Positions 1-64,000 of a stretch of DNA of 64,000 bases are shown one piece after another. The position numbers and the translations under genes are program-made. This stretch comes from Bacteroidota bacterium (lineage in GTDB: Bacteria > Bacteroidota > Bacteroidia > Bacteroidales > UBA10428): NCBI GenBank assembly GCA_016699695.1, contig CP065006.1, positions 2,589,435-2,653,434 on the forward strand, read 5' to 3'. Below the pieces are notes generated by a model. That model was given only the letters and a program-made list of their open reading frames with translations. It searched no databases and had not been told where the DNA came from. Every line of letters starts with the position of its first letter. Position 1 is the stretch's first letter.

Positions 1-2401
1 TTAAAAAGTTATTTTGTTGATCAGGATTTTGTTTTTTGTTTCTGTGGTAATCGCCATTGAAATATACCTTGTAGGATACCGATGGTAGGATAGGCAAAAA
101 GCTTATCTGGTAGAGCGATAAGGGTTTATAGTCATTGGAGTAATCAGGAGGCAACATTTCGCCTCCGGCATTGGTGTTATAGTAATAGTAATACGGGTTT
201 TGCCTGTTATAGGCGTTATACACCGAAAATGTCCATACGGCCTGGTTTCCCCTGTCGGTTTTAGTGGAGTAATTAAACGAAATATCGAGCCGGTGATAGG
301 GTTTTAACCGCCCGCTGTTGCGTGCGCCATAGATAAGGGCTTCATAGATATCGGAATGATAATAGGCATCGTAACCCGAAGCGGAAGTATATTGCCTGCC
401 AACCGCAGGTGTATAAGGTATGCCCGATTGATAGATCCATGCCAGGTTTACCTGCCATTTTTCATTCAGTTGGTGAATAATTCCTGTGGAGAAACTATGA
501 GGCCGGTCGAAATCGAATAAAAATTCATTCCCCTTATTGATATTGCCATACTCCCGGGTGGTATGCGACCAGGTATAACTCAAAAATCCTGTCCAGTTTC
601 CGTAATTCTTTCGGCCAAAAACCTCCAGTCCTTCTGATTTGCCTTTGCCTCCTGTTTCAATTTTCGATTTCCAGTTCGGATCACCCATAATGGTCGAATA
701 TCCTTCTTTATAGGTTGCCAGATTGGCCATGTTTTTATAATACAAGTTAAATTCCACACTATAAGCCCCTTCAGAAAGGTTTGCCTGCCAGCCAATTGTA
801 TACTGGTCGGCATAAGAAGGCTGAATGGTTTGGTCGGAAGGAATCCAGATTTCGTTGTTGTTGATACTTCCTGGCGTAAACAACAGATGCGAATATTGAT
901 ACACCCTCATAAAACTCAGGTTGACAGAATGGGTAGTGTTCAACCCAAAGTTCAGAAGAATACGCGGTTCAACGTGAAAGGCTGTATAGTTGCTGGTTGC
1001 GTAATTGTTGAGCCTGAGACCTACATTGGCATAAGATCTTTCGAGAAATTTAAAATGGTTTTCGACAAAAACACTCGATTGAAGGGCATTGATTGGCTCT
1101 GCATTCTGCTGCTGTTGGTTGCTCTGGGTAGTTTGGTTTGGTAAATTAACAAGGTAAGATGAATGCAAGCCAAATTCAAGCGAGTAGTTTCTTGCCACAT
1201 TGTATTTCCAATCGGAGAACAAAGAAAAATCTTTTATAGAGGAGAGAAATTCTTTTGTATAATCATACTCGCCCTCACCTGTTTTAGTAATAAACTCCTG
1301 TGAGTTTTTAAGCCTGTAACGCGTTACAGAAAGGCTGTTTGCTGACCGTAATTTACCCGAAAAGATTGTATTCCATTTTGCCGATAGCAGCCAATTACCC
1401 CAAATATAGCCTGTGGTTCTTTTTTCACCCTCTTGCAGTTCGCTGCTCTTCATTTTGTAATGAAGGTAATCATCGCCCTGGTATAAATTGAGGTGCACAC
1501 TATTTTTTGTATTCGGTTTCCAGCTATACTTTGCATTGATATCGTGAAAACCATAAAATAAGGTATAATAGTTTCCATCGGCTACCTGCGTTAACAATGC
1601 CGAAAATAGCCCCAGAAAAGAAGTTCGGCCTGTAACAATAAAGGTCGATTTCTTTTTTATGGGCCCTTCGATGCTGAATGACAAATCGGTAATACCAATA
1701 CTAAATGAACCTTTTAAGCCCGATGCACTTCCTTCGCGCTGGGCAATATCTACAATGGAAGAAAGTTTGCCTCCATATTTTGCCGGAAACCCTCCTTTGT
1801 ACACATTCACATTGTTGATCATATCGGGGTTAAAAACCGAGGTAAAACCACCCAGATGGTTGACATAAATTAACGGAGTATTGTCTATCAGATATTGGTT
1901 CTGCCCGGGATCGCCGCCACGAACCAATAATAGACTGGAACCTTCGTTAGTGGTTTGAATACCAGGCAACAATTGAATAGTTTTTAGCACATCGGGCTGG
2001 GAGCCTAAGGATGGAAGAAATTGTAACTCTTTAATCGAAAGGCTGGAAACATTCGGAATCTGTGCTTTTGGGGCATTCACGATCACTTCTTCCAACAGGT
2101 TATCAGATGTTAGCTCAACCTGTATAATTGTATCTGTTATTGATTCAGTTTTAATTATTAAACGATTATACCCGACATAAACCACCTCTAAACAAGCATT
2201 GTTTGCGACTATGATAGAAAAGTAGCCGTTATTGTCGGTGATGGTTGCATGGTGTGTGCCTTGCTCAAGAATATGGCTACCCACCAGCAATTCGCCTGTG
2301 CCTTTATCCTTTACAAACCCCGAAACCCTGACCTGTGAATGCAGAAAAAGATTGTGCAGGACAATAAAACCTAAAAGAGTAACTGTTTTCCTAAACCCCA
2401 T
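1..2401 (-). CDS. TonB-dependent outer-membrane receptor (C-terminal end runs off the window start)
   Basis: Absent from the ORF track because it is open to the window edge. My translation from the reverse-strand ATG (2401-2399) gives MGFRKTVTLLGFIVLHNLFLHSQVRVSGFVKDKGTGELLVGSHILEQG..., a signal peptide plus CarboxypepD_reg-like start. A plug-like stretch follows: LPSLGSQPDVLKTIQLLPGIQTTNEGSSLLLVRGGDPGQNQYLIDNTPLIY...VYKGGFPAKYGG. The frame is still open at nt 2-4. Confidence 0.85.
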   Translation of the reverse strand, partial: MGFRKTVTLLGFIVLHNLFLHSQVRVSGFVKDKGTGELLVGSHILEQGTHHATITDNNGYFSIIVANNACLEVVYVGYNRLIIKTESITDTIIQVELTSDNLLEEVIVNAPKAQIPNVSSLSIKELQFLPSLGSQPDVLKTIQLLPGIQTTNEGSSLLLVRGGDPGQNQYLIDNTPLIYVNHLGGFTSVFNPDMINNVNVYKGGFPAKYGGKLSSIVDIAQREGSASGLKGSFSIGITDLSFSIEGPIKKKSTFIVTGRTSFLGLFSALLTQVADGNYYTLFYGFHDINAKYSWKPNTKNSVHLNLYQGDDYLHYKMKSSELQEGEKRTTGYIWGNWLLSAKWNTIFSGKLRSANSLSVTRYRLKNSQEFITKTGEGEYDYTKEFLSSIKDFSLFSDWKYNVARNYSLEFGLHSSYLVNLPNQTTQSNQQQQNAEPINALQSSVFVENHFKFLERSYANVGLRLNNYATSNYTAFHVEPRILLNFGLNTTHSVNLSFMRVYQYSHLLFTPGSINNNEIWIPSDQTIQPSYADQYTIGWQANLSEGAYSVEFNLYYKNMANLATYKEGYSTIMGDPNWKSKIETGGKGKSEGLEVFGRKNYGNWTGFLSYTWSHTTREYGNINKGNEFLFDFDRPHSFSTGIIHQLNEKWQVNLAWIYQSGIPYTPAVGRQYTSASGYDAYYHSDIYEALIYGARNSGRLKPYHRLDISFNYSTKTDRGNQAVWTFSVYNAYNRQNPYYYYYNTNAGGEMLPPDYSNDYKPLSLYQISFLPILPSVSYKVYFNGDYHRNKKQNPDQQNNFL

Positions 2402-2406
2402 AGTTT

Positions 2407-3357
2407 TTAATAATAATAAGTTTCAGGTTGAACGGTATCGGAAACCACCAGGGAATATCCCGCAAAAATGCCATATCCATCTTCGATATTCGAATACAGA
2501 TTAAAATTTGTTACTGCACCTGTACCGACTTCAGTGGGGTACCTTCCTGTTTCATAAAGGTATAATTGCTTCAAATACAGATAGTAGTCATAAGAAATTG
2601 CCCGAAGCTCAACAAGAAGTGGATCTAAGTTATTCTGCGAGCCCGAAGTATAATTAAGAAGCATGGTATACGAATCAGTTTTAATCAGCTCGTTGCTAAA
2701 TACAGGAATAGGAACTCCTTCGTGAAGTAAAACAGGATCTGTGATGTGTATCAATTGGGCGAATGTCACTGTATCGTATTGTATAAGTTTAATTGCAATC
2801 TGAAAATAAAGTGCTTCATCCGGCTTATTCTTAAATGTTACTTTCAGGGCAGGGTATGTATTGCCCTCTTCATCTATGCCGGCATAATTAATACTTTGTA
2901 TCGCCAATATTTCAGGAGTATCGGGAATGGTGTTGCTGCAAACGATGGTTTCATAGCCAGGAATCGTGACCTGAAGGGTATAAGTTTCAAGTGGCTGAAC
3001 AACAGTTTTGGCCTGGTAAATGCTATTTCCGATGGATGTAAGGGTATCATTCTCCCTCGAACCTGAAGCCACGATTACAAGGGCATTTTCTATCCCTGCA
3101 AGTTTCGAGTTGCCGATTTTATCGGTAAACGATACATGCACTTTAAGTAAACTGTCGGCAATTAAAATGCTGTTAATTACAGGAATGGATGGAAAGTCAG
3201 GAAAATCGTCCTCCACAAGCTTTCGACAACATACCGTATTGTAGGCAAGCAGTATTAAAACAATAAGCCGACTAAACCAATAAATTGACCCAAAAGCTTT
3301 TGGACTTTTAAACCCAACAGTGTATAGAGGTATTTTTTTCATTTGCTTTTGGGTCAA
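2407..3357 (-). CDS. DUF4249-like lipoprotein (partner of the TonB-dependent receptor)
   Basis: 316-aa ORF ending 5 nt before the receptor start. It has a hydrophobic N-terminus with Cys (LLAYNTVCC). The C-terminal NIEDGYGIFAGYS motif is, as I recall, typical of DUF4249 proteins encoded next to TonB receptors. Confidence 0.7.
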   Translation of the reverse strand: MTQKQMKKIPLYTVGFKSPKAFGSIYWFSRLIVLILLAYNTVCCRKLVEDDFPDFPSIPVINSILIADSLLKVHVSFTDKIGNSKLAGIENALVIVASGSRENDTLTSIGNSIYQAKTVVQPLETYTLQVTIPGYETIVCSNTIPDTPEILAIQSINYAGIDEEGNTYPALKVTFKNKPDEALYFQIAIKLIQYDTVTFAQLIHITDPVLLHEGVPIPVFSNELIKTDSYTMLLNYTSGSQNNLDPLLVELRAISYDYYLYLKQLYLYETGRYPTEVGTGAVTNFNLYSNIEDGYGIFAGYSLVVSDTVQPETYYY

Positions 3358-3369
3358 AATATAAATGGA

Positions 3370-4350
3370 TTAGTTACATACTAAGTCTGCATAGCAAGGT
3401 TTTGGTATCGATGCAAAGCAATTGTAGCGAACAAAATATGAGTCAATTGGAATACCGTACATAGGGCCAAATCCAAAATCCAAATCCACCGCAGTATTTG
3501 TAATATTCCCTGAGTGATTAAAATAATTTAAAGTAAAAGGAAAATATCTGCCACCAAAGGTAACTGTTGCATCGAACCTTGCATTAATGGTTCGACTGCA
3601 ACCAAACCATATACCTAAGGTTCTTTTTTGCGCATAAGCCTCATATTTAAAAGCAAGGAAAGAATTAAAAGGGTTACCCAAAGGATCAGTTGTACGGACA
3701 GAAGTAGCCCATATTTTTATAACAACCCTTTCACTACCATTTGCGTGAAAATCACTAGCAGCATTACCACATGCGGCCAATCCACTTTTACAATTTATTA
3801 CTGATGCATTAAAGGTATAAAGATATCTACCATCAGATTGATAAGACAATATATTCTCCTCCTTGATGTTGGTAAGGTTTTGTGAATTTTCTAATGATGT
3901 TGATACAACACCATTGTCAAAAACTCTGTAAACTCTATTACCAATCTGATACATCTTGTTTTCATTCATAATAAATTTTTCAGTTGAATGGAAGTTCTTG
4001 GGCATAATGGAGGTTTCTCCATCCTCATCAACTTCAATTTGAAGGTAATTGCTATTTTCCTCTACAAATCTTAAAATTTCTTCCATACTTTTAAAATTTT
4101 CAGGTACAATCGTACTGTAAAATTCCTCGCAAAGACGACCAAAAGATTTGTATCCTTTTGCATCCTCATAAGCTATTAACTCCTCTAATTGCATATGCGA
4201 TGTTTTCTTAATTAGTGTATCCATTTCTTGAGGTGAATTGAATACTAACATCTTGTTATCATTTAGTTGTTGAATAGGCATTTCCTCTTTCTCATTACAA
4301 CCGTTAATTATGAGTAAAGTGAATAGTAATAAAACAATTAAATTTTTCAT
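3370..4350 (-). CDS. hypothetical Cys-rich lipoprotein (AT-rich gene)
   Basis: 326-aa ORF with a lipoprotein signal MKNLIVLLLFTLLIINGC. It lies 12 nt upstream of the DUF4249 gene on the same strand. I recognise no family. The gene is visibly more AT-rich than its neighbours. Confidence 0.6.
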   Translation of the reverse strand: MKNLIVLLLFTLLIINGCNEKEEMPIQQLNDNKMLVFNSPQEMDTLIKKTSHMQLEELIAYEDAKGYKSFGRLCEEFYSTIVPENFKSMEEILRFVEENSNYLQIEVDEDGETSIMPKNFHSTEKFIMNENKMYQIGNRVYRVFDNGVVSTSLENSQNLTNIKEENILSYQSDGRYLYTFNASVINCKSGLAACGNAASDFHANGSERVVIKIWATSVRTTDPLGNPFNSFLAFKYEAYAQKRTLGIWFGCSRTINARFDATVTFGGRYFPFTLNYFNHSGNITNTAVDLDFGFGPMYGIPIDSYFVRYNCFASIPKPCYADLVCN

Positions 4351-4395
4351 ATTTTTACTTGATTTTTTAAGGCTTGGCCTTGATAATTAATACCT

Positions 4396-4432
4396 GGCAG
4401 CATAGTTTCGCAGACTATGTTGCCTTTTTTTT
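4396..4432 (+). terminator. strong plus-strand intrinsic terminator with no plus-strand gene upstream
   Basis: The stem pairs ggcagcatagt (4396-4406) with actatgttgcc (4414-4424): 11 bp with one G-U pair and a 7-nt loop. T8 follows at 4425-4432. On the minus strand no U-tract follows the hairpin. Confidence 0.5.
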
Positions 4433-4618
4433 GGATTGTTTTTTTGTTTAGGTGGGGGTCAGGAATTCTTGCTTTTTTCCATAGGCAATTGAGAATTAAG
4501 TATATAATTGAATATCAACATTTTTAACATTACTTTCTTCTAACGTTTGAATGAATCTTTTACGCATAAAAAAACCGTTTAATAAAACACTATATCATCA
4601 ACCTATCTGCAAGGGCAA

Positions 4619-4726
4619 TACCCCCCCCAGCATCCTCTCCTAGGTTAATCAATTGGTTTTAAAAACGGCATTCACTCAGAGTAAATATATGCAGGAATTT
4701 TTAAAAAATATACACGGGGGGGGGTA
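4619..4726. repeat. inverted homopolymer pair TA-C8 ... G9-TA bracketing an 87-nt AT-rich segment
   Basis: C8 lies at 4621-4628 and G9 at 4716-4724. Each run has TA on its outer side, giving a 10-bp inverted repeat. The element sits in a ~600-bp non-coding gap. Confidence 0.6.
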
Positions 4727-4882
4727 ATTTAGAATTAGTCTAAGTTAAAAAGGAGTGTTGCAAAAGATGAGTTTCGCGTTAATGTCGATGGCTATCGAGA
4801 CGCGCCATAGGAAGGAGTTTAATAAAGCTAAGTTCATAGGCATTAGAGGATAAATTTTATTATGAACTCATCACTGCATCTA

Positions 4883-4928
4883 TAAAACCAAATTGCCTTT
4901 CGGTTAATTCACTAACCAAAAGGCAATT
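4883..4928 (-). terminator. intrinsic terminator of the 265-aa lipoprotein gene
   Basis: The hairpin pairs aattgcctttcggtta (4891-4906) with taaccaaaaggcaatt (4913-4928), 15 of 16 bases paired. A U-rich tail follows on the minus strand, about 20 nt after the stop at 4947. Confidence 0.55.
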
Positions 4929-4946
4929 CAAAATGCATAAGAAAAA

Positions 4947-5684
4947 TTAGTTTTTGCGGTTAATAAAAACCTCGTCGAGAATATATTGTTGGGCAATGCC
5001 ATAGGTGTCGTACTTAAACGAAACTGCCGGATTGGCCGGGTTATGGTAAAGTGTAATGTTTTCGTTAAGCAATGCGTGGTCAGTGATGGTAATGTTGCCC
5101 GATGTTTTCAGCACAGAAAGATTGTATTTTTCGTTGGGTAGGTCTACAGTAACCATAAATGTGTGAACCTCGCCATTGGGTATTGTTCCAACTAAGGTTC
5201 CGTCATCGGTGGCAATGTTTTCGACAAGCTTTACATCGCCATTGGCAAGTATTTTTATGCGGGCTGCCACCACTCCGCTACCATCGGAACAATCGATGTA
5301 AAGGTCAGGGCCGGTGGTATTAAATTCCTTTTTTGCCGACCACACAAAAGTAATGGCTTTAGAGAAATTAGTGCTTTTAGCACGGAACCCCAGCCAGCTC
5401 GAATGGCCTCCCACGCTGCCAGAGGGCGAAACACTTTTGTATTCAAGCGATTTCTGGGCGGGATTCGCTGGGGTGGCTATTACTTCTAATTGGGTTTCTA
5501 TTTCAGGCACATAGGTCATGGCATCGCCAGTAGGGTTGCCGGGAAGGGTTTTGTCGGGCAAGCTCCCGATGGTATCAGATTCGAATTTGGCACTTAGCAT
5601 TGAAGTGCAACTTGTAAACAATACAGAAACGAAAAAACTTCCTGCTAATAAAATAGCAAGTCCTGGTTGGCTTGTGGTTTTCAT
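4947..5684 (-). CDS. hypothetical lipoprotein
   Basis: ORF 4947..5744. I prefer the internal start at 5684, which gives MKTTSQPGLAILLAGSFFVSVLFTSCTS, a lipoprotein signal with a lipobox Cys. I recognise no family. Confidence 0.6.
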   Translation of the reverse strand: MKTTSQPGLAILLAGSFFVSVLFTSCTSMLSAKFESDTIGSLPDKTLPGNPTGDAMTYVPEIETQLEVIATPANPAQKSLEYKSVSPSGSVGGHSSWLGFRAKSTNFSKAITFVWSAKKEFNTTGPDLYIDCSDGSGVVAARIKILANGDVKLVENIATDDGTLVGTIPNGEVHTFMVTVDLPNEKYNLSVLKTSGNITITDHALLNENITLYHNPANPAVSFKYDTYGIAQQYILDEVFINRKN

Positions 5685-5908
5685 GGTTGGATCTTTTTGA
5701 GGTAAAACATTTATATCACAGCTAAAAGTCAATTTTTTAGCCAAGTGAAAAATTACAAAATTTTAGAAAAGATGTTAGCAGTGCAGCTGTCTAAATTATT
5801 TCTAAATAAGCTGCAATAGATTGTAAGATAAATGATAACAGATACTCACGAGCTCGATTAGCCTGTTTAATTGTTCTTAAGTCTATAAGGAATTACAGGC
5901 TTCGAAGT

Positions 5909-6988
5909 TTATTCGATGAAACCGCTCAACCATAAAAATTGCTTGTAATTCTCCGGATCGTTGGTAATGAGGGTAACCCCTTTGCAATTGTTTCCTCTGA
6001 ATCCGGATGAGTTGAATTCAATCACTACATGGGTGGAGTCGCCTGGGGGAATTAGTGTTTTTTGTGGCATGGCAGCTGTGCATCCGCAACTCGATTTTAC
6101 GGCCCTTATCACCAGATCGCGACCACCGGTATTGTATACCGGAAACTCTACCTGTACAACTTTGCCATGAGAAATGGTATCGAAAAACATGGTGTCAATA
6201 GGCAATGTGGCTTTTGGTTTCACCAGCAAGTCAGCCTCAGTCAAGAACAGGAAGTTTTCGCGAATATTGGCCGATACGATCAACTGGTTTGTATCGGGTT
6301 TCTGACCTTTTACCTTAATGCTTACCCGGTCTATTACAAAATCCCAATCGTCGACTAACTCAGTGTTGTAGGTAAAGGCTACATATCCGGTAGAGTTTGG
6401 GGCCAGTTTATCGAACATTTTTTGTATGCTCAGGTGGGCTGGTAAATCGCTAAAGGAAATATCAATGGCTTTGTTGCTAAGATTTCGAACAGGAAGAAAC
6501 TGCGTTGGCTTGTCGCCCTTGTAAATGTAACCAAAACTTTGTTGAAGCTGCCTGAGGGCAATGGCACCCATTTGGTATTTAAATTCGCCTTTGCGTGTGC
6601 CCGAAACAACAATCCCTTTCACCTCCAGGGGGCTGGGAGAATTTACGGCATTACTGAAAACCATCAACTTCTTATCGAAAAAGCCTGTTTTTCCAACCGG
6701 ATTGATCGTGGCGCTTATTTTGGCAGTATGCAATGGAAGTATCGGATCTTTCGTAAAGGATACATCCGACAAGCCGGGGGCAATAATTCTGTGTATGACA
6801 AGGGCAGAATCGCCAGAATTGGTGAATGTAAACTCTATCGGAAAGCTGCCGTCGGCTTCATAGGCAGGTTCAAAATACAGGGTAGGCGAGTCGAATGCTA
6901 TACGGGCACTGTCGGCAGAGGAAGCAGAAAGATTCAGAATGAACACAATGCTTATGATTGTCAAGGAAGTATATCGCAGCATGAACAT
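5909..6988 (-). CDS. DUF1573 domain-containing secreted protein
   Basis: 359 aa with a signal peptide. The C-terminal module has the KSSCGCT motif characteristic of DUF1573, and an earlier related repeat (FTFTNSGDSALVI / FPVYNTGGRDLVI) is present. Confidence 0.7.
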   Translation of the reverse strand: MFMLRYTSLTIISIVFILNLSASSADSARIAFDSPTLYFEPAYEADGSFPIEFTFTNSGDSALVIHRIIAPGLSDVSFTKDPILPLHTAKISATINPVGKTGFFDKKLMVFSNAVNSPSPLEVKGIVVSGTRKGEFKYQMGAIALRQLQQSFGYIYKGDKPTQFLPVRNLSNKAIDISFSDLPAHLSIQKMFDKLAPNSTGYVAFTYNTELVDDWDFVIDRVSIKVKGQKPDTNQLIVSANIRENFLFLTEADLLVKPKATLPIDTMFFDTISHGKVVQVEFPVYNTGGRDLVIRAVKSSCGCTAAMPQKTLIPPGDSTHVVIEFNSSGFRGNNCKGVTLITNDPENYKQFLWLSGFIE

Positions 6989-7120
6989 TAAATTGATTTA
7001 AAAATTAAGTTATGCCATTTATACCAGTCGTGCAACTAAAAAGTTCCGGCTTGGGCGGTAAATTTCGGAGTAATTAATCTATTTTTATGCCTTCAAAGTT
7101 TAGCTTGTTATTTTTATTGG

Positions 7121-10100
7121 ATGGTAAAACGCATTTTAATTCCCCTGTTTTTGTGTTACCTCGCAAGCAATGTGAATGGCCAGTTTTACAATGGTCATCA
7201 GATGTTGTTTGGAAAAAATCGTGTGCAGTACCGCGAGTTTTATTGGAATTATTATCGATTTGACCGTTTTGATACTTATTACAGTGAAAATGGCGACAAG
7301 CTGGCTCGTTATGCTTCTGAATTTGCCGAAAAAGAAATTGAACGAATCGAGTCATTTTTTGATTATAATCTTGATAAGCGAATTATTTTTCTTGTTTACA
7401 ACAAGCTTTCCGATTTCCGGCAAAGCAACATCGGATTAGTTACCGGCAAAACTGAGTCGAACATCGGGGGTACTTTTCGTATCGACAACAACAAAGCATT
7501 TTTATATTTTGAAGGTGATTTTGAAGCATTCGAAAAACAAATTACCTCTGCCATTAGTCAAATACTGATCAGCGAAATGATTTACGGGCAGCAATTTCGC
7601 GACAATGCAGCCAATTCCACCCTCATAAACCTGCCAGCCTGGTACATAGATGGTTTGGTAGCTTACCTATCGAAAGACTGGGATTTTGAAACGGAAAACA
7701 GAGTGAAAGATGGAGTTGTAAATGGCAAGTACAAAAAATTCAATCGTTTACAAGGTGATGATGCTGCTTATGCGGGACACTCCTTCTGGCGTTATATCAG
7801 CGAGGTGTATGGTGAGTCGGTGATTCCGGGAATTTTATATATGACCAAGATAAACCGAAATGCCAACCAGGGTTTTTATTATGTCTTGGGCTCATCGATT
7901 AAAGACTTGTCGGCCGAATGGTTTTATTATTACAACGATTTGTATGCCTCACTGGAAGATACCGGTGAAGTCCCCTCTGGTAAACCTATCTTAAAGCGGC
8001 CAAAGAAAAAAAGAGTGTATCAGCAACTAAGCCTTAACCCTGTAAGTAATCATGTGGCTTATGTTACCAATACCAAAGGTCGCTATGCCATTTGGCTTTA
8101 CGATTCCAATACACAGAAACAAAAAAAGTTACTTCAGCGCGAGCACAAACTCGAGCAAATAACCGATTATTCTTATCCGGTGCTGGCATGGTACCCGAAT
8201 GGACGGATCTTAACCTTTATTGTCGAGGAAAAGGGCGGCCTGGTAATGTATTACTATACTTTTGGTGAGAAAAAACTTACCGCCAGGAATATTCTTTATT
8301 TCGATAAAGTGCTGGGCTATTCCTTCTCTCCCGATGGTTCTTTAATAGCCATTTCGGCAGTTAAAAACGGGCAGACCGATATTTTTGTACATTCGGTAGC
8401 TTCCGGAACCAATTTTCAGATTACCAACGATGTAGCCGATGACTTTAATCCACGTTTTATAAGCAATGGAAAGCAAATTATTTTTGCTTCCAACCGGGAG
8501 ACGGATTTACTTAGTGAAGAAATTGAAAAACAAACCCGTTCGTTTACACAAGACTTGTTTATATACGATTTTGAGAGTAAACCCGATAAGCTTTTCCGGC
8601 TTGCCGATTCGCCTTATGTAGAGAAAGATAAACCATACGAATTAGGAGCCAACCAGTTTATCTCACTCAGCAACAAGAGCGGTATCGTGAACCGTTACTA
8701 CTCAAAATTCGATAGCACCATCAGCTATGTCGATACAACCGTGCACTACCGTTATTATGCCATTACCCAACCCATATCGAATTATAGCAGGAGTATTTTG
8801 GACCAGGATTATAAGCCTTCGACCAATACCTTGGGAGAAATAGTGTTTTCGAAAGGGAAGTACAACATGTACCTCCATGAATTGGACCTTCCGGAAAATG
8901 GTTCCATAAAGCTTCAAGAAACCGATTTCAGACAGCAAAAAACACAGAAGCTTTTAATCGCAGACAGTATTAGTAAGATAAAAATTGCCAAAATTCCGCT
9001 CGATTCTGCACTCAACAACATCATAATCAGTGGCAACGACACCATTAATCTGATTGTCAGTGAAGTTGATATTAACAATTACCTGTTTGAAATTGAACGC
9101 GTTAAAATGTTAAACGCACAATTTAAAGACGAAAATATTCTATTGGAGATTGTTCCACCAAAAGATGAGGAGGCTGAAAGGGCCCGTATTTACCAGCGTG
9201 CATTTTACCAGGATTATGTGACAGGGCAAATCGATTTTAGTTTTCTAAGCGAGTCCTATCAGACCTTTACCGGTGGAGCAGTGTATTATAATCCCGGATT
9301 AAACCTGGCTTTTCGATTGGGCACAAAAGATTTATTCGAGAATTATCGTGTAATTGCCGGTTTACGCCTACCTCTCGATTTTCAAAGCAGCGAGTACCTC
9401 ATTGGTCTAGAGATGCTAAAAGACAGGTTAGACAAACAATTGTTTTTTCATAGGCAAAGTTTTAACGCATTGACCCAGGATGAAATACCCTACCAGGTGC
9501 GCAATGTCAGCAACCAGATTTATGGTGTTTTTCGCTATCCGTTCAGTCAGGTTGCATCGCTCTCGGCTACTATCGGAGCAAGACAGGATAAAACAATTTT
9601 TCAGCCGGTGAGCACTTCGCTTACGGTTATTAACCAGGCACTGGCCCAACCCAACGTCGAGAAACTCTGGATAACACCTAAACTTGAATATGTGTTCGAT
9701 AACACCCGGCAGCTCGGGTTAAACCTTCCTGCCGGTACGCGCCTAAAAATTTTTACGGAGTATTACCAGATGGTCAATAAACCCTATTCTAACCTGGTAA
9801 CCTGGGGAGCCGACGTAAGACATTACCTGGTGATACACCGAAACCTCATATGGGCCAATCGCATTGCTACCGGATCGTCGCTGGGTACTGCCAGGCTAAT
9901 CTATTACCTGGGTGGGGTCGATAACTGGACCAATCTTTCCAGCCGCACGCCTACTTTTATTCCGCTCAGCGAAATCAGGATTACTGATAACGTAAACTAT
10001 GCCTTTCAGACAGTGGCCACCAACATGAGAGGCTTTTCGCAGAATATCCGCAATGGAAGTAATTTCGCCCTTTTCAATTCTGAGCTTCGTTTACCAATCA

Positions 10101-10432
10101 TCCGATACCTTGCCAATTATCCGCTGAGTAATGCCTTTTTAGAGAATTTTCAGGTGATTGGCTTTTTTGATGTCGGTAGCGCATGGTCGGGGGTATCACC
10201 CTGGTCGAAACAGAATGGTTACGACCGCGATTATATCTATCAGGGATCGCAAACTGAACCCCTTATCGAGATTGAGATCGATGCCCAACGCGACCCATTT
10301 GTTGCAGGCTATGGCTTTGGATTACGTACGCAGTTTCTGGGATATTTTATTCGGTTTGACTGGGCTTGGGGTATTGAAAATAACCAGGTGCTGCCCCAGG
10401 TATTTTATTTTTCGCTGGCATTAGACTTTTAG
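7121..10432 (+). CDS. large outer-membrane protein: TolB-like (PD40/WD40-like) beta-propeller repeats plus C-terminal Omp85/D15-type beta-barrel
   Basis: 1103 aa with signal peptide MVKRILIPLFLCYLASNVNGQ. The middle holds PD40-like repeats (NPVSNHVAYVTNTKGRYAIWLYD, SFSPDGSLIAISAVKNGQTDIFV, NPRFISNGKQIIFASNRE). The C-terminus resembles the bacterial surface antigen family (FFDVGSAW...GYGFGLRTQFLGYFIRFDWAW...SLALDF, ending in Phe). Confidence 0.7.
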   Translation: MVKRILIPLFLCYLASNVNGQFYNGHQMLFGKNRVQYREFYWNYYRFDRFDTYYSENGDKLARYASEFAEKEIERIESFFDYNLDKRIIFLVYNKLSDFRQSNIGLVTGKTESNIGGTFRIDNNKAFLYFEGDFEAFEKQITSAISQILISEMIYGQQFRDNAANSTLINLPAWYIDGLVAYLSKDWDFETENRVKDGVVNGKYKKFNRLQGDDAAYAGHSFWRYISEVYGESVIPGILYMTKINRNANQGFYYVLGSSIKDLSAEWFYYYNDLYASLEDTGEVPSGKPILKRPKKKRVYQQLSLNPVSNHVAYVTNTKGRYAIWLYDSNTQKQKKLLQREHKLEQITDYSYPVLAWYPNGRILTFIVEEKGGLVMYYYTFGEKKLTARNILYFDKVLGYSFSPDGSLIAISAVKNGQTDIFVHSVASGTNFQITNDVADDFNPRFISNGKQIIFASNRETDLLSEEIEKQTRSFTQDLFIYDFESKPDKLFRLADSPYVEKDKPYELGANQFISLSNKSGIVNRYYSKFDSTISYVDTTVHYRYYAITQPISNYSRSILDQDYKPSTNTLGEIVFSKGKYNMYLHELDLPENGSIKLQETDFRQQKTQKLLIADSISKIKIAKIPLDSALNNIIISGNDTINLIVSEVDINNYLFEIERVKMLNAQFKDENILLEIVPPKDEEAERARIYQRAFYQDYVTGQIDFSFLSESYQTFTGGAVYYNPGLNLAFRLGTKDLFENYRVIAGLRLPLDFQSSEYLIGLEMLKDRLDKQLFFHRQSFNALTQDEIPYQVRNVSNQIYGVFRYPFSQVASLSATIGARQDKTIFQPVSTSLTVINQALAQPNVEKLWITPKLEYVFDNTRQLGLNLPAGTRLKIFTEYYQMVNKPYSNLVTWGADVRHYLVIHRNLIWANRIATGSSLGTARLIYYLGGVDNWTNLSSRTPTFIPLSEIRITDNVNYAFQTVATNMRGFSQNIRNGSNFALFNSELRLPIIRYLANYPLSNAFLENFQVIGFFDVGSAWSGVSPWSKQNGYDRDYIYQGSQTEPLIEIEIDAQRDPFVAGYGFGLRTQFLGYFIRFDWAWGIENNQVLPQVFYFSLALDF

Positions 10433-10434
10433 CT

Positions 10435-10806
10435 ATGGAAGCAAACAATCTCATACTTTTAATCATTACCGGAATACTTGCCGGTTTTATTGGTGGCAGT
10501 CTCGGTGTTGGCGGGGGCATTATCATGGTGCCTGCTTTGGTATTTATTTTTGGCATGACTCAGCACCAGGCTCAGGGAACAAGTCTGGCTGTGATGTCTA
10601 TTCCCATCGGATTTATTATTGCAGCCAGCAACTACCACAAGCAAGGCTTTATTAATTACAAGGTAGCACTTGTGCTTGTTATTTCTTTTGTAATCGGAAG
10701 TTACCTTGGTTCCTTGCTTTCAGTTAATCTTCCGGTAAAGACTCTTAAAAGAGCTTTTGGATTACTGATGCTTTTGGCGGGCCTTAAAATGCTATTAGGA
10801 AAATAA
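10435..10806 (+). CDS. TauE/SafE (TSUP) family membrane protein, half-size
   Basis: 123 aa, about 4 TM segments, with the GxxGGxxGxGGG-type motif (GFIGGSLGVGGGIIMVPAL). It starts 2 nt after the previous stop. Confidence 0.7.
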   Translation: MEANNLILLIITGILAGFIGGSLGVGGGIIMVPALVFIFGMTQHQAQGTSLAVMSIPIGFIIAASNYHKQGFINYKVALVLVISFVIGSYLGSLLSVNLPVKTLKRAFGLLMLLAGLKMLLGK

Positions 10807-10813
10807 GAAAACA

Positions 10814-12016
10814 ATGAATATTTCTCAAAAAATAAAGGAACTGGCCACGGCCTTTCTCGATGACACAATCCAGATCAGACGTTATCTCCATCAGCATCCT
10901 GAACTATCTTTTCAGGAGCACCACACATCGGCCTTTATTAAGCAAAAACTCGACGAATTAGGTATTCCCTATACCGGAGGGTATGTGGAAACCGGAATAT
11001 TGGCCAAAATTGAAGGGCTCAATCCACAAAAAAAAATAGTCGCCCTTCGGGCCGATATGGATGCCCTGCCTGTTGTGGAAGAAAACCAGGTAGATTATAT
11101 TTCGCAAAACACCGGGGTGATGCATGCCTGCGGGCATGATGTGCACTCGGCCTGCCTGCTGGGTGCAGCAAAAATTCTCCAGCAGTTTCGAAATGATTTT
11201 GAGGGTACCATTTTGCTTGTTTTTCAGCCGGCCGAAGAAAAATTACCCGGAGGAGCCAAGCTCATGCTCGAGCAAGGTATTTTCGATGCTATAAAGCCCG
11301 ATCTGATAATCGGCCAGCATGTGATGCCAGGCCTCCAGGTAGGGAAAGTAGGATTTCGCTCAGGAATGTATATGGCATCGGCCGATGAGATTTACCTTAC
11401 GGTAAAGGGAAAAGGTGGGCATGCTGCCATGCCACATCAGCTTGTGGATACGGTGCTGGTAGCCTCGCACATCATTGTAGCCCTGCAGCAGGTAGTCAGC
11501 CGCAATGCCTATGCAGCCATTCCTTCGGTGCTATCGTTTGGTAAAGTCGATGCCCCAGGAGCTACCAACATCATACCGCGCGAAGTGAAAATTGAAGGAA
11601 CCTTCCGAACCATGGACGAAAAATGGCGGTACGAAGCCCATCAGAAAATTACCAAAATTGCTACCACACTTGCCGAATCGATGGGAGCCACCTGCGAGGT
11701 AGATATTGAAGTTGGTTACCCTTGTCTGGTGAACGATGCTGGTATTACTACAGAGGCAAGCAAGCTGGCAATGGAAATTCTTGGCAAAGAGCAGGTAGTA
11801 GAACTCGACCTGCGGATGACCTCCGAAGATTTTGCTTTTTTTTCGCAGCAATATCCGGCCACTTTTTATCGTTTGGGTATCTCTGGTGCTGAAGCAAAAG
11901 TGGTTTCTCCCTTGCATTCGCCCACTTTCAATATCGACGAAAAGGCTCTTGAAACCGGAATGGCGACAATGGCCTACCTGGCATTGGGCTTTCTAAAGAA
12001 TGAATCTAAATACTGA
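10814..12016 (+). CDS. M20D family amidohydrolase (N-acyl-L-amino acid amidohydrolase / hippuricase-like)
   Basis: 400 aa with ALRADMDALP and MHACGHDVH metal-binding motifs typical of peptidase M20D. Confidence 0.85.
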   Translation: MNISQKIKELATAFLDDTIQIRRYLHQHPELSFQEHHTSAFIKQKLDELGIPYTGGYVETGILAKIEGLNPQKKIVALRADMDALPVVEENQVDYISQNTGVMHACGHDVHSACLLGAAKILQQFRNDFEGTILLVFQPAEEKLPGGAKLMLEQGIFDAIKPDLIIGQHVMPGLQVGKVGFRSGMYMASADEIYLTVKGKGGHAAMPHQLVDTVLVASHIIVALQQVVSRNAYAAIPSVLSFGKVDAPGATNIIPREVKIEGTFRTMDEKWRYEAHQKITKIATTLAESMGATCEVDIEVGYPCLVNDAGITTEASKLAMEILGKEQVVELDLRMTSEDFAFFSQQYPATFYRLGISGAEAKVVSPLHSPTFNIDEKALETGMATMAYLALGFLKNESKY

Positions 12017-12057
12017 AAAAAAACGAAAATTTAATAGCTTAGTTTTTTATTAAACTA

Positions 12058-12065
12058 TAAATTTG
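12058..12065 (+). promoter_or_regulatory. candidate Bacteroidota -7 promoter box (TAAATTTG) for the ferredoxin gene
   Basis: Matches the TAnnTTTG consensus, about 53 nt upstream of the ATG at 12118. Confidence 0.35.
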
Positions 12066-12117
12066 TTCCGAATTTCTAACCCGTCGGTTTAGGCCGGCAT
12101 AAAATTATTTCGATATT

Positions 12118-12285
12118 ATGGCTTACGTAATTAGCAATGAGTGTACCGCGTGCGGAACTTGTTTACCAGAGTGTCCATCAGAGGCTATTTCAGAGGGTGA
12201 TATCTACAAAATTGATCCGGATGCTTGCATCGATTGTGGTGCTTGTGCCGATGTGTGCCCTGTAGAAGCAATCAGCGCAGCTTAG
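12118..12285 (+). CDS. 2x[4Fe-4S] ferredoxin (55 aa)
   Basis: Not in the ORF track because it is under 60 aa. My translation is MAYVISNECTACGTCLPECPSEAISEGDIYKIDPDACIDCGACADVCPVEAISAA*, which carries two CxxCxxCxxxCP motifs. Confidence 0.85.
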   Translation: MAYVISNECTACGTCLPECPSEAISEGDIYKIDPDACIDCGACADVCPVEAISAA

Positions 12286-12305
12286 TTTTATCTGCATACG
12301 ATTTT

Positions 12306-12323
12306 AAAAACCTCCGGCATTCC
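12306..12323 (+). terminator. left half of the ferredoxin terminator hairpin, split by the IS insertion
   Basis: aaaaacctccggcattcc. Joined to 14087-14098 it reconstitutes aaaaacctccgg-cattc-ccgggggtttttt, an approximately 12-bp stem followed by a T-run. Confidence 0.6.
12316..12323. repeat. target-site duplication, left copy (ggcattcc)
   Basis: An identical 8-mer directly abuts each terminal inverted repeat of the IS. Confidence 0.75.
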
Positions 12324-12340
12324 GAGGGCACTGAAAAAGT
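12324..12340. repeat. IS left terminal inverted repeat (gagggcactgaaaaagt)
   Basis: Perfect reverse complement of 14062-14078. Confidence 0.85.
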
Positions 12341-12367
12341 CCCAAGTACAAGAATATTAATAATATA

Positions 12368-12413
12368 GCAGTAAAATACAAGATAAAAACTTGGCATTTT
12401 ACTGCTTTTTTTT
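12368..12413 (+). terminator. IS-internal terminator upstream of the transposase gene
   Basis: The stem pairs gcagtaaaat (12368-12377) with attttactgc (12396-12405), and T8 follows at 12406-12413. It would stop read-through from the disrupted ferredoxin terminator. Confidence 0.5.
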
Positions 12414-12445
12414 GTATCTTAAGAGCCTAAAATAAAGGCACTTAT

Positions 12446-13897
12446 ATGCTCGTACAACAGCAAAAACTTCAGCTTAGTTTATACTCTGATCTATATTCCC
12501 TTATCGTTCCCAAGGATAATCTACTACGAAAAATTAATGAGCTCATTGATTTTTCGTTCATTTATGATGAACTGGTAACCAAATACTGCTCAACCAATGG
12601 GCGCAATGCTGAGAGCCCTATTCGTATGTTCAAATATCTGTTGCTCAAAACGATATACGACATTTCGGATGTAGATGTAGTAGAACGTTCCCGTTTTGAC
12701 ATGTCTTTCAAGTATTTTTTGGAGATGACACCTGAAGAAGATGTGATAAATCCCAGTTCGCTTACCAAATTCAGGAAACTGCGGTTGAAGGATACCGATT
12801 TGTTGAATCTTTTGATAGGCAAGACCGTTTCCATTGCCATTGAAAAGGGTATCATCAAATCGAAGTCCATTATTGTTGATGCCACACATTCATTATCCAG
12901 ATCGAACCCATTGTCCCCCTTGGAAGTGCTCAAAGAACGTGCCCGGCAACTTCGTAAGGTGGTTTATTCCACAGATGAGAACTGGATAGAGCGAATGCCT
13001 AAAAAGAACGAAGACAATGATTTGGAGCATGAATTATTATATTGTGATACGCTTGAAAAGGCGATAGAGTCAGACGAAGTAATACGTTCATTCCCAAAAG
13101 TAAAAGAAAAGCTAAATCTATTGAAAGAAACCATTGAAGATACACAGGATCATTATACACTTTCAAAGGATCCTGATGCCAGAACAGGCCATAAGACGCA
13201 AGACTCTTCATTTTTTGGATTCAAAACCCATATCGCCATGACAGAGGAACGAATTATTACGGCTGCCGTGGTAACATCCGGAGAAAAGGGCGATGGCCCA
13301 GAGTTACCGGCATTGCTTGAATCTAGTCAAAATAATGGAATTGAGGTAGATACAATCATTGGCGATGCAGCCTATTCAGGAATGGAGAATCTTAAAATTG
13401 CTGATGAACAAGAAATAAAAATCGTTGCAAAATTGAATCCCTCTATTACGCAGGGTTTTAGAAATCAAGAAAATACATTTGACTACAACAAAGATGCCGG
13501 AATGTTTGTATGTCCCGCAGGGCATATGGCTATAAGAAAAGCACGTCAAGGAAAGAAAGATGATGGCTCCAACCAAGTAGACACTTATTACTTCGATATT
13601 GAAAAATGTAAAACATGTACCTTAAAAAACGGATGCTATAAACCTGATGCAAAAACTAAAACCTATTCTGTTTCTATTAAATCGGATAAACATTTGGAAC
13701 AAATGGAGTTTCAACAGACCGAATACTTCAAAGAAAAGGCAAAACACCGTTATAAAATTGAAGCAAAAAATAGTGAACTAAAAAACGTACATGGCTATGG
13801 AAGAGCTACTTCGTACGGAATTACCAACATGCAAATGCAAGGGGCAATGGCCATTTTTACTGTAAATCTCAAAAGAATCCTCAAATTAATGAATTAA
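12446..13897 (+). CDS. IS1182/IS5-like DDE transposase
   Basis: 483 aa. The N-terminal InsH-like region reads LIDFSFIYDELVTKYCSTNGRNAESPIRMFKYLLLKTIYDISDVDVVERSRFDMSFKYFL. The DDE core shows VDATH ... IIGDAAY ... HRYKIEAKNSELK, and the protein ends in NLKRILKL. Confidence 0.9.
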   Translation: MLVQQQKLQLSLYSDLYSLIVPKDNLLRKINELIDFSFIYDELVTKYCSTNGRNAESPIRMFKYLLLKTIYDISDVDVVERSRFDMSFKYFLEMTPEEDVINPSSLTKFRKLRLKDTDLLNLLIGKTVSIAIEKGIIKSKSIIVDATHSLSRSNPLSPLEVLKERARQLRKVVYSTDENWIERMPKKNEDNDLEHELLYCDTLEKAIESDEVIRSFPKVKEKLNLLKETIEDTQDHYTLSKDPDARTGHKTQDSSFFGFKTHIAMTEERIITAAVVTSGEKGDGPELPALLESSQNNGIEVDTIIGDAAYSGMENLKIADEQEIKIVAKLNPSITQGFRNQENTFDYNKDAGMFVCPAGHMAIRKARQGKKDDGSNQVDTYYFDIEKCKTCTLKNGCYKPDAKTKTYSVSIKSDKHLEQMEFQQTEYFKEKAKHRYKIEAKNSELKNVHGYGRATSYGITNMQMQGAMAIFTVNLKRILKLMN

Positions 13898-13993
13898 CAG
13901 GGGACTCCAGCCTCAAATTACATCTACCCTCATTACAAAAAGAATTTAAAAGCTCTTTTTACCAGAAAATTTGCATTTCGTTCTTTAAAAAGA

Positions 13994-14038
13994 AACTGGC
14001 AAATGAAGATATTGTCTTCACTTGCCAGTTATCTTTTA
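13994..14038 (+). terminator. hairpin/terminator after the transposase gene, inside the IS
   Basis: The hairpin pairs aactggcaaatgaaga (13994-14009) with tcttcacttgccagtt (14015-14030), 15 of 16 bases paired, then atctttta. Confidence 0.45.
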
Positions 14039-14061
14039 GAGAATTACTTAAATAAGTTGAT

Positions 14062-14078
14062 ACTTTTTCAGTGCCCTC
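14062..14078. repeat. IS right terminal inverted repeat (actttttcagtgccctc)
   Basis: Perfect reverse complement of 12324-12340. Confidence 0.85.
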
Positions 14079-14086
14079 GGCATTCC
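14079..14086. repeat. target-site duplication, right copy (ggcattcc)
   Basis: Identical to 12316-12323. It is followed by cgggggtttttt, the right arm of the original terminator. Confidence 0.75.
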
Positions 14087-14250
14087 CGGGGGTTTTTTAA
14101 TTAATATACCTCCAGGTTCCGCACAGGATAAATAATAATTCTTTTACTTAAGCAAAAGAATTTCTTTATTTTACCTAGAGTTCTTTACCTGACTTTCTTG
14201 CATATCAGGGCTTTAAAACCTAATTTCATCCGTCAATCAAAAATTTCAAT

Positions 14251-15570
14251 ATGAACTTCGTTTTCTTATTTGCAGGTATTTTAACCGGAGCGGTATTGTC
14301 GTGGTTGTATTTTCGCAGCATTGGAGCAACCCGCCAGGCTGTATTAAGCGAAAAAGCATCCATGCTCGAAACCGAAACCATACGGCTTAAAGATAGTCTC
14401 AACGAAAAGCAAAACCAGCTAATGGAGATGAGCGCCTCTCTGGCTGCCCGGCAGAACGAGTTGGTGAATTTACAAACAAGGCTCGATGAACAAAAGGTTG
14501 AGTTTGTGAAGCTCAGAGAGCAATTTAGCCTTGAGTTTAAAAACCTGGCCAACGAAATTCTGGAAGAGAAAACCAAAAAGTTTACCGAACAAAACAAGAT
14601 TAACCTGAATGAGATCTTGAATCCGCTCAACCTTCGGATTAAAGAGTTCGAAAAAAAGGTAGATGAAGTATACGATAAAGAAGCTCAACAACGATTTTCG
14701 TTGAAAGAACAGGTGAAACAGCTTGCCGAGTTGAATCAGCAAATTAGCAAAGAGGCCAACTCTCTTACTCGTGCCCTTAAAGGCGATTCGAAAACGCAGG
14801 GAAACTGGGGTGAGATGTTGCTGGAAAGTATTCTGGAACAAACAGGATTAAGAAGGGGAATTGAATTTACCGTGCAGGAATCTTATGTTTCCGACGATGG
14901 AACCCGGTTTCTTCCCGATGTAGTGGTGCATTATCCGGGCAACAGAAGTGTAGTGATTGATTCGAAGGTCTCATTAACTGCCTATGAAAAATATACTTCT
15001 GCCAGCACAGAAGAGGAACAAGCCACAGCCATGAAGGCTCACCTTCTTTCCATACGAAGCCATATCAGCAGGTTATCCTCGAAAACCTACGAAGATCTGG
15101 AAGGATTGAAATCACTCGACTTTGTGATGATGTTTCTTCCTGTAGAACCGGCTTACCTGCTTGCAGTGCAAAATGACAACGAGTTATGGGCTTATGCCTA
15201 CCAACGTCGCATTTTACTTATCAGCCCAACTAACCTGGTAGCAGTACTTAAAATGATTGAAAGTCTTTGGAAGCAAGAGTACCAAAGCCGCAATGTGCTC
15301 GAAATAGCCCGTCAGGGTGGGGCATTGTACGATAGTTTTGTACTATTAAGCGAGCGGCTGGTTAAACTCGGAAAGAAGATGGATGAGGCTTCTGGTTTTT
15401 ACCGTGAGACTATGCAAAACCTTACCGAAGGAAAAGGTAATCTGGTAAGCCGTGTGGAGAAATTAAAAGAACTGGGTATTAAAGCCAAGAAACAATTGCC
15501 TGATAATCTTGTAAATCGTTCGATTGAAATGGGCATTGAACAGGAATCGGATACAGTAGATGAAGCTTAA
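14251..15570 (+). CDS. rmuC: DNA recombination protein RmuC
   Basis: 439 aa with an N-terminal TM segment, a long coiled coil and then an RmuC-type domain (KTQGNWGEMLLESILEQTGLRRGIEF..., PDVVVHYPGNRSVVIDSKVSL). Confidence 0.85.
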   Translation: MNFVFLFAGILTGAVLSWLYFRSIGATRQAVLSEKASMLETETIRLKDSLNEKQNQLMEMSASLAARQNELVNLQTRLDEQKVEFVKLREQFSLEFKNLANEILEEKTKKFTEQNKINLNEILNPLNLRIKEFEKKVDEVYDKEAQQRFSLKEQVKQLAELNQQISKEANSLTRALKGDSKTQGNWGEMLLESILEQTGLRRGIEFTVQESYVSDDGTRFLPDVVVHYPGNRSVVIDSKVSLTAYEKYTSASTEEEQATAMKAHLLSIRSHISRLSSKTYEDLEGLKSLDFVMMFLPVEPAYLLAVQNDNELWAYAYQRRILLISPTNLVAVLKMIESLWKQEYQSRNVLEIARQGGALYDSFVLLSERLVKLGKKMDEASGFYRETMQNLTEGKGNLVSRVEKLKELGIKAKKQLPDNLVNRSIEMGIEQESDTVDEA

Positions 15571-15597
15571 TGTGTAAGAAGTGATGAAATTTGCCTT

Positions 15598-16041
15598 CTA
15601 CCATTGTGTCAGATCAGTCATCCACGGTTCAATTTTTATTTCTTCTTCTTGTTCGCTGTCGGCCACCTTTTTAGAGCTTTCGCATGCAAAGGGTTTTAGC
15701 ATCCATTCTTCGAGTGCAATCTCTTGTTCCACATCTTCTTTTAAAGTCGATGAAAGGGCATTGGCAGCAGAATAATAGAAAAAAGTGTGATTCCTCGAAT
15801 GCTTGTTCCTAAGCAAGTTGTTATTTTCCGGGGTAGATTCCAGCGCAATAAGATTTGAGTCGTAAACCAGAATAATTTTCGAAGGTTTAGTGTTTTCTTT
15901 TAAGTTTTCGATGGTAAATACAACTTTATTGGATGTTTGCTCAGATATTCTGGCCACTGTCTGACTTTTTAAGGGCAGCGATCCTAAGGCCAGCAGCGAT
16001 GCTGCAAAAATGGTTTGTCTGATGGATTGAAGTGGTTTCAT
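15598..16041 (-). CDS. hypothetical secreted protein
   Basis: ORF 15598..16098. I prefer the start at 16041, which gives MKPLQSIRQTIFAASLLALGSLPLKSQT (a signal peptide). I recognise no family. Confidence 0.5.
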   Translation of the reverse strand: MKPLQSIRQTIFAASLLALGSLPLKSQTVARISEQTSNKVVFTIENLKENTKPSKIILVYDSNLIALESTPENNNLLRNKHSRNHTFFYYSAANALSSTLKEDVEQEIALEEWMLKPFACESSKKVADSEQEEEIKIEPWMTDLTQW

Positions 16042-16292
16042 GGTTGTATGTTTTGCCACCCATGTTTCATCAATTGTGCCGTTTGTTGTAAAACTCATAA
16101 AATCAATAATATAAATTCATTTATGCATCGAAAACAAAAATTTCATTGACCGGATTTGCACTTTGTTTTGTTCGGTATTGAACAGTTTTATGTTAGGGAG
16201 CTATTGCTTGTCGTTGGAATAAATTTATTATGCAGATTATGAGTGCATTAAAAACAATCAGCATTTATTTTTTTACATTTTTCATTCTTTTT

Positions 16293-16321
16293 GTAACCGA
16301 TTTCGGGTTGGTGGTATCTAA
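16293..16321 (+). promoter_or_regulatory. possible ECF-type promoter (GTAACC-N18-TCTAA) ahead of the sigma operon
   Basis: tgtaaccgatttcgggttggtggtatctaa lies ~40 nt upstream of 16360 and resembles the AAC / TCTxA ECF promoter architecture. This is a weak call made by eye. Confidence 0.25.
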
Positions 16322-16359
16322 TATTTAAAATCAATTATTAACCATAAAAAGTAAATACC

Positions 16360-16695
16360 ATGAATTTAACTGAAATTTTAGTACCGCTAGGGTTTTTCGC
16401 TGCTGTTGCTTTATCCATTTTCTTTGTGACTTCAGCCTTACACAAAGAAAAAATGGCGATGATAGAAAAGGGTATTTTTGAAAGAAAACAACCTAAAAGA
16501 AGTAAAAATATGGGGCTTAAAGCAGGCACCTTATTTATCGGACTTGGCATTGGTATATTTTTCGGTTACCTGCTTGGAGAGTTCACTGTAATCAACGAAG
16601 TAGTTTCCTTCTTTAGCATGATTTTGTTATTTGGTGGAGCAGCCCTTATTTTTAATAACTTTATGCTTGCCAAAAAAGACGAAACTCAGAGCTGA
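16360..16695 (+). CDS. small integral membrane protein, first gene of the ECF operon
   Basis: 111 aa with 3 predicted TM helices. Its stop overlaps the sigma-factor start (TGATG). Confidence 0.55.
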   Translation: MNLTEILVPLGFFAAVALSIFFVTSALHKEKMAMIEKGIFERKQPKRSKNMGLKAGTLFIGLGIGIFFGYLLGEFTVINEVVSFFSMILLFGGAALIFNNFMLAKKDETQS

Positions 16696-17255
16696 TGGAC
16701 ATTGCGTATATAAAAAAGGTTCTGGAAGGTGATGTGGATGCTTTTCGGTATTTTGTAAACAAGTACCAGGATATGGCTTATTCTCTTGCTAACAGCATCT
16801 GCAAATCGGAGTTTCTGGCGGAAGAAGCTACCCAGGAGGCTTTTGTCAAAGCTTTCCAGAATCTTGATAAGTTTAAGCAGAAGTCGAGTTTTACTACCTG
16901 GTTTTATAAAATTTTGGTAAACGAGTCGCTTCGAAAAATAAAAAGAAAAAGGTTAGAGGTGCTGCCTAACGAGGATTCTTTGCCAGAGGATATAAATCCT
17001 GAAGTAAAAAACTCATTGGATGCATTGCACCAGATGGAGCAAAAAGAGATTATTCAGAATATTCTTCAACGCATGCCTGAATCCGAAAGCTTGCTGCTTC
17101 GCTTGTATTATCTGAGCGAAAAACAAGTAGAAGAAATAAGAGAAATTACCGGTTTAAGTCTATCGAACATTAAGGTTAGTTTGCACAGGGCAAGAAAACG
17201 ATTTTATTTCTTGCTCGAAAGAAGTTATAAAAATGAAATGTATTCAATCTTATAA
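16695..17255 (+). CDS. ECF (sigma-70 family) RNA polymerase sigma factor
   Basis: 186 aa with a region 2-like stretch (FRYFVNKYQDMAYSLANSIC...AEEATQEAFVKAF...FTTWFYKILVNE) and a region 4 HTH (QVEEIREITGLSLSNIKVSLHRARKRF). Confidence 0.85.
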   Translation: MDIAYIKKVLEGDVDAFRYFVNKYQDMAYSLANSICKSEFLAEEATQEAFVKAFQNLDKFKQKSSFTTWFYKILVNESLRKIKRKRLEVLPNEDSLPEDINPEVKNSLDALHQMEQKEIIQNILQRMPESESLLLRLYYLSEKQVEEIREITGLSLSNIKVSLHRARKRFYFLLERSYKNEMYSIL

Positions 17256-17259
17256 TGAA

Positions 17260-17625
17260 ATGAAACACAATAAGCATGATGAGGAATTAAGCAGGCTGGT
17301 TGGTATGAGTATGCTGCATGTTCCAACTACCGGATTCGAAGATAAGGTGATGCAAAAGGTTTTCTATTCAAGTCAGTTTAAAAAACATGTGCGGAAAAAT
17401 ATCCGGGCATCGTGGTTTTTTATTTTGCTTTCAGCAGTGCTCTTTCCTGGTGGTTTTTGGGCAGTTTACAATGCAGCGGTAAGCTACAACAGTAGTTACT
17501 TCGATGCGTTTACGTCCAATTTTTCCGGGGTAATAATTCCAGCCTGTGTATTGCTTTTTTCAATTGTTATTCTGGTGCAGGTCGATAACCTTTTACGTTT
17601 AAGTAAGCAACAAAATGCATGGTAG
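17260..17625 (+). CDS. putative membrane anti-sigma factor / membrane protein
   Basis: The ORF track starts at 17233, overlapping the sigma gene by 23 nt; an ATG at 17260 lies 5 nt after the sigma stop. Two TM segments are predicted. The role is inferred from position only. Confidence 0.4.
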   Translation: MKHNKHDEELSRLVGMSMLHVPTTGFEDKVMQKVFYSSQFKKHVRKNIRASWFFILLSAVLFPGGFWAVYNAAVSYNSSYFDAFTSNFSGVIIPACVLLFSIVILVQVDNLLRLSKQQNAW

Positions 17626-17663
17626 TTTGAATAATATGTTCGAATGCGCTTCAAACCTTAATC

Positions 17664-18377
17664 CTATAACTCATCCCTTTCTTCAGAGTCCGGTTCCATC
17701 AACCCCATTCGCGGGCTGAATACGATTACAATCTCTCCACGCGGAGGGTTGGCAGTAAAGTAGGCTGCGGCTTGTTGCAGGGTTCCCCGAAAATTCTCTT
17801 CAAAAACCTTGGTGAGCTCACGCGATACACATACCTTATGTTCGGGCGAAAAGAACTCGATAAGTTGAGTTAAAGTTTTTACGAGCCGGAAGGGTGATTC
17901 GTAAAATACAATGGTTCTTTCTTCGGAAATCAATTGCGTCAGACGCTTGTTACGTCCTTTTTTCTGGGGCAAAAATCCTTCAAAAATAAACCTTTCCGAA
18001 GGTAACCCGGAGTTAACCAGTGCCGGAACAAAGGCAGTAGCGCCCGGCAGGCACTCTACTTCCAGCTCGTTGTCGAGGCAATGGCGCACCAATAAGTATG
18101 CAGGGTCTGATATTCCGGGAGTTCCGGCGTCGGAAATATAGGCCAGATTTTCTCCGGCAAGCAAACGTCGTATGTATTGATCTACCTTTTTATGCTCGTT
18201 GTGCATGTGCATCGATTCGGTGCGCGTTGTGATGTCGTAATGCCTCAGAAGTTTGGACGAAGTGCGGGTATCTTCGGCCAGAATAAGGTCAACTTCCTTT
18301 AATATTCTGATGGCCCGCAGTGTTATGTCTTCGAGGTTGCCAATAGGGGTTGGAACAATGTAAAGCCTTCCGGGCAT
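17664..18377 (-). CDS. rsmI: 16S rRNA (cytidine1402-2'-O)-methyltransferase RsmI
   Basis: 237 aa starting MPGRLYIVPTPIGNLEDITLRAIRILKEVDLILAEDTRTSSKLL, a typical RsmI / tetrapyrrole-methylase fold. Confidence 0.9.
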   Translation of the reverse strand: MPGRLYIVPTPIGNLEDITLRAIRILKEVDLILAEDTRTSSKLLRHYDITTRTESMHMHNEHKKVDQYIRRLLAGENLAYISDAGTPGISDPAYLLVRHCLDNELEVECLPGATAFVPALVNSGLPSERFIFEGFLPQKKGRNKRLTQLISEERTIVFYESPFRLVKTLTQLIEFFSPEHKVCVSRELTKVFEENFRGTLQQAAAYFTANPPRGEIVIVFSPRMGLMEPDSEERDEL

Positions 18378-18378
18378 C

Positions 18379-19089
18379 TTATTTCGTCATTAGTTTGCGT
18401 TGCAAAAGTTCCAGCAGGCGATGCACAAGAGGCTGGCTAAGATCGAGTTTGGCAACATTGGATAAATAATCGAGGGCCTCCTGGTAATCCGCCATATGAT
18501 TTAGCGCTTCAATGGTTTGTTCATATTTCTGCTTGTCGCCAATGAACAGGTTGTGAATGAGTTCGAATTTTTCATTTAAGCCAATGGCACTAGACAGGTT
18601 GGTGATAGGTTTGTTCTTAAGCTGCTTGGCCAGATCGCTTGAGCTTACATGACTCGAAAGCTCTTCGTTAAGTGTTGGACGCGTTTGATGAAATTTTTCT
18701 GAAAGCAGGCTTTTATCCTTTTCAAGATTAGAGGTTGCCGGTTCTATTAGGTTTTCTTTTTCGAATTTCACAGGCTTATCCACTGCTGCTTCAGGTTTTT
18801 TTTCTGGATCCTTTTCTTTTTCAATAATGAGGGCTTCTGTTTTTTTATCTTGCTGAATAGTTTCCTGGGCATGATGAATTATTTCATTATTTAAAAATGT
18901 TCGCTCTTCTGCTCTTAAAGTAAGCATCAGATCGTAGAGGTTGCGTATTTTATTCAATGCCAGGTCAAGGTCGATGTTTCTTAAGGGCCCGTTTTGTTGC
19001 CATTTGGCAATATCCTCCGCAATTTCCTGAAGTTGATGCGATACTGCTTCTATGGAGTTTTTATAGTGCATGGGTTCAATTCTTTTCAA
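18379..19089 (-). CDS. hypothetical protein (charged, helical)
   Basis: 236-aa ORF ending 1 nt before rsmI. I recognise no family. Confidence 0.5.
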   Translation of the reverse strand: MKRIEPMHYKNSIEAVSHQLQEIAEDIAKWQQNGPLRNIDLDLALNKIRNLYDLMLTLRAEERTFLNNEIIHHAQETIQQDKKTEALIIEKEKDPEKKPEAAVDKPVKFEKENLIEPATSNLEKDKSLLSEKFHQTRPTLNEELSSHVSSSDLAKQLKNKPITNLSSAIGLNEKFELIHNLFIGDKQKYEQTIEALNHMADYQEALDYLSNVAKLDLSQPLVHRLLELLQRKLMTK

Positions 19090-19240
19090 TTCGACAAAAA
19101 AGCTGTTGTATTTTTTTATTTTTGTGATGGTTTGTAATTTTCAGGTAGCATGATCTTTCTGAGATAACAGAAACGGTACCTGGGGCAAAAATCGTAAATT
19201 ATTTTCTTAATATACTTTGCCAGGCGCATAATCTTTTTGA

Positions 19241-19819
19241 ATGTTTACAGAAAACACCATTAATCCGGGTAACCGCAGCGGTTGGATTGAAGTAATTTGT
19301 GGATCGATGTTTTCGGGGAAAACCGAAGAACTAATCCGAAGGCTTAAACGTGCTAAGTTGGCCGGACAAAAGGTTGAAATTTTTAAACCCCGTATCGACA
19401 AACGCTATTCTGATGTGAATGTGGTATCGCACGACGAAAATCTTATTCATTCCACACCGGTGGATGTAGCTTCGAACATTCTTATGCTTTCGAGCAATGT
19501 AGATGTAGTGGGTGTGGATGAAGCCCAATTTTTTGATGTAGGCTTAATTGAAGTGTGCAACAAATTGGCTAACAGTGGAGTAAGGGTTATTGTTGCCGGA
19601 CTCGATATGGACTTCCTGGGGAAACCCTTTGGTCCAATTCCCAATCTGCTTGCAGTAGCGGACTACATTACAAAGGTACATGCCATTTGTGTAAAGTGCG
19701 GCAACCTGGCCCAATTTACCCATCGGAAAACGTCCGATGCACAACGTGTGCTCATTGGCGAACTGGAAACCTATGAGCCCTTGTGCCGTTCATGTTTTAA
19801 ACAAACTCATAAGCACTAA
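19241..19819 (+). CDS. tdk: thymidine kinase
   Basis: 192 aa with P-loop [20 protein letters not shown] and a C-terminal Zn-ribbon CxxC...CRSC. Confidence 0.9.
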
Positions 19820-19823
19820 TAAT

Positions 19824-22280
19824 ATGGGCTATACTACTGGCGAGATTGCAGCTGTGGTGGAGGGCAAACTTTTTGGTAACGCTTCGCTACCGGTCGAATG
19901 GCTTGTAATCGACAGCCGGAAGCTGGCAGAAACAGTGGGTAGTATGTTTATTGCCATTGAAGGAGAAAGGCACAATGGACATGATTTTGTCGAAATCATG
20001 TACCAGAAGGGGATAAGAGTATTCTTAGTTTCGAGCCGCTTTAAGAGTACCAAGGTATATGCCGATGCGGCCTTTATACAGGTAGAAGATACCATTCTCG
20101 CTTTACAAAAGCTTGCTGCCTGGCACCGAAAACATTTTACATTGCCTGTGTTGGCTATTACTGGAAGTAATGGCAAAACCATTGTCAAAGAGTGGTTGGC
20201 ACAATGTATGGCTTCGCGTAACAAAATTACACGCAGCCCAAGGAGTTACAATTCGCAGATTGGGGTTCCCCTTTCGGTATGGCTGCTTGATCGCGAAAGT
20301 GAGTGGGCCATATTTGAGGCAGGGATATCTTTGCCCAACGAAATGGACAAACTTGAGGCTGTAATAAACCCTGCGCATGGGCTAATAACCAACATAGGAG
20401 AGGCACACCAACAGAATTTCCTCACACTGGAATCGAAACTCCACGAGAAAATCAAGCTTTTTAAGCACTGCAAACAAGTGTTTTATTGCCGCGACCATGA
20501 AATGGTGCACCAGGCCTTAATGAGCATTTATCCCAATAAAAAATTCATAAGCTGGTCGATGCGGAACCCTTCTGCCACAGTATATGTGTCATCAATGGAA
20601 GAAACTTCGCATTCAAGTAAAATCCAACTACATTATCATAAGCTGTCAGCTACACTAACCCTTCCTTTTTCCGATAAGGCTTCCATAGAGAACGCGCTGC
20701 ATGTAATCACCTATTTGTTATCTGCAGGGTTTAGTTTCGACGAGGTGAAAGAACAGGTTTCAATGCTCCACTTATTGGCTATGCGCATGGAGCAGATAAA
20801 AGGAATTAAGGGCTGCCTGCTCATCAACGATGCCTATAATTCCGATGAAAATGCGCTTGCCATAGCCCTCGATTACATTCATCAGCAATTATTCCGAAAA
20901 AAGGTGTTGATACTTTCCGACATTCAACAGGCTGGTACTAGTGGCGAGGTATTGTACCAAAAGGTGGCAGCCCTTGTAAAACAAAAAGGTATCGATAAAT
21001 TTATTGGCATTGGTAAAGAGTTGTATTCCAACGCAAAATATTTTCAGGGCATCGAAAGTTCTTTTTATTCCGATACAGATGAATTTCTTCGTTCTGCCGA
21101 ACTCAGAGCTTTCTCAGATCAGATTATTCTTATTAAAGGTGCTCGTGGCTTCCAGTTCGAACGTATTGTTCAGTCGTTGGCAGAGAAGAACCACACCACC
21201 CTACTCGAAACCAACCTCAATAATCTGGTCGATAATCTGAATTATTTCCGTGCTCAATTATCGGAAAAAACAGGAATCATGGTAATGGTGAAAGCACTGG
21301 CTTATGGTTCGGGAGGTACTGAGATTGCCAGCGTGCTTCAGCACGAGAAGGTGAATTACCTGGGAGTGGCTTTTTCCGACGAAGGGGTTCAGTTGCGTCA
21401 GGCAGGAATTCACCTACCAATAATGGTGATGTCGCCCGGAGTAGAAGATTTTTCGCGCATGGTAGATTATGAGCTCGAACCAGAAATTTATAGTCCACGC
21501 ATTCTGGACAGGTTTCTGGAAATGGCCGAAAAACAGCAATTAATTCAGTACCCGGTTCACATCAAACTCGATACCGGAATGCATCGCCTTGGATTTACCG
21601 GAGAACATTTGGAATGGCTTTTAAAAAGGCTTAAGAGCACTTCCTGTTTAAAGGTTAAGTCGGTTTTCTCTCATCTTGCTGCCAGCGACGAGCCTGAGCA
21701 CGATTGGTTTACATACGAACAAGTATCACGGTTTAAACAAATGTCTGATGCCATCGCAGAGGCCCTAGGTTACAAGCCCATGAGACATATACTTAATTCA
21801 GCAGGAATAGAGAGGTTTCCGGAAGCTCATTTCGAAATGGTAAGGCTTGGAATTGGTCTGCATGGTGTGTCATCCGTTCAAACGCTTTTAAAACCAGTAA
21901 GCAGCTTAAAAACCCACATTTCGCAGATAAAGAAAATTCCCCGTGGAGAAACAGTTGGATACAGCCGCAAGGGAAAAGCCGATACTGACTTTATTATTGC
22001 TATTCTTCCGGTAGGTTATGCCGACGGCCTGGACCGCAAACTTGGTAATGGCAATGGCTATGTTACCATCGATGGCCATAAGGCACCTTATGTGGGCACC
22101 ATCTGCATGGATATGTGCATGGTCGATATCACATACCTTAAATGCGAAGAGGGTGATGAAGTGGTGGTTTTTGGCAATCATCCATCGATTATTGAACTAG
22201 CCGAACAAGTTGGCACCATTCCTTATGAAATACTTACCAATGTATCGTCGCGTGTAAAAAGAATTTATATCAAAGATTAA
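19824..22280 (+). CDS. bifunctional MurF-like UDP-MurNAc-tripeptide--D-Ala-D-Ala ligase / alanine racemase
   Basis: The N-terminal half is a Mur ligase (ITGSNGKTIVKEW, DAYNSDENAL). The C-terminal half is an alanine racemase (VKALAYGSG PLP-Lys region, ...GYADG..., ...TICMDMCMVD...). I chose the ATG at 19824 (MGYTTGEIAAV) instead of the track start 19737, which overlaps tdk. Confidence 0.85.
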   Translation: MGYTTGEIAAVVEGKLFGNASLPVEWLVIDSRKLAETVGSMFIAIEGERHNGHDFVEIMYQKGIRVFLVSSRFKSTKVYADAAFIQVEDTILALQKLAAWHRKHFTLPVLAITGSNGKTIVKEWLAQCMASRNKITRSPRSYNSQIGVPLSVWLLDRESEWAIFEAGISLPNEMDKLEAVINPAHGLITNIGEAHQQNFLTLESKLHEKIKLFKHCKQVFYCRDHEMVHQALMSIYPNKKFISWSMRNPSATVYVSSMEETSHSSKIQLHYHKLSATLTLPFSDKASIENALHVITYLLSAGFSFDEVKEQVSMLHLLAMRMEQIKGIKGCLLINDAYNSDENALAIALDYIHQQLFRKKVLILSDIQQAGTSGEVLYQKVAALVKQKGIDKFIGIGKELYSNAKYFQGIESSFYSDTDEFLRSAELRAFSDQIILIKGARGFQFERIVQSLAEKNHTTLLETNLNNLVDNLNYFRAQLSEKTGIMVMVKALAYGSGGTEIASVLQHEKVNYLGVAFSDEGVQLRQAGIHLPIMVMSPGVEDFSRMVDYELEPEIYSPRILDRFLEMAEKQQLIQYPVHIKLDTGMHRLGFTGEHLEWLLKRLKSTSCLKVKSVFSHLAASDEPEHDWFTYEQVSRFKQMSDAIAEALGYKPMRHILNSAGIERFPEAHFEMVRLGIGLHGVSSVQTLLKPVSSLKTHISQIKKIPRGETVGYSRKGKADTDFIIAILPVGYADGLDRKLGNGNGYVTIDGHKAPYVGTICMDMCMVDITYLKCEEGDEVVVFGNHPSIIELAEQVGTIPYEILTNVSSRVKRIYIKD

Positions 22281-22290
22281 ATAAGGCCCC

Positions 22291-23052
22291 ATGCAAAAGA
22301 TATCTGTAGTCATAATCACCTTTAACGAGGAAAAGGATATTGCCCGATGCATAGCTTCGGTTCAATCCATTGCCGACGACATTGTTGTTGTCGACTCATT
22401 TTCGACCGACCGTACACAGGAGATTGTATTGGAAAAAGGTGCACGTTTTGTGCAGCATGCTTTCGAAGGGCATATACAGCAAAAAAACTGGGCAATAACT
22501 CAGGCACGCTATCCGCATGTGCTTTCTCTCGATGCCGACGAGGTGGTTTCGAAAGAGCTACAGGACGAAATTTTAAAGGTGAAAGCCAACTGGCAGGCCG
22601 ATGGCTATTTTTTTAACCGCATGACCAACTATTGTGGCAAGTGGATTAAGCATTGCGGTTGGTACCCCGACCGAAAACTTCGCCTTTGGGACAGCCGTAA
22701 AGGAAAATGGGGAGGAATAAACCCACACGATAAATTTGAAATGGACGAGGGAAGCCAGGTGCGGTTTCTCAAAGGCGATCTCTATCATTATTCCTACCAC
22801 TCCATTTCGCAGCATGTGCTCCAGATCGATAAGTTTACACACATTGGCGCCAATGAGGCTATTAAAAGGGGCAAAGCAGCCAATGTGTTCTTACTTTTAA
22901 TAAAACCAGTCTGGAAATTTTGGCGCGACTATGTGTTTAAACTGGGCTTTCTCGATGGTTACTATGGCTTTGTAATCTGCGGCTTGTCGTCGGTGGCAAC
23001 TTTTGTAAAGTATTTAAAAATGATAGAATTAAAACGAAATGCAAAAGGCTGA
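22291..23052 (+). CDS. family 2 glycosyltransferase (LPS core type)
   Basis: 253 aa with ISVVIITFNEEKDI...VVVDSFSTD...LSLDADE motifs. Confidence 0.8.
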   Translation: MQKISVVIITFNEEKDIARCIASVQSIADDIVVVDSFSTDRTQEIVLEKGARFVQHAFEGHIQQKNWAITQARYPHVLSLDADEVVSKELQDEILKVKANWQADGYFFNRMTNYCGKWIKHCGWYPDRKLRLWDSRKGKWGGINPHDKFEMDEGSQVRFLKGDLYHYSYHSISQHVLQIDKFTHIGANEAIKRGKAANVFLLLIKPVWKFWRDYVFKLGFLDGYYGFVICGLSSVATFVKYLKMIELKRNAKG

Positions 23053-23059
23053 TTCGTGC

Positions 23060-24055
23060 ATGAATATTTTAATCAGTCGCACCGATAGCATTGGCGATGT
23101 GGTGCTAACCCTTCCCATGGCAGGCTATTTAAAAGAACGCTTTCCTGATTGCAAGGTTTTTTTTCTGGGTCGCACCTATACCAGTGCAATCATTGGAATG
23201 AGCAAGCATGTCGACCAGTTTTTGAATTGGGATGAAATTTCGAAATTGCCTTTTGATGCGCAGAAAGAGTTTTTAAAATCTTTGTCGATCGACTGGATGG
23301 TGCATGTGTATCCCAACCGCGATATTGCCAGGCTGGCTAAAGCTGCCAAAATACAAGGGCGCATTGGAACTTCACACCGCCAGTTTCACTGGTTTACCTG
23401 TAATTACAAAGTGTCTTTTTCCAGGAAGAAATCTGATTTACACGAAAGCGAGTTAAATTTCAATCTTTTAAAACCGCTGGGAATCGATTCTGGACCTAAG
23501 TCCGACGAAATGCACAGGTATTATGGTGTGGATGTCAATCGTATCAAAGGAAATGTTGAGTTGCCAATAAAATTGCCCGAGGGGAAGAAAATCCTGATTC
23601 TTCATCCGAAGTCAAAAGGAAGTGCCCGTGAATGGGGGTTGGAGAATTTCGGCCAACTTATCAGGCTTGTGAATAAACAAGAATATAGTATTTGTATTTC
23701 AGGTACTGCCGACGACAGGGAAAAGATGGCCGAATGGCTTGAATCTGTGCGTACTGAGGTGGTTGATATTACAGGAAAATTGAACCTCGAGCAGTTTATT
23801 GTTTTTATCAGCCGTGCCCATGCCCTGGTAGCTGCAAGCACAGGGCCCCTTCACATAGCAGCCGCTCTCGGTATTAAAGCCCTTGGTATTTACCCGCCCA
23901 TTCGCCCAATGCATCCCGGTCGCTGGCGACCCATTGGGATACATGCAAGCGTGCTTGTGGTAGATAAAGAATGCCAGGAATGCCGTATAAGCATCGAGTG
24001 TGCCTGCATGAAGGCCATACGTCCTGAAGATGTAATACGCTTTTTGGAAAGTTAA
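23060..24055 (+). CDS. family 9 glycosyltransferase (heptosyltransferase-like)
   Basis: MNILISRTDSIGDVVLTLP start, with C-terminal ...AASTGPLHIAAALG... typical of GT9. Confidence 0.8.
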   Translation: MNILISRTDSIGDVVLTLPMAGYLKERFPDCKVFFLGRTYTSAIIGMSKHVDQFLNWDEISKLPFDAQKEFLKSLSIDWMVHVYPNRDIARLAKAAKIQGRIGTSHRQFHWFTCNYKVSFSRKKSDLHESELNFNLLKPLGIDSGPKSDEMHRYYGVDVNRIKGNVELPIKLPEGKKILILHPKSKGSAREWGLENFGQLIRLVNKQEYSICISGTADDREKMAEWLESVRTEVVDITGKLNLEQFIVFISRAHALVAASTGPLHIAAALGIKALGIYPPIRPMHPGRWRPIGIHASVLVVDKECQECRISIECACMKAIRPEDVIRFLES

Positions 24056-24061
24056 TCCACC

Positions 24062-25486
24062 TTAAATCAGGTAGGCTTTGCGCGTCGAATCGAGACGCAA
24101 AAAGATAAAAAGCATGATGGTAAAAGCCATCAGCGACGAACCTCCATAACTTAAAAATGGCAATGGGATCCCAATTACCGGAAATAATCCAATGGTCATG
24201 GCAATGTTGACGGCAAAGTGAAAAAAGATTATTGACATCAAACCATACCCGTAAATTCGGCTAAATCGCGAGCGTTGTCGTTCGGCAAGAATAATGAGCC
24301 TGATTAGCAATCCAACAAATGCTGCCACCAAACCAAATGATCCCAGAAAACCCCATTCTTCGCCAACGGTGCAAAAAATAAAGTCGGTGCTTTGTTCAGG
24401 AACATATTTAAGCTTGGTTTGAGTGCCTTCCAGAAAACCTTTGCCACTGAAACCTCCCGAACCAATAGCAATTTTCGATTGATTGACATTGTACTCGTAA
24501 CCCCAGGGATCGGATTTTAACCCAAGCATAACTTCTACGCGGTCTCGTTGGTGTTGCTTTATAATGTTGTTAAATACATACTCGAAAGAATATACAAATC
24601 CAATAAAAGTATAAAGGATTAAAAGGGAAAGGAAGACTCCCTTAATTTTCTTTGCCATTGAAAAGGCGAGATAAATTGCTGAGGATATTATCAGACTTGC
24701 AAAGAAAATTCTTTGGGCCGATAAAGCGATTAGGTTGAACTTGTCGACTAAAACAAATATCAATACCAACATTAGAAATATACCGACTGCGAATAGAACG
24801 CGTTTTCTGCTGCGGTAATATAGGGCAAAAACTACAAAGGCTGTAAGCGTGAGAAAACTGTATATAGCAACTGCATGAAGTAAAAAGGAGCTTAAGAAAA
24901 GTAGAAAAGTAAGACCAATGAGCAATAAAATCCATCCAGGCAGCCCTTCGCGGTATAATACTAAAATTAATATGCCGTAAACCAGGGTAGAACCAAAATC
25001 GGGTTGGAGCATGATAAAAAGCGGTGGCCCTGCTATAATTGCCAGGGCAGTAAGCAGATGTTTAACCCGAGAAGGTTTTACATTAAATCCCGAAAGAAAT
25101 TTCGAAAGTGCCAATACGGTTGCCAATTTCGCAAACTCTGAGGGCTGAAGGCTTATGGGGCCTAATACAATCCATGATTTTGAACTATTTACTTCTTTGC
25201 CGACAAGAATAACCAATATCAGTACAAGTATGGCAAAGGCATAGGCCGGGTAAGCGATGAACGAGAAAAACCGGCTATCGATCAGCATTATCATCAAGGC
25301 GAGCAGAAAGGAAACACCCATCCAAATCAACTGAAGGGCATACCGGTTTTCGAGCGAGAAGAACTGGGTTTCTTTCCCTGTCAGATTTACTGCATAGATA
25401 TTCATCCACCCAAAAAGCACCAGAAGCAGGTAAAGAAATACCGTAGTCCAGTCTATCTCTGCCAATGTATTTAAACTTCTACTCAC
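24062..25486 (-). CDS. rodA: rod shape-determining protein RodA (SEDS family)
   Basis: 474 aa polytopic membrane protein with PSEFAKL and GIPLPFLSYGGSS motifs. It lies directly downstream of mrdA. Confidence 0.85.
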   Translation of the reverse strand: MSRSLNTLAEIDWTTVFLYLLLVLFGWMNIYAVNLTGKETQFFSLENRYALQLIWMGVSFLLALMIMLIDSRFFSFIAYPAYAFAILVLILVILVGKEVNSSKSWIVLGPISLQPSEFAKLATVLALSKFLSGFNVKPSRVKHLLTALAIIAGPPLFIMLQPDFGSTLVYGILILVLYREGLPGWILLLIGLTFLLFLSSFLLHAVAIYSFLTLTAFVVFALYYRSRKRVLFAVGIFLMLVLIFVLVDKFNLIALSAQRIFFASLIISSAIYLAFSMAKKIKGVFLSLLILYTFIGFVYSFEYVFNNIIKQHQRDRVEVMLGLKSDPWGYEYNVNQSKIAIGSGGFSGKGFLEGTQTKLKYVPEQSTDFIFCTVGEEWGFLGSFGLVAAFVGLLIRLIILAERQRSRFSRIYGYGLMSIIFFHFAVNIAMTIGLFPVIGIPLPFLSYGGSSLMAFTIMLFIFLRLDSTRKAYLI

Positions 25487-27308
25487 TTTTGTTGGAAAGT
25501 TTAAGTGTTTTCATTCTTGTTTCAACCCATTGACGATCCTGAGCTATCGAATCGGTAAGGTATTTTTCGATGAGTAAGCTGGCGATTGGAGCTGCATAAG
25601 TAGCACCCCATTTACCGTATTCAACATAAACCGAAATGGCAATCTGCGGGTTTTCTTTTGGGGCAAAGGCAATAAATACCGAGTGGTCTTCGCCATGCGG
25701 GTTTTCGGCTGTCCCGGTTTTTCCGCACACTTCGATGTTGCTTAGTCGAGCAATAAGTGCAGTGCCACCTGGTTCGTTCACGGCCTTGTACATACCTTCC
25801 ACAATAACTGGAAAATAGTTAGTATCGACTGTTACCCAATTTTTTCTGGTATAAGCTTGTGGTATTGTATCGATGCCTTCTATATTTTTTAGCAGGTGAG
25901 GGGTAATATAATATCCATGGTTAGCAATTATTGCGGCCATATTGGCCATTTGTAAGGGGGTAGTTAGAATTTCACCCTGCCCAATCGAATTTGAGATGAT
26001 GGTATGGGCTTTCCATCGGTTCTTTCCATAGTATCGGTCGTAATAAGTAGACTTTGGAATGAAGCCTGCCTTTTCAGAGGGTAGATCAATACTAAGCTTG
26101 TTGCCAAGACCAAAAGAAACAGTATGATTCCGCCAGGCTATAAAAGCCTCTTCGGTAGTGGCATAATGGTTATTGTCCATAATGCGTTTGTAGGTATTGG
26201 CAAAATAGGCGTTGCACGAATTTTGTATGGCTCCGATAAGTGCCAGAGGGGTGCTGTGTGAATGGCAATTCATTGAAACACCTTTGGCATGGTAGCCCAG
26301 CTGGCACCCAAAGGCCGTCCCTGGTTGAATAACTCCTTCGTGCAATGCGATGATGCCATTCATCATTTTAAAGGTACTGCCTGGAGGATACATTGCCATA
26401 ATGGCTCTGTTAAACAGGGGCTCGAGGCTGTCTTTTTGCAACATCACATAGTTCTTCTGACGGTCGCGGCCTATAAGCAATGATGGATTGTACAGAGGTG
26501 CAGATACAAGTGCAAGTACTTCACCTGTTTTTGGTTCTATGGCAACCACACTTCCCTGGTAATTGGCCATCAGTTCTTCGGCATAAGCCTGTAAATCGGC
26601 ATCGATCGTAATGGTAATATTTCTTCCGGGAACAGCATCTTCATCAAAACGCCCTTCTTTGTAGGCTCCTTGTTCACGTCCTTTTACATCGATAAACCGG
26701 TAGCGCTTTCCTTTTACGCCCCCTAAAATATTTTCGTAGAACTTTTCTAGTCCATTTACCCCAATGTAATCGCCCATTTCGTAATAATTGTCCTTTTTGA
26801 TGTCGTTGGAGTCAACCTCGCTTACATAGCCAAAAAGGTGTGGGGCCATTTCGTATTTATACTTTCGCAGGGTACGTTCGCTGAAATAGAATCCTGGAAA
26901 TTTGTATTGGGTTTCTTTTAATCTGCCAAATACCTCGGGCGACAATTGTTTGATAAACGGATTGCGTCTTTCACGCGGATCTTCTATTACCCTGCGTATG
27001 CCTTCTCGTAAGGTGACAATATCAATTTCGAGTATATCGCAGAGCAAGAGAGAATCAAAGGGCTCCAGCTCGTAAGGAGCAATTTTTAAATCGTACGATG
27101 GTTGATTGTGCACCAGCAATACTTTGTTACGGTCATAAATAAGGCCGCGGGCAGGGTACACGGTTTCGAGACGACGGCTATTGCTTTCTGCAGAAAGCTT
27201 GTAGGTCGAATCGATTATTTGTAAGTAAAACAACCGGATAATATAAACAAATCCGAGCAAGATGATAAAAGCCCCTATAAAATATCGTCGGTTGCTGTAT
27301 TGGTCCAT
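25479..27308 (-). CDS. mrdA: penicillin-binding protein 2
   Basis: 609 aa with transpeptidase motifs PPGSTFK, SNS-type and KTGTA, located in the mreBCD-mrdA-rodA operon. Confidence 0.9.
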   Translation of the reverse strand: MDQYSNRRYFIGAFIILLGFVYIIRLFYLQIIDSTYKLSAESNSRRLETVYPARGLIYDRNKVLLVHNQPSYDLKIAPYELEPFDSLLLCDILEIDIVTLREGIRRVIEDPRERRNPFIKQLSPEVFGRLKETQYKFPGFYFSERTLRKYKYEMAPHLFGYVSEVDSNDIKKDNYYEMGDYIGVNGLEKFYENILGGVKGKRYRFIDVKGREQGAYKEGRFDEDAVPGRNITITIDADLQAYAEELMANYQGSVVAIEPKTGEVLALVSAPLYNPSLLIGRDRQKNYVMLQKDSLEPLFNRAIMAMYPPGSTFKMMNGIIALHEGVIQPGTAFGCQLGYHAKGVSMNCHSHSTPLALIGAIQNSCNAYFANTYKRIMDNNHYATTEEAFIAWRNHTVSFGLGNKLSIDLPSEKAGFIPKSTYYDRYYGKNRWKAHTIISNSIGQGEILTTPLQMANMAAIIANHGYYITPHLLKNIEGIDTIPQAYTRKNWVTVDTNYFPVIVEGMYKAVNEPGGTALIARLSNIEVCGKTGTAENPHGEDHSVFIAFAPKENPQIAISVYVEYGKWGATYAAPIASLLIEKYLTDSIAQDRQWVETRMKTLKLSNKSE

Positions 27309-27311
27309 GGC

Positions 27312-27818
27312 TTATTTTCTATATACCAGGTATTGGCTCAGACTGATGAGCAAAACAGAAAAAGCGGTTGAAAGCACAATTCGTAAGATCACATGAAATA
27401 AATCGCGGAAGCTGAACATTTCGCAAAGAAACAAAACCGTATGATGCGCAAAAACCAGAATCAGGGCGTACTGAACAAACCATTCGATACCATAAAAGAA
27501 TACCCTCGGATAGGTGCCGGTTTCGTAACCATCGCGTGGCGAAACCATGGCCAGAGCCGTAGGTCGGAGATAGGCCATAAATACCGAAGCCGCGGTATGC
27601 ATGCCCAGGGTTTCGGATAAGATGTCGACCGATAATCCTAAAAAGAAACCGCTTATTAGCACCAGCCAACCCGGAGTTTCAAATGGCAGCAGCAGTATGA
27701 ACAGCACATAAAAATAAGGGTTTAGGTATTTCCCTAATTCAATGTTGTTGAAAATCAACACCTGCATGAGTATCAATACGAAGAATCGGATTATGTTACG
27801 TGGTATTCGCTTAATCAT
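27312..27818 (-). CDS. mreD: rod shape-determining protein MreD
   Basis: 168-aa multi-TM protein between mreC and mrdA. Confidence 0.8.
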   Translation of the reverse strand: MIKRIPRNIIRFFVLILMQVLIFNNIELGKYLNPYFYVLFILLLPFETPGWLVLISGFFLGLSVDILSETLGMHTAASVFMAYLRPTALAMVSPRDGYETGTYPRVFFYGIEWFVQYALILVFAHHTVLFLCEMFSFRDLFHVILRIVLSTAFSVLLISLSQYLVYRK

Positions 27819-28632
27819 TGGGCAGGTTTTCTTCTAATGTCTGTTGTTCTTCTCTTAAAATGTTTTTAATGACAAAAACAGAGTTAAGTCGTTTGAAGTC
27901 TGTGAACAGGTTAACTGTTATGTTGTAATTGATACCTCTCAGAATTTCGTAATCAGCAATAGTACCAATGGGAATTCCCTGAGGAAAGATGGCTGTATTT
28001 CCACTCGTTTCGATGGTATCGCCAATTTGCAAACTGGCATGAAGGGGAATATCGCGCAATACTGCCTGCATGTAGTTTTTGCCATTCCATTCGAGGTATC
28101 CAAAAAAATTCGATCCTCTTATTCGGGCGTTGGGAAAAAATTCGCGGTTCAGAATCGGAATGACCGATGCGAAGTGGTCACTCGAGGTTTTTACTATGCC
28201 AACAAGGCCTTCAGGGCCAATAACTCCCATGTCTTTCTCAATCCCATGTATCCTTCCCCGGTTAATGGTGAGGTAATTGTATTGTTTATTCACCGAATTA
28301 TTAATTACAGTGGCCGGAATGTATTGGTATTGCTGAATACCAATTGTGTTTACAAAAGATTCGTCCTTAATGCTGTAAACCGATAGGGGAAGGGCATGAT
28401 ACAACCTGGCATTTTCAATCACAAGCGCCTGATTTTGTTTTTCGAGCGACAAGTATTTCGAATAGTTAGAAAACCGGTTCGACAGGTTGCCAACAATAGA
28501 ATGCCTGATGCTGTAAAAGCGGGCATTCTGATAACTATTGTGCCGCATCAGCATTGAAAACGCAATTATCTCGAGGAAAATAAATAATATCAGCAGATGT
28601 TGCTTAAGTAAAAAGCGTAATAAATTCCTCAT
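27811..28632 (-). CDS. mreC: rod shape-determining protein MreC
   Basis: 273 aa with an N-terminal TM segment plus coiled coil and GPEGLVGIV-type beta domains. It lies downstream of mreB. Confidence 0.85.
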   Translation of the reverse strand: MRNLLRFLLKQHLLILFIFLEIIAFSMLMRHNSYQNARFYSIRHSIVGNLSNRFSNYSKYLSLEKQNQALVIENARLYHALPLSVYSIKDESFVNTIGIQQYQYIPATVINNSVNKQYNYLTINRGRIHGIEKDMGVIGPEGLVGIVKTSSDHFASVIPILNREFFPNARIRGSNFFGYLEWNGKNYMQAVLRDIPLHASLQIGDTIETSGNTAIFPQGIPIGTIADYEILRGINYNITVNLFTDFKRLNSVFVIKNILREEQQTLEENLPND

Positions 28633-28643
28633 TCAACATTTTT

Positions 28644-29666
28644 TTAGCGGATAAGGAACTTAAATTTATCGACGTTTTTAAGCGCAATTCCTGTACCTCT
28701 GGCCACTGCATGCAGCGGATCTTCGGCCACATGGAAGGGGATGTTGATTTTGTCGGTAAGACGTTTATCCAGTCCGCGAAGCAAGGCTCCACCTCCGGCA
28801 AGATAAATTCCTTTCGATACGATATCGGCATAGAGTTCAGGGGGTGTTTGTTCCAACACGGCAATAATGGCCGATTCAACTTTCGAGAGCGATTTGTCGA
28901 GGCAATGCGATATTTCCTGGTAAGAAACCGGAACCTCGATGGGCATGGCGGTCATCAGGTTGGGTCCGCGAACACTAAAATCGGTAGGAGGTTCGTCAAG
29001 GTCGGGCAGGGCAGAGCCTACATTTAGCTTTATATCTTCGGCTGTTCTCTCGCCTATTTTAATGTTGTGCTGATGGCGCATATAGGCTTGTATGTCGGCT
29101 GTGAATCCATCGCCGGCAATACGGATACTTTGGTTGCATACAATACCTCCTAATGCAATTACGGCAATTTCGGTTGTGCCACCTCCGATATCCACCACCA
29201 TGCTACCTTCAGGTGCTTCTACATCAATGCCAATACCCAGCGCGGCCGCCATTGGTTCGTAGATCATGTACACATCGCGACCACCAGCATGTTCCGACGA
29301 GTCACGCACAGCACGTATCTCAACCTCTGTACTTCCTGACGGAATGCATACTACCATGCGAAGGGTGGGGGTTAAGAAACGCTGACCGGGATTAATCATT
29401 TTTATCATACCCCGAATCATCTGTTCTGCTGCATTAAAGTCAGCAATTACTCCATCACGCAATGGGCGGATGGTTTTAATGTTTTCGTGTGTTTTCCCGT
29501 GCATTTGCCGGGCAACCTGACCGATGGCAATGAGCTTACCGGTAGATTGTTCAATGGCAACAATCGAAGGTTCGTCGACAACAATTTTATCGTTGTAGAT
29601 GATTATTGTGTTGGCTGTTCCAAGGTCGATAGCCAGTTCTTGAGTTAAGAATGAGAAAAATCCCAT
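28644..29666 (-). CDS. mreB: rod shape-determining protein MreB
   Basis: 340 aa with LAIDLGTANT, VVDIGGGTTE and GIYLAGGGALLRGLD actin-fold motifs. Confidence 0.95.
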   Translation of the reverse strand: MGFFSFLTQELAIDLGTANTIIIYNDKIVVDEPSIVAIEQSTGKLIAIGQVARQMHGKTHENIKTIRPLRDGVIADFNAAEQMIRGMIKMINPGQRFLTPTLRMVVCIPSGSTEVEIRAVRDSSEHAGGRDVYMIYEPMAAALGIGIDVEAPEGSMVVDIGGGTTEIAVIALGGIVCNQSIRIAGDGFTADIQAYMRHQHNIKIGERTAEDIKLNVGSALPDLDEPPTDFSVRGPNLMTAMPIEVPVSYQEISHCLDKSLSKVESAIIAVLEQTPPELYADIVSKGIYLAGGGALLRGLDKRLTDKINIPFHVAEDPLHAVARGTGIALKNVDKFKFLIR

Positions 29667-29682
29667 GGGTATTTATTGTTTT

Positions 29683-31206
29683 TTAGTGTTTAAAATGTCT
29701 TACTCCTGTTAATACCATAGCCATGTTATGCTGGTCGCAATAATCTATCGAATCTTTATCGCGAATGGAGCCTCCTGGCTGCACTACGGCTGTTATACCT
29801 GCTTCGTGAGCAATTTCCACACAATCGGGGAAAGGGAAAAAAGCGTCTGAAGCCATTACTGCACCTCGCAAATCGAAATTAAAGTTTCGTGCTTTTTCGA
29901 TGGCTTGTCTTAGCGCATCAACCCGCGAAGTTTGCCCTACTCCACTGGCGCAAAGTTGTTTCCCTTTTGCCAGCACAATGGTGTTGGATTTCGATTGTTT
30001 TACCAGTTTGTTCGCAAATTCAAGATCGTTAAACTCATTATCGGTGGGTTTACGATTAGTAACGGTTTCCATTTTTTCCCGGCCTTCCATTGACATATCG
30101 CGGTCTTGTTCTACAACACCGTTCAGCAAGGTTCTGAATTGCGTCGGAGGTAGTGCACATTCTTTACGAATCAGAATAATGCGATTTTTTTTACTTTTTA
30201 AAATTTCAAGTGCCTGGTTATTGTAGGAGGGAGCTATCACTACCTCGAAAAACAGGCTGTTCATCTCCTCTGCAGTTTCTGCATCAATGGTCCGGTTGGA
30301 GATTAATATGCCCCCAAATGCCGATACGGGGTCGCCGGCAAGTGCATCTTTATAGGCATCGACCAGTTTTTTCCGGCTGGCCATTCCACAGGCATTGTTG
30401 TGTTTGAGAATTGCAAAACTGGTATCTTTAAATTCGTCGATGAGGTTAATGGCTGCTTCAATATCCAGGAGGTTGTTGTACGATATTTCTTTGCCATGCA
30501 GCTGTTCGAACAAGGCATCGAAATTACCAAAAAACCTTCCTTTCTGATGCGGGTTTTCTCCGTAGCGCAATTCCATCGATTGCTGAATGCTCTGTTTGAA
30601 CACAGGTTTGTTGAAGGCAGAATTGAAATAGTTGAAAATGGCTGTATCGTAATGAGACGATACCTGAAAAGCCTCCATAGCAAGTTCCCGGCGTTGGTCC
30701 AGCGTAGTGGTGCCAGATGCATTAAGAATATCGAGTAGGTAGTTGTATTGTTTTTGAGAAGCGACTATTACCACATCTTTAAAATTTTTGGCCGCTGCCC
30801 GAATTAATGAGATGCCTCCAATGTCAATTTTTTCGATGATATCCTGTTCCGATGCTCCGGAAGCCAGGGTTTCTTCAAAAGGATAGAGGTCTACAATTAT
30901 CAGGTCAATCTCGGGGATATCATATTTGATGAGTTGCTCTTTATCGCCGGCTTCATCGCGACGACTTAAAATACCACCGAAAACTTTCGGATGCAAAGTT
31001 TTTACGCGGCCGCTTAATATCGAAGGGTATCCGGTAAGGTCTTCCACTGAATCGACCTTGATACCCAATTCCTCGATAAAACTTTGAGTGCCGCCTGTTG
31101 AAATAATTCTTACGCCTTGTTCATTTAATTTTTTACAAATCTCGTCAAGGTTGTTTTTATGATAAACGGATATCAGCGCTGATTTTATGGCTTTTTCTCT
31201 ACTCAT
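29683..31206 (-). CDS. purH: bifunctional AICAR formyltransferase / IMP cyclohydrolase
   Basis: 507 aa with ALISVYHKNNL...ISTGGT...GRVKTLHPKVFGGIL and a C-terminal ...VVQPGGSIRD...MVLTGVRHFKH. Confidence 0.95.
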   Translation of the reverse strand: MSREKAIKSALISVYHKNNLDEICKKLNEQGVRIISTGGTQSFIEELGIKVDSVEDLTGYPSILSGRVKTLHPKVFGGILSRRDEAGDKEQLIKYDIPEIDLIIVDLYPFEETLASGASEQDIIEKIDIGGISLIRAAAKNFKDVVIVASQKQYNYLLDILNASGTTTLDQRRELAMEAFQVSSHYDTAIFNYFNSAFNKPVFKQSIQQSMELRYGENPHQKGRFFGNFDALFEQLHGKEISYNNLLDIEAAINLIDEFKDTSFAILKHNNACGMASRKKLVDAYKDALAGDPVSAFGGILISNRTIDAETAEEMNSLFFEVVIAPSYNNQALEILKSKKNRIILIRKECALPPTQFRTLLNGVVEQDRDMSMEGREKMETVTNRKPTDNEFNDLEFANKLVKQSKSNTIVLAKGKQLCASGVGQTSRVDALRQAIEKARNFNFDLRGAVMASDAFFPFPDCVEIAHEAGITAVVQPGGSIRDKDSIDYCDQHNMAMVLTGVRHFKH

Positions 31207-31339
31207 AATTGTTGTTTCTAATTGGCATCGGTGTGCTTTTTCGAATTGTTGCGAAAGATATAATTTTTTTGTCTACCAATGGGCTAGTTTGTGCTCTGAA
31301 GTATTCAACATTGTATAAACATTTCTATCGGGAGTTTGA

Positions 31340-32707
31340 TTATTGGATAGCCATAAAAATAAGCCTGCCTATGCTCATGTATATCACAATACCAAATACA
31401 TCGTTCATGGTAGTAACAAAAGGACCGGTAGCTAATGCCGGATCAATTTTAAAACGGTTCAGTAACATGGGAATAAAGGCTCCAAAAACCGAAGCAAACA
31501 TCATAACCGTGAAAAGAGACAGGCTGACCATGATGGTAAGGTTTAGTCCGGTGCTGAAGAAATAATTGTAAACAAAGATGAGAATGGAGAAAATGGCAGC
31601 ATTAAAAAATGCCACACTTACTTCCTTAACTAGTTTTTTCCAGGTCGAATCGAGGTTCAGCGTTTTGTTGGCAATACCCTGCACCACAATGGAGGAGGAT
31701 TGTACTCCCACATTTCCGCCCATGGCAGCAATAAGCGGGATAAACATGGCCATTTGCGGATAGGTCGATATCTGCCCCTCGAAGCGACTGATTACCTGTG
31801 CTCCCAATATACCTCCAGTCAAGCCAATAAAAAGCCATGGAATGCGGGCTCTTGTAAGGAGAAATACGTTGTCCGAAGTTTCAACATCTTCCGACAGACC
31901 CGATATCATCTGGTAATCTTTTTCGGCTTCTTCTTTAATAATGTCCACCACGTCATCGATGGTAATGCGCCCGATGAGCCGCCCTAAAATATCTATTACA
32001 GGCAGAGCTACAAGGTCGTATTTTTCCATTACCAGGGCAACTTCTTTCGAAGGGGTATCGGCCAATACCGAGATTACATTGTCGTTATAAATGTTTTTTA
32101 TTTTGGCATTAGGCCGGGTTACGAGCATTCTTTTGAGCGATAAAGTACCCTTTAAAATGCCATCGTCGTCGATGACATAGACATAGTAAATTTCATCTAT
32201 TTCAGCAGCTTGTTTGCGCATTTCGCGCATGCAGGTAACAAGGTCCCAGTTAATGTTCACCTTAATAAGTTCCTTGGCCATAAGGCCTCCGGCGGTATCT
32301 TCGTCATAGTTCAGCAGATCGGCTATATCACCTGCCTGTTCAGCATCTTCTATGCTTTGTAGAATTTCCGTTTTCTTGGCATCCGAAAGTTCGTTCAGCA
32401 CATCGGCAGCATCGTCCGAATCGAGTTTCTCGATAAATTGGTGCGCGATCACATGACCCGGGAGTGTTTCAAGAAACTGTTCACGCACATCCTCTTCGAG
32501 TTCCATCAACACATCGGCAGCCTTTTCGCTGTCGAGCAGCAAATGAATGTATCGGGCCTGATCGATACTTAATTCGTGGTAAATATCTGCAATATCAACC
32601 GGATGCAGGGCATCGATGAGCTTGTGGACAGTAACGCTTTCGTCATTTTCAATAGCCTCAATCAGTGTATCAAGGAACTCGTTTGTTAAATTGAAATTTG
32701 ATGCCAT
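31340..32707 (-). CDS. mgtE: magnesium transporter MgtE
   Basis: 455 aa with an MgtE N-domain, tandem CBS domains and a C-terminal TM domain (PLIAAMGGNVGVQSS, DPALATGPFVTT). Confidence 0.9.
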   Translation of the reverse strand: MASNFNLTNEFLDTLIEAIENDESVTVHKLIDALHPVDIADIYHELSIDQARYIHLLLDSEKAADVLMELEEDVREQFLETLPGHVIAHQFIEKLDSDDAADVLNELSDAKKTEILQSIEDAEQAGDIADLLNYDEDTAGGLMAKELIKVNINWDLVTCMREMRKQAAEIDEIYYVYVIDDDGILKGTLSLKRMLVTRPNAKIKNIYNDNVISVLADTPSKEVALVMEKYDLVALPVIDILGRLIGRITIDDVVDIIKEEAEKDYQMISGLSEDVETSDNVFLLTRARIPWLFIGLTGGILGAQVISRFEGQISTYPQMAMFIPLIAAMGGNVGVQSSSIVVQGIANKTLNLDSTWKKLVKEVSVAFFNAAIFSILIFVYNYFFSTGLNLTIMVSLSLFTVMMFASVFGAFIPMLLNRFKIDPALATGPFVTTMNDVFGIVIYMSIGRLIFMAIQ

Positions 32708-32715
32708 GGCAAATA

Positions 32716-33486
32716 TTATTCGGTTTTCGATCCGTAAATTAACTGTGTAAGCTCAATAAACTCTTCCACACTCAGTTGTTCAGGTCTTTTTCCCATCATT
32801 TCCTTATCCATCTCCAAATTTATACAAATATTTTTGAGCGAGTTGCGTAGAGTTTTTCTACGTTGGTTGAACGCTTGTTTTACTACAGCCTTTAACTGAA
32901 GGTGGTTGCATGTTAAATGGTTACGCTGGTTTCGGGTCAGCCGTATCACCGCCGATTTTACTTTGGGAGGGGGGTTGAAACAATGCTCGTGTACCGTAAA
33001 AAGATAATCGATGTCGTACCAGGTTTGCAGCAAGACGCTAAGTATTCCATAGGTTTTGCTACCCGGAGGAGCTGCTATTCTTTCCGCCACCTCTTTCTGA
33101 ATCATACACACTACTTCGTTTACTTGTGTGTAATTTTCAAGTACTTTAAAAAATATCTGACTCGAAATATAATAAGGCAAATTTCCAATTAAAGCCAGGG
33201 GCGCATCGAATTGCGCAAAATCGAGTTTTAGAATGTCCGCGGCAATAATAAAATCGTTTTGCGGAAAATGCTGTTGAAGGTAAAGAATGGATTCGCTATC
33301 AATTTCTGCAGCCTTAAAATGTGCATGCCTTGTTATAAGGTATTCGGTTAATACCCCCATACCCGGACCTATTTCAAGAACAGTTCGGCAACCTTCGCCT
33401 GTTAAAGAGTCCACAATCTTTAATGCAATGTTTTTATCGGTAAGAAAGTGTTGTCCGATCGATTTTTTGGGTCTTACCTTTTGCAC
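32716..33486 (-). CDS. rsmA: 16S rRNA (adenine1518/1519-N6)-dimethyltransferase RsmA/KsgA
   Basis: 256 aa with KSIGQHFLTD...VLEIGPGMGVLT...IGNLPYYISS. Confidence 0.9.
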   Translation of the reverse strand: MQKVRPKKSIGQHFLTDKNIALKIVDSLTGEGCRTVLEIGPGMGVLTEYLITRHAHFKAAEIDSESILYLQQHFPQNDFIIAADILKLDFAQFDAPLALIGNLPYYISSQIFFKVLENYTQVNEVVCMIQKEVAERIAAPPGSKTYGILSVLLQTWYDIDYLFTVHEHCFNPPPKVKSAVIRLTRNQRNHLTCNHLQLKAVVKQAFNQRRKTLRNSLKNICINLEMDKEMMGKRPEQLSVEEFIELTQLIYGSKTE

Positions 33487-33662
33487 AAGCTTTTAGAATT
33501 AATTTTCGGCCTAAAGGTAAGCTTTTAGATGTTTTATTTTTCGAAGGAATAGAATTTCGGTTAGTTCTTTTTGCCAGGGATTTTTTTTGCGGCAAACTTT
33601 TTTGCACTTCGCCTTGTTATTCGTTTTCTTGTACCGAAATACCTATTTTTGAAGAAAAAAGC

Positions 33663-34835
33663 ATGGCACATAATTTCGATGAGCTTATTGATCGTGAAGG
33701 CACTCACAGTTACAAATACCTTTTAAGGCAAAAGATGTTTGGAACCTCGGAGGTTTACCCCATGTGGGTTGCCGATACCGAATACAGAATTCCTTCTTTT
33801 ATTACAGAAGCCATGCAAAAAAGAATGGACCATGGTATTTTTGGATATACCCTGCTCGACGATGACTATTACAATTCTATTATTAATTGGGTAGAGGCTC
33901 AACATCAGTACCGTATAAAAAAGGAATGGATAAAATTTTCTCCAGGCGTGGTGCCTTCTGTTTTTGCATCGGTGCTGGCATTTACCGAAGTATCGGACAA
34001 GGTAATTATACAACCTCCTGTTTATCATCCATTCTATTCGGCAATAAAAGAAACAGGCCGACAACTGGTTTTAAACCCGCTCAAACTGGTAAATGGTCGC
34101 TACCAAATGGACTTTGACGATCTGAAAGCCAAGATTGACGGCCAAACAAAGCTGATTATTCTTTGTAGTCCTCATAACCCAACTGGCAATGTATGGAAAG
34201 AAGCCGAAATACGCGAATTATGCGAGATTTGCCTGAATAACGGCATCAAAATTATATCTGATGAGATACACGCCGACATAGTTTACCAGGGGCATAAACA
34301 CCTTCCAACCGCTTCGCTTTCAGAGGCCATTGCACAACAAACCCTTACGCTGATGGCCCCAAGCAAAACTTTTAATATTGCTGGTCTTAACTCATCGTAT
34401 GCTTTTTCTTCGAACCCTGAACTGCTCCAAAAATTCTCTCACTATTTCGAGGGCATGCACATTGGGCCCAATATTTTTGCCATCGAAGCTACCAAGGCAG
34501 CCTATTTTCATGGCAAAGAATGGCTTGGGGAGTTGTTGGATTATTATACTGAAACCATCGAAATGGTTCGCGGTGCCATAAGCAGTAAGCTTAAAAACAT
34601 TACCCTTGTATCACCCGAAGCCACTTTTTTGTTGTGGCTTGATTTCAGAAAAACTGGGCTTTCCCGCAAGGAAATTAATCAGATATTGATTCATGAAGCA
34701 CATCTGGGTTTTAGTGATGGTTTTATGTTTGGGCCTGAAGGAGAAGGTTTTTGGCGCATGAACATCGGATGTGCCCGAAGCAAAGTGGAAGAAGCATTGT
34801 TTAATCTGTCGAAAATTGACAAATTTGTCCGCTAA
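33663..34835 (+). CDS. MalY/PatB-type PLP-dependent C-S lyase (cystathionine beta-lyase-like aminotransferase class I/II)
   Basis: 390 aa with ...LCSPHNPTGNVW...ISDEIHADIVY...APSKTFNIAGL (PLP Lys). Confidence 0.8.
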   Translation: MAHNFDELIDREGTHSYKYLLRQKMFGTSEVYPMWVADTEYRIPSFITEAMQKRMDHGIFGYTLLDDDYYNSIINWVEAQHQYRIKKEWIKFSPGVVPSVFASVLAFTEVSDKVIIQPPVYHPFYSAIKETGRQLVLNPLKLVNGRYQMDFDDLKAKIDGQTKLIILCSPHNPTGNVWKEAEIRELCEICLNNGIKIISDEIHADIVYQGHKHLPTASLSEAIAQQTLTLMAPSKTFNIAGLNSSYAFSSNPELLQKFSHYFEGMHIGPNIFAIEATKAAYFHGKEWLGELLDYYTETIEMVRGAISSKLKNITLVSPEATFLLWLDFRKTGLSRKEINQILIHEAHLGFSDGFMFGPEGEGFWRMNIGCARSKVEEALFNLSKIDKFVR

Positions 34836-34930
34836 GCAGCAATTGTCCATATTGTTGAAACTTACTTTCAGCAGTTGAACTTTTTTTGCTATATTAGTTA
34901 ACTGAAATACACACACCTCAGATTAGTGAC

Positions 34931-36568
34931 ATGAGATTGAAAATTGCTACTAAAATTATTCTGGGCTTTGGGGTTATGACCGCTGCCGTGATACTTAATT
35001 CGGTCCTGATCAGCAATGCCCTGACTCAAAGCCGCAAAACCAACGAAGAAATAAACAATGTGTATACTCCTTCGGTAGAAATCATCAGGGAGCTTTATTC
35101 GAATATCTCCGATTCGCGCATGCTGATTAAATCGTGGGTACATATTGATAAGATTGCCGATACACCTGACAAAATAAAACTTCAGGAACTCCATTCGGGA
35201 GGGTATACAAAAATGATGGATTCGCTTATGGTGTTGAGTGAATTCTGGCTCAACGATACCCTTGTGATGCAATTGGAAAATATCAATTTATCCATTACCG
35301 ATACTCTTTTCCCCAAGCATAAGTACATTATGCAGGCGCTCGACAACTTTATTAATTACGAGGATCCATTTGTTATTTTTGAGGTAACACCCATGGTGGA
35401 GGATAAAGGTGAAGTGATGGAGGCTACTGCAAGTGCACTCAATCATATTCAGGATTTAATGGTAGAACTGGAAGCTCTCATTCTTGCCAAGCGTGTCGAA
35501 ATGGTGGATTCACTAAACCGCTTACGGAGTTTTATTTTTATCATGCTCATTTTGCTGATTATAGCTGCAGTGGCAATTAGCTCTGTTACCACTCTGTCAC
35601 TTTCGCGGCCTATCAATAAAACTAAAAACATATTGCTGTCTATCAGCAAAGGTATCCTACCTGAAATTACTCTTCGCGAAGGAAACGATGAAATTGGTCA
35701 GATGTCGAAGGCCCTGGGTTTGGTAGTGAATAGTTTAAAAGAAGTTTCGGACTTTACCCAGGAAATAGGAAAGGGTAATTTCTCCAGAGCTTTCACCCCT
35801 CTAAGCGACGAGGACGTTCTGGGTCACTCTTTGCTTGAAATGCGCAACGAATTGCAAATTGCCAAAGCGGAAGAGGAAAAAAGAACCGAAGAAAACCGCC
35901 AGCGTACCTGGGCTTCGCAGGGCGTGGCATTGTTTAGCGATATTTTACGGTCCAACAACGACAATCTTGCTCAGCTCTCGTTTGAGATTATCAGCAACAT
36001 GGTTAATTATACCGGTTCGAACCAGGGCGGTATTTTTATTCTCAACGACAACGACCACGAGAATATGTTCCTCGAAATGAGTGCCTGTTATGCCTACGAC
36101 AGACAAAAGTTTCTGAAAAAACGCATTGAGGTTGGCGAAGGCCTGGTTGGCCGCTGTTTCCAGGAGAAGGAACGTATCTTACTCACCGATATTCCTTCGG
36201 ATTACATCAAAATCTCCTCTGGTTTGGGCGAGGTTAATCCGAATTGTTTGTTATTGATTCCGCTTGCGTATAACGACCGGATATTTGGTATCATGGAAAT
36301 AGCTTCTGTAAACACCTATCAATCTTTCGAAATTGAGTTTATGGAACGCATTGGAGAAAGTATTGCAGCGACTATTTCTTCCGTTAAAAGTAACATACAA
36401 ACCCAGATGCTGCTGGAGCAATCGCAACAACAAGCTGAAGAAATGTCGGCACAGGAAGAAGAAATGCGCCAGAACATGGAAGAGCTTCGAGCCACACAAG
36501 AACAATCGGCTCGCCGCGAGCAAGATCTTATGCGTGAGCTGGAAGAGTTGCGTAAGAGGCTTAATTAA
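34931..36568 (+). CDS. membrane sensor protein: periplasmic 4-helix-like domain, HAMP, GAF, C-terminal coiled coil; no recognisable output domain
   Basis: 545 aa with two TM segments, a HAMP region (RPINKTKNILLSISKG...IGQMSKALGLVVNSLKEV), a GAF region (GGIFILN...GEGLVGRCFQEKERILLTDIP...LLLIPLAYNDRIFGIMEIAS) and the tail QQQAEEMSAQEEEMRQNMEELRATQEQ. Confidence 0.75.
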   Translation: MRLKIATKIILGFGVMTAAVILNSVLISNALTQSRKTNEEINNVYTPSVEIIRELYSNISDSRMLIKSWVHIDKIADTPDKIKLQELHSGGYTKMMDSLMVLSEFWLNDTLVMQLENINLSITDTLFPKHKYIMQALDNFINYEDPFVIFEVTPMVEDKGEVMEATASALNHIQDLMVELEALILAKRVEMVDSLNRLRSFIFIMLILLIIAAVAISSVTTLSLSRPINKTKNILLSISKGILPEITLREGNDEIGQMSKALGLVVNSLKEVSDFTQEIGKGNFSRAFTPLSDEDVLGHSLLEMRNELQIAKAEEEKRTEENRQRTWASQGVALFSDILRSNNDNLAQLSFEIISNMVNYTGSNQGGIFILNDNDHENMFLEMSACYAYDRQKFLKKRIEVGEGLVGRCFQEKERILLTDIPSDYIKISSGLGEVNPNCLLLIPLAYNDRIFGIMEIASVNTYQSFEIEFMERIGESIAATISSVKSNIQTQMLLEQSQQQAEEMSAQEEEMRQNMEELRATQEQSARREQDLMRELEELRKRLN

Positions 36569-36604
36569 TAAGTTTGATAGAGTAGAACTTTTATATCTCA
36601 ACTA

Positions 36605-36634
36605 GCCACAAAATTTATTTTGTGGCTTTTTTTT
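36605..36634 (+). terminator. intrinsic terminator of the HAMP-GAF gene
   Basis: gccacaaaa-ttta-ttttgtggc forms a 9-bp stem followed by T8. Confidence 0.7.
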
Positions 36635-36645
36635 GAGGTAATGGT

Positions 36646-36661
36646 GCCAAAAATAGTTGGT
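36646..36661. repeat. IS terminal inverted repeat (gccaaaaatagttggt)
   Basis: Perfect reverse complement of 37873-37888. Confidence 0.8.
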
Positions 36662-36814
36662 GATTATTTGTTTTAAATTTTGTAAAATACAAGAGTAAAT
36701 CTAAAGAGGACTTAGGCTCTGCTGGAGAGCAACCTGATAGCAATAAGATTTACCACGGGAATTGGGCCCTGACTAACAATCAGGGCCTTTTTATTCAATT
36801 TCTGTGATTATGGC

Positions 36815-37793
36815 TTAGAAAACTCTTTGGTTTTTATAGTATAAATACCATCTTATAAAGCTTTTACGATGTTCTTTGGATAGTCCTCGGTGTAGAGTTA
36901 TGTGACTTTTAAGATGTCCAAAAATGACTCTAATCCATTTGTGGATTTTGGAATTCTGTCATTGTCCAGATAATGGAACATATCAGGCAAAGCCTTCTTA
37001 ATAACTGTAAATGAACGCCTAACCATTTTATGAGTGTACCAATACCTTCCAGTATCAAAGTTGTAGCTTTTTTGATCTAAGAATTCCTTATGTTTTTCAT
37101 GCCAGTTGTATAAGTTGACAACCCAATTCCCCCATTGCTCTTTATTCTCAATTTTATGTAACTGGTTTATAATAGTTCTAAGTTCCATACCTGCAATACT
37201 CTTGGGGTTCATTGTAAGCCAGATACGACACATTCTTTGAACATGAATAATACACCGTTGAACGGTTACATGTTTACATACTTTACGAATCGCTTTAAGC
37301 AGTGATTTATGTCCATCGCATGTTATACTTTCTATTTGGACTCCAAGCTTTAATAGATTTTCCAGGTCTTCTTTCATTTCGTCATACCATTCCCCATCAG
37401 TTAATCGATACAACTGTGTGAATTTTATCGTGTTATCTCTGTAAAGAACCAAACAAAGATCTTTACTGAAGTAGGTTCCATCTATCAATAAATTAACCTT
37501 CTCTGATGGCTTAACTGCATATACAGGGGATTGTGAGAGATAATAAGAAAACATTCGCTTAAGCGTCCGCTCAGAGTATCCACTGGATTTGCTTATCTGT
37601 GGTATCGTTTGTCGTCCAATAACCCAATGCTGAAACCAAACTTTTTGATTTGTTTTCTTTGTAAATAGACTAGCATTAGTGAATAATATACCGCAAAATT
37701 GACATTTAAAACGTTGTTTTCCTTGCTGGGTTCCCCATTTGATTACATTCAAACTTTGACATGCCCAACAACGCTTTTTTTTGATGTTTTCAT
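36815..37793 (-). pseudogene. transposase interrupted by two single-base frame changes at homopolymer runs (or recoded)
   Basis: The track ORF 36898..37752 (284 aa) starts at TTG. An upstream ATG at 37793 gives MKTSKK and then an A8 run (T8 on + at 37775-37782). A -1 shift there yields MKTSKKKRCWACQSLNVIKWGTQQGKQRFKCQFCG, a complete CxxC...CxxC Zn ribbon. At the 3' end, one extra T in the T5 run (A5 on + at 36920-36924) converts ...NGLESFLDILKVT* into ...NGLESFFGHLKSHITLHRGLSKEHRKSFIRWYLYYKNQRVF*, with the stop at 36815-36817. Confidence 0.7.
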
Positions 37794-37872
37794 AAATATA
37801 AAAGAGTTAACTGAAACAACTTTCAATTAACTCTTTTGTATCTCAATAGTGACAAGGAATAAAAAACTTTTT

Positions 37873-37888
37873 ACCAACTATTTTTGGC
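37873..37888. repeat. IS terminal inverted repeat (accaactatttttggc)
   Basis: Perfect reverse complement of 36646-36661. Confidence 0.8.
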
Positions 37889-37938
37889 CTCTATATCTTT
37901 TTTGAAAAAGGGAATTTATTCCTGAGTATAGTGAAAAA

Positions 37939-38514
37939 TTAATCGATTTTAATGTGCGCCCAGTTTTCGTTTCGGCGAATGCGGTTAAGCTGTGTATGTG
38001 TGATTCCGAATTCTTTGGCAATTTTATAAAGAGGGGTTTTGCCGCGCTGCAATTTCTTTTTAAGGCGCATTACTTCCGTTTCGGTTAATTTCGAGTTAGT
38101 GATTTCGCCTTTGCGTCGTTCGATGGCAGCCGCAGTGCGCGGACTTGTGCGGCTATGAGCGAACATCTCAGCACGGGTAACCCAACGCAAATTCTTTTGA
38201 TGGTTATTCCATTTATTAAAATCGACATGAATTACCTTGTCGTGTTTAGAGGATGGCTGGGTTAAAAACATTTCCCCTACCAGGCGATGAATACTTTTGG
38301 TGATGCGTTTTTTTCCGGTAAGCAACTCATCGGTACGAAAAGAGAAATAGGCATAACCGTTTACATTCGATGGACGTTGTATCGCCCAGTCATTTTTTTT
38401 AACTATCCAACGTCGTATACGCCCTGCATTGGAAACTTCGTATTTTTCCTTGGCGTCAATACCTTCAAAAAGCACCTGCTTCCACTGCTCTTCACTGTAA
38501 TTTCTTTCCTCCAT
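37939..38514 (-). CDS. NUMOD4 + HNH endonuclease + C-terminal HTH (free-standing homing-endonuclease-like gene)
   Basis: The start at 38514 gives MEERNYSEEQWKQV... It has a NUMOD4-type motif (YEVSNAGRIRRW), an HNH_3-type motif (SIHRLVGEMF...VIHVDFNKWNNHQKNLRWVT) and an HTH (LYKIAKEFGITHTQLNRIRRNENW). Confidence 0.8.
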   Translation of the reverse strand: MEERNYSEEQWKQVLFEGIDAKEKYEVSNAGRIRRWIVKKNDWAIQRPSNVNGYAYFSFRTDELLTGKKRITKSIHRLVGEMFLTQPSSKHDKVIHVDFNKWNNHQKNLRWVTRAEMFAHSRTSPRTAAAIERRKGEITNSKLTETEVMRLKKKLQRGKTPLYKIAKEFGITHTQLNRIRRNENWAHIKID

Positions 38515-38812
38515 GGTACCTTGCTGATTCTTTCTATCTAGTTTGATGACGTTTTGCATGCATTGAGTCACCAATTCTTGCTTTTATTACCTTTTTGTGC
38601 CCGAATTTCTAACAACCGGAGGCGAAAAATACAATCAATATTTTTTAATGAGAAACATATCCAGGCATTTCGTAGCCTGATTTTTATTAACGGCAGAGAA
38701 TTGATTACCAAGGGGGTAAATTAATCGATGATTAAAAACCACGAGAAAGAGTTTAGATAACCTCATGACTGTATAAGTGTAGATATTGGTAAATACAGCT
38801 TCGATAAAATGT

Positions 38813-39556
38813 CTATCCCAGTCGCTGCTTCAGCACTTCGAAAAGCAGTATTCCTGAGGCCACACTCACATTGAGTGAAGCAATTTCTCCCATCATGGGT
38901 ATTTTTACAAGAGCATCAGTGCGTTTAAGCACCGCCTCCGAGATACCCGTATCTTCCGAGCCCATTACAATGGCTGCCGGACCATGAAATACTTGTTCGA
39001 AGTAGTTAAGGCCTGCTTTTTCAGTGGCTCCATATACTTTAATTCCCGATTGCTGTAAAAACCGTATGGTTTCTGGTATACTGTCGACCTTGCATACCGG
39101 AATACGGGTAAGGGCACCGGCTGAGGTTTTTATGGCATCAGCACTTACGCTAACCGATTTTCTGGCTGCAATCACAAGGGCATCCACTCCAGCTGCTTCA
39201 GCTGTTCTGGCAATGGCCCCAAAGTTACGTACATCGGTAATGCCATCGAGCAGCAGTATAAAGGGGTCTCTGCCTGCCTCGTATACCGAAGGTAATAGGT
39301 TGGTAATGTCGTAATAGGTAATGGAGGTCGAAAAAGCGATGATTCCCTGGTGATTGGTGCGGGTAATGCGGTTGAGTTTTTCGATGGGTACATATTGAAA
39401 ATTGAGCCTCTGCTCCCTGATGAGTTGCAGACACTCCTGAAACAGGTCTCCTGTAAGTCCTTTTTTAATCAGTATTTTATCGATGGTTTTATTGGCCTTA
39501 ATGGCTTCAATTACCGAGTGAAAACCAATAAGTAAATCATCGCTGTGTTTTTTCAT
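38813..39556 (-). CDS. rlmB: 23S rRNA (guanosine2251-2'-O)-methyltransferase RlmB (SpoU/TrmH family)
   Basis: The track ORF extends to 39634. I prefer the start at 39556 (MKKHSDDLLIGFHSVIEAIKA), giving ~247 aa. SpoU motifs are present: LLLDGITDVRNFGAIARTAEAAG, IVMGSEDTGIS, IPMMGEIASLNVSVA. Confidence 0.8.
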   Translation of the reverse strand: MKKHSDDLLIGFHSVIEAIKANKTIDKILIKKGLTGDLFQECLQLIREQRLNFQYVPIEKLNRITRTNHQGIIAFSTSITYYDITNLLPSVYEAGRDPFILLLDGITDVRNFGAIARTAEAAGVDALVIAARKSVSVSADAIKTSAGALTRIPVCKVDSIPETIRFLQQSGIKVYGATEKAGLNYFEQVFHGPAAIVMGSEDTGISEAVLKRTDALVKIPMMGEIASLNVSVASGILLFEVLKQRLG

Positions 39557-39710
39557 CTTTTCGTTTTTTTCAATTCCTTTAGTACTTGCATGAAAAAAAT
39601 GTCTTTTATCGGTTGCTATTATATTTTTACTCATGCTTGGATTTTTTTGAGCCTATTTCTATTGATTTCATCGACGACCTTGCTCAGGAAACTGGTGCCA
39701 GGCATAGAGT

Positions 39711-41000
39711 CTAGTTAGTATTAAATATTTGACCGCTTGTCCAGGTATAAACTGTTTCTGTCCAGCGCCAGCTTTCGCTTTGCGAGCGTTCCAGCTTATA
39801 ATTATTGAGGTTATACCGGTTAGGCTCATAATTAAAAGTAAATACGATGTTACTGTCGTCGGTTTTATTCTTATAAATCCAGATTTCCTGTTCGGGTGTT
39901 TTTTTTAATTCTTCCGGTGGACCGTAAACTACATAAACCATTCCCCTGTCTGTTTTCCAACCTTCGCGTGTGCTGGAGAAATAATAGTTTGAATAATAAA
40001 CCCGGTTGTAATAGAGTCTTATCATTTCGCGACCCCGGTCTATACTGCCTGCTGTTTTTTGCCAGAAATTATCAGCAGCTAGTTTTGGGTTAATTTCGCT
40101 TTTAAGTTTGTCGAATTCGGCATCAGTGGTAATATAAGTTAGCGGAGGAATCAATTCCTCCGGCTTTTTTGTTTGTGGAAAGGATTCGGAAAGCCTGAGC
40201 AAACAAACTCCTGCTGTGGAGAGGGTATCGAATCGGATATAATAAAGCCCCTGGTAAACCAAGGATAGTGCAGTATTGGCACTGTAGTCGACAATAAACA
40301 TCGAATCGGGTTTGCTGTAAATCAATTCATCGCTCAAGGGAACTAAAAATGGCTTTGATGCCTGAACCTGGTTATGGTAGAAAGAAATATATAGTTTCGT
40401 AGAGGCAGGAGAGGCGTGTTGTACACGAAATAAGCCATCGTTGACGAGTATGTTCCTGAAAACAGGTGTGCCATCGAGCCCGGTTATATTAAAATATTGT
40501 TCACCCATCCCTGCCTGTTTTTCAATATCGAGGTAGTATATGCTATGCGATAACCGAAAATTATCGCGTAGGGTAATTTTCATCCTGTAAGATTTTCCTT
40601 CTGTAGCTTTAAAGGGAATCTGCGAGATATAAAACTTACCAAGGTCGCTGCGGTTAAACTGATATACAAATGTGTTGGTATCGACCAAAAAATTACCGCC
40701 ATCGCCTACTTCCTGCAGCATGTATTTCAGGGTGAAACTGCAGCCATCCTCGTTGGAGAAAGCATTTGGTCTGAAAAAGATTTCGTCAGTGCGGATTTTA
40801 AAAAACAAGACCGAAGTGTTGGTGTTGTTATGGTATACCTTGTAAAGTGGATGCAAGGACGATTTTAGTGGGTTGTAAATATGCGCCAGTGTCCATTGAG
40901 AGCTTGTTTGCGAATTATAATTGCTACTACAGGATGCTAAAAACGCAAGTAGCAGCAATGCCAGCTTCGGAAAAGAACTTATGGGTTTAACTGGTTTCAA
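39711..41000 (-). CDS. GWxTD domain-containing lipoprotein
   Basis: 429 aa with a lipoprotein signal (LLLLAFLASCSS) and a C-terminal REGWKTDRGMVYVVYGPPEE matching the GWxTD signature. Confidence 0.8.
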   Translation of the reverse strand: MKPVKPISSFPKLALLLLAFLASCSSNYNSQTSSQWTLAHIYNPLKSSLHPLYKVYHNNTNTSVLFFKIRTDEIFFRPNAFSNEDGCSFTLKYMLQEVGDGGNFLVDTNTFVYQFNRSDLGKFYISQIPFKATEGKSYRMKITLRDNFRLSHSIYYLDIEKQAGMGEQYFNITGLDGTPVFRNILVNDGLFRVQHASPASTKLYISFYHNQVQASKPFLVPLSDELIYSKPDSMFIVDYSANTALSLVYQGLYYIRFDTLSTAGVCLLRLSESFPQTKKPEELIPPLTYITTDAEFDKLKSEINPKLAADNFWQKTAGSIDRGREMIRLYYNRVYYSNYYFSSTREGWKTDRGMVYVVYGPPEELKKTPEQEIWIYKNKTDDSNIVFTFNYEPNRYNLNNYKLERSQSESWRWTETVYTWTSGQIFNTN

Positions 41001-41055
41001 CTAACAGGTGTTTTTTTGTAAAAATAGTGATTCTTTAGGCTTTTGTAGCAAACGC

Positions 41056-42993
41056 TTACAAGTTTCTCTGGTTTAATAGTTCCTCCAGCTGACTGCCATG
41101 CTCTTCCCATTCTTTCAGCAATTTCTCTATTTCTTTTTTATTGTTTTCGTAAAGTGAAAACAGGTCTTGGTTACTTTGTTCATTTTGAGCTAGTTTCTTT
41201 TCTGCTTCGGCATTTTCTGCTTCAAGTCTGTTGATGCTTTTTTCAATCTCCTCTATGCACCTTTCGATCTTCCTGATTTCTTTGTCCAGCTCCTTTCGCT
41301 GTTCGTAGGTGAGTTTATTTTTGCTTGTTTTCGCATCGGCTTTTTGCCCTGCAATGGGCTGTTTGCGATTTAATTCATCGAGGCTGTTGAGGCGTTTTCT
41401 GGCCAAAAATTCATAGATGGTTTCGCGATGCTCTTTGACTTTTTTATTGCTGAACTCAAAAAAGCGCGTAGTAAGCCCGTTTAAAAATTCCCTGTCGTGC
41501 GAAACCAGAATAAGGGTGCCATCGTAGGCCAGGAGTGCTTTCTTCAGAATATCTTTCGAACGGATGTCGAGGTGGTTGGTAGGTTCGTCAAGCACAAGCA
41601 AATTATAGGGCTCAAGCAATAGTTTGGCCATGGACAATCTCGATTTCTCACCCCCGGAAAGTACCCTAACTTTTTTATCTACATCCTCGCCGCCAAACAG
41701 AAAAGCACCCAGAATGTCGCGTATACGGGTGCGAACATCGCCAACAGCTACGGCGTCGATGGTTTCGAGCACAGTCTTGTCTCCGTCCAGCAGCTCATCC
41801 TGGTTTTGTGCAAAGTATCCGAGCTTAACGTTGTGGCCAAGCTTATATTCACCAGTGGCCTCCAGCTCGTTTACAATGATTCGCGAGAGGGTAGTTTTTC
41901 CTTCACCGTTTTTACCAATAAAGGCAAGTTTCTCGCCTCTCTCCACCTGCATGTCAATTTTGTCGAGTATAACCTTGCTGCCATAGGCTTTGGTAAGACT
42001 TCGGGCTTCGAATACAACAGTACCTGATCGAGGTGCCGGCGGAAATTTGATGTTTATCGAAGAAAGGTCTTCTTCGTCTACTTCAATGATATCTACCTTT
42101 TCGAGTTGCTTGATGCGCGATTGCACCTGCACAGCTTTTGAAGCTTTGTATCGAAAACGCTCGATGAATTCTTTTGTATCATCGAGCTGTTTTTGCTGGT
42201 TTCGATAGGCTGACAATAGTTTTTCGCGCCGGTCTTTGCGCTGCTCGAGGTAGTTGGAATAGTTGGTTTTATAGTCGTGCAGTTTGCCCAGGCTTATTTC
42301 TACTGTACGTTTGGTAATCTTATCGAGAAAAGCCCTGTCGTGCGAAATGAGCACAATGGCTCCATTGTAGGTGCTTAAAAAATCTTCGAGCCATTGTATC
42401 GATTCAATGTCGAGGTGGTTGGTAGGTTCGTCGAGAAGAAAAATATCGGGCGATCGTAACAGAATTTTTGCCAATTCGATGCGCATTCGCCAGCCTCCAC
42501 TGAATTCTTTGGTGGGACGGTTGAAATCGGATCGTTTAAAGCCTAAGCCAATTAAGGTTTGTTCGCAAAGTGCGTTGGTGTTGCCGGCATCGATTATATG
42601 CAAACGGTCGTTTTTTTCTGTCAGCAATTCAACCAACTCAAGGTAACTGTCCGTTTCGTAGTCGGTACGTTCCTGCAGTTGCTGACCAATGTGTTCGATA
42701 TCCTGTTCTATTTTTTTAAATTCTTCGAAAGCGGTCATGGTTTCGTCAAAAACAGTACGGGTATCGTTACAGGCTAATTGCTGGGGTAAATAGCCCAGAC
42801 TTACGTCACTTGCCACTACAACCTGGCCCTTGTCGGGCAGAACTTCGCCTGTCATCAGTTTAAGCATGGTCGACTTTCCTGCACCGTTTTTTCCTACTAG
42901 TCCAAGCTTATCTTTTGGGCCAATCATCAGGCTAATATCTTCAAAAATGCGCTGTCCGGTATATTGCAGCGAGAGGTTTTCCAGTGAAATCAT
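41056..42993 (-). CDS. ABC-F family ATPase (two ABC domains, no TM domain)
   Basis: 645 aa with two Walker A sites (GKNGAGKST, GKNGEGKTT), two signature motifs (FSGGWRMR, LSGGEKSR) and a C-terminal coiled coil. Confidence 0.9.
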   Translation of the reverse strand: MISLENLSLQYTGQRIFEDISLMIGPKDKLGLVGKNGAGKSTMLKLMTGEVLPDKGQVVVASDVSLGYLPQQLACNDTRTVFDETMTAFEEFKKIEQDIEHIGQQLQERTDYETDSYLELVELLTEKNDRLHIIDAGNTNALCEQTLIGLGFKRSDFNRPTKEFSGGWRMRIELAKILLRSPDIFLLDEPTNHLDIESIQWLEDFLSTYNGAIVLISHDRAFLDKITKRTVEISLGKLHDYKTNYSNYLEQRKDRREKLLSAYRNQQKQLDDTKEFIERFRYKASKAVQVQSRIKQLEKVDIIEVDEEDLSSINIKFPPAPRSGTVVFEARSLTKAYGSKVILDKIDMQVERGEKLAFIGKNGEGKTTLSRIIVNELEATGEYKLGHNVKLGYFAQNQDELLDGDKTVLETIDAVAVGDVRTRIRDILGAFLFGGEDVDKKVRVLSGGEKSRLSMAKLLLEPYNLLVLDEPTNHLDIRSKDILKKALLAYDGTLILVSHDREFLNGLTTRFFEFSNKKVKEHRETIYEFLARKRLNSLDELNRKQPIAGQKADAKTSKNKLTYEQRKELDKEIRKIERCIEEIEKSINRLEAENAEAEKKLAQNEQSNQDLFSLYENNKKEIEKLLKEWEEHGSQLEELLNQRNL

Positions 42994-43208
42994 CCGTATT
43001 ATTTAAGATTTGCAAAAGTAGCAAAAACAGTTGGAAGCGCTATACAAACTATGTCTCCATATCAGGGAGTATTTATCCTTAGAAAAAATGTGGAAGATCA
43101 AATATCATTTTTAAGCTTTCTATTATCCAAATTTTAAGCTATTTCATATAAAGCTTGAAGGCTGTTTACCTTTTTTTACCTTTGTGGCCTGAATTTAAAC
43201 TGCACAGA

Positions 43209-44615
43209 GTGGGCAAACGTAAGAATAATCTGCTAATCGAAAACCTGGAAATAATTGATGTGGCCGCAGAAGGCAAGGCTATAGGCAAGCATAACAACAT
43301 GGTGGTGTTTGTGCCCTGGATGGCTCCGGGCGATGTGGTGGATGTGCGCGTGAATGTGCGGCGCAAAAAATACATGGAAGGTCGGGTGGAGCAAATTAAA
43401 AAACTCTCGGACTTGCGGGTTACTCCATTTTGCAGTCATTTTACGGTTTGTGGAGGTTGCAAATGGCAACACTTACCTTATGACCTACAGCTAAAATACA
43501 AACACAAACAAGTTGTCGATAACCTTACACGTATAGGCAAAGTAGCACTCGATAATATAAGTCCTATACTTGCTTCTGCTCAGGAGAAGTATTACCGGAA
43601 TAAGCTGGAATATACATTCTCTGCTACACGTTGGCTAACCAACGATGAGGTAGGTAAGGAAGATGAAATTTCCGACCGCAATGCGCTGGGCTTTCATGTT
43701 CCGGGCCGTTTCGACAGAGTGCTTGACATTGATACCTGCTATCTGCAGCCGGATCTCTCGAACCAGATTCGCCTCGCAATTCGGAAGTTTGCAACTGACG
43801 AAGGTTTTTCATTCTACCATCAACGAAACAACGAAGGCTTTTTGCGTAACATTATATTGCGCAACTCCAACCAGGGCGAATGGATGGTAATAATGGTTTT
43901 TGGCGAAGAACTGCCTGCAGAAATCGAGGCGGTTATGTGTTTTCTAAAAGATTCATTTCCTCAGATAACCTCCCTGCATTATGTGGTGAATACCAAAGTC
44001 AACGATACCATTGGCGATCTGGAGATTGTTTGTTACTCGGGTCAGGGCTATTTGATAGAAGAAATGGAAGGCCTTCGGTTCAAGATCGGGCCTAAATCTT
44101 TTTTTCAGACCAATTCGCAACAGGCACTCGAACTGTACAAGGTAACTCGTGAGTTTGCAAAGCTGAATAAGACCGATCTGGTGTATGATTTGTATACAGG
44201 CACCGGCACCATTGCCAATTTTCTGGCCCATCAGTGCAAAAAGGTAATAGGAATTGAATATGTCGAAGAGGCTATCGTCGATGCACGCATCAATTCGCTC
44301 GAAAACAAAATAGAGAATACACTTTTTTTTGCCGGAGATATGAAAGACATCCTTACCGTTGAATTTCTTGCCGAACATGGAAAACCAGATGTGCTGATTA
44401 CCGACCCTCCGCGGGCAGGCATGCACCCCGATGTGGTAAAAGTAATTCTCGATGCAGAACCCAACCGCATTGTGTATGTAAGCTGCAATCCTGCCACACA
44501 GGCGCGCGATCTGGAGTTATTGTCGGTAAAATACAAAGTAACCGCTGTGCAGCCGGTCGATATGTTTCCGCACACCCACCACGTAGAGAATGTGGTGAGG
44601 CTGGAGTTGATATAA
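43209..44615 (+). CDS. rlmD: 23S rRNA (uracil-C5)-methyltransferase RlmD/RumA
   Basis: I prefer the GTG start at 43209 (MGKRKNNLLIENLEIIDVAAEGKAIGK, TRAM domain). It has an Fe-S Cys cluster (FCSHFTVCGGCKWQH), a SAM motif (DLYTGTGTI) and the catalytic region ...YVSCNPATQARD. Confidence 0.85.
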   Translation: MGKRKNNLLIENLEIIDVAAEGKAIGKHNNMVVFVPWMAPGDVVDVRVNVRRKKYMEGRVEQIKKLSDLRVTPFCSHFTVCGGCKWQHLPYDLQLKYKHKQVVDNLTRIGKVALDNISPILASAQEKYYRNKLEYTFSATRWLTNDEVGKEDEISDRNALGFHVPGRFDRVLDIDTCYLQPDLSNQIRLAIRKFATDEGFSFYHQRNNEGFLRNIILRNSNQGEWMVIMVFGEELPAEIEAVMCFLKDSFPQITSLHYVVNTKVNDTIGDLEIVCYSGQGYLIEEMEGLRFKIGPKSFFQTNSQQALELYKVTREFAKLNKTDLVYDLYTGTGTIANFLAHQCKKVIGIEYVEEAIVDARINSLENKIENTLFFAGDMKDILTVEFLAEHGKPDVLITDPPRAGMHPDVVKVILDAEPNRIVYVSCNPATQARDLELLSVKYKVTAVQPVDMFPHTHHVENVVRLELI

Positions 44616-44668
44616 TAAACTCTTATTCTAACCTCTTATTGGGCTTTTTTTTCCTTGATAGGAACTAG

Positions 44669-44983
44669 TTAATCTTTGTTATCTAATATTTCGATGGCTT
44701 TTAGAATTAACTTGTCAGCATTATTCTGTAAATCATTTAAGGTATTAATCATCTCAATATCTGCAGGTATTCCAGTTTTTTCAAAACATTTCTTATTGCT
44801 GTCATATATTCTTTGATTTGAAAGGGTTCCCCAAAGCTCTTTGTTTTCGTCAATTGTATAATTCATGGAATTGGAGAATTTCCCTTTAGTATTTGTACCG
44901 ATAACTGTTACATAAGGTAATTCTTTCAATATACACAATTCGTCTGTCTTTGACCTTGGCAGTTTAGTTTCACTGTGTCTTTC
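44669..44983 (-). pseudogene. C-terminal remnant of an S41 peptidase paralog
   Basis: The open frame ...SKTDELCILKELPYVTVIGTNTKGKFSNS...GIPADIEM... parallels FSTSEIFAAGMTKLANCITIGDTTGGGLSNS...GIPPQVLV of the neighbouring intact S41 gene. Stops occur in all frames upstream, and no N-terminal two-thirds is present. Confidence 0.6.
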
Positions 44984-45113
44984 CTAATTCGTCGATAAGA
45001 AGCTAATTTCCTGTCACTTTACACCAACCTTTTTTTTTAGGTGCTAACGACACTTGCAAAAAAAATTGACCAACATGCTCGCTAACGTGAGTTAGGCGCA
45101 CAATCTATTATTT

Positions 45114-46118
45114 TTATTTCAGTAGATCTAATGCGTATTCAAAAACCGGATCAATACCATTTTCTATATCTTCAGAATTCCAGTTAACAAGCACTTGTGG
45201 GGGAATGCCACTAGATTCAACTATTTTCTTTTCAGTATCAAAAATTAATTGGTCAGAAACGGAATAAACTGTGCCATCGGGTAAGGTAAACTGTCTGCTA
45301 TTACTTAACCCTCCCCCAGTTGTATCGCCAATTGTAATGCAATTCGCTAATTTTGTCATTCCTGCTGCGAAGATTTCAGATGTGCTGAAACAACCCCTGC
45401 CTATTAGTAAAATTATGGGTTTAGTAAATTGCCATTCACCTCTTTTCGGATATTCTATTGGAGACATATTGGTGAAATCGTTATGATTTTTTCCATTTCG
45501 GTTTTGGACATAACCACAAGCAAATTTGTCAGTTACAAATCGTCCACCAATACTGCCTGCAAGAGGTCCATATCCGCCGCCATTCATTCGTATATCAAGA
45601 ATGATTCCCTTGCAATTTTTCATGCTGTTTAATACAGCATCGAAATCTTTTATTAAAATTTTATCTCTGTTCCATTCCGAAATAGAAATATATCCAATAG
45701 AATCATGTTTAAACCAACCCCATGAAGAATTTTCTCTATGCCAATTGAAGGTTGACATATATTTTTGCCAAATTTCATTGTTCCAATTTACACTATAGGA
45801 AGGAAAATATGGTTGCACAAATTGTCCATTACTTTTTTTCATCCACACGTGCACATCTTCTAATGGGGCAAGCATGTTATTTACAATACTGATAAATTCA
45901 GAATAAGAAACATCATCTGCTATTTGAGGATAATATTGATTGTACTGAGCCGTCCAATCAATATTTTTATAATCGAAAAACACATAATACAAATCAAAGT
46001 TTTTCCAAATAGTTTCAAATTCAGTCAAGTAAGTATTATTATTGACTGGAGGTTCATCAGTATTATCACAATTAATGATTAACCCAATAATAAAAATATA
46101 GAGTAGTAGTTTTTTCAT
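45114..46118 (-). CDS. S41 family peptidase lipoprotein
   Basis: 334 aa with signal MKKLLLYIFIIGLIINC, GIILDIRMNGGG and LIGRGCFSTSEIFAAG (catalytic Ser region). Confidence 0.85.
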   Translation of the reverse strand: MKKLLLYIFIIGLIINCDNTDEPPVNNNTYLTEFETIWKNFDLYYVFFDYKNIDWTAQYNQYYPQIADDVSYSEFISIVNNMLAPLEDVHVWMKKSNGQFVQPYFPSYSVNWNNEIWQKYMSTFNWHRENSSWGWFKHDSIGYISISEWNRDKILIKDFDAVLNSMKNCKGIILDIRMNGGGYGPLAGSIGGRFVTDKFACGYVQNRNGKNHNDFTNMSPIEYPKRGEWQFTKPIILLIGRGCFSTSEIFAAGMTKLANCITIGDTTGGGLSNSRQFTLPDGTVYSVSDQLIFDTEKKIVESSGIPPQVLVNWNSEDIENGIDPVFEYALDLLK

Positions 46119-46164
46119 ATTCCTAATTGCTATAACTTTTATAGGGCGTTAATATACGCGAATG

Positions 46165-48312
46165 TTATTCAATTAGTACAACTTCTCTATAAATTTCGCT
46201 GCCTGAAATCAGATTTAGCATATACACCCCACTTTTTATTTCAGCAATGTCTATCACATCAGAATCTAAGTTATTGTGCATAACCATTCTGCCACTCATA
46301 TCGATTAATTGGTAACTGTCGATTTGAATTTCTGGGTTGGTAGATTTAATATGGATTGTATTGCTAGCAGGGTTTGGAAAAACCTGGATTTTATCCGTCT
46401 CATTCTTTATATCATTAGAACTGGTTAGTGTTAATTCTAGACTAAAAATATCCGAAATGGAGGCCCCCGCCAAATCAACTGCGGTAACTTTTATGGAAAG
46501 GTTTTCTTCCACTGGAGGAATACCACTAAAGGTTTTTGTAGTGGAATTAAATTTGAGCCATTCAGGAAGATCATGTCCATTGCTACTTAATTTTGCTTCA
46601 TAAAACAGAAAATCGTTGTAATCATCAGAAAAGGCATTATCCTTTATTCTGATATTGATATTTTGCCCCAGGTGAGCAATGGTATCTGGAATTGGATTTA
46701 ATAAAACCGGCGCTTTATTAGTTATAAAACTGGTATCAACACCGTAGTATGCACTTTCGAAAGTTGTATTAAAAAATGTGGTGTTTTTTAATTGGGAGAC
46801 TGAATCGGACATCACTTTCAGATCTCCATTCTCAATATGATAAAGGATTATGTGTTTAGCGTTTATACTTTCTAAAACTTTATTGTAAGTTTCGCTCTCG
46901 CCAAAATAGCAGTAGTAGTTTAAAAAAGCAATATCAATATTTTCATTTTTTAAATTGAAAGTATCTAAATCAGAAATTTTAGCGCCGGTATAATCCCCAA
47001 CATGAAGTATTTTTAGATTATCAATTGTAAAAAGGTATCCGTTGTTTTCAAATTCTGGACGATTATCGTGTTGCATACGCATTACCTTAACTGGTATGCC
47101 ATTTGCTGATGTATCTGCATGCTTATTATAATTGGTTGTTAAAACTATAATTCTACTGCTAAAACTATTGTAATCTGGTTCTGTTTTCAATTGGGTTTCT
47201 ACATTTTTAGGGCATACAAAGCGTGTAGTGATGTTGTTTTTTAATTGTCTGGAAACAATAGATGCTTTAAAATGATCGTCATGATCGTGGGATACTAAAA
47301 ATAAATCGACAGAATGAAAGGGTGGAATTCCATTGCAAATCTTATCAATAACGCTTGTCGAAGGAGGTGTATAATATCCATATCCTTCGGTGAACAGGGC
47401 ATCGATAAGCACTTTTTTATTGCCGCTTTCAATTAAAAATCCGGCATTGGATATAAAGGTAACTTTTGCACCACTTAAGGCATGATTTTTAAAGAAATCC
47501 CAAAGTACTTCAGGGGTATTTATATCGCGGTTAGTATATCCCATTTCATTATTTCCATTCCAATCAGGTGCGTCATGTCCCCCACCTACAACCTGGTAAA
47601 ATACAATTTCCGAATTGTCTTGTCCATAGGTATATTTTATCACAGATGAATGGTCTGTTGTTACAATATCCGGTAAGGCCACAGAATCTTTTAATGATTG
47701 CGCATGATTATGATGTTTATAAAACGAGATTACAGAATCGACCGATATAATGTCAGAATCGCCAGCATAGAGTATAACATCGTCGCTGGTGCCATGAATT
47801 TTAACATAGGGTACAGGTTGCACCGGTTTATAGTATTTACTGTAACTGTTTAGCATAAACCCGCCAACATCTCCAAAAGCTGCTATTTTGTGAGATAATT
47901 CACACGCCAATAGATTCACCAAAATACACCCGGCTGAGTGCCCCGAAACATAAATCCGTTGTTTGTCAACAGCAAAGTTTTTAGTGAGGGTGTCGATTAG
48001 AGAGGAAATAAACACAAAATCATTTTCCCTACTCCAGCTTTTATTTAAGCCTTGTGGATACACAAGAATATAACCACTTGTGTCGGCATGTTCGGTAAAA
48101 CCATAGATTGATTCCGCTTCTTCTTTTGCAAAATTTCCGCCATGCAAAAAAATATGTAAGGGTATCTTTTGTAAAGGATCGTAGTTATTAGGCAAACGCA
48201 CAAGGTACGATCTGTTATTGTTGTTTACCTTCATCGAAAACTCTTGCGCCTGAATGGCTAAGCAAGAAAAAAGAACAAGCATGATGATTGGCAAAATTGA
48301 TTTCTTACTCAT
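46165..48312 (-). CDS. secreted multidomain protein: PHB-depolymerase-like esterase + MBL-fold hydrolase + cadherin-like Ig domain + T9SS C-terminal sorting domain
   Basis: The start at 48312 gives MSKKSILPIIMLVLFSCLAIQAQE. The esterase part shows HIFLHGG...RIYVSGHSAGC (GxSxG). The MBL part shows FLVSHDHDDHF (HxHxDH). The Ig-like part shows LPEWLKFNSTTKTFSGIPP. The CTD shows IQVFPNPASNTIHI...SGVYMLNLISGSEIYREVVLIE. Confidence 0.8.
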   Translation of the reverse strand: MSKKSILPIIMLVLFSCLAIQAQEFSMKVNNNNRSYLVRLPNNYDPLQKIPLHIFLHGGNFAKEEAESIYGFTEHADTSGYILVYPQGLNKSWSRENDFVFISSLIDTLTKNFAVDKQRIYVSGHSAGCILVNLLACELSHKIAAFGDVGGFMLNSYSKYYKPVQPVPYVKIHGTSDDVILYAGDSDIISVDSVISFYKHHNHAQSLKDSVALPDIVTTDHSSVIKYTYGQDNSEIVFYQVVGGGHDAPDWNGNNEMGYTNRDINTPEVLWDFFKNHALSGAKVTFISNAGFLIESGNKKVLIDALFTEGYGYYTPPSTSVIDKICNGIPPFHSVDLFLVSHDHDDHFKASIVSRQLKNNITTRFVCPKNVETQLKTEPDYNSFSSRIIVLTTNYNKHADTSANGIPVKVMRMQHDNRPEFENNGYLFTIDNLKILHVGDYTGAKISDLDTFNLKNENIDIAFLNYYCYFGESETYNKVLESINAKHIILYHIENGDLKVMSDSVSQLKNTTFFNTTFESAYYGVDTSFITNKAPVLLNPIPDTIAHLGQNINIRIKDNAFSDDYNDFLFYEAKLSSNGHDLPEWLKFNSTTKTFSGIPPVEENLSIKVTAVDLAGASISDIFSLELTLTSSNDIKNETDKIQVFPNPASNTIHIKSTNPEIQIDSYQLIDMSGRMVMHNNLDSDVIDIAEIKSGVYMLNLISGSEIYREVVLIE

Positions 48313-48457
48313 AATAAACAATTTTAGGGATTGGTTTTATGCAGCAAATTTAGTTAGCGCCGTAAAATAGCTTTAAGACAAATATGCCAATTACTGGCAC
48401 TTATCTGCCAACTAAAGAAGTTACTATATGTCAAAGGATTACAGAATAGAAAACCGA

Positions 48458-51400
48458 CTAATTCTCAAATTCAGTTGGCAGGCAACCAAAATGTTTTTTA
48501 AAGCATTTGGTAAAATAGGAAGGATCGTTAAAACCTGTTTTATAGGCTATTTCGCTGACTGAAGCTGCTTTTTGCCTTATTAAGTGAGCAGCTTTCCCGA
48601 GCCTGAAGTTTAAAATAAGTACAGATGGGTTTTGGTCGGTTAATGCTTTTATTTTTCTATGAAAATTACGATACGAAAAGCCAATTTCGGCGCTTAATTT
48701 TTCTACAGAATATTCCGTATCTGAGTAATTCTTTTCAAGTTGCAGAGCCACCGTATTTAAAAATTGCTCATCCATCGATGCTGTTTCAACTTCAAGTGGT
48801 TGCACTGATATTCTTTTTTCATATTTCTTTCTTAGCACTATTCGCTGTTTAATCAGGTTTTTAACCCTGATTAAAAGCTCCTCTTTTACAAATGGTTTAT
48901 TTAAAAAATCATCTGCACCGGTTTGTAAGCCATCAATTTTGGTATCAATATCGGCCTTGGCTGTCAATAATATTATTGGGATATGGCAGGTTAAAATGTC
49001 TTTCTTTATTTCGCAACACAGTTGAAATCCATCCATTATGGGCATCATTAAATCGGATATTATCAAATCGGGCATTGATTTTAATGCTTCCTTTAAACCC
49101 AATTGACCATTCATTGCAACAATTACCTTGTAACTACCTTCTAGCATATTGGCGATGTATGCTGCCATGTCATCGTTGTCTTCAACAACCAGAACAATGG
49201 GTTTATTCTTTCGGAGTTCAATTTCTTCCGATTCGGAATGTTCAACTTCTGGCTTAAAATTCGGAATGACTCCAGTTTGCTCATTGTATCCTGGCAAAAT
49301 GGAACTGCCTTCTACACAGTTTTCTTTGAATAGTTTATCATCCACATCAGTTTTTACAGGTAGGGTAACAAATACTGTTGTTCCCAGGCCTTCTTCACTT
49401 TGAGCTTCAACCTTACCCTGGTGCATTTCAACAATTTCCTTTACCAATGCAAGGCCGATTCCGGTGCCTTCGTATTTTTTTGTGCTGGAACTATCGGCCT
49501 GGTAAAACCTGGAGAAAATAAATGGCAATTGTTCTTTGTGAATGCCGATTCCGGTATCCTTAACCTGAATTGTGACTTGATTTGTAATAACTACTTTGTT
49601 GTTTTTATGAATTTGTTTTGATTCCAATGCCAACGATATTTCTATTTTTCCACCATCGGGTGTGAATTTAAATGCGTTTGATAATAGGTTCGATAATACA
49701 ATTTCTATCTTTTCTCTATCGAAAACGAATTTTATGTCGCTGGGGAGAAGGCTTATTCTGAAATCAATTTTCTTTATTTCGGCCAGGCTGTGGAAGGAAG
49801 CTGTAAATTGGCTTACCACCTCGTTTATGCTATACAAACCCAAACTCGATTTTGCCTTTAGCATCTCGAATCGCGATAATTCGAGTATTTGGTTTATTTG
49901 ATTTTTAAGTTTTTCGGCATGCTTATTAATTAGTGCCAACCTATTGCTAAATTTTACGTCTTTTACTTCTTTAATTAATTCATGCAAGGGACCCAGAATC
50001 AATGTTAAAGGAGTGCGGAATTCATGTGAGATATTTGCAAAAAAGTTGGACTTAAATTTGTCTAATTCCTTTAGTTCTGTTGTTTGCTTCTCGAGCTGAA
50101 TGTTTTTTTGATGAAGTTCTTGAGTTCGCTGAATAATTTTTTGCTCCAGCAAATGTTTTGCCTTATTGATTTTCGAAACCCTCCATCTAAGAATGATTAA
50201 AACAATTGCAATCGATATTAAAACGTAAATACAGTATAAATACCAGGTACGATACCAAGGTGGAAGAATAGTAAATTTGAAATAATCTTCAGAACTTACT
50301 TGTCCCAGGTAGTTTTGCCCACGAACCTTAAAGCAGTAATCACCTTCCCATAGTCTTGCATAATTCACTTTGTTGTTCTCAGTCCAATCACTCCATTCAT
50401 TGTCGGCACCTTCGAGCTTAAATTGAAACTTATTTTTATGTTTTTCAATGTACGAAGTAAGGGTAAATTCAAATGCTACCTTATTGTTATCATATTTTAT
50501 CGATTGGGTAACATCTTTATTTCTTGAATTAAGGAGGTAAAGAGTAGAATCGTTTTTAAGTAAAACTTTGCGTATGTAAGTGTTTGCGCTATTTTGAATG
50601 GCTTCCGAAATTCCTTTTGTATAAAGCGCTAAACCGGAGTTGGTGCAAATCCAATAACTACTATCACTTTCCTGCGAAATGCTGTGGATAACTGTCCCAC
50701 CAATACGATTCAAATCCAATTCAACAAACTCATAGCGATTGCCAATAAGATTTACAACTCTTGTACTGTAGTCATACCTTTGACTTGCATCGGCAATGGA
50801 AAGCCATAAATTTCCAGATTTATCATTCAAAAAAATTTCTGAGAGGCATTCATCTTTAAGAAGTAAGCCCTCAAATTTTTTATCAATAATAAACTCTCCT
50901 GTTTTTTTATTAAAAATATACACCCTTCCAGGCGTTGAAGCATAAACATTGTTGGAAAATGAGAAAAAACTGCGCCAGTAAGCTTTTAAGATAGTATCAT
51001 TAATCTTATACTTTACACATTCGGGGTTCTCTATACGAATAGAGTTGTCTGTTTTGTTCACTAGCTTATACTGAAGGATATTTTCATTTTGAACAACCCA
51101 AAAATCTCCATTTTCATCATCCCCTAAAGTATTTCCGATTATCGGCTTAATTATCCCTTCATCCCTTAAACCATTTTTGTTGTATAAACTGGCCAATCCA
51201 GCATCTGTAATAATAAATATGCGGTTTTTATCGTAATTCGAAACATGAAATTGGTGTAAATACTCTTCAGGCAATTCTTTATAGAGATTGAGAGCTTCCG
51301 CCCTGTTTTTATTAATCTCAAATAAACCTTCACATGCTGTAACCAATAACTTGTTATTATGAATCAAAGCATCGTGGCAAGCAGTTTTTAAAATGGGTTC

Positions 51401-52537
51401 GAAACGGAAGTTTATACTTTTACTATTAGGTTCTTGCGCAAATTGTTGGGGTGGAATTAATCGGTAATATTGATTTCTTGTAAAAACATAAAAATCAGAT
51501 TCAAACGAAGCCACGCGCCAAATTTGTTCATGCAGTCCGTGGTTTTTGTTAAACCACCTAAAGGGTTGGCTGTTTTCAATTTTGCTTATGCCATTCATGG
51601 TCGAAACCCAGATATTCCCTTGATGGTCAGTGCATAAATCCGACGCATTGTCGTTACACAAGCCATTCGATTCATTTAATACCTGAACAATGTTTCCACC
51701 TTCATCTATCAGGTGTAATCCATCTCGCCCAACTAAAAATAAAAATTGGCCGTTGTTGAGCTCAATACCTTTCGAATAGCTTTTCGTGGAGGTTGAAAAT
51801 GGGGTAAGCTTTTTGTTTTCGAGCAAATACAAACCTTTTTCCTCGATAGAAAGTAGTATTTTGCCCGAAGCGCAAACTAATATGTAGTCTATTGTATTCT
51901 CTTTCAGAAAAGTATCTTCATAATAAAGCAGTAAGGTGTCGTTTTTCAGAATTAATAAGCCTTTACCTATTTCCTGAACAATTAAATTGCCATTTAAAAC
52001 TGCCGAAGCACCATACTTACTCTTTGTTTGCCACGATTTAAGTTTTGTTCCGTCCCAAAAATCAATGTGTGAATCAGATATAAAAAAAACGCCCTTTCCA
52101 TTAAGAAGAATATTTTTGTTTTGTTCGTTATAGACAGCAGTACTGTCATGTAGCAAAACAATTTCTTTAAATTCATACCTATTGGTGGGTTGAAGCAAGC
52201 CTATTCTGCGTTCGTACGAATCATGAAAAAATAATTCGCCTTTATCATTGGCTTTAATAATTGATTTATTCGTTCCATATTGAATAAGCCGCCAATCGTA
52301 CCCATCGTATTCTAAAATGCCCAATCCATTTGCTACATATATAAAATGATTTTGGGCAACTGTTATTGAAAAGCATGAAGAATATGCATTATAATCTTTT
52401 TCGTAGAAGTTTTCGATATACGGCAAACCTTCTAATTGCCTATTTTGGAATACTTTATCCTGCGCAAATAGAATATTGTAATTGCAGTAAAGTAGTATGA
52501 TTATCCAGAAGTATTTTCTATTGTGCAAGGTTTTCAA
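48458..52537 (-). CDS. hybrid two-component system sensor kinase/response regulator with AraC-type HTH (HTCS)
   Basis: 1359 aa with periplasmic propeller repeats plus a Y_Y_Y-like region (WSDWTENNKVNYARLWEGDYCFKVRG), a TM segment, HisKA (FFANISHEFRTPLTLI), HATPase (DTGIGI...GTGIGLALVKEIV), REC (VLVVEDNDDM...DLIISDLMMPIMDG) and AraC HTH (GFNDPSYFTKCFKKHFG). Confidence 0.9.
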   Translation of the reverse strand: MKTLHNRKYFWIIILLYCNYNILFAQDKVFQNRQLEGLPYIENFYEKDYNAYSSCFSITVAQNHFIYVANGLGILEYDGYDWRLIQYGTNKSIIKANDKGELFFHDSYERRIGLLQPTNRYEFKEIVLLHDSTAVYNEQNKNILLNGKGVFFISDSHIDFWDGTKLKSWQTKSKYGASAVLNGNLIVQEIGKGLLILKNDTLLLYYEDTFLKENTIDYILVCASGKILLSIEEKGLYLLENKKLTPFSTSTKSYSKGIELNNGQFLFLVGRDGLHLIDEGGNIVQVLNESNGLCNDNASDLCTDHQGNIWVSTMNGISKIENSQPFRWFNKNHGLHEQIWRVASFESDFYVFTRNQYYRLIPPQQFAQEPNSKSINFRFEPILKTACHDALIHNNKLLVTACEGLFEINKNRAEALNLYKELPEEYLHQFHVSNYDKNRIFIITDAGLASLYNKNGLRDEGIIKPIIGNTLGDDENGDFWVVQNENILQYKLVNKTDNSIRIENPECVKYKINDTILKAYWRSFFSFSNNVYASTPGRVYIFNKKTGEFIIDKKFEGLLLKDECLSEIFLNDKSGNLWLSIADASQRYDYSTRVVNLIGNRYEFVELDLNRIGGTVIHSISQESDSSYWICTNSGLALYTKGISEAIQNSANTYIRKVLLKNDSTLYLLNSRNKDVTQSIKYDNNKVAFEFTLTSYIEKHKNKFQFKLEGADNEWSDWTENNKVNYARLWEGDYCFKVRGQNYLGQVSSEDYFKFTILPPWYRTWYLYCIYVLISIAIVLIILRWRVSKINKAKHLLEQKIIQRTQELHQKNIQLEKQTTELKELDKFKSNFFANISHEFRTPLTLILGPLHELIKEVKDVKFSNRLALINKHAEKLKNQINQILELSRFEMLKAKSSLGLYSINEVVSQFTASFHSLAEIKKIDFRISLLPSDIKFVFDREKIEIVLSNLLSNAFKFTPDGGKIEISLALESKQIHKNNKVVITNQVTIQVKDTGIGIHKEQLPFIFSRFYQADSSSTKKYEGTGIGLALVKEIVEMHQGKVEAQSEEGLGTTVFVTLPVKTDVDDKLFKENCVEGSSILPGYNEQTGVIPNFKPEVEHSESEEIELRKNKPIVLVVEDNDDMAAYIANMLEGSYKVIVAMNGQLGLKEALKSMPDLIISDLMMPIMDGFQLCCEIKKDILTCHIPIILLTAKADIDTKIDGLQTGADDFLNKPFVKEELLIRVKNLIKQRIVLRKKYEKRISVQPLEVETASMDEQFLNTVALQLEKNYSDTEYSVEKLSAEIGFSYRNFHRKIKALTDQNPSVLILNFRLGKAAHLIRQKAASVSEIAYKTGFNDPSYFTKCFKKHFGCLPTEFEN

Positions 52538-52736
52538 TATTGGCTAAAGTTCATTTTTTTTCTATCCATGAATGGGCTGGTTTTAGAAGTCTCTGGGTTA
52601 CTCTCTCCGTTCGTGAAAGCGCTGCGCTAAATTAAACCTGGAGTAATAAATCTTTTACAGGCCGAAGAAAGGTTACGGTTTTTACTTAACCCTAATTACA
52701 AGACAATATTGCAAACCTTTACACTTATTCGCAAAT

Positions 52737-52765
52737 AAAAAAAGCTCTCAGAAAATCTGAAAGCT
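52737..52765 (-). terminator. intrinsic terminator after tRNA-Val
   Basis: On the minus strand, AGCUUUCAGA-UUU-UCUGAGAGCU forms a 10-bp stem with one G-U pair, followed by U7. Confidence 0.55.
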
Positions 52766-52769
52766 TCTG

Positions 52770-52844
52770 TGGGCGATGACGGATTCGAACCGCCGACCCT
52801 CTGGGTGTAAACCAGATGCTCTGAACCAGCTGAGCTAATCGCCC
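52770..52844 (-). tRNA. tRNA-Val (anticodon TAC)
   Basis: The reverse complement is GGGCGATTAGCTCAGCTGGTTCAGAGCATCTGGTTTACACCCAGAGGGTCGGCGGTTCGAATCCGTCATCGCCCA. It folds as a cloverleaf with a 7-bp acceptor stem, GCTC/GAGC D stem, TCTGG/CCAGA anticodon stem with loop TT-TAC-AC, and GGCGG/CCGTC T stem with TTCGAAT loop. Confidence 0.95.
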
Positions 52845-52863
52845 TTGTGCTATTAAGCGGGTG

Positions 52864-52871
52864 CAAATATA
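52864..52871 (-). promoter_or_regulatory. candidate -7 box (TATATTTG on minus strand) for tRNA-Val
   Basis: Matches TAnnTTTG about 19 nt upstream of the mature tRNA 5' end. Confidence 0.3.
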
Positions 52872-52900
52872 AAAGAGATTTTTACAATAAAAAAGTTTTT

Positions 52901-54196
52901 CTATTTTTTTTGAAGTGCCAAAAAATCAGCCACCACAAAGGTGCTTCCGCCTATATAAATAAAATCTTCCTTTTCAGCATTTTTTTGTGCATCGCACCAG
53001 GCGGCTTCTACATTCTCATAAACCTGGCCTTTTAGCCCAAAGTTTGAGGAAAGATTCATAATCTCCTGAGGGTCCGCGGCACGTTCGATAGAGGCCCGGG
53101 TAAAATAATAGATAGCTTCTTTAGGGAAAAGCGGCAGTATTTCTGCAATATTTTTATCGTTTACAAAACCTATGACCATGTGCAATTTCTTGTAATTCGT
53201 TTTCGAAACCTGGTCGAGGGTCAGGCAAAGTCCATCTTTGTTATGGGCCACATCGCATACCGTAAGCGGGTTTGTGCTGAATATTTGCCATCTTCCTTGC
53301 AATCCGGTGGTTTGCATCACAGTTCTAAACCCCTCGCTGATATGATGGTTGTTAACCGGAAATTTATCAGCAATTACATCGAGGGTGGTGAGACAGGTTA
53401 TTAAGTTTTGATATTGATAATGGCCCAAGAGATCGGTCTCATAAGCCAGGTTCCCATGCGAACTCTTTATTTGTATTAGCTGTGTATTTCGGTCGGTGCG
53501 GTGCGACGAAAGAAAACGGTATTGTTCGTTGGCTTGTATGAGAGGCGACTCCATCAGCGAACAACGGGCATGGAAAACCCCTTTCGATTCGTTGGTTGAT
53601 TCACCAATAATTACAGGAACCATTGGTTTGATTATTCCTGCTTTTTCTTTTGCGATGAGCTTAATAGTATTTCCCAGAAACTGCTCATGGTCCATTCCGA
53701 TATTGGTTATTACCGATGCAATGGGAGTAATAATATTAGTAGTGTCAAGTCGGCCACCTAGTCCTGTTTCGATAATTGCCACATCTACCTCTTCTGTTTT
53801 AAAATAGCTAAAAGCCATAAACACAGTCATCTCGAAAAAGGATGGTTTGATTAGTTCGAAAAAGCACTGATTACGCTGGATAAACTTAATGATGTATTTC
53901 TTATCAATCATCTCTCCGTTGATGCGGATTCTCTCACGGAAATCGAGCAAATGAGGCGAGGTGTACAAACCTGTTTTATAACCGGCTTTCTGCAAGATGG
54001 AAGCCAACATATGACTTACCGACCCTTTCCCATTGGTACCTGCTACATGTATAGTTTTATAGGCTTTATGGGGGTATCCGGAAAATTTATCGAGCTCATA
54101 GGCATTTTCGAGATCGCCTTTGTAAGCCGCTTTGCCTATGCGTTGATACATAGGCAGGGACTCGAACATGTAGTGAAGGATTTGTTCGTAAGTCAT
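52901..54196 (-). CDS. folC: bifunctional folylpolyglutamate synthase / dihydrofolate synthase
   Basis: 431 aa with HVAGTNGKGSV P-loop, LYTSPHL and IIETGLGGRLDTTN. Confidence 0.9.
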   Translation of the reverse strand: MTYEQILHYMFESLPMYQRIGKAAYKGDLENAYELDKFSGYPHKAYKTIHVAGTNGKGSVSHMLASILQKAGYKTGLYTSPHLLDFRERIRINGEMIDKKYIIKFIQRNQCFFELIKPSFFEMTVFMAFSYFKTEEVDVAIIETGLGGRLDTTNIITPIASVITNIGMDHEQFLGNTIKLIAKEKAGIIKPMVPVIIGESTNESKGVFHARCSLMESPLIQANEQYRFLSSHRTDRNTQLIQIKSSHGNLAYETDLLGHYQYQNLITCLTTLDVIADKFPVNNHHISEGFRTVMQTTGLQGRWQIFSTNPLTVCDVAHNKDGLCLTLDQVSKTNYKKLHMVIGFVNDKNIAEILPLFPKEAIYYFTRASIERAADPQEIMNLSSNFGLKGQVYENVEAAWCDAQKNAEKEDFIYIGGSTFVVADFLALQKK

Positions 54197-54275
54197 TTTA
54201 AGTCAATCAAACATAATTTTGTAGGCTCGTGCCCTAAAGGTGAGAAAAACTCATTGAAAAGTTTCAATTATCCTT

Positions 54276-54797
54276 TTACGACAACGAATTCCATTTTTCA
54301 TAATGAATACGCTCTGGCAAGAATCTGTCAACTTTTTTGACCGCACTTGCTGGATGTCCAATGGAAATAACAGAGAAAGGAACAACATGTTCAGGCAAGC
54401 AGAAGAGTTTATGCAATGCATCAATCCGGTTTTGTCTGGGAAAAATACCTACCCAGCAGGCTCCCAATCCTAAGCCGTGAGCAGCCAGCAACATATTTTG
54501 TGTGGCAGCCGAACAATCGACAGGTCCGTAGCCTTCGTCATGCTGAAGATTTTTATCAAAACTAACCAATATTCCGGCAGAAGCTTCCTTTAGCATGGCT
54601 GCATGGGGGTGTACTTCAATTATCTTTTCGATGGTTTCAGCATCCTGAAAAATAATAAAATGCCAGGGTTGTTTATTCACTGCCGAGGGCGCATACATAC
54701 CGCATTCGATAATTTTTACCAACAAGTTGTGTTCAACCTTTTCGGTGGTGTATTTCCTGATACTGCGGCGGTTAAATAATGCTGTAAATAAATCCAT
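54276..54797 (-). CDS. nitroreductase family protein
   Basis: 173 aa with LFNRRSIRKY...APSAVNKQPWHFI...QNMLLAAHGLGLGACW. Confidence 0.8.
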   Translation of the reverse strand: MDLFTALFNRRSIRKYTTEKVEHNLLVKIIECGMYAPSAVNKQPWHFIIFQDAETIEKIIEVHPHAAMLKEASAGILVSFDKNLQHDEGYGPVDCSAATQNMLLAAHGLGLGACWVGIFPRQNRIDALHKLFCLPEHVVPFSVISIGHPASAVKKVDRFLPERIHYEKWNSLS

Positions 54798-54933
54798 GGT
54801 ATTGTAGATGGTTCATAAATGTATAGAACGGTAAAAAATAAAAGAAATAATTTAATTATATTTAATTCGTTTCAAAAAGCTCAGAAGCCCTTTTATTGGT
54901 ACCCAGAAGAGTATTGTAATATTACAGAATTAT

Positions 54934-56265
54934 ATGGCACGCAAACAGAAGAAAATTTTTATAATTGATACCAACGTGCTACTGCACGATTATAAGTGTA
55001 TCTATAATTTCCAGGAAAACGATATAGTAATACCAATTACTGTATTGGAAGAGCTTGATAAATTTAAAAAGGGGAACGACCTGATAAATTTTCATGCCCG
55101 GGAGTTTACGCGCGAACTAGACAAGCTATCGGGCGATAATCTGTTTAACGGAGGTGTAACACTTGGTAAAAAACTTGGTAATCTAACCATCGAAACCGGC
55201 AAGCCCTTCTCTGAAAAACTAAGGGTTTCCTTTCCGGAAATGACTCCCGATCACCGTATTCTTGCCATTGCCGAGAGTATTTCCATCTCAAAACCTAATC
55301 ACCAGGTTACCCTTGTAACCAAAGACATTAATCTACGCATGAAGGCCAAATCCATTGGTGTCATGGCGGCCGACTACGAGAGCGATAAGGTTCAGAACCT
55401 CGAGGAGTTTTATAAAGGAATCAATACCCTTGAAGGAGTAAGTGACGAGGTTATCTCAAAAGTGTACGAAGAAACAGAGGGTATTCAGGTAAAAGACGTG
55501 GCTGGTAAAATTGCGCCCAAACCCAATCAGTATTTTATTCTTAAGGGAGCCCGCTCCAGTGCGCTGGTGCATTACAACCCTTACCTAAAGGCTTTCGACA
55601 GGGTATTGAAACAAAAAGTGTATGGCATCGAACCCCGCAATGCCGAACAGACCTTTGCCCTCGATTGCCTTTGTCGTGACGAAATTCAACTGGTGACTAT
55701 TACCGGGAAAGCCGGAACGGGTAAAACACTTTTAGCCCTTGCCGCCGCTGTAGCTCAGCGTCAGAAATATAGTCAGATATTTCTTGCAAGACCCATTGTG
55801 CCGCTGTCGAACAAAGACATTGGCTTTTTGCCAGGCGATGCCAAGGAGAAAATAGGGCCCTACATGTTGCCTCTTTTTGATAACCTCGATGTCATTAAAA
55901 ACAAGTTCAGTCCAACCAGCAAAGATTATCAGAAGATTGAGGAAATGGTGAAGGGCGAAAAACTAATCATTACCCCGCTGGCTTTTATACGCGGACGCAG
56001 CCTTTCGAATGTGTTTTTTATTGTCGACGAAGCTCAGAACCTGACTCCCCACGAAATTAAAACCATAATCACAAGGGCAGGAGAGGGAACAAAAATGGTT
56101 TTTACCGGCGATATCGAACAGATCGATTCTCCTTACCTCGATATGAAATCGAACGGACTATCGTACCTTACTGATAAAATGATCGGTCAAGATGTATTTG
56201 CACACATCAACCTGATAAAAGGCGAGAGAAGCTACCTGGCAGAACTGGCTAGTAACCTATTATAA
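54934..56265 (+). CDS. PhoH-family ATPase with N-terminal PIN domain (YlaK-like)
   Basis: 443 aa with a PIN-like start (IFIIDTNVLLHD...VIPITVLEELD), Walker A (GKAGTGKT) and Walker B (FFIVDEAQNLT). Confidence 0.85.
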   Translation: MARKQKKIFIIDTNVLLHDYKCIYNFQENDIVIPITVLEELDKFKKGNDLINFHAREFTRELDKLSGDNLFNGGVTLGKKLGNLTIETGKPFSEKLRVSFPEMTPDHRILAIAESISISKPNHQVTLVTKDINLRMKAKSIGVMAADYESDKVQNLEEFYKGINTLEGVSDEVISKVYEETEGIQVKDVAGKIAPKPNQYFILKGARSSALVHYNPYLKAFDRVLKQKVYGIEPRNAEQTFALDCLCRDEIQLVTITGKAGTGKTLLALAAAVAQRQKYSQIFLARPIVPLSNKDIGFLPGDAKEKIGPYMLPLFDNLDVIKNKFSPTSKDYQKIEEMVKGEKLIITPLAFIRGRSLSNVFFIVDEAQNLTPHEIKTIITRAGEGTKMVFTGDIEQIDSPYLDMKSNGLSYLTDKMIGQDVFAHINLIKGERSYLAELASNLL

Positions 56266-56283
56266 TTTAAAAAGTCATCCTGT

Positions 56284-56799
56284 ATGTCAACTAATCGTTT
56301 ATTGTATATAGTTCGGCATGCCAAATCGAGCTGGGACCTCGAAGGTATTGCAGATATTGACAGGCCACTTAAATTGAAAGGCATACGTGATGCCTACGAA
56401 ATTGCCAGGCGAATCAAGATTGACAGGGCTGTTCCGGAACGCATTGTATCGAGCCCTGCAAACAGGGCACTGCACACGGCTTTAATCTTTTTACGTGTGT
56501 TTGAAATGAAGTTCACACAACTTGTTATCGACGAAAGGCTTTACGCAACAGGTGTAGGTGCAATTCGCAAGGTAATTTCAGATCAGCCAATAGAAGTACG
56601 TAATCTTATGATTTTTGGCCATAACCCTGATTTTTCGGACCTTGTTACCATCTTAAGTGGCCAGCCCATTGAGGAACTCCCCACTTGCGGCATGTGCCGG
56701 ATCAAATTTAAAGCCGACAATTGGAATAATATTTCGGCCGAAAAATTAATGGAAACATCATTTGAATTTCCCCGGAAGGAAGTAAATAACGAAAAATAG
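56284..56799 (+). CDS. sixA: SixA-like phosphohistidine phosphatase (histidine phosphatase superfamily)
   Basis: 171 aa with LYIVRHAKSSW (RHA catalytic motif), ...SSPANRALHTA... and ...GHNPDFSDL. Confidence 0.7.
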   Translation: MSTNRLLYIVRHAKSSWDLEGIADIDRPLKLKGIRDAYEIARRIKIDRAVPERIVSSPANRALHTALIFLRVFEMKFTQLVIDERLYATGVGAIRKVISDQPIEVRNLMIFGHNPDFSDLVTILSGQPIEELPTCGMCRIKFKADNWNNISAEKLMETSFEFPRKEVNNEK

Positions 56800-56829
56800 A
56801 GTAAACAAGAAAAATTCTGTCACATACAA

Positions 56830-58890
56830 ATGTCAAAAACCACACATATTATTAACCGTGAACTTAGCTGGTTATCCTTTAACCACAGGGTGCTGCAAGA
56901 ATCGGCCGATAAAAATGTGCCTCTAATCGAAAGACTTAGATTTCTGGGTATTTTTTCGAATAACCTCGATGAATTCTTCCGGGTTCGGGTTGCTACTATT
57001 AAGAGAATGATTGATGTGCAACAAGGTGAGCAGCGCGTGGAAGGTATCAGGCCAAAACGCCTGATGGCTATCATTCAAAAACAGGTAATTCAGCTTCAGA
57101 ATCTTTTCGAAACAACCTTTAATACCTTACTCGACGAACTGGAAGAACATCATATTTATATTATCAACGAAACTGAGCTCACCGAAACTCAACAGGTTTT
57201 TGTAAGGCAATATTTTAAAGAAAAGGTAAGGCCGGTGATTTCGCCAATTATGCTACACAATATACAGGGATTTCCTTACTTACAAGACCATTCAATTTAT
57301 CTGGCCATTAAACTTACCAATTCGGCCGATGTTTCTCAATTGGAGTATGCCCTCATTGAAATTCCGTCAGGCATTCTTCCTCGTTTTGTGCAGATGCCTG
57401 CAGATAAAGAGGGCAATTATATTATTCTTGTAGAAGATATCATTCGTTTTTCGCTCAAAGAAGTTTTTTCCATCCTTCATTTCGACACCTTCGAGGCCTG
57501 GACCATCAAGCTTACGCGTGATGCAGAACTTGATGTCGATAACGATGTGTCGCAGAGTTTTCTCGAAAAAATATCGAAAAGTTTGTTGGGTCGAAAAACC
57601 GGACAGCCTGTTCGATTTTTATTTGATGCCAGCATTGCAAAAGACCTACTCGAATTTATTATTGACCGGTTAGGCCTCGATACGGACAATAACCTTATTC
57701 CGGGTGCCAGGTATCACAATTTTAAAGATTTCATGGCTTTCCCGAATATCGGACCCAATTCACTGGTTTACTCTCGCGCTCAACCGCTAGGGCATCCCGA
57801 AGTAAAAGACTACACAAGTATTCTGGAGGTAATGCGTAAGAAGGACTTATTGCTTCATATGCCATACCAGGATTTTAATATTTTCATCTCCTTGCTTCAG
57901 GAAGCCTCCATCGATCCGAACGTGAAGGAAATATCCATTACCATTTACCGTGTAGCCCGCAATTCGAAGGTAATGAATGCCCTTGTCAATGCCTGTGAGA
58001 ATGGAAAAAAGGTAAATGTGGTAATCGAATTGCAGGCACGCTTCGACGAAGAAACCAATATTTATTGGTCGCGCAGACTGGAAGAAGTCGGGGCTAGCAT
58101 CTACTTTGGTTTTCCAAATCTAAAAGTACATGCCAAATTGGTATCTATTGCGAGGCGCGAAAATAACCGCACGGTTTATTATTCCTGCGTTAGCACAGGT
58201 AACTTTCACGAAGGAAATTCAGCTGTTTATTCCGACCTCATGCTTCTCACAGCCGATAAGAGAATTACAAGTGAAGTTAAAAAGCTATTTGAATTTTTCG
58301 AACATACTTATCGCAACCAGAGCTACAAACATTTGCTGGTATCGCCTCTTTACATGCGACGGAGGTTTTATCGGTTCATCGATAATGAAATAGCTAACGC
58401 TAAAGCTGGCAAGGATGCATACATTATTCTTAAAATTAATAACCTGGTCGACCGCGAAATCATTGAGAAACTTTACGAAGCCAACAATGCCGGGGTAAAA
58501 ATCACCTTAAATGTTCGGGGCATTTGCTCGCTAAAGCCTGGTGTGCCGGGCAAAAGTGAACATATAAAAGCAATAAGCATAATCGACCGATTTCTGGAAC
58601 ATGCCCGTATCATGGTATTTTGCAACAACCGCAATCCTATGTATTTTATCTCTTCGGCCGACTGGATGGGGCGCAACTTCGACAGGCGTATCGAAGTAGC
58701 TACCCCTATTTACGACAAAGCCCTGCAAAAAGAGATAGACGATTTGTTGGAAATACAACATAACGACAATATCAAGGCACGGGTTATCGATGAAGAGCAG
58801 CAGAATAGCTATGTCGAAACACATCCCTCTCAACACATCCGGAGTCAGTTTGCATTGTACGACTATTATCGGAACAAGCTAGAGGAGTAG
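56830..58890 (+). CDS. ppk1: polyphosphate kinase 1
   Basis: 686 aa with NRELSWLSFNHRVLQEA..., LRFLGIFSNNLDEFFRVRV and two PLD-like C-domains (KVHAKLVSI..., ...RFLEHARIMVF). Confidence 0.95.
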   Translation: MSKTTHIINRELSWLSFNHRVLQESADKNVPLIERLRFLGIFSNNLDEFFRVRVATIKRMIDVQQGEQRVEGIRPKRLMAIIQKQVIQLQNLFETTFNTLLDELEEHHIYIINETELTETQQVFVRQYFKEKVRPVISPIMLHNIQGFPYLQDHSIYLAIKLTNSADVSQLEYALIEIPSGILPRFVQMPADKEGNYIILVEDIIRFSLKEVFSILHFDTFEAWTIKLTRDAELDVDNDVSQSFLEKISKSLLGRKTGQPVRFLFDASIAKDLLEFIIDRLGLDTDNNLIPGARYHNFKDFMAFPNIGPNSLVYSRAQPLGHPEVKDYTSILEVMRKKDLLLHMPYQDFNIFISLLQEASIDPNVKEISITIYRVARNSKVMNALVNACENGKKVNVVIELQARFDEETNIYWSRRLEEVGASIYFGFPNLKVHAKLVSIARRENNRTVYYSCVSTGNFHEGNSAVYSDLMLLTADKRITSEVKKLFEFFEHTYRNQSYKHLLVSPLYMRRRFYRFIDNEIANAKAGKDAYIILKINNLVDREIIEKLYEANNAGVKITLNVRGICSLKPGVPGKSEHIKAISIIDRFLEHARIMVFCNNRNPMYFISSADWMGRNFDRRIEVATPIYDKALQKEIDDLLEIQHNDNIKARVIDEEQQNSYVETHPSQHIRSQFALYDYYRNKLEE

Positions 58891-58996
58891 CCAGTTTCTG
58901 GAATCTTGCATATTTACATCAAAAAGCTGTACGAAAAATTCAGATTTTAACAGAAAGCCTGCCGAAAGTTTTATTTTTGCGCAAACTTTATTTTCA

Positions 58997-59791
58997 ATGG
59001 ATTTTAACCTTATCCAGGACCAAACCCTTCGTCTGGTAACCTCCGTAGGCAATTACATCCGCAAAGAGCGGGAATTGTTTCAAGCATCCAGCATACAGCA
59101 AAAAGGAAATAACGATTTTGTAACCCATGTCGATAAAGCCTCTGAAGAAGAACTTGTTGCTGGTCTAGCGCAGATTATTCCCGGCAGTGGCTTTATTGCC
59201 GAAGAAGGTACAAGCAGTTACGAGGATCAGGAATATAGCTGGATAATTGATCCACTCGATGGTACTACCAATTTCATACACGGAGCCCCACCCTATTGTG
59301 TGAGCGTGGGTTTACGCAAAGGCAAAAACCTTATCGGAGGCGTTGTTTACGAAATTGCTGCCGATGAATGCTTTTATGCCTTTAACAATTCAAAAGCCTT
59401 TTTAAATGGCCGCGAAATACAAGTGAGTTCTTGTGCCAAAGTGAAAGATGCCCTAATTGCTACTGGCTTTCCCTATGCCAGCTTCGGTCTGCTCGATCGT
59501 TTTATGCATACCCTCGAGTTTTTCTTTCATCATTCGCACGGTGTGCGTCGCCTCGGATCGGCTGCTGCCGACCTGGCCTATGTGGCCTGCGGGCGTTACG
59601 ATGCCTTTTACGAGTATAATCTCAAAGCCTGGGATGTGGCTGCAGGAGCTTACATTGTACAACAGGCAGGTGGGAAGGTCTCTGATTTTTCGAAGGGCAA
59701 TGATTTTTTATTCGGAAAAGAGCTGATAGCTTCCAATGCCCTGATATGGGAAGAACTTTCCGACAATTTGAACAGAATGATGAAACAATAA
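58997..59791 (+). CDS. inositol monophosphatase family protein (SuhB-like)
   Basis: 264 aa with FIAEEG..., WIIDPLDGTTNF and RRLGSAAADLAYVACGRYDAF... motifs. Confidence 0.85.
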   Translation: MDFNLIQDQTLRLVTSVGNYIRKERELFQASSIQQKGNNDFVTHVDKASEEELVAGLAQIIPGSGFIAEEGTSSYEDQEYSWIIDPLDGTTNFIHGAPPYCVSVGLRKGKNLIGGVVYEIAADECFYAFNNSKAFLNGREIQVSSCAKVKDALIATGFPYASFGLLDRFMHTLEFFFHHSHGVRRLGSAAADLAYVACGRYDAFYEYNLKAWDVAAGAYIVQQAGGKVSDFSKGNDFLFGKELIASNALIWEELSDNLNRMMKQ

Positions 59792-59803
59792 AGCCATTCT
59801 TCC

Positions 59804-60709
59804 ATGCTTACTTTTAAAGATAAAATTATTCTTTCTCCATTATGGCTGTTGGGTAGTTTGCCGCTTTGGATGCTGCAGGCCTTCGCCTGGGTATTACATT
59901 GGCTGATTTGGCATGTGTTAAAGTACCGCAAAAAGGTAGTGCTAAGAAATTTAAGAAATGCCTTCCCGGAGAAAACAGAATCTGAAATTGTTAAAATTGC
60001 AAAACGCTTTTATCTCCACTTGTGCGATATTTTTATGGAAAGCATTTATCGCATGTCGGCAACCGAGGCTCAAAAAAGGTATGTTTTTGAACAAGTTGAA
60101 GTATATCATAAACTATTTGAGAAAGGAAAAGACCTTATAATCATGATGGGCCATTATGCCAATTGGGAATGGACAGGAAGTGCCTGGAACCAGGTTCCCT
60201 ACCGAACAATCGGTGTTTACAAACCCTTAATGAATAAAACATTCGATCGGTATTTTATTTTTATGCGCACACGCTTTGGTAGCCAGGCGGTGCCACTACG
60301 TAATACTTTTAAAGAGGCTGTCGGATGCAGGCAAAACAACGATCGTTTTGCTCTTCTGCTCGTTGGAGATCAACGGCCCACTCCAGCAGAAATTAAACTC
60401 TGGCTGACTTTTATGAACCAGGATACACCAATAATTCTCGGTCCGGAAAAAATGGCTCAGAAATTCGATACAGCAGTAATCTACCTTCAGGTAGTTCCTG
60501 TAAAAAGGGGTTATTATCGTGTTTTTCCTGTTTTAATTACTGAAAACGCATCAAAAACTGCAGAGAATGAAGTGTCAACTCTTTTTTACTCCGTTCTCGA
60601 AAACCAAATAAAATCTCAGCCGGAATATTATCTTTGGTCCCATAAGCGTTGGAAATATACCAAAGCAGATGTAGAGAAGATTATGGAGAGGGCACGCGGT
60701 AAAAAATAA
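59804..60709 (+). CDS. lipid A biosynthesis (LpxL/HtrB-type) acyltransferase
   Basis: 301 aa with an N-terminal TM segment and the HYANWEW (HX4-type) acyltransferase motif. Confidence 0.8.
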   Translation: MLTFKDKIILSPLWLLGSLPLWMLQAFAWVLHWLIWHVLKYRKKVVLRNLRNAFPEKTESEIVKIAKRFYLHLCDIFMESIYRMSATEAQKRYVFEQVEVYHKLFEKGKDLIIMMGHYANWEWTGSAWNQVPYRTIGVYKPLMNKTFDRYFIFMRTRFGSQAVPLRNTFKEAVGCRQNNDRFALLLVGDQRPTPAEIKLWLTFMNQDTPIILGPEKMAQKFDTAVIYLQVVPVKRGYYRVFPVLITENASKTAENEVSTLFYSVLENQIKSQPEYYLWSHKRWKYTKADVEKIMERARGKK

Positions 60710-60733
60710 ATTATTATCTCAGAACAATACCCG

Positions 60734-61762
60734 ATGGATAAACTCTCGGTAGTCATACTCAACTGGAACGGCATAAATTTTCTTAAAAAGTTTCTGCCTT
60801 CGCTTATTCAGCATACTATGGCCCCTGGTATCAGCCTTGTGGTGGCAGATAACAACTCCAGCGACCAATCAGTAGAATTTCTTGTGAGCAATTATCCGAA
60901 TATCAGGCTTATTCAACTCGATGAGAATTTTGGTTATGCCGGAGGTTACAACAAGGCTCTTGAGCAGATCGAAAGCGAGTATTTTGTGTTGCTAAACTCC
61001 GATGTGGAGGTTACCAAAAATTGGTATCAGCCTGTTCTGGAATTTATGGACCAGCACCCTCAGGTAGCTGCTGCTATGCCAAAAATACTTTCCTACGATC
61101 ATACCAGTCATTTCGAGTATGCCGGGGCAGCTGGAGGCTACATCGACCGCTTTGGTTTTCCTTTTTGCCGTGGTCGTATTTTAAGTAATATTGAAGAGGA
61201 CCATGGTCAGTATGATGCTCCAATAGAGATATTCTGGGCCTCGGGAGCTTGTATGTTTGTAAGATCAGCGGCTTATCATGAAGCCGGCGGTCTCGATGCC
61301 GATTTTTTTGCGCACATGGAAGAAATCGATCTCTGCTGGCGGCTTAAACGACTGGGTTATTCGGTATTTGCCCTTCCGGTTTCTAAGGTGTATCATGTAG
61401 GTGGAGGTACACTGCCCAATAACAATCCGCGGAAGTTGTATTTTAACTACCGTAACAGTTTGTACCTGCTACAGAAAAATCTTCCCCGCCGCAAACTTAT
61501 ACCGATACTTATTATGCGAATGATGCTCGATGGGGCTTCGTCACTGGTATACCTCTCGAAATTCTCATTCAGCTTTTTTTGGGCTGTTTTTAGGGCGCAT
61601 GTAAGGTTTTACCTGAGTGCCTATTCCAACCACAAAAAAAGAGTAGCCTTTGATAAAAAGGAAAAAGTATCTGGTGTAGGACAAATTTTCCAAGGCAGTA
61701 TGGTTTTTACATTTATTGTGCGCAAAAAACATACTTTCGGCTACTATCAACAGAACTTGTAG
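60734..61762 (+). CDS. family 2 glycosyltransferase
   Basis: 342 aa with LSVVILNWNG...VVADNNSSD...LLNSDVEV...GACMFVR. Confidence 0.8.
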   Translation: MDKLSVVILNWNGINFLKKFLPSLIQHTMAPGISLVVADNNSSDQSVEFLVSNYPNIRLIQLDENFGYAGGYNKALEQIESEYFVLLNSDVEVTKNWYQPVLEFMDQHPQVAAAMPKILSYDHTSHFEYAGAAGGYIDRFGFPFCRGRILSNIEEDHGQYDAPIEIFWASGACMFVRSAAYHEAGGLDADFFAHMEEIDLCWRLKRLGYSVFALPVSKVYHVGGGTLPNNNPRKLYFNYRNSLYLLQKNLPRRKLIPILIMRMMLDGASSLVYLSKFSFSFFWAVFRAHVRFYLSAYSNHKKRVAFDKKEKVSGVGQIFQGSMVFTFIVRKKHTFGYYQQNL

Positions 61763-61763
61763 G

Positions 61764-62402
61764 CTATTCTTCGCGGTGTTTCACAAAATAGGCAACTTTC
61801 TCTAACGAGGTAATCATATCGTATTCTTCGAGGTAAATGTCTTTCTCGAGGTTCAGATTTACTGTTGTGAAATTCAGAAGGCCTTTTATGCCGGTGCTTA
61901 CCAATACCTTAGCCATGTCTCGTGCCGATTGGGTGGGTACCGTGAGTATAGCAATGGAGATGTCTTTCATTGCAATTATTTCCCTCAGACGGTCTATCGA
62001 ATAACAGGGTATGTTGTTGACCGATATCCCAATTTTTTTGGGGTCGATGTCGAAAGCTGCCACCAGGTTCAGTTGAGGACGATTTCCAAGAAAATAGGTG
62101 GTTATTGCCTTGCCAAGATTACCATATCCTACTACTGCCACATTTAATGGATCCTGGGTGTCAATAATCCGGCTTATTACCTCAATTAGTTCATCAACTT
62201 TATAACCTTTTCGCTGGCTCGACGAATAACCTATAAACATGATATCGCGTCTTACCTGAACAGCAGTAATATTAAGTAGGTTTGCCAGTTCATGCGAATA
62301 GATCCGGGTCTTTCCATTGTTTAAACAGTTGTAAAGAGCCCGGCGGTATTGACTTAGCCGTTCTACTGTTTTTTCGGGTAATTTTTTCATCCAGGTATGC
62401 AC
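61764..62402 (-). CDS. rex: redox-sensing transcriptional repressor Rex
   Basis: 212 aa with an N-terminal winged helix (TVERLSQYRRALYNC...IYSHELANLLNITAVQVRRDI) and a Rossmann fold (VAVVGYGNLGKA). Confidence 0.9.
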   Translation of the reverse strand: MHTWMKKLPEKTVERLSQYRRALYNCLNNGKTRIYSHELANLLNITAVQVRRDIMFIGYSSSQRKGYKVDELIEVISRIIDTQDPLNVAVVGYGNLGKAITTYFLGNRPQLNLVAAFDIDPKKIGISVNNIPCYSIDRLREIIAMKDISIAILTVPTQSARDMAKVLVSTGIKGLLNFTTVNLNLEKDIYLEEYDMITSLEKVAYFVKHREE

Positions 62403-62451
62403 AATGGTATTTCACAAAAATAAGAATTATCATTCACTCATTGATAGTATA

Positions 62452-62469
62452 TTGTTATTTTCATAACAA
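62452..62469. promoter_or_regulatory. candidate Rex operator: perfect palindrome TTGTTAT-TTTC-ATAACAA
   Basis: This is a 7-4-7 inverted repeat with the same architecture as the Rex box consensus TTGTGAA-N4-TTCACAA. It lies in the rex / [2Fe-2S] divergent intergenic region, 39 nt upstream of 62508. Confidence 0.6.
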
Positions 62470-62507
62470 AATGTGGAAGCCGGATTTTTTTATTAATTTA
62501 ACCTAAA

Positions 62508-62771
62508 ATGAATTTTATGATCAATAAAATTCCAATAAAAATCTGTTTGGGTAGTTCCTGCTTCTCCCGCGGTAATCACGAGCTTGTAGCCGTAATTAGG
62601 CGTTACCTCATGGCTAAAAAACTAGAGGATAAAATATCGTTTAGTGGCGATCATTGTACGAAAGAGTGTCTCAAAGGCCCTAATATACAAGTAGGAGGAA
62701 AAGTGATTCATGGAATTAACAAGGATAATGTGTGCGAGATTCTGGATACTAACCTGAAAGATCTTTTATAA
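62508..62771 (+). CDS. thioredoxin-like [2Fe-2S] ferredoxin (NuoE/HydC-like fold)
   Basis: 87 aa with Cys spacing CLGSSC ...(32 aa)... CTKEC, that is C-x4-C ... C-x3-C. Confidence 0.75.
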   Translation: MNFMINKIPIKICLGSSCFSRGNHELVAVIRRYLMAKKLEDKISFSGDHCTKECLKGPNIQVGGKVIHGINKDNVCEILDTNLKDLL

Positions 62772-62774
62772 ATT

Positions 62775-64000
62775 ATGGCTGCTACTCCCCTTGTATTAAT
62801 CGATCCAAAAAAGTGCACCAATTGCTACACATGCGTGCGCATATGCCCGGTGAAAGCAATTCGTGCCGATGTCGATAAGCCATCGCCTATTATCCAAAAT
62901 AAACAATGCATAGGTTGTGGCGATTGTATTACTACCTGCGTACCAAAAGCAATTTCGTACCGGAGTTCCATTGAAAGTGCCAGGCTGGTGCTAAAAACCA
63001 AGGGAATTAAAGTAGCTATCGTATCCCCCAGTATTTGTGCCGAGTTTCATGATGTTTCGGATTACAGAAAGTTTGTGCAAATGATTAAATCCATGGGCAT
63101 TAACTATGTGAATGAAGTTTCTTTTGGGGTGGATTTACTGGCCTATAAATACCTCAATTTGTTTAGCGATTTTAAAGGACGGTATTATATTTCATCCTGC
63201 GACCCGGTAGTAGTAGCCTTCGTTGAGAAATACCATCCAAACCTGGTGAGTAATCTGGCTCCTTTTGTTCCACCCATGATTGCTACAGCCAAGGTAGTTC
63301 GAAAAAAATACGGAAACGATATTCAGGTAATTTACATTGGTCCCGACATTGCCAGCAAAGATGTAGCCTTGCAATCGCCACCCGATGGTAAGGTAGATGT
63401 GGTGTTAACATTTCCAGAATTGCGTCAACTTTTCGACGATATGAAAATTGCCGAACGTACAGTAGAATTTTCCGAGTTCGATGGCCCAATTGGCTATAAA
63501 GGTAGTTTGTATCCTATACGCAATGGATTTCTCCAAGCTGCCGATATCGACGAGAATCTGCTCACAGGAGAAGTAGCTGCTGTGGAAGGGAAGAAAGAGA
63601 TGCTCGAGTCAATCGATGAGTTCGAAGAGAATGTGAATGTTATACACAAGCATATTCACGTTACTTATGGAAATTCGCTCTCCGGGCCAGGTATTACAGG
63701 AAGAGGCAACAAGCTGTTTAAAGAGCACTTAGTGATTAAATATGCCAATAAGCGGCTCACAAATTTTTTTCGATCAGAGTGGTATGATAACCTTCAGACT
63801 TACCTCTCACTCGATTTAAGCAGAGAATTCAAACCAAACAACCAGCGCATACCGGAACCACCTGAAGAGGCTATTCAAAAAACCCTAGAATCGATGGGTT
63901 GGAAGCAGAATCCAAATATTAATTGCGGACAATGTGGCTATTCCACCTGCCAGGAGTTTGTTTTAAACCTGACCAAAGGCATTGTCATTCCTGAAATGTG
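62775..64000 (+). CDS. [FeFe]-hydrogenase-like protein (2x[4Fe-4S] + Fe_hyd_lg_C-like domain + CGxCGxxxC Fe-S motif), 3' end beyond window
   Basis: Not in the track because it is open to the window end. My translation is MAATPLVLIDPKKCTNCYTCVRICPVKAI...CIGCGDCITTCVPKAI...VAIVSPSICAEF...GRYYISSCDPVVVAFVEKYHPNL...VIYIGPDIASKDVAL...VDVVLTFPELRQLF...IHVTYGNSLSGPGITGRG...NCGQCGYSTCQEF... Confidence 0.8.
   Translation, partial: MAATPLVLIDPKKCTNCYTCVRICPVKAIRADVDKPSPIIQNKQCIGCGDCITTCVPKAISYRSSIESARLVLKTKGIKVAIVSPSICAEFHDVSDYRKFVQMIKSMGINYVNEVSFGVDLLAYKYLNLFSDFKGRYYISSCDPVVVAFVEKYHPNLVSNLAPFVPPMIATAKVVRKKYGNDIQVIYIGPDIASKDVALQSPPDGKVDVVLTFPELRQLFDDMKIAERTVEFSEFDGPIGYKGSLYPIRNGFLQAADIDENLLTGEVAAVEGKKEMLESIDEFEENVNVIHKHIHVTYGNSLSGPGITGRGNKLFKEHLVIKYANKRLTNFFRSEWYDNLQTYLSLDLSREFKPNNQRIPEPPEEAIQKTLESMGWKQNPNINCGQCGYSTCQEFVLNLTKGIVIPEM

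Follow-up and report, generated by a model that had tools for sequence, protein, structure and literature searches.

A conserved HydS-like protein of uncultured Bacteroidales that lacks the cysteine ligands of the [FeFe]-hydrogenase H-cluster and is encoded beside rex

The putative sensory [FeFe] hydrogenases HydS and HfsB would relay a signal to the control of a phosphatase or kinase. The group C (M2f) proteins HydS of Thermotoga maritima, HydS of Ruminococcus albus and HfsB of Thermoanaerobacterium share one domain order, in which two [4Fe-4S] clusters are followed by the hydrogenase catalytic domain (H-domain), a Cx2Cx4Cx16C motif and a PAS domain. In the hfsB-hfsC arrangement the gene lies beside one for a Ser/Thr (PP2C) phosphatase, and the group is linked genomically to the electron-bifurcating hydrogenase HydABC and to Rex regulation. 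The Cx2Cx4Cx16C motif was defined as the hallmark of the putative sensory hydrogenases of groups C and D (PMC8163306), and HydS itself is defined as a carrier of the H-cluster (PMC8163306, PMC13104023, PMC8924675), the binding of which was shown spectroscopically for TmHydS and TamHydS. TamHydS, the group D (M2e) protein of Thermoanaerobacter mathranii, also possesses the N-terminal clusters and the Cx2Cx4Cx16C motif, and it combines an altered active-site pocket with the lack of a conserved proton-transfer cysteine (PMC8163306, PMC13104023); it has no PAS domain, and its H-cluster is functional with a measurable H2 turnover.

Two further systems bear on the reuse of hydrogenase folds. The eukaryotic Nar1/NARF/IOP1 proteins are a precedent for an [FeFe]-hydrogenase fold without hydrogenase activity that is reused in an Fe-S-related role (PMC12621388). 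Nar1 keeps Fe-S cysteine sites at the position of the H-domain and works in cytosolic Fe-S assembly. A functional analogue is the regulatory [NiFe] system HoxBC-HoxJ-HoxA of Ralstonia eutropha, a hydrogenase-derived input to a phosphorylation cascade (summarised in PMC5707799). It is evolutionarily unrelated, has kept the metal site of catalysis and is a true H2 sensor.

The locus described here lies at the end of a stretch of 64,000 nucleotides of Bacteroidales DNA, hereafter the window. Compared with group C HydS/HfsB of Firmicutes and Thermotogae, its HydS-like protein comes from uncultured Bacteroidales, is encoded divergently from rex instead of hydCBA, and lacks the four cysteine ligands of the H-cluster as well as the equivalent of Lys358. 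It shares the altered pocket and the missing proton-transfer cysteine with TamHydS and differs from it by a PAS domain and the absence of H-cluster ligands; unlike Nar1, it is bacterial, PAS-bearing and wired to a phosphatase, and the cysteines of its H-site are gone. The strong conservation of this Cys-less form across some 50 species of Bacteroidales, all uncultured, suggests that the protein signals but has given up the direct sensing of hydrogen.

The gene starts with the ATG at 62775 on the forward strand and runs to the window edge (62775..64000), with 408 of its approximately 622 codons inside the window; the full-length ortholog P0001, 94% identical to the window protein, counts 622 amino acids. 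An earlier note, made from the letters alone, had recognized in this open reading frame an [FeFe]-hydrogenase fold preceded by two [4Fe-4S] motifs, and both assignments held. Pfam places Fer4 dicluster motifs at residues 7-60 (62793..62954, forward strand), where eight cysteines (C14, C17, C20, C24 and C45, C48, C51, C55) are arranged as two CxxCxxCxxxCP motifs, and Fe_hyd_lg_C (PF02906) at residues 80-284 with 107 bits (E 1.5e-30, cutoff 22). The H-domain as a whole spans residues ~66-375 (62970..63899, forward strand); it is modelled by AF2 with a pLDDT of 80-93, and Foldseek matches the model to the known hydrogenases CbA5H, HydABC, DdH and CpI (E 1e-17 to 1e-14). The C-terminal Fe-S motif that had been seen near 63921-63960 is NCGQCGYSTCQEF (residues 383-395, 63921-63959). 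It contributes C384, C387 and C392 to the accessory cluster motif Cx2Cx4Cx16C (63921..64000, forward strand) and is covered by the match of FeS (PF04060) at residues 380-402; the final two bases of the window, TG, open the codon of the fourth cysteine, C409, which itself is read in P0001. The window stops short of the region that follows. In P0001 this region holds a PAS domain, visible as a PAS-like five-stranded sheet with helices in the AF2 model (residues 469-562) and as Pfam matches below the cutoff (PAS_8, E 2.9e-4; PAS_9, E 5.8e-3), after which a highly conserved tail ends the protein. As for the C-terminal output domains that the note had suggested looking for, the output is a PP2C/SpoIIE phosphatase encoded by a separate downstream gene and not a domain fused to the protein. 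These comparisons confirm the predicted product as a HydS/HfsB-type [FeFe]-hydrogenase homologue with group C (M2f) architecture.

The H-cluster ligands were mapped in three independent alignments, one by HMMER/phmmer against hydrogenases in the PDB and two by MAFFT, namely an L-INS-i alignment of 151 sequences (the window protein and 150 diverse relatives) and an alignment of 15 sequences, with canonical HydA of related genomes among them. HMMER pairs TSCCP and MPCTAKK of T. maritima HydA (7p5h) with ISSCDP and GPDIASK of the window protein, and the canonical Bacteroidales HydA motifs LTSCCPGW, MPCLAKKYE and EIMACPGGCIGGGGQP yield the same ligand mapping in the MAFFT alignment. The remnant of motif P1 (TSCCPxW) is ISSCDPVV at 63189..63212 (forward strand, residues 139-146), in which D143 replaces C300 and C142 is the equivalent of C299. 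The note had read this motif and its Asp correctly and had placed it at 63192-63206, which is close to the exact span. Motif P2 (MPCxxKxxE) has become GPDIASKD at 63339..63362 (forward strand, residues 189-196), with D191 for C355, S194 for K358 and, directly after it, K195, which is invariant in the clade. Motif P3 (ExMxCxxGCxxGGG) has become HVTYGNSLSGPG at 63657..63692 (forward strand, residues 295-306) and is aligned as HVTYGN-SLSGPG; here G299 replaces C499, and S301, anchored by the G-P-G just after it, replaces C503, with a one-residue deletion adjoining S301 relative to the Cx2C sisters. For P2 and P3 both the coordinates and the Asp, Gly and Ser substitutions had been given exactly. 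The Ser that the note assigned to C503 may have been S303 rather than S301, an ambiguity that is immaterial because residues 286-312 of the window protein contain no cysteine. Misalignment was ruled out, as no register puts a cysteine at any ligand site in the phmmer, 151-sequence or 15-sequence alignments. These alignments show that the predicted protein lacks each of the four cysteines that bind the H-cluster, together with the counterpart of Lys358, and would for this reason be unable to hold an H-cluster. Nearly all of 146 other representative relatives, by contrast, keep the H-cluster ligands.

The Cys-less pattern is fixed in 49 species-level Bacteroidales genomes, all of them uncultured, which places the substitutions beyond chance. 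In an NJ tree the Cys-less forms make up a single clade nested inside Cys-bearing Bacteroidales HydS-like proteins, and hence inside the group C HydS radiation, with two partly degenerate sequences (L063 and L077) as its sisters. The source genomes are bacterial (Bacteroidales) MAGs. Loss of every catalytic ligand is what would be expected of a dead enzyme and some database relatives (P0139, P0187 and P0255) look frameshifted, so that a decaying pseudogene had to be considered, as had an alignment artefact in which cysteines are present but misaligned. However, the frame is intact in the window up to its edge and in the 49 species-level orthologs, where the check for frameshifts suggested by the note returned none. 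The dN/dS ratio of the H-domain is 0.043 between the window and L001 (dS 0.89) and 0.03-0.11 in five further pairs, the operon partners are conserved and replacement residues are invariant, whereas a misplaced cysteine is contradicted in any register by the Cys-free segment 286-312 and by an H-domain in which no cysteine is conserved. We therefore regard this explanation as highly improbable, and decay in particular was ruled out by the dN/dS values, by frames without a break and by replacement residues that do not vary. Relaxed constraint limited to the H-domain was rejected likewise, because the mean pairwise identity of this domain is 0.62 within the Cys-less clade versus 0.60 among the Cys-bearing sisters. 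These data place the loss of the ligands in one clade of Bacteroidales, which has been under strong purifying selection since. Among 120 orthologs, all 12 cysteines of the accessory clusters are 97-100% conserved, the four of Cx2Cx4Cx16C at 100%. The PAS domain and the tail are the regions most conserved between Cys-bearing and Cys-less forms, the C-terminal tail being the region most alike between both groups (identity 0.71).

The residues that now occupy the former H-cluster pocket were followed in the 120 closest homologues. The D/D/G/S pattern that the note proposed to be conserved is so at its first and third positions (D143 in 121/121 homologues, G299 in 119/121) and not at the other two, as position 191 accepts D, E or N across the clade and position 301 is S, A, G, M, N or Y. 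N300 is near-invariant in the Cys-less homologues, and position 317 carries R or K in Cys-bearing proteins, E throughout the Cys-less clade and Q or H in the intermediates, a charge switch in keeping with an anionic cluster that has been lost. The pocket might have been rebuilt into a new cofactor or ligand site, with Asp143, Asp/Glu/Asn191, Asn300 and Glu317 together with Lys195 binding another metal (mononuclear Fe, Mn or Mg), a non-Cys Fe-S cluster or a small-molecule signal, which would leave the protein a ligand-binding sensor, but of something other than H2. Such a site would account for an invariant Asp exactly at C300 next to the near-invariant G299 and N300, for the clade-wide R to E change at position 317 and for an H-domain as constrained as that of the Cys-bearing sisters, which suggests that a specific task persists; the same constraint could, however, be accounted for equally well if the domain gave structural support or a docking surface to the Fe-S relay and to PAS. 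Moreover, the site would offer a single invariant carboxylate, given the latitude at positions 191 and 301, and neither C142, which varies inside the Cys-less clade, nor H293 and H295, all near the pocket of the window protein, are conserved in it. No compensating cysteine is conserved in the H-domain among the 120 closest homologues: C142 occurs in 57/121 and C295 in 19/121, with no complementary distribution between them. We consider a new site unlikely. Of the two alternatives that the note had posed, a repurposed redox-signalling scaffold is thus favoured over a new cofactor arrangement, because Asp143 is the sole invariant potential ligand. Quite unlikely, in our judgement, is the more specific proposal that the vacated pocket (Asp143, Asp/Glu/Asn191, Asn300, Glu317, Lys195) was rebuilt to bind a non-Cys-ligated metal or a small-molecule redox signal, constituting a new class of sensor with a PAS-PP2C output that took over fermentative redox control together with Rex in anaerobic Bacteroidales. 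A point against the scaffold reading is the invariant Asp143, which stands exactly at a former ligand site together with the conserved K195, N300 and E317 and could mean that the pocket binds something instead of being simply filled.

The gene is the second of its predicted operon. The first encodes a thioredoxin-like [2Fe-2S] protein of 87 amino acids (62508..62771, forward strand; PF01257, 32 bits) with the ligands C13, C18, C50 and C54 (CX4C...CX3C), co-oriented with the sensor gene as had been noted, and it is found directly upstream of the sensor gene in nearly all of 80 related loci, Cys-less as well as Cys-bearing. A PP2C/SpoIIE phosphatase is encoded as a separate gene immediately downstream of the sensor in nearly all loci, and the gene order fdx, sensor, SpoIIE is kept in almost all of them. 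The phosphatase contains the PP2C catalytic motifs DGMGHG, SDG and DDxS; its C-terminal ~160 amino acids gave no match in Pfam, NCBIfam or the PDB, and no kinase or STAS partner was found in the operon.

On the reverse strand, rex (61764..62390) encodes the NADH/NAD+-sensing transcriptional repressor and is recognized by NCBIfam NF003995 (201 bits versus a cutoff of 126) and by Pfam Put_DNA-bind_N and CoA_binding. The mechanical open reading frame reaches up to a GTG at 62402, and the ATG at 62390 is the probable start, giving 208 amino acids, the length called in L001. Between rex and the operon the note had pointed out a Rex-type palindrome, which we located as TTGTTATTTTCATAACAA at 62452..62469. 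This predicted operator is a perfect 7-4-7 palindrome situated 38 nt upstream of the ATG of the [2Fe-2S] gene and ~60 nt upstream of that of rex, it is the sole match to TTGTTAN6TAACAA in the 64 kb even with up to one mismatch, and it recurs unchanged in L001 and L004-L009. It resembles TTGTGAAN4TTCACAA; the published Rex consensus is TTGTGAANNNNTTCACAA (PMC6391272, PMC2883068). Matches to the looser pattern TTGTNAN6TNACAA are ~100 times as dense within 400 bp before the [2Fe-2S] gene as elsewhere in the loci (21 in 28.9 kb versus 6 in 847 kb). A canonical Rex box was found in 8 of 49 Cys-less loci and is confined to the subclade of the window (at least 64% identity) and to Cys-bearing sisters; in the subclade L020-L049 the intergenic region is conserved without a canonical Rex box. 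A Rex box common to every Cys-less locus was thus ruled out. Because most of the more distant Cys-less loci have no canonical box, the proposal of Rex control put forward in the note is limited to the subclade of the window, for which predicted Rex control of the operon is well supported.

Most Cys-bearing sister loci have hydCBA, coding for the bifurcating hydrogenase, as divergent neighbour with Rex boxes in between, and it is in this sister lineage that the gene is linked to HydABC. In every Cys-less locus whose upstream DNA is included, rex is adjacent and divergent, showing that it takes the position of hydCBA in the Cys-less clade. The gain of rex adjacency exactly where the H-cluster was lost could be taken to mean that the protein has become a constitutive adaptor without sensory input. 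It would serve the PP2C phosphatase as an activator or as a structural component, fixed in a single signalling state, and all regulation would now be transcriptional and exerted by the neighbouring Rex. The high conservation of the output side (PAS and tail) would suit such a role, as would the C-terminal cluster of TamHydS, which is not reduced by H2 (PMC13104023). Yet a purely structural adaptor would need neither the 12 strictly kept accessory-cluster cysteines nor a dedicated 2Fe-2S partner, and most Cys-less loci have no detectable Rex box. We hold this explanation to be decidedly unlikely.

The locus is probably best explained by an H-cluster-free "pseudo-hydrogenase" that serves as a signalling scaffold under Rex control and descends from a putative H2-sensing HydS/HfsB. 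Judging from its motifs, we infer that the window protein has kept its accessory clusters and lost the H-cluster, and since the latter is missing it would neither bind nor split H2. Through the PAS domain and the tail, the Cys-less protein would still control its partner phosphatase. Its input might be the redox state of the Fe-S relay that is left to it, supplied by ferredoxin or by the 2Fe-2S partner, or it might be the mere abundance of the protein, set by Rex according to NADH/NAD+. The phosphatase would then dephosphorylate a target that tunes fermentative redox metabolism; in some genomes, a bona fide HydABC hydrogenase encoded close by would be part of this metabolism.

In the literature searched (HydS/HfsB, hydrogenase-like proteins, Rex in Bacteroidetes and group C in Bacteroidales), which covers subscription papers in part and leaves room for an earlier mention, no Cys-less or H-cluster-free HydS is described, as the note had supposed. 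The large Cys-less lineage has deleted the H-cluster and keeps the whole signalling chassis, made up of Fe-S relay, PAS domain and tail plus the 2Fe-2S and PP2C partners. It shows that selection can act on a function of this chassis in which H2 chemistry has no part. Matched pairs of Cys-bearing and Cys-less proteins, together with the intermediates L063 and L077, make up a comparison set for biochemical dissection. With rex in place of hydCBA at one and the same divergent promoter, the locus clearly exemplifies how regulation is rewired alongside cofactor loss. Metagenomic surveys of Bacteroidales from anoxic sediment and wastewater that rely on Pfam or HMM matches alone would miscount the Cys-less genes as hydrogenases.

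No second H-domain gene lies within the 64-kb window. In at least one genome (L085), a bona fide HydABC hydrogenase is encoded 4-6 kb downstream of the Cys-less ortholog, and its HydA implies that the HydE/F/G maturases are present in that genome.

The sensor ORF runs from an ATG at 62775 on the forward strand to the end of the window (408 visible codons), and Pfam recognises in it a pair of 4Fe-4S ferredoxin motifs (aa 7-60), Fe_hyd_lg_C, the catalytic domain of [FeFe] hydrogenases (aa 80-284, 107 bits, E 1.5e-30), and PF04060, annotated as a 'putative Fe-S cluster' domain (aa 380-402). NCBIfam holds no sensor-specific model, the top match being TIGR04105 at 136 bits versus a cutoff of 450, and database names of its relatives are generic ('4Fe-4S binding protein', 'iron only hydrogenase large subunit-like protein'). 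Directly 5' of the sensor lies the gene for an 87-aa thioredoxin-like [2Fe-2S] protein (62508-62771, forward strand), preceded by the divergent rex (61764-62390/62402, reverse strand; NF003995, 201 bits versus a cutoff of 126). The mechanical start of rex is a GTG at 62402; an in-frame ATG four codons inward and the ortholog gene call suggest a start at 62390, predicting a 208-aa protein and a shared intergenic region of 117 bp. No other hydrogenase-related genes are present in the 64-kb window, which also carries a stand-alone 59-aa 2x[4Fe-4S] ferredoxin-like ORF (12103-12282, forward strand) and a single tRNA gene (52770-52844, reverse strand).

The nearest database protein, P0001 (94% identical, 622 aa), is encoded on a 73.7-kb contig of the Bacteroidales MAG GCA_035913795.1. 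In this ortholog the C-terminal motif Cx2Cx4Cx16C is complete (C384, C387, C392 and C409; the final two bases of the window, TG, begin the C409 codon); beyond it the protein has a long helix, then a PAS domain and finally a helical tail that is highly conserved. Pfam matches to the PAS domain are weak, but residues 469-562 form a PAS-like sheet in the AF2 model. This architecture exactly matches that of the group C (M2f) hydrogenases with a putative sensory role, TmHydS among them, which combine 2x[4Fe-4S], H-domain, Cx2Cx4Cx16C and PAS (PMC8163306, PMC13104023). Gene order on the ortholog contig is rex (-), 2Fe-2S gene (+), sensor (+), a 394-aa SpoIIE/PP2C phosphatase with the signature motifs DGMGHG, SDG and DDIS (+), and pyruvate kinase (-), mirroring the sensor-then-phosphatase order of Thermoanaerobacterium hfsB-hfsC (PMC11837493). 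The conserved C-terminal ~160 aa of the phosphatase (12600-13081 in locus L001) match nothing in Pfam, NCBIfam or PDB sequences and could be a substrate-docking or sensor-docking module.

Three independent alignments concur that the H-cluster ligands are absent from the sensor. HMMER alignment with T. maritima HydA (PDB 7p5h) places ISSCDP opposite TSCCP and GPDIASK opposite MPCTAKK. In a MAFFT alignment of the sensor with 150 diverse representatives, drawn from an exhaustive HMMER search (4073 matches at E<1e-3), nearly all relatives read xxxCP / GPC / C(x2-3)C and the sensor's own lineage reads xxxDP / GP[DEN] / YGN-SL. Alignment with a canonical Bacteroidales HydA (LTSCCPGW, MPCLAKKYE, EIMACPGGCIGGGGQP) gives the identical ligand mapping: CpI C299 corresponds to C142 (variable across the clade), C300 to D143 (invariant), C355 to D191 (D, E or N), K358 to S194 (mostly S or T), C499 to G299 (invariant) and C503 to S301 (variable), the latter fixed by the GPG just after it, with a one-residue deletion. 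The CpI numbering follows the canonical motifs, in line with PMC8163306. Residues 286-312 contain no Cys in any alignment register, and the alternative of misplaced cysteines fails. At the level of sequence, the sensor is thus shown to lack every residue required for holding [4Fe-4S]H-[2Fe]H; the earlier note, which had proposed this loss and, as its consequence, either a new cofactor arrangement or a fold repurposed for redox signalling, placed the motifs correctly to within a codon or two, and its interpretation is supported.

In the 120 nearest homologues, which are 54-94% identical and all about 615-630 aa long, the eight N-terminal and four C-terminal cluster Cys are 97-100% conserved and the H-domain has no conserved Cys. 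With the sensor included, D143 and K195 occur in 121/121 and G299 in 119/121; position 191 takes D, E or N, and position 301 varies. That the pocket has been rebuilt to bind a new metal or ligand is improbable in our judgement. H-domain dN/dS is 0.043 between the window and L001 (dS 0.89) and 0.03-0.11 in five further close pairs, so that purifying selection on the Cys-less form is borne out. A pseudogene or artefact, against which also stand the fixed D143 and the Cys-free 286-312 segment, can practically be discarded.

Scanning one genome per species yielded 442 genomes with a relative, of which the best 80, all uncultured Bacteroidales/Bacteroidota MAGs, were analysed. Forty-nine of these 80 loci, being all those at >=50% identity, are Cys-less, all four Cys persist in 29 (47-51% identity) and two are intermediate. 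A neighbour-joining tree groups the Cys-less proteins in a single clade, sister to the two intermediates (L063 and L077), and together these fall inside Cys-bearing Bacteroidales HydS-like proteins, themselves inside the wider HydS radiation. As far as sequences can tell, the Cys-less lineage is conserved, monophyletic and H-cluster-free, and no pseudogene. Mean pairwise H-domain identity is 0.62 in this clade versus 0.60 in the Cys-bearing sisters, and clean discriminators between the two occur only at positions 143 (D/C), 299 (G/C), 317 (E/R), 559 and 602. At position 317 the Cys-bearing proteins have R/K, the intermediates Q/H and the Cys-less clade E, a charge reversal consistent with loss of an anionic cluster. 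L063 (sensor at 4053-5897) retains the first ligand Cys alone (C/L/S/deletion) and still adjoins hydCBA; in L077 (6001-7839) none of the four remains (D/V/N/deletion), and hydC/hydA-like genes lie 4-6 kb downstream. An adjacent rex is absent at both, which are apparent evolutionary intermediates.

Beside most Cys-bearing sister loci, and L063, lies a divergent hydC-hydB-hydA (electron-bifurcating HydABC hydrogenase), and the intergenic region common to hydCBA and the sensor contains one or two Rex-type boxes (TTGTTAN6TAACAA). The divergent position is occupied by rex in all Cys-less loci that include upstream DNA, and their flanks are free of hydCBA except for two with a hydB homologue ~4.4 kb downstream (L016/L085, L018). 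Downstream in L085, hypE-hypA-hypB are followed by hydB, a gene for a 591-aa HydA in which every canonical motif is present, and hydC; the Cys-less sensor can therefore coexist with, and be encoded near, a bona fide [FeFe] hydrogenase.

In the window, the Rex-type operator TTGTTATTTTCATAACAA (62452-62469) is a perfect 7-4-7 palindrome 38 nt before the 2Fe-2S ATG and the sole match in 64 kb with one mismatch permitted; the Rex consensus is given as TTGTGAAN4TTCACAA in PMC2883068 and, citing Ravcheev 2012, in PMC6391272. An identical box was found in L001 and L004-L009, and TTGTNAN6TNACAA, summed over all loci, has 21 matches in the 28.9 kb preceding the operon versus 6 in the other 847 kb. No canonical box occurs in L020-L049, the more distant Cys-less subclade, despite a conserved intergenic region, and the claim is therefore limited to the window's subclade and the Cys-bearing sisters, for which predicted Rex control is well supported. 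The rex-fdx intergenic regions of L020-L049 (~110-130 bp each) contain the strongly conserved blocks AGCTAAAATAC, ACATGTT and TCTTTTTTATCTTTACA; the last resembles the Bacteroidetes -7 promoter element (TAnnTTTG-like), and the block centred on ACATGT may be an operator of another kind. A sensor acting as a constitutive adaptor, with Rex handling all regulation, we hold to be slightly less probable even than a rebuilt pocket.

We consider it likely that the sensor derives from HydS and functions in signalling without an H-cluster. Three accessory cluster sites, the dedicated 2Fe-2S partner, PAS and tail, and the PP2C partner are all kept under purifying selection. Direct H2 sensing would not be possible, and the phosphatase would still be regulated by the sensor; the output side is the part best conserved between Cys-bearing and Cys-less forms (tail identity 0.71). 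The input would be the redox state of the Fe-S relay or the Rex-controlled abundance of the sensor; Fe-S redox as the specific input is put forward tentatively, at somewhat below even chances. The sensor appears to descend from and work like HydS/HfsB but lacks the H-cluster that defines them, and should therefore not be classed as a hydrogenase of any kind, sensory ones included. Conceptually it comes closest to eukaryotic Nar1/NARF, whose hydrogenase fold has no hydrogenase chemistry but which retains Cys cluster sites in the H-domain and has another role. In the literature searched every HydS is treated as an H-cluster enzyme, and this sizeable group of conserved 'pseudo-hydrogenase' sensors, in which rex has taken the place of hydCBA, is unreported there. 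It offers a clear natural experiment on signalling by sensory hydrogenases rather than a new principle, and a caveat for hydrogenase counts by HMM.

In L085 (13086-20314), downstream of the Cys-less sensor and its phosphatase, [NiFe]-maturation-type genes (HypE-like AIRS, HypA, CobW/HypB-like) precede hydB, the canonical [FeFe] hydA and hydC, an unusual juxtaposition. The group A3-type HydA adjoining the Cys-bearing sensor of L051 (~1300-3025, reverse strand; LSSSCPAW, VPCPSKKFE) has Ser at the equivalent of the proton-transfer Cys299, though it resembles a bifurcating-hydrogenase catalytic subunit. The Cys-bearing Bacteroidales HydS-like proteins (L051-L082, sensor at ~6001-7850 per locus; P0122-P0138) are unusual in their own right and may have an atypical H-cluster environment: their third motif is Cx2C (FYCEGCLMGPG; canonical Cx3C), and the Lys358 equivalent is S/A/N/T, with the Lys moved by one position (GPCIDSKEE).
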